Virus record (IMG/VR): IMGVR_UViG_3300045988_152568
Coordinates: 1 to 13,053 of that record
DNA: 13,053 nucleotides
Reading direction: 5' to 3' (one strand)
Source: a virus
This document shows, piece after piece, positions 1 to 13,053 of this stretch; within the stretch, counting starts at the first letter, position 1, and each line of letters opens with the position of its first letter. The notes beneath the pieces were generated by a model. The model was not told where the DNA came from. It did no database searches and saw nothing but the letters and a program-made list of their open reading frames with translations. Position numbers and translations under genes: made by a program.

Positions 1-105
1 AAATCTATCACAGAAGATGATGCTAAAAAAGCTCAAGAAGATATGACAATTCATGCAAATTCCCCAACTTGTCAGACAATTATACAAATTGTGTGAAAAT
101 TAGAA

Positions 106-132
106 ACAATTCTGACAATTCTGACAATTAAT
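106..132. repeat. 9-bp tandem repeat inside left ITR (ACAATTCTG x2 plus a degenerate third copy ACAATTAAT)
   Basis: The run acaattctg acaattctg acaattaat was read directly. The core heptamer GACAATT also occurs at 45-51 and 75-81, giving 4 copies per ITR. Confidence 0.8.
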
Positions 133-168
133 CAATCTGTCTGACTTTAACACTTTGTTATGAAACTG

Positions 169-197
169 TTGACTTTTATATGCAAAACTGGTACTAT
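169..197 (+). promoter_or_regulatory. Inward-facing early promoter in left ITR
   Basis: TTGACT (169-174), 17-nt spacer, TGg (189-191), TACTAT (192-197): near-consensus -35 plus an extended -10. It faces the first RBS/ATG at 231-247. The -10 hexamer ends on the last ITR base. Confidence 0.65.
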
Positions 198-244
198 TAG
201 GTTGCAACAATTAATACGGAACATTAAGTCAGGAGTGAATGAAT

Positions 245-379
245 ATGAAATACAATCAATACTACAATAGGAACACAATGAATATCGAACACCTTGCTAA
301 AGATCTTGAAAAGCAAGGCTATACCTGTAAATTATCCGAAGATGGAGATTATTTATGTGTATACCATCTCTGTTTTTAG
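245..379 (+). CDS. Small hypothetical protein (44 aa; 46 aa if started at ATG 239), not in the supplied ORF track
   Basis: AGGAG at 231-235, ATG at 245 (alternative ATG 239), TAG at 377-379. Translation: MKYNQYYNRNTMNIEHLAKDLEKQGYTCKLSEDGDYLCVYHLCF. It is the first ORF after the ITR promoter. It ends in a T5 run directly before the stop. Confidence 0.35.
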   Translation: MKYNQYYNRNTMNIEHLAKDLEKQGYTCKLSEDGDYLCVYHLCF

Positions 380-519
380 ATTATGTTGAAATATCCCTAA
401 CAGGATATAAGGACTGGTCTGTTACTTATTATAAGCCATTTAAAGAGATAACATTCTATAAAGCGGCTACAAACTGGTCAGTAATCAAGCTACTCAATAA
501 ACTCTTGGTAGAAGGATAA
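355..519 (+). CDS. Small hypothetical protein (54 aa), not in the supplied ORF track; possibly the -1 frame continuation of the preceding ORF
   Basis: GGAG at 344-347, ATG at 355, TAA at 517-519. Translation: MCIPSLFLDYVEISLTGYKDWSVTYYKPFKEITFYKAATNWSVIKLLNKLLVEG. It overlaps 245-379 by 25 nt. Confidence 0.35.
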   Translation: MCIPSLFLDYVEISLTGYKDWSVTYYKPFKEITFYKAATNWSVIKLLNKLLVEG

Positions 520-544
520 AAATTAGGAAAGGTGAGAACATACA

Positions 545-775
545 ATGAAAAGAAGTAAAAAACAAGTTAATGAATTTTATAAATACTACGCAAAGAAAAA
601 AGCGGATGCAGTCACAGAATTCATGGATTATAATGGACTATGGGGAGAGTTTAAAGTGTCCGGCTATAAGCGTCCAACAATGTTTCTGAAATGGGTAAAG
701 GGCATCGTAGTATACCCGGATGGTAGTTTTGAACAGTCTGATGATTGGATTGCATCAAGGTTCAGAAAGGAGTAG
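545..775 (+). CDS. Small basic early protein, function unknown (positional candidate for a DNA-binding replication accessory protein)
   Basis: 76-aa ORF with a GGAAAGGTGAG RBS region upstream and a lysine-rich N-terminus (MKRSKKQVNEFYKYYAKKKAD). It lies directly upstream of the TP/polymerase pair, where phi29 encodes small early proteins. The function is a guess from position only. Confidence 0.55.
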   Translation: MKRSKKQVNEFYKYYAKKKADAVTEFMDYNGLWGEFKVSGYKRPTMFLKWVKGIVVYPDGSFEQSDDWIASRFRKE

Positions 776-777
776 CA

Positions 778-1425
778 ATGGCTTTAAAGGGTACAGAAAG
801 AATAACAACCAAGTGGCAGGATATAAATCCATATAAAATCAATGAAAAAGAATTAGCCAGACTTTATACAAGTCTGGCTAAACGTCTAAATCAGCGCATG
901 GTTCGTTTAGAGAGAGCAGGATTTACTTCTGAATCCGGCGGTGCATACGCTAATTACAATGTAATTCTTAAAAAGTTCGGATATAACAAAAGAATAAGAG
1001 AAAAAATAAAGTTGGATTACAGCGATCGGAACGTCCTTTATATGCAGATTTCTTCTATGCGTAAGCAGGTACAAATGATGCAGAATGTCTTAAAAGCAAA
1101 AAGTTCTACGGTGCCAGGTTGGAAGTCGATCATAAAAAAGAGACGTGAGAAGCTGTCTGAATATGGACTTGAGTTTAAAGATACAAGTGAAATGAGTGCT
1201 TTTTTCCAGTCTTATGCTTTTGAACTTATAAGTCTTTTATACTCTTCTGAACAGGCTGTAGAATTCGTTGGTAAAGCCTTGCGTGATGGCGACACAATGA
1301 GTGAAATAATTAGCAAATTAGAGGAGTTTAGAGATCGTACGGACATAGACAGAGTGGATGATGTAGCAAAGTCACTAGGATTCTCTGGAGAAGCAGAAGC
1401 ATTAAAATATAAATACAAGGGGTAA
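778..1425 (+). CDS. Putative terminal protein (215 aa)
   Basis: ATG 778 is preceded by AAAGGAG (766-772). The track start at 745 is a TTG without an RBS. The gene lies immediately upstream of the protein-primed polymerase (stop 1425, pol ATG 1430), as gene 3/gene 2 do in phi29. It is charged, helical-looking and close in size to known TPs. The genome has ITRs. No motif proves the assignment. Confidence 0.5.
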   Translation: MALKGTERITTKWQDINPYKINEKELARLYTSLAKRLNQRMVRLERAGFTSESGGAYANYNVILKKFGYNKRIREKIKLDYSDRNVLYMQISSMRKQVQMMQNVLKAKSSTVPGWKSIIKKRREKLSEYGLEFKDTSEMSAFFQSYAFELISLLYSSEQAVEFVGKALRDGDTMSEIISKLEEFRDRTDIDRVDDVAKSLGFSGEAEALKYKYKG

Positions 1426-1429
1426 AAAA

Positions 1430-3556
1430 ATGGTTATAGCAGGATATCCAGTATTATCATATAAAGACTATGATTACATGCGTCTTTTTGACGGTAATTT
1501 CATTCGCAAAAGTAATGCAGGACACTTCCAGTCTTTTTATGAAAAAATAATAACGATTGATACTGAAACGTATGTTTCAGATACAGAAGATATAGGCTGG
1601 GTAACTGATTGGACTATAACTATAGAAAATGATTGCTGTTTGTACGGTAATCACGTACGTAATCTTATCAATACGATTGACCGGATCTGTGACACATTGC
1701 GTGCCGATAAAGAGCATACAGTACGATTTTATATCCATAATCTGTCATATGATTATATGTTTTTAAGGAATCATCTGCTAGAAAAGTTTGGAGTTCCTGA
1801 CCGTAAATTAGCTGTTAAAACTCACCGGTACGTATTTATGCAATGGCAGTCTTTTGGACTTGAAATAAGAGATTCTGCCATACTTACTCAACGTACTCTT
1901 GAACGTCTCTGTAAGGACATGGGGACACTTGAAAAAGCTACTGGTACATGGGACTATAAAAAGAAAAGAACTCCGGAATCTGGACGTACTGTAAAGGAAA
2001 TGACATACGTCTGCATTGATACGATTTGTCTTTGTAAAGCGTTACGACTTTATTTATCACAAAGAAACGTGAACGTAGCCACTGCCCCACTGACTAATAC
2101 AGGCTTTATCCGTAATCAAGCAAGATCACGTTCACGTAAGGACAAGAAATGGCATAAGAAATTTATGTCAATGCAACTCACGCTAGCTCAGTACGAGTTA
2201 CTCACAGCCTGCTATCACGGCGCCTATTCTCATGCGAGCAGATACTATGTCAATCAGTTAATTACTGAACCGGTGGAGTGCTACGATTTTATAAGTTCTT
2301 ATCCAGCTAGAATGGCGTATGAAAAGTTTCCTATGACAAACTTTGTAGAAACAAAGTTATCCTTACAAGATATAATGGATTTAAAAGAAAGTTATGCTTT
2401 TGCCGGCTATATCCGACTGAAAAAATTACGTTTGAAAAAAGATCACCCTATGCCACCGCTTGCTTTTCACAAAGCAAAAGTTTGTGTATTTCCAGATGCA
2501 GAGATTATAAGCAAAAAGAAAGCTATGGAATTGAACCTTGATAATGGCAAGATCGTAAACGCAGATCTTGTCATATATCCCTTTACGGATCCGGATTTGC
2601 AAGTCATTTTTGAAGCCTATGACTTTGAATGGGCTGACGTTTCAAACGTCATAAGAGCAAAGAAAGACTATCTTCCGGATTGGTTGATATCTTATATGAT
2701 TGAATTATTTGAGCATAAGAATACGCTGAAACATGCTGACCCTGTGTTATATATGATTTCAAAAGGCGAACTAAATGGAATCTACGGCATGATGGTTCAA
2801 AAGATGATACAATCCATGTTTGAAGAAGATTATGAAACTGGGCTATGGTCTGATGTTTTAAGTGAATCAGAATATGAAGAAAAGTTACAAAAGTATTACA
2901 GAAGTCGTAACAGTTTTTTACCATATCAATGGGGAGTATGGGTGACAGCCTATGCGCAGGCTGAGTTATTCGAACTTGGGAAGTGTTGCAAAAAATGGTA
3001 TTACTCAGACACCGATTCCGTTAAGGGTACAGACTGGGATAGAAAAAAACTTGCTGAGTATAATGATAAAGTAATGAAAAAATCTACAGAACGTGGACTT
3101 GGAACTGTAGTGTTTAATGGGGAATCACATACACTTGGTATTGCCGAGTTTGACGGCATTTACAATGAATTTAAAACAATGGGTAGTAAGCGTTACTGTT
3201 ACCGCGAAAAAGGAAAACTAAAACAGACTGTTGCAGGAGTGCCAAAAGACGGCGTTTATTGTCTTGATGATGACATAAATAATTTCGAAAAAGGTTTTAT
3301 CTATAGGAATAGTCTCACTTATCGCAGAAACTACCGTCGTGCGAACGACTGGAAAAAAGACCCAAGTTGGAAACTTAAAACGGAATATCTGTATAACAAA
3401 GGAATTAACAAAATAGTTGTTGATGGCTGTGATATAGAGTATGGTTGCGCAATCCGTTTATCCGATACAGAGTATGAGTTGGATCATACGATTCCGTATG
3501 ATAAGGAAACAGGGTTGCCGTTGCCATTTGAGACAAAAGAAGTTTTATATAGTTAA
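1430..3556 (+). CDS. Protein-primed family B DNA polymerase
   Basis: 708 aa. Exo I is ITIDTETY (D codon at 1559-1561), Exo II is YIHNLSYDYMF, Exo III is YVCIDTICL. Motif A is YDFISSYPA, motif B is SKGELNGIYG, motif C is YSDTDS (3002-3019), and the KxY motif is GSKRYCY. Long insertions between motifs A and B are consistent with TPR-type regions of protein-primed enzymes. Confidence 0.95.
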   Translation: MVIAGYPVLSYKDYDYMRLFDGNFIRKSNAGHFQSFYEKIITIDTETYVSDTEDIGWVTDWTITIENDCCLYGNHVRNLINTIDRICDTLRADKEHTVRFYIHNLSYDYMFLRNHLLEKFGVPDRKLAVKTHRYVFMQWQSFGLEIRDSAILTQRTLERLCKDMGTLEKATGTWDYKKKRTPESGRTVKEMTYVCIDTICLCKALRLYLSQRNVNVATAPLTNTGFIRNQARSRSRKDKKWHKKFMSMQLTLAQYELLTACYHGAYSHASRYYVNQLITEPVECYDFISSYPARMAYEKFPMTNFVETKLSLQDIMDLKESYAFAGYIRLKKLRLKKDHPMPPLAFHKAKVCVFPDAEIISKKKAMELNLDNGKIVNADLVIYPFTDPDLQVIFEAYDFEWADVSNVIRAKKDYLPDWLISYMIELFEHKNTLKHADPVLYMISKGELNGIYGMMVQKMIQSMFEEDYETGLWSDVLSESEYEEKLQKYYRSRNSFLPYQWGVWVTAYAQAELFELGKCCKKWYYSDTDSVKGTDWDRKKLAEYNDKVMKKSTERGLGTVVFNGESHTLGIAEFDGIYNEFKTMGSKRYCYREKGKLKQTVAGVPKDGVYCLDDDINNFEKGFIYRNSLTYRRNYRRANDWKKDPSWKLKTEYLYNKGINKIVVDGCDIEYGCAIRLSDTEYELDHTIPYDKETGLPLPFETKEVLYS

Positions 3557-3584
3557 AAAAGGGATGCAAATTTGCATCCCTTTT
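3557..3584. terminator. Bidirectional intrinsic terminator between the converging arms
   Basis: Perfect 28-bp palindrome aaaagggatgcaaa/tttgcatccctttt with a GC-containing core, flanked by an A-run upstream and a T-run downstream. This gives a U-tract on both strands. It begins 1 nt after the polymerase stop. Confidence 0.75.
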
Positions 3585-3606
3585 AAATGTTTCACGTGAA
3601 ACATTT
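3585..3606. promoter_or_regulatory. 22-bp perfect palindrome aaatgtttcacgtgaaacattt (copy 1 of a repeated 18-nt motif)
   Basis: Read directly. It overlaps the TAA stop (3605-3607) of the tail fibre gene. Its core ATGTTTCACGTGAAACAT recurs at 6486-6503 with one central change. Confidence 0.5.
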
Positions 3607-4849
3607 ACATTGTAATTGATCCTCTGTGAATTTGTACCTGTGTTACGGTTGTCAAGGTTCTGTAGTTGTGTTTGTCATCGCTAATATCATACAGAGCGAG
3701 ATAAATCTGTCTCGCTCTGAAATTAAGCTGAGCCGGAATGTGATAAAAATCAGATCCGGATTTTACAATCACAGTTGTTGGATAACATGTATAACCGTTT
3801 CCATCACCAACAAAGGAAGTTGAATAGATTCTTCCGATATAGTATTCTGTACCATTACAAATAAGTTCTCCGCTGTTTGGAAAACAAACATAATCGCCCC
3901 AGATGATATTGCTGGTGTTTTCTTTGTAATTTGTAACGATCACCCAACTACTTCCTGGAGCTGCTATAAAATCTCCTGCTTCAAAGTTTGAAGTTACATC
4001 ATAAAAGGATGGATGGCAAGAGCCGGTCTTTACTGCTTCCGCAAGGTAGCTAGCGAGTCGTTCTTGTCCGGTTGTGTTTGGGTGAAATCCGTCCGAGCCC
4101 ATGAATCCGTCAGCGTGTAAAATATATTCACTTCCATTAAGATAGGTCCATTTTTTCCGCTGTGTGTTATACACACTCTTTGCAATTTTGAACCTGTTCC
4201 ACTGGGTGCTGTCTACTGACCATGCAACCATTGCTACAAAAATTTTAGCATTCGGAAATCGTGTCTGTGCCACCCCATAAAAGGCATTGATTGCATTTTC
4301 AATTTCTGAATAAGTACCGAACTCATTGTAACCCCCTACAACTAAGATCTGCTTTACAGATGGATCAGCGTCAATCTGATTCAAAAGCATAAGGAATGAG
4401 TTGTTAGATGTTGAAAAAGAAGCACCACCATTGCTTTTGATAGTTACATTATCAATAGAGCAGTAATCCAAAAAGTGCTCTGTCCAAGGAGTTATGTTTC
4501 CATCCGGGGTATATCCTACTGTGTAGCTGTCACCGATAATGATAGTTCTGCCGCTTAAATCAAATAAACCGTCTCTTTTTTCAAGATCAGAAATCAGTTT
4601 ACCCTGTTCGGTTACTGTGCCTTTTAATGGTTCAATTTCATCCGTTAAGATTTTTTTCGTTGCAGCGTCAACTACTTTTCCAATCTCTCCGGAATCTAGT
4701 GAATCTTTAATTGCTTCGTCAATCTGCTTTTGTGCGGTTCCTTTTATGTCTGACCATTCTTTATGATCCTCTCCTGCCTGCTTTGCTACTTTTAATAAGT
4801 AGTCTAGGTTCATGTCCTGCATAGAACCGTGAGGATACGTATTAATCAT
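3605..4849 (-). CDS. Tail fibre / appendage protein with central SGNH (GDSL-type) esterase domain
   Basis: 414 aa, ATG 4849 with an AGGAAGGAGAG RBS. SGNH block I is IIIGDSYTVG (GDS at 4526-4534), block III is VVGGYNEF, block V is SDGFHPN (DxxH). There is an N-terminal coiled-coil-like segment and a beta-rich C-terminal part of about 130 aa. It is the last gene of the structural operon, after the collar. Confidence 0.7.
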   Translation of the reverse strand: MINTYPHGSMQDMNLDYLLKVAKQAGEDHKEWSDIKGTAQKQIDEAIKDSLDSGEIGKVVDAATKKILTDEIEPLKGTVTEQGKLISDLEKRDGLFDLSGRTIIIGDSYTVGYTPDGNITPWTEHFLDYCSIDNVTIKSNGGASFSTSNNSFLMLLNQIDADPSVKQILVVGGYNEFGTYSEIENAINAFYGVAQTRFPNAKIFVAMVAWSVDSTQWNRFKIAKSVYNTQRKKWTYLNGSEYILHADGFMGSDGFHPNTTGQERLASYLAEAVKTGSCHPSFYDVTSNFEAGDFIAAPGSSWVIVTNYKENTSNIIWGDYVCFPNSGELICNGTEYYIGRIYSTSFVGDGNGYTCYPTTVIVKSGSDFYHIPAQLNFRARQIYLALYDISDDKHNYRTLTTVTQVQIHRGSITM

Positions 4850-4867
4850 TATGTGCTCTCCTTCCTA

Positions 4868-5554
4868 TTAATAAACCAGAATCAGTAAGTCACTGGCAAA
4901 TAATCCTGTACAATAATCTATAAACGATTGCTTCCTTAATTGTAATTCGCTTTCTAACATTTGCTGAGACGTTGTCACACCTATGTTTCCGTGAATCTGC
5001 CCGGTATGGGTCGTAGTCCCTTTTTCTGTATTTTTTTCAGTTCGCCCATACTCAATGTCGTTTACATCTTGTCCGGAAGTTTCCATTTTTGTACTATTTC
5101 CATAAGTGGTTGTATCTTCCCTTGACGGCTGATAAGTGCTCGAATCAAAAGCACTCACTTTTTCTTCCATACTGTCAGTTCCTGTGTTTGACGTAACGGA
5201 TCCTCTGCCTGCTTGTAAGGTGTTTTTGTCCTTACCACCTGTTACAGTGTTTCGCTCAATGTTTGGAGAATCTGCCCAACTCTCCTGTCTGTCATAGTTC
5301 TCGATTGGATTGTACTCTTTTTTTAATGCAAGAAAGACCCTTTCAATGGAGTCCTGCCATTTTTTTGACCATGCCGGAATAGCTGACTGTTTCATAAAAT
5401 CGCCATTCGGATAGAGTGGTTCACAATCACCATAGGATAAAAGCAAGCTGTCAATAAAGTTCTGTTTGTCAGCATCTGCCGGAAAAGTCATCTTGTCGAA
5501 TAAGCTTTTATCATATTCATAAAGTCCGGCTATCGTAATTCTATACATCCCCAT
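4868..5554 (-). CDS. Lower collar / head-tail adaptor-like structural protein
   Basis: 228 aa directly downstream of the portal (14-nt overlap). It contains an EYNPIENYDR motif that I recall from collar/adaptor proteins of small Gram-positive podophages, and a Thr/Ser/Gly-rich central low-complexity region. Assignment is mostly by position (gp10 then gp11 order in phi29). Confidence 0.5.
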   Translation of the reverse strand: MGMYRITIAGLYEYDKSLFDKMTFPADADKQNFIDSLLLSYGDCEPLYPNGDFMKQSAIPAWSKKWQDSIERVFLALKKEYNPIENYDRQESWADSPNIERNTVTGGKDKNTLQAGRGSVTSNTGTDSMEEKVSAFDSSTYQPSREDTTTYGNSTKMETSGQDVNDIEYGRTEKNTEKGTTTHTGQIHGNIGVTTSQQMLESELQLRKQSFIDYCTGLFASDLLILVY

Positions 5555-6467
5555 TTGTTACACCTGCCTTTTTGTAGTCTCTGATCTTTATGTTTAGTTT
5601 CAAAGTTGGATAAAGACTGTTTGTCATGTCAACTCCTGTCTGCATGGTTTCTAGCCATGTAGTAAGTCGTGTCACAGATTCAATGTCGTTTTTTTCAGTT
5701 TCCATGACATTCAACCGCTCTTTTTTATCAGAACCGACAGACGGAATCCCAACTTCTGTATCAAACTGGTCAAGAAGCTTTTCAAACACTTCAATTAATT
5801 CTTTTGAAATGAAGTTGTTTTTCAAATCTTTGTTGAAAAATTCAAACGGTTCTGAACTTTTCCCCCTCATGTTTGTGTTCTCATTTTCTTTTATTGAAAC
5901 ATCATACGCAACTGCCGGGTTACCCTCCTGCACTTGGTCATAGACTTTTTCCAGTGTTTTAGCAGCGCTTTTGTTTTTGGCAGCTATCATAAAAGCTAAC
6001 TTGCTGTTGAATACGTTCATATCAAACGCAGAAGCTACCAGAGCCAATTTGTAACTATAATAACCGATAATGTCAAAAATTCCACATCTTGATGGACGTA
6101 AAAAGATCACGCTGCAATCTTTGCCAATCTTTAAATCCTGTAAGCTTATGATTGCATTGGTAGCATATGTGTTAATGCTTGCAAGCGTTGGCTTGCAATA
6201 CATATCATATCCACTGATCGCGGGATACTGAGCAATCATTCCATATGCATCAGTATATGTGATTGCAATAAATCCCCCACCTAGCAGGCAATACTTAAAA
6301 TAGTCAATGTCAAAATTTGCATTGTATGTTATATCAAATATAGAACACACTCTTTCATACAGCATACGATCAAACGTGTCAGTATATAGACTGTCTGCCT
6401 TGATTCCAGACGGTTGGAAGTAATTTGAAATGATATTGATTTTATCAAATCCAATCGGACACCACAT
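5541..6467 (-). CDS. Portal (upper collar / connector) protein, phi29 gp10-like
   Basis: 308 aa (phi29 gp10 is about 309 aa). The segments VYDQVQEGNPAVAYD and SDKKERLNVMETEKNDIESV resemble my recollection of the gp10 segments VYNQYEGNAPVIF and [21 protein letters not shown]. RBS is AGAGGTGA. Confidence 0.8.
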   Translation of the reverse strand: MWCPIGFDKINIISNYFQPSGIKADSLYTDTFDRMLYERVCSIFDITYNANFDIDYFKYCLLGGGFIAITYTDAYGMIAQYPAISGYDMYCKPTLASINTYATNAIISLQDLKIGKDCSVIFLRPSRCGIFDIIGYYSYKLALVASAFDMNVFNSKLAFMIAAKNKSAAKTLEKVYDQVQEGNPAVAYDVSIKENENTNMRGKSSEPFEFFNKDLKNNFISKELIEVFEKLLDQFDTEVGIPSVGSDKKERLNVMETEKNDIESVTRLTTWLETMQTGVDMTNSLYPTLKLNIKIRDYKKAGVTNGDV

Positions 6468-6485
6468 GATTTTTCACCTCTTTCT

Positions 6486-6503
6486 ATGTTTCATGTGAAA
6501 CAT
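6486..6503. promoter_or_regulatory. 18-nt palindromic motif atgtttcatgtgaaacat (copy 2)
   Basis: It lies in the 35-nt gap between tail knob and portal genes and overlaps the tail-knob TAA (6503-6505). It differs from 3587-3604 at one central base. No U-tract follows on the - strand. Confidence 0.5.
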
Positions 6504-7858
6504 TATTCATAATAAAATCCGCTATTCAAGTAGTTATTCACTGCTTCTTGATCTCCGGTAAACCCACTAATTTCTATGGATGCATTTCTGCATCTGAGAT
6601 AACCGTAACACGTTGAAATCTTGCGACTGTTTCCATCTGCATATCCCTCACCTGTACCGTTTGGCTCTGTGCTCATTCTTGTATAGCATATTACGGATGC
6701 GTCAAGATTATTGAGGATTCCACCAACCGAGCCAATAGAACCAATACTTGTGACTTCCGGTGATAAAATGGATTGCGTAGTGTTAAGTACACCGGAAGAT
6801 ACACCGAGTGCATTTCCTGTCATAGCTGACGAGACGGTTGAAAGTCCACCAATTAATGCGTCACCAATGTTGACATTTGCACCTGCTATGTTTACCGGTA
6901 CTGTCATCTGACATTGATAGTGTCCTATTACAGATGATCCAGATTTCAACCAAACATCTGAAATTCCGGAATAGGCGTCAAAGTAGTAGTCTGCTATTAA
7001 CTGTCCATTATTCGTTTTTGTTATGTCAACCGGAATAACTCCAATGCAAGGAAGTTGTACAAAGTAACGACTAAAATTACCATTGTAAAAACGAAAATCT
7101 GTATTAGAATAAAGTGGATTAGTCAGTTCAAGATTATAGGAAAAATGAACCACCGGACTATTTGAAGCACCACCAATCAATAAAGCTTGTACACCGGAAC
7201 GCCAATAGCCTAGATTTACATCATTCATTATTGATAAAAAATTACTTGAGCGAAAGGGTAGCCATTTTAAATCAATAATGTATTTTGCAGGATCGAAAAG
7301 AAACTTTGTAGTTGCGTTCTCAATCAGTTCTTGGAAGTTATCAGCCGTATACATGAAACTCACAATCAAACCTAACTGTTTTTCCGTAACATAGTAAGTT
7401 TCAACCCCTGCCGCACCTACGACACGCATGATATAGTTACCGGCGTATCCATTAACAAATACATTGAGAGGCCGTGCAACGATAGTGTCCTGCTTCTGCC
7501 AGTCCTCAGTGGGTAAATAAAGCGGATCATCAAGCAAAGGGTCTTGATGATTTGATCGCTCAATAAAGCATGTATATTCGCCTATTTCATTTTTATAAGT
7601 TGCCAAGATGTCCTCAGTACAAGTTATTTCCGTCTGTCCTGCGTTGATTGACGTAGTTGAATCAATGAAATAATAGTGATCAGCCCATTTGCAATAGTTA
7701 AACTGTAGCATATCGTTCATTGGTCTTTGCAAAATAAACGTAGGACTTTGAAATGTAGTTGTAATTTTTAAAAGGCAGGGGACTTCTGTCCCCTGCCTTG
7801 TAGGACGTTTTGTGCTGTTTTTTCTTTTCGAAAAATGATACAAAACTATTTCTGTCAT
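6503..7858 (-). CDS. Tail knob / distal tail tube protein, phi29 gp9-like
   Basis: 451 aa from ATG 7858, which overlaps the endolysin TGA as ATGA. The longer track ORF to 7921 starts at a non-ATG codon inside the endolysin gene. The N-terminal pattern NYCKWADHYYFIDSTTSINAGQTEITCTEDILATY resembles the gp9-type pattern (aromatic-rich, then N..T.I.FE.D.LQT). There is a C-proximal Gly/Ser/Ala-rich hydrophobic stretch. Confidence 0.55.
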   Translation of the reverse strand: MTEIVLYHFSKRKNSTKRPTRQGTEVPCLLKITTTFQSPTFILQRPMNDMLQFNYCKWADHYYFIDSTTSINAGQTEITCTEDILATYKNEIGEYTCFIERSNHQDPLLDDPLYLPTEDWQKQDTIVARPLNVFVNGYAGNYIMRVVGAAGVETYYVTEKQLGLIVSFMYTADNFQELIENATTKFLFDPAKYIIDLKWLPFRSSNFLSIMNDVNLGYWRSGVQALLIGGASNSPVVHFSYNLELTNPLYSNTDFRFYNGNFSRYFVQLPCIGVIPVDITKTNNGQLIADYYFDAYSGISDVWLKSGSSVIGHYQCQMTVPVNIAGANVNIGDALIGGLSTVSSAMTGNALGVSSGVLNTTQSILSPEVTSIGSIGSVGGILNNLDASVICYTRMSTEPNGTGEGYADGNSRKISTCYGYLRCRNASIEISGFTGDQEAVNNYLNSGFYYE

Positions 7859-8502
7859 GATAAGTAAATCTCCCCCTTTGAAGTAATGGCACAGATCCAA
7901 CCGGATGGAATACGAACCCATAAAGCACCGGATTCATCCTGTTTCATGTCTTTGACCGTAACTTCTGTTCCTTTTTTCAAGCATCCATCGGAATAAGCAT
8001 GTTTCATAGCATCCATTGTCAGCTGTGAGTATTCTTTGATCTGACCCCAAACGCAAAATCGAACATGTAAATGATCAACCTGTGTACGGTAAGTCCGTCC
8101 TACTACGTATGATGGACTTGAATCCCATACCCTGCGGACACAGACAAGATCATGCCGGCGAGTTACAGGAGAGATCACAACTCCTGTGCCTGGATTATCT
8201 GCCGTGTTTTTACGACTGCCCCGGCTTTCAATCATTTTTCCATATCCAATGTAAATGGCACAATGAGTAACAGGAGATCCGAAGAATAAGAAATCACCGG
8301 GCTTCTGCTGACCAACCGGAATTCTAACACCCATGTTTGAATAAGTTGCCGCGTTATATCGTCCAACCTCTGAGCCAGCTGTCCTCTGGATCCAGTAAAT
8401 CAATCCGGAACAGTCAAGACCCTGTGCAGGGGTTGAGCCACCCCACACATAAGGAGTACCAATTAAATTATGAGCATATACTACAAGTTCATTTGCTGTC
8501 AT
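7855..8502 (-). CDS. Endolysin: NlpC/P60 endopeptidase plus C-terminal SH3-like wall-binding domain
   Basis: 215 aa from ATG 8502, with a TAGGTG RBS overlapping the holin stop (the track start at 8520 is TTG). NlpC/P60 signatures are PYVWGG, GLDCSGL (catalytic Cys) and THCAIYIG (His). The C-terminal part of about 70 aa (GTEVTVKD...GALWVRIPSGWI) looks SH3b-like. Confidence 0.85.
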   Translation of the reverse strand: MTANELVVYAHNLIGTPYVWGGSTPAQGLDCSGLIYWIQRTAGSEVGRYNAATYSNMGVRIPVGQQKPGDFLFFGSPVTHCAIYIGYGKMIESRGSRKNTADNPGTGVVISPVTRRHDLVCVRRVWDSSPSYVVGRTYRTQVDHLHVRFCVWGQIKEYSQLTMDAMKHAYSDGCLKKGTEVTVKDMKQDESGALWVRIPSGWICAITSKGEIYLS

Positions 8503-8509
8503 ATAGCAC

Positions 8510-8734
8510 CTACTTTCCAATTTGTTCGATTAATGTGTTCATTTTTTCCAGAGCGATCGTGTTATTTTTGATTACTTCTGAAAGCGTGTCAACTTCGTTT
8601 TTGTGTTCTTCGTTGAGTTTATCAACTCTTGCATTCGTCTGGTCGTACATGTATTTGACAAAGTATGCCATGCCAATACAACAAACGATAGGGAATGCAT
8701 AGTTTCCCAAAACTGTTAAAATTGTGTCTGTCAT
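8510..8734 (-). CDS. Holin (BhlA/UviB-like architecture)
   Basis: 74 aa with a single N-terminal hydrophobic helix (ILTVLGNYAFPIVCCIGMAYFV) followed by a charged coiled C-terminus. It lies immediately upstream of the endolysin. RBS is AAGGAGA. Confidence 0.65.
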   Translation of the reverse strand: MTDTILTVLGNYAFPIVCCIGMAYFVKYMYDQTNARVDKLNEEHKNEVDTLSEVIKNNTIALEKMNTLIEQIGK

Positions 8735-8741
8735 GTTTTTA

Positions 8742-9059
8742 TTATCTCCTTATAAAATAATCCTGATTATAGGGCGATAGAGGTACATTGTCAATCATGA
8801 TTACTACTGTTGCCACTACTTTCGGATTATTATTTACTAATTTGAACGTACTAGCGTTTGGATAACCATTATAGGATTCAAATTTCAATTCATAAATTGT
8901 ACTAACTGAATTTGTTGAAAAAAGTTCATAATCACCATAAAACAATGTAACATCTTCATTTTTTGTAGTTATTACAAGCCGTCTTACTCCGATGGATTCA
9001 AAGGGAAAATTTACTACGATCGAACCGCCAGCCGGTACATTTTGTCTTGAATAAAACAT
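8742..9059 (-). CDS. Hypothetical beta-rich protein after the capsid gene (possible head decoration/fibre or other virion protein)
   Basis: 105-aa ORF whose ATG overlaps the capsid gene stop as TAATG (9057-9061). It sits where phi29 encodes the head fibre. No recognisable motif. Confidence 0.55.
   Translation of the reverse strand: MFYSRQNVPAGGSIVVNFPFESIGVRRLVITTKNEDVTLFYGDYELFSTNSVSTIYELKFESYNGYPNASTFKLVNNNPKVVATVVIMIDNVPLSPYNQDYFIRR
8766..8794 (-). promoter_or_regulatory. Perfect-consensus sigma-A promoter upstream of the holin gene
   Basis: The - strand reads TTGACA (8794-8789), a 17-nt spacer atgtacctctatcgccc, then TATAAT (8771-8766). It is embedded in the 3' end of the 105-aa ORF, about 32 nt upstream of the holin ATG. 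Confidence 0.65.
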
Positions 9060-10258
9060 TATGCTCCCCCCTCTCCAATCACATAAAGGATTCCGTTATG
9101 AGTGAAATTATTCCAGTAGTTTTTTCTGGAATGAACGTACATGTTATAGTAGCCACCCCGGCTATTGAAAGGAGTGGTAGAACTGTAGTCAAACTGCCAG
9201 TTGACACCCATTGCACGACGATCATAGAGAACACCAAGGACATAAGGTAAGTTTACCTCTGTTTTTGCCTTTTTTGCCTCACCATTCTCTCCAATGATGG
9301 ATGGTGTAATCTGGATTGCTGATTCGTTATCGGCGGACTGCCACCAATTGACAAGTTCTTTGTTCTCGATCTGTAAATTTTTATCATCAAACACATACGG
9401 TAACGTCTGAGTTTCTGAGTTGATCCAGAAGCTCGACAGCATCATAAGTCGCTGATTTTCTTTTCTTGTGAATCTCAAAAGTTTTTCAAACCCTGTAATC
9501 GTAAATCTGTACTTAGTTGATCTCTCTGTCAGTTTTTCAGAATCAAGCTTGATTCGAGCAACCACGAACGGCATAAACTTGTCACGGTGTTCAGAAAGCA
9601 ACTGTTTTCTTGTATACTGTGTTCCATTCTCTGTGTTGAACTCATGTGCAAGGTCAACTTCCATACCAAGAGCTGATAAACCTGCCATATAGTTGAGCAT
9701 GGTTGCACGACGTTCACTCTCACGATCCGTCTCAATGTCATTGCGAAACTCAATCATAACTGCTTCGTAAAATCTGAGGAATTCCCCCTCACTCGAAAAA
9801 GCAGTTGCCAGCTGGTCACGAAACCGTGTGATTGATCTCTGTAAAAGCTTTGTGCCGTAGAACTTGAGTTCAAGCACTTTCGGCTTATGAATCTTGTACA
9901 TGTCGATAGATTTACCATCATCCAATGTGTTCGGATTCTGCTCTGTATTCCAATCATCAGACTGTTCAGCGTCCATTGACAGGGACGTAATTTCGCGAAC
10001 GATACCCCCCCATCGAACATTTGTCTGCTCAACGGTCTTTAATTTACCGGTATAAGATTCATTTGAAAAATAAGTATATGCAAATACTGTGCTGATTGCA
10101 TTCAGTGTGTTTTCTACTCCTGTACGTAACAGTGTTTCCCCTACGGAAACAAAAGAGCTTGTGTCAGTCGCTACAAGATTAGAACGTCCGGTAGCCTGTT
10201 TAGCAACGGAATTGATAAGTGTATAGGCATCCTGCGGGGTTAAACTATTTACTGCCAA
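9059..10258 (-). CDS. Major capsid protein (phi29 gp8-like, HK97-fold family expected)
   Basis: 399 aa directly after the scaffold-like gene. The C-terminal NSRGGYYNMYVH resembles my recollection of the gp8 segment NPRGLYWNYYYH. It starts at TTG 10258 with an AAGGAAGTG RBS 7 nt upstream; an in-frame TGA lies 2 codons upstream and the next in-frame ATG is about 95 codons downstream. Confidence 0.75.
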   Translation of the reverse strand: MAVNSLTPQDAYTLINSVAKQATGRSNLVATDTSSFVSVGETLLRTGVENTLNAISTVFAYTYFSNESYTGKLKTVEQTNVRWGGIVREITSLSMDAEQSDDWNTEQNPNTLDDGKSIDMYKIHKPKVLELKFYGTKLLQRSITRFRDQLATAFSSEGEFLRFYEAVMIEFRNDIETDRESERRATMLNYMAGLSALGMEVDLAHEFNTENGTQYTRKQLLSEHRDKFMPFVVARIKLDSEKLTERSTKYRFTITGFEKLLRFTRKENQRLMMLSSFWINSETQTLPYVFDDKNLQIENKELVNWWQSADNESAIQITPSIIGENGEAKKAKTEVNLPYVLGVLYDRRAMGVNWQFDYSSTTPFNSRGGYYNMYVHSRKNYWNNFTHNGILYVIGEGGA

Positions 10259-10275
10259 TTTAATTCACTTCCTTT

Positions 10276-10611
<336 letters not shown>

Positions 10612-10640
10612 TTTTGTTTTTTTTCTCCTTTCTATTGAGA

Positions 10641-10756
10641 AAAAAACGGATGTTAAGGGAAATATGAAGGAAATAAAAAAAAATTAAGGGAAAACTTGCG
10701 GGTAATCATCCCTATAGCATCCGTTTCCGACGGTTGATGTAGCTGTTTTCCCTTAA
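10641..10756 (-). ncRNA. Candidate structured small RNA or terminator-containing leader between the ATPase and scaffold genes
   Basis: The 155-bp gap has no ORF. On the - strand, UUAAGGGAAAAC (10756-10745) pairs perfectly with GUUUUCCCUUAA (10695-10684) and is followed by U9 (10683-10675). AAACGGAUG (10726-10718) pairs perfectly with CAUCCGUUU (10652-10644) inside a U7 run (10646-10640). A second UUUCCCUUAA lies at 10662-10653. The two stems are interleaved. The promoter at 10761-10789 would start transcription at about 10754. Confidence 0.4.
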
Positions 10757-10760
10757 AATA

Positions 10761-10789
10761 TATATATCACAAATTGAAAATTTTATCAA
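10761..10789 (-). promoter_or_regulatory. Near-consensus extended -10 promoter at the 3' end of the ATPase gene
   Basis: The - strand reads TTGATA (10789-10784), 17-nt spacer ending in TGa (the TGA stop of the ATPase gene), then TATATA (10766-10761). There is an AT-rich upstream tract. Confidence 0.55.
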
Positions 10790-11822
10790 TATAAAATTTT
10801 ACGGTTAGGTTTTGATATGATATTCTACTACTAATAATATAGTTATATATCCATGAATAATAGTATTTAAACTGTGATTTTCCCAACTCACTGTCAGGAA
10901 AAATATCTTTACACGTTCCGGAAATATGATCGCTTATGTAAAGTTTAACTTCTTTTTTGTGTTCGTAAACTCCAATAGCCCCAATTACACAAATCAACCG
11001 GTAGTTTCTCAAATCTTCTGACTTTATAGAACTCGTATCATCATATGCAAAGTCATTGTCAAGAGACATTTTTTCAAAATCTGTACTTCCGGTAAGAGCC
11101 TTATAAAGTGCTGTCTTTCTTTTCTTTTCTGAAATGGGGCTTTTATTAATCAAAATAATGATTATTCCACGGTCTTTTAACATGGAAAACTCCTGTCCGG
11201 ACTTCTTCATTTTTTCCAAGTTCGGAAGCAATCCGAAAGACTGAATAAGCGGGGAATCAAGTGTGTTACTATTTGAAACGATCCACCAACGAAAAGGTTT
11301 TTGACCAAATAACTCACGGTTGGCAGAAATTGTTTCCACTCCGTTTAAAAAAGCATCCTCTTCTCCTTTGATTCTTTTGTCAAGCTTCTCCGGGATAAAC
11401 TCGTCATAGATTCCTTCCGAAAAACCGGATCCAGAGAATCCCCTATTATTCATCAGACTAGTAAGACTAAATGCTTCTCCATGATAAACTTCCTCTCCTG
11501 CTTCATTGATCTCTTGCAAGGATACCCGGCTTTTTTCACCCTTTACCTTTTTGAAAAAGAAATTTCTGTGAAGATCGTGATTTATGTCAATCCACGGATT
11601 CATTGTATCAATCAGAACGGAATCTATTTGAGTAGTTTTTCGTCTCATATAGATTACTTTTTCATTTTTTGAAAAAACATCTTCAATGAAATGTTTAAAG
11701 ATTCCATAGGTTTTTCCGGTGCGACGAGCACCTATAATAAAGATAAAATTTATTTCATTTTTTTCACAGGTATTCACGATTTTTGGGATATTCAGCCATC
11801 CATCTTTTTCGTATATATTCAT
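10767..11822 (-). CDS. DNA encapsidation (packaging) ATPase, phi29 gp16-like
   Basis: 351 aa (gp16 is about 332 aa). The N-terminal FIIGARRTGKTY...VIYMRR closely mirrors my recollection of the gp16 pattern VIGARGIGKSY...FIYVRR, a Walker A with the characteristic Arg. Walker B-like motif is GIYDEFIPE. RBS is AAAGGAG. Confidence 0.9.
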   Translation of the reverse strand: MNIYEKDGWLNIPKIVNTCEKNEINFIFIIGARRTGKTYGIFKHFIEDVFSKNEKVIYMRRKTTQIDSVLIDTMNPWIDINHDLHRNFFFKKVKGEKSRVSLQEINEAGEEVYHGEAFSLTSLMNNRGFSGSGFSEGIYDEFIPEKLDKRIKGEEDAFLNGVETISANRELFGQKPFRWWIVSNSNTLDSPLIQSFGLLPNLEKMKKSGQEFSMLKDRGIIIILINKSPISEKKRKTALYKALTGSTDFEKMSLDNDFAYDDTSSIKSEDLRNYRLICVIGAIGVYEHKKEVKLYISDHISGTCKDIFPDSELGKSQFKYYYSWIYNYIISSRISYQNLTVKFYIDKIFNL

Positions 11823-11838
11823 TGATACTCCTTTACTG

Positions 11839-11866
11839 AAAAAAGGTGTACTAAATAGTACACCTT
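11839..11866 (-). terminator. Intrinsic terminator after the SpoVG-like gene
   Basis: The - strand reads AAGGUGUACUA-UU-UAGUACACCUU followed by a U-run (CCUUUUUUC). It lies between the stop at 11874 and the ATPase RBS. On the + strand a T-run also follows, so it may act in both directions. Confidence 0.65.
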
Positions 11867-11873
11867 ATATTTT

Positions 11874-12170
11874 TTATGAAAACTGCTGTTTGTTTGAGCT
11901 GCCAGAATCCTTGCAGACTTCATTGTATTTTTTAATACAAGCTTTTTCTAACTGACTTGTAAACTCTTTATCCATTGAGTAGACTGAATCATGATAATCA
12001 CCGTCTTTACTTTTGGATGACGGAAACGAAAGGAATAATTTGTTTGAATACTCTACAAGTCTCAACCCCCTTATTACAAGCGTTTCGTCAAGACATAAAC
12101 TAATAAAAGCCTTTGTTTTACTGTTGCCATCATAAGGATAGCAATTGATTTTGATAGATGATTTTAACAT
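11874..12170 (-). CDS. spoVG: SpoVG-family nucleic-acid-binding protein homologue
   Basis: 98 aa. The segment DGNSKTKAFISLCLDETLVIRGLRLVEYSNKLFLSFPSSKSKDGDYHDSVYSM aligns by eye with my recollection of the Bacillus SpoVG core [51 protein letters not shown]. Shared positions are DG, KA, S, LD, V, R, LF, PS, K, DG, D. RBS is AAAAGGAG. Confidence 0.75.
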   Translation of the reverse strand: MLKSSIKINCYPYDGNSKTKAFISLCLDETLVIRGLRLVEYSNKLFLSFPSSKSKDGDYHDSVYSMDKEFTSQLEKACIKKYNEVCKDSGSSNKQQFS

Positions 12171-12184
12171 GATATTTTCTCCTT

Positions 12185-12364
12185 TTATTTACATAATCTT
12201 CTTGTTGGTTCAACCAGTTTCCAATTTGATGGTGCTGTCTCTTTTATAAAAATACAGCAATCATCACTATCAATGAGTGGGCATCCCTCGCATGTATTGT
12301 CTTTTGACGCACAATAATCTTTTATAGTAAGTAATGCATCATATAATTCATAAATTGATTTCAT
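12185..12364 (-). CDS. Small Cys-rich hypothetical protein (59 aa), not in the supplied ORF track
   Basis: ATG 12364 overlaps the upstream TGA as ATGA, and the TAA stop is at 12185-12187. Translation: MKSIYELYDALLTIKDYCASKDNTCEGCPLIDSDDCCIFIKETAPSNWKLVEPTRRLCK. It has six Cys, including CxxC and CC. It fills the otherwise empty gap between two genes and ends just before the SpoVG RBS. Confidence 0.5.
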   Translation of the reverse strand: MKSIYELYDALLTIKDYCASKDNTCEGCPLIDSDDCCIFIKETAPSNWKLVEPTRRLCK

Positions 12365-12813
12365 TTTTTCAAACTCACCTCACATTCTACTAATAAATTA
12401 TATTCACTTGGGGCTGTGAGTAACTGCGTGACGTCATAAACATACGAGTCATTTTTTCTTAACAATGTATAAACTTCTGACAGATATTCTACATCTACGG
12501 CTCTTTTGCATAAAACACCGTTTATGTACAGATCAAAACGTCTTGAACATATCATACTAGATATTTCAGAAAAAGTAATATGTTTATGAATAGGGGTTTC
12601 CGTATCTTTATAAAACACACCAATTGTATCATTTATGCAATCAGATAATGTTGGAACTTTATTAATAAAAATAAGCTCACCCGGATAAACGTACTCTTCT
12701 TTATCTTCATCAACAAAAGTTGATTCATAAGTGGCAATATGTACAGTAAACATATTGCTTGCGTCACCTTTTCTTTCTCTTAATTTGATTCTACAAGATT
12801 TTAATTTAAACAT
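12361..12813 (-). CDS. Hypothetical early protein (150 aa)
   Basis: ATG 12813 has a strong AAGGAGAG RBS. It is the first gene downstream of the right ITR promoter. No recognisable motif. Confidence 0.7.
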   Translation of the reverse strand: MFKLKSCRIKLRERKGDASNMFTVHIATYESTFVDEDKEEYVYPGELIFINKVPTLSDCINDTIGVFYKDTETPIHKHITFSEISSMICSRRFDLYINGVLCKRAVDVEYLSEVYTLLRKNDSYVYDVTQLLTAPSEYNLLVECEVSLKK

Positions 12814-12856
12814 TTTTTCTCTCCTTTACATATTTGCTATTTATTTGTTCAAGATC

Positions 12857-12885
12857 ATAGTACCAGTTTTGCATATAAAAGTCAA
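12857..12885 (-). promoter_or_regulatory. Inward-facing early promoter in right ITR (identical copy)
   Basis: Same TTGACT-N17-TGgTACTAT read on the - strand (-35 at 12885-12880, -10 at 12862-12857). It lies about 45 nt upstream of the ATG at 12813, which has an AAGGAGAG RBS. Confidence 0.65.
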
Positions 12886-12921
12886 CAGTTTCATAACAAA
12901 GTGTTAAAGTCAGACAGATTG

Positions 12922-12948
12922 ATTAATTGTCAGAATTGTCAGAATTGT
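12922..12948. repeat. Mirror copy of the 9-bp tandem repeat inside the right ITR
   Basis: Reverse complement of 106-132, because the ITRs are identical. Confidence 0.8.
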
Positions 12949-13053
12949 TTCTAATTTTCACACAATTTGTATAATTGTCTGACAAGTTGGGGAATTTGCA
13001 TGAATTGTCATATCTTCTTGAGCTTTTTTAGCATCATCTTCTGTGATAGATTT

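Follow-up and report, generated by a model that had tools for sequence, protein, structure and literature searches.

A conserved three-way-junction RNA at the head of the late operon of small phi29-like phages, a candidate miniature counterpart of pRNA

Introduction

As far as we are aware, pRNA (Rfam RF00044), which comes from Bacillus phages of the Salasmaviridae, is the one RNA found so far in any viral DNA-packaging motor; in phi29 it has a 120-nt core (174 nt at full length), its 5′ and 3′ ends pair, and its helices follow in the order A, C, 5′-strand bulge, E hairpin, and D hairpin. It has been regarded as confined to phi29 and its relatives among the Bacillus phages (PMC11476376), and a 2025 hunt based on Infernal added new members in Bacillus phages only; pRNAs keep their structure although the sequence at their junctions is little conserved (PMC12670572). 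A search of the literature returned no report of a pRNA outside Bacillus phages, and no RNA of the kind described here has been reported before in small phi29-like gut phages.

The window analysed here is a stretch of 13,053 nt, positions 1 to 13,053 of the IMG/VR virus record IMGVR_UViG_3300045988_152568. An earlier note, made from these letters alone, had singled out the gap between the packaging ATPase gene and the scaffold gene and had offered three readings: a discrete RNA comparable to phi29 pRNA, a leader in which tandem terminators gate the late genes, or a set of operators around the transcription start. The first of these is the best supported, in the form of a new miniature pRNA-type RNA acting in trans, to which we assign roughly an even chance of being correct.

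Genome context

The window is the complete genome, of about 13 kb, of a phi29-like podophage, with inverted terminal repeats (ITRs) of 216 nt, a PolB of the protein-primed type, and a late block on the minus strand that holds the packaging ATPase, a scaffold-like gene, the major capsid protein, and the connector (Table 1). In Pfam, the ATPase falls into PF05894 (Podovirus_Gp16); it matches structure 7JQQ, that of phi29 gp16, at E = 1e-8, and shares 25.7% identity with phi29 gene 16 over 80% of its length (tblastn). A search of the window for tRNA and tmRNA genes found none, and the sole close phage record in GenBank is an unannotated human-faecal contig. A homologue of SpoVG (65 bits) is encoded just upstream of the ATPase gene; SpoVG-like open reading frames recur in several clades that carry the RNA, and their products are possible nucleic-acid-binding partners. 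The gap at 10612-10766 (155 nt) is the largest non-coding stretch outside the ITRs, as previously recognised.

Table 1. Positions of the genes and of the parts of the RNA element in the window
Feature	Position	Strand	Remarks
PolB, protein-primed type	1430-3556	+	
Connector, gp10-like	5541-6467	-	phrog_2038, PDB 7PV2
Major capsid protein	9059-10258	-	
Scaffold-like gene	10276-10611	-	First late gene after the RNA
Shine-Dalgarno GAAAGGAG of the scaffold-like gene	10632-10625	-	Start codon 10611-10609
CAUCCGUUU	10644-10652	-	Complementary to AAACGGAUG (10726-10718, 3′ half of the E hairpin); U7 behind, 10646-10640
Second copy of the P1 3′-arm decamer, UUUCCCUUAA	10653-10662	-	Lineage-specific, only in L002-L006 and L133
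U9 tract	10675-10683	-	With P1, an intrinsic-terminator-like 3′ end; RNA of ~72-82 nt
P1 3′ arm, GUUUUCCCUUAA	10684-10695	-	Perfect 12-bp pairing
GCAA, junction strand from helix D to P1	10696-10699	-	A-rich in all clades
D hairpin, GGG-AUGAUUA-CCC	10700-10712	-	Loop UGAU, 10708-10705, pairs with bulge AUCA
3′ side of the internal loop (AU) and C helix 3′ strand GCU	10716-10720	-	
E hairpin, CCGU-CGGAA-ACGG	10721-10733	-	100% paired, 2 covarying pairs
8-nt 5′ bulge, UACAUCAA, CE-loop-like	10734-10741	-	AUCA, 10738-10735, complementary to the D loop
C helix 5′ strand AGC	10742-10744	-	Pairs with GCU, 10716-10718
Closing helix P1 (A-helix-like), 5′ arm UUAAGGGAAAAC	10745-10756	-	Pairs with 10684-10695
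-10 box TATATA	10761-10766	-	Predicted start ~10757-10753
-35 box TTGATA	10784-10789	-	Within the last ATPase codons
Packaging ATPase, phi29 gp16 homologue, putative RNA partner	10767-11822	-	PF05894, phrog_2150, PDB 7JQQ

Structure of the RNA element

The minus-strand RNA at 10756-10684 (73 nt) forms a three-way junction with U9 behind it. All the parts listed in the earlier note are indeed present at the positions given there, among them the promoter at 10789-10761, in which a 17-nt spacer separates the two boxes and the TG ahead of the -10 box (10769-10768) comes from the stop codon TGA of the ATPase gene (10769-10767); the perfect pairing of the two 12-nt arms, followed by U9; a second, perfect pairing of 9 bp between CAUCCGUUU and AAACGGAUG (shuffle P = 0.005), followed by U7; and the two GGAUG motifs. 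The note had placed the 5′ arm of the second pairing inside the loop of the first stem; this inner stretch of 47 nt is no single loop, however, but holds the C helix (AGC/GCU), the bulge, and two hairpins, so that two further helices make up a three-way junction with the first stem. The folding energy of the 86-nt core is -22.2 kcal/mol, lower than that of shuffled sequences (z = -3.1), and the gap as a whole gives z = -2.85; the covariation and conservation found in relatives are much stronger evidence for the fold than these z-scores. A generic scan for promoters and terminators listed neither this promoter nor this terminator, because its rules need a loop of at most 8 nt and specific hexamer matches.

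Conservation, covariation, and spread

With the ATPase as the query, 80 IMG/VR contigs were collected in three tiers of identity (91-96%, 65-68%, and ~40%), and in the first two tiers every contig has the element directly behind the ATPase stop codon. Across 61 distinct sequences, 97% of the cells at the predicted pairs are paired, against 30-44% in slid controls, and 14 pairs change on both sides; across 71 distinct sequences from four lineages, the figures are 88% against 32-45%, with both-sided changes at 21 pairs. The earlier note had proposed covariation in related genomes as a check on the stems, and the outcome is positive for the first stem as well as for the inner helices. In P1, 11 of the 12 pairs show both-sided changes among relatives, the three pairs of the C helix occur as AU/GC/GU, GC/CG/AU, and CG/GC/AU, and compensatory changes are found in all helices, while the E loop keeps the form NNGAA (CGGAA, CAGAA, UGGAA, or UCGAA) in all the examined clades except L259. 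The junction and bulge sequences are poorly conserved and the structure is kept. G-U pairs are frequent, for instance UG in 42 sequences at the innermost P1 pair (columns 19-72), which identifies the gene (minus) strand as the transcribed one; an RNA made from the opposite strand is excluded for the same reason.

Further clades were searched with a covariance model of the element, R1. Its matches reach 51-60 bits in the tier with ATPases of ~40% identity, 28 bits in MT836263, and 28-35 bits in the 180-member clade of MT836263, which R1 misses entirely with default filters and finds with the filters off; P1 in this clade runs through the compensatory series CCCCGG, CCCAGG, CCUCGG, CCUUGG, and CUCAGG. 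With the filters off, R1 also matches six more clades at 20-35 bits, which were sampled through ATPase homologues of 36-40% identity and, when folded, all give this three-way junction. Inspection and folding reveal the same layout in the cultured Amedibacillus phage AD70P2. A pattern scan of the DNA of viral contigs mostly recovered loci already known and added four, and the ATPase of L016, used as a query, gave no match beyond L016 itself. In total, the same fold occurs in about 14 clades of phi29-like phages of 12-14 kb, AD70P2 among them, with an element length of 62-81 nt and a P1 of 6-14 bp. A conserved RNA structure, specific to the transcribed strand and provided with its own promoter, is very probably real.

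These data also bear on the proposal that the three TTAAGGGAAA decamers (10653-10662, 10684-10693, and, inverted, 10747-10756) are operators of a DNA-binding regulator around the transcription start. The boxes are present, three times within 105 bp, which is the point in favour of that proposal, but two of them are the arms of the closing helix, which vary by compensatory change and are replaced in other phages by unrelated complementary arms (GGUCAACG/CGUUGACC, GGCAGGA/UCCUGCC, and AAUCCCCGG/CCGGGGAUU); the third copy is confined to the nearest relatives, and no covariation links it to the first two. Because the second stem and the third box are both lineage-specific, the operator proposal is rejected, and we regard it as extremely improbable.

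Pairing between the bulge and the D loop

Bases of the 5′ bulge can pair with the D loop in every clade, and the partners differ between clades, with at least 10 different pairs: AUCA/UGAU, AACCA/UGGUU, AGCCA/UGGCU, GGC/GCC, UCC/GGA, CGC/GCG, GUCA/UGAC, GACAA/UUGUC, CUC/GAG, and UGC/GCA. At the level of single pairs, the kissing pair 26-62 is AU in 62 sequences and GC in 9, and pair 27-61 is UA in 58 and CG in 13. In a permutation test, the duplex lengths of the cognate partners sum to 47, against 28.8 +/- 2.5 for permuted partners, and none of 100,000 permutations reaches 47; the loop boundaries were read off minimum-free-energy folds, so that the test is not fully blind.

This complementarity may be used between molecules. 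Since both the C and the D helix are short and about equally high, it could also form an intramolecular pseudoknot, and these matched heights are one of the points that suit a different reading, in which the element would act in cis, as the 5′ leader of the late (scaffold/capsid) operon. In such a leader, the contact between bulge and loop would be an intramolecular tertiary one, and the pseudoknotted junction would be the binding site of a phage or host factor and thereby set either the read-through at P1 and its U-tract or the translation and stability of the downstream message; we consider this possible, with a likelihood clearly below that of a pRNA-type function. Candidate factors are the SpoVG-like protein, whose gene adjoins that of the ATPase here and in several other carrier clades, and the scaffold protein, by a feedback such as that in P22, where scaffold autoregulation offers a functional analogy. 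Against the pRNA-type reading, a pentameric ring of monomers of this size would, by our estimate from A-form geometry, be too small to surround a connector of phi29 dimensions.

Promoter, 3′ end, and position in the operon

A pair of -35 and -10 boxes of the sigma-A type is present in 132 of 134 distinct upstream regions, with a spacer of 17 nt in 121 and of 18 nt in 11; the -35 box is TTGACA, TTGACT, TTGATA, TTGATT, or, once, TTGAAA, and the -10 box is TAnnn(T/A). In 132 of the 134 distinct variants, the -10 box ends 5-7 nt ahead of P1, which places the predicted start at the first paired bases. At the other end, the tail behind P1 is always T-rich and otherwise variable, with U9 in the window, U8 in L101, and UACUUGUAUCUG in the MT836263 clade. 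The terminator is thus strong here (12 bp and U9) and weak in many clades, where most transcripts must therefore run on downstream; an RNA with a weak U-tract, as in the MT836263 clade, would remain part of the mRNA if no processing released it.

The location of the unit is more constant than that of its neighbour on the ATPase side. In the clade with ATPases of ~40% identity and in L258, the ATPase gene is on the other arm of the genome, and the promoter and the RNA still stand before the scaffold and capsid genes; because the ATPase has moved in these two clades, it is the start of the late operon, and not the ATPase, that the unit always adjoins. The earlier note's reading of a discrete RNA comparable to phi29 pRNA is supported in part, but the adjacency to the ATPase, which it had pointed out, is not the constant one. 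A portable gene at the genome end, as in phi29, was considered for the copy in the ~40% clade and discarded, since this copy, too, directly precedes the scaffold and capsid genes, the ATPase alone having changed its place.

The constant position at the head of the capsid operon, together with the weak U-tracts of many clades, makes the cis-acting leader a serious rival, since transcription of the late genes always begins with the element, even when the ATPase is on the other arm, and since weak U-tracts keep the RNA on the mRNA. The leader reading also draws on the spacer between the element and the Shine-Dalgarno sequence: in 6 of 16 clade representatives, a segment of 7-9 nt shortly before the Shine-Dalgarno sequence can pair with inner parts of the element (in each case with a shuffle P of 0.004-0.02), and the segments of L016 (CCCGUGAC/GUCACGGG) and L101 (CCGUGGC/GCCACGG) differ by compensatory change. 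The second pairing of the window, CAUCCGUUU with AAACGGAUG, is one of these six. In the 67% clade, the spacer segment CUUCCGGC pairs with the E loop GCCGGAAG; those of L016, L101, and L261 target the C helix 3′ strand and the D helix 5′ strand, and that of L258 targets the C helix 3′ strand and reaches back into the end of the E helix 3′ strand. The complementarity of spacer and element exceeds chance, yet it is not universal and its target is not constant. A conserved expression platform is absent, the remaining 10 of the 16 representatives lack an alternative pairing, and the distance to the Shine-Dalgarno sequence ranges from ~8 to ~60 nt, with the complementary segment hitting different parts of the element in different clades. 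The first downstream gene, moreover, varies between and within clades, and is one of two alternative small open reading frames in the MT836263 clade, which also tells against a leader. The version with tandem terminators, as put forward in the earlier note, is tenable in part, in that the RNA comes first in the late transcript, but its second terminator exists only in the closest relatives, a conserved antiterminator was not found, and the U-tract of the first stem is weak in many clades.

Compared with bacterial and phage 5′ leaders in general, the element shares the position at the 5′ end of an operon, a tertiary contact, a U-tract followed by a Shine-Dalgarno sequence, and, in some clades, pairing with the spacer, but it differs in having no conserved ligand pocket, antiterminator, anti-Shine-Dalgarno sequence, or curated family. 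The poor conservation of its junction and bulge sequences is unlike that of ligand-binding leaders, no cis-regulatory family of Rfam matches it, and the detailed agreement with the pRNA topology, in genomes of the phi29 type, would have to be a coincidence.

The same position between two transcription units, the start at the first paired base in all clades, and the T-rich tail behind P1 would also suit a simpler role, that of a structural 5′ cap which protects the abundant capsid mRNA from 5′ exonuclease, in the manner of the 5′ stabilisers of Firmicutes, and at the same time terminates the ATPase transcript, with no further function. A simple hairpin would suffice for both tasks, and the three-way junction, the near-invariant NNGAA loop, and the at least 10 complementary bulge/D-loop pairs would be left unexplained, so that we regard this role as improbable.

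Comparison with the phi29 pRNA and the CI55P1 RNA

The architecture of pRNA used for this comparison is that given in PMC12670572 and PMC4201828. The element and phi29 pRNA share the type of host genome, with a protein-primed PolB, ITRs, an ATPase of the gp16 type, and a connector of the gp10 type; in both RNAs, the 5′ and 3′ ends pair, the helices follow in the same order (A, C, 5′-strand bulge, E hairpin, and D hairpin), 3-5 bases of the bulge are complementary to the D loop and covary between phages, and the primary sequence varies while the secondary structure is kept. The promoter geometry also agrees with that of the phi29 A1 promoter (TTGACA-17-TATAAT, then 7 nt to the pRNA +1). The two differ in several respects: the element has 73 nt against the 120-nt core of phi29 pRNA; its A helix is of 6-14 bp and unbulged, against one of ~25 bp that is bulged and carries the ATPase; its C helix is of 3-5 bp against ~10 bp; and four unpaired nucleotides separate its D helix from A, which in turn runs into C with no unpaired nucleotide. 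Besides, it heads the capsid operon, with read-through, and the phi29 gene stands alone near the genome end.

The Rfam model of pRNA (RF00044), proposed in the earlier note as a test of identity, has no match in the window at E <= 10, while the phi29 pRNA control scores 145 bits; it has no match among the relatives in a scan of 8 loci at the gathering score, nor in the gap of CI55P1 at E <= 10. A scan of the window with Rfam 15 gave only three chance-level matches, all elsewhere in the window, the scans of the 8 loci and of the CI55P1 gap brought no other match of significance, and the element is absent from Rfam 15. The identities of hammerhead, riboswitch, or tRNA-like RNA were considered and have no Rfam support.

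An RNA that had not been annotated previously was found in the Clostridium phages CI55P1 and CI130P1 and in 13 IMG/VR relatives, where ~112 nt between PolB and the ATPase stand behind the promoter TTTACA-17-TACAAT and ahead of a U-tract. Its A helix measures ~22 bp and its C helix ~10 bp, the bulge contains ACCA, the D hairpin is GCA-CUGGUAA-UGC, and 9 of its 40 pairs show compensatory change. On one side, its C/bulge/E segment GGUUGGG-AUACCA-CAGG resembles GUUGGGG-AUUAAACC-CUGA of phi29; on the other side, it shares with the miniature RNA the order of promoter, RNA, U-tract, and late genes, its D hairpin (3 bp and a loop of 7 nt whose positions 2-5 are UGGU) matches GGG-AUGGUAA-CCC of L101, and its bulge has ACCA, as do the miniature RNAs of L016 and L101. 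It differs from the miniature RNA in being of the size of phi29 pRNA, in lying upstream of the ATPase and not of the scaffold gene, and in being accompanied by a basic connector. In sequence and predicted fold, the CI55P1-type RNA is a bridging form between the miniature RNA and phi29 pRNA.

The basic N-terminal segment of the connector is implicated in pRNA binding. The connectors of phi29 (MARKRSNTYR) and CI55P1 (MSSKRRKIKA) have such a segment, unlike those of the phages with the miniature RNA; in the window, the N-terminus is MWCPIGFDKINIIS, which is not basic, and the first 25 connector residues hold 1-3 lysines or arginines in the carriers of the miniature RNA, against 8 in phi29 and 6 in CI55P1.

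Proposed function

Among the functions considered, that of a trans-acting miniature pRNA ranks first, followed by that of a cis-acting leader and then by that of a 5′ stabiliser or terminator. The role of a miniature pRNA is the most likely because the helix order, the covariation of bulge and D loop, the promoter geometry, and the gp16-like and gp10-like genes all match phi29. According to this proposal, a host polymerase with a sigma-A-type factor would recognise the TTGATA-17-TGaTATATA promoter and would start transcription at the first bases of P1. The RNA would then fold so that P1 runs straight into the 3-bp C helix, followed by the bulge and the E hairpin, with D branching off, and the AUCA of the bulge would pair with the UGAU of the D loop. 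P1 and U9 would end part of the transcripts, and the rest would read through into the scaffold and capsid genes, so that the RNA would be made together with the capsid components and would act in trans on proheads or on the packaging motor. A discrete RNA would presumably be released and, by analogy with phi29, would bind proheads and be needed for packaging.

Extending this reading to the whole group, RNA-dependent packaging may be widespread in phi29-like gut phages of Firmicutes with genomes of 12-15 kb, and not peculiar to the phi29-type phages of Bacillus, with either a phi29-sized pRNA (the CI55P1 type) or a mini-pRNA of 62-81 nt (~14 clades) that would be made from the late-operon promoter and would oligomerise at the portal vertex through the bulge/D-loop pairs, without a basic connector N-terminus; we hold this broader proposal somewhat less firmly than the one for the element itself.

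Implications

Should the element turn out to be a cis-acting leader instead, it would still be an undescribed and widespread regulatory RNA ahead of phage capsid operons. The cultured carriers AD70P2 and, for the larger form, Clostridium phage CI55P1 allow the proposals to be tested directly. If the pRNA-type function is correct, an RNA of 73 nt against 120 nt, or about 60% of the core size, would show how far pRNA can shrink, and the element would offer RNA nanotechnology a minimal natural three-way junction that pairs with itself. Carried by very abundant phages of the human gut, it would also help to test whether pRNA goes back to the ancestor of the phi29-like lineage.

Sequences flanking the RNA element and other features of the window

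In the MT836263 clade (L178-L257), one of the groups of relatives that carry the RNA element (in the window, the predicted three-way-junction RNA between the ATPase and scaffold-like genes), the first gene after the element is a small ORF that begins MDANT... in some members and an unrelated one, MNVYA..., in others; ATPase identity within the clade is at least 96%. This alternation indicates a cassette exchange immediately 3' of the conserved RNA element. In six of the 16 clade representatives, the first late gene has, adjoining its Shine-Dalgarno sequence (SD), a short segment with complementarity to internal bases of the element; which part of the element it pairs with differs from clade to clade. 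As for the scaffold-like protein, its low-complexity tract varies in length: in the window it consists of 21 QN dipeptides in one unbroken run, and relatives have different spacers, such as EPEP... in locus L154.

SpoVG-like ORFs are found in many, not all, of the RNA-carrying clades, and because SpoVG proteins bind nucleic acids, the window's SpoVG homologue could be either a partner or a regulator of the RNA element. The hairpin that separates the gene of this homologue from the ATPase gene resembles a bidirectional terminator. A 74-aa ORF and the NlpC/P60 gene lie downstream of the consensus promoter, which is directed toward them and thus may serve as an internal promoter of the late region. 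The inverted terminal repeats (ITRs) contain TGACAAT/TCTGACAAT motifs in tandem, and at each genome end an ITR promoter (TTGACT-17-TACTAT with TG) is directed from the outside inward.

Location of the features discussed
Feature	Location	Strand	Remarks
ITRs	window 1-216 and 12838-13053		216 nt each; 97% identical to each other
Promoter TTGACA-17-TATAAT	window 8766-8794	-	perfect consensus; within ORF 8742-9059
Scaffold-like gene	window 10276-10611	-	
Pre-SD segment	window 10644-10652		equivalents in L017, L016, L101, L261, L258
Hairpin	window 11843-11866		perfect, 10 bp; T-runs on both strands
SpoVG homologue	window 11874-12170	-	98 aa; PF04026, 65 bits; immediately upstream of ATPase
~112-nt RNA	L175 (Clostridium phage CI55P1, OP172759) 4764-4873	+	unannotated; PolB/ATPase gap
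~112-nt RNA	L176, about 9990-10105	-	CI55P1 relative
~112-nt RNA	L264-L276		further CI55P1 relatives

A putative pRNA-like RNA in CI55P1 and its relatives

The unannotated RNA of the CI55P1 type, flanked by PolB on one side and the packaging ATPase on the other, is preceded by a promoter of its own, TTTACA-17-TACAAT, and followed by a U-tract; it folds into a three-way junction with a long A helix, in which an ACCA bulge is complementary to UGGU in the D loop; nine compensatory pairs were counted. RF00044, the Rfam model of the phi29-type pRNA, gives no match to this RNA. The phages that carry it share with phi29 a basic connector N-terminus, and the RNA resembles a pRNA of phi29 size, here in non-Bacillus phages.
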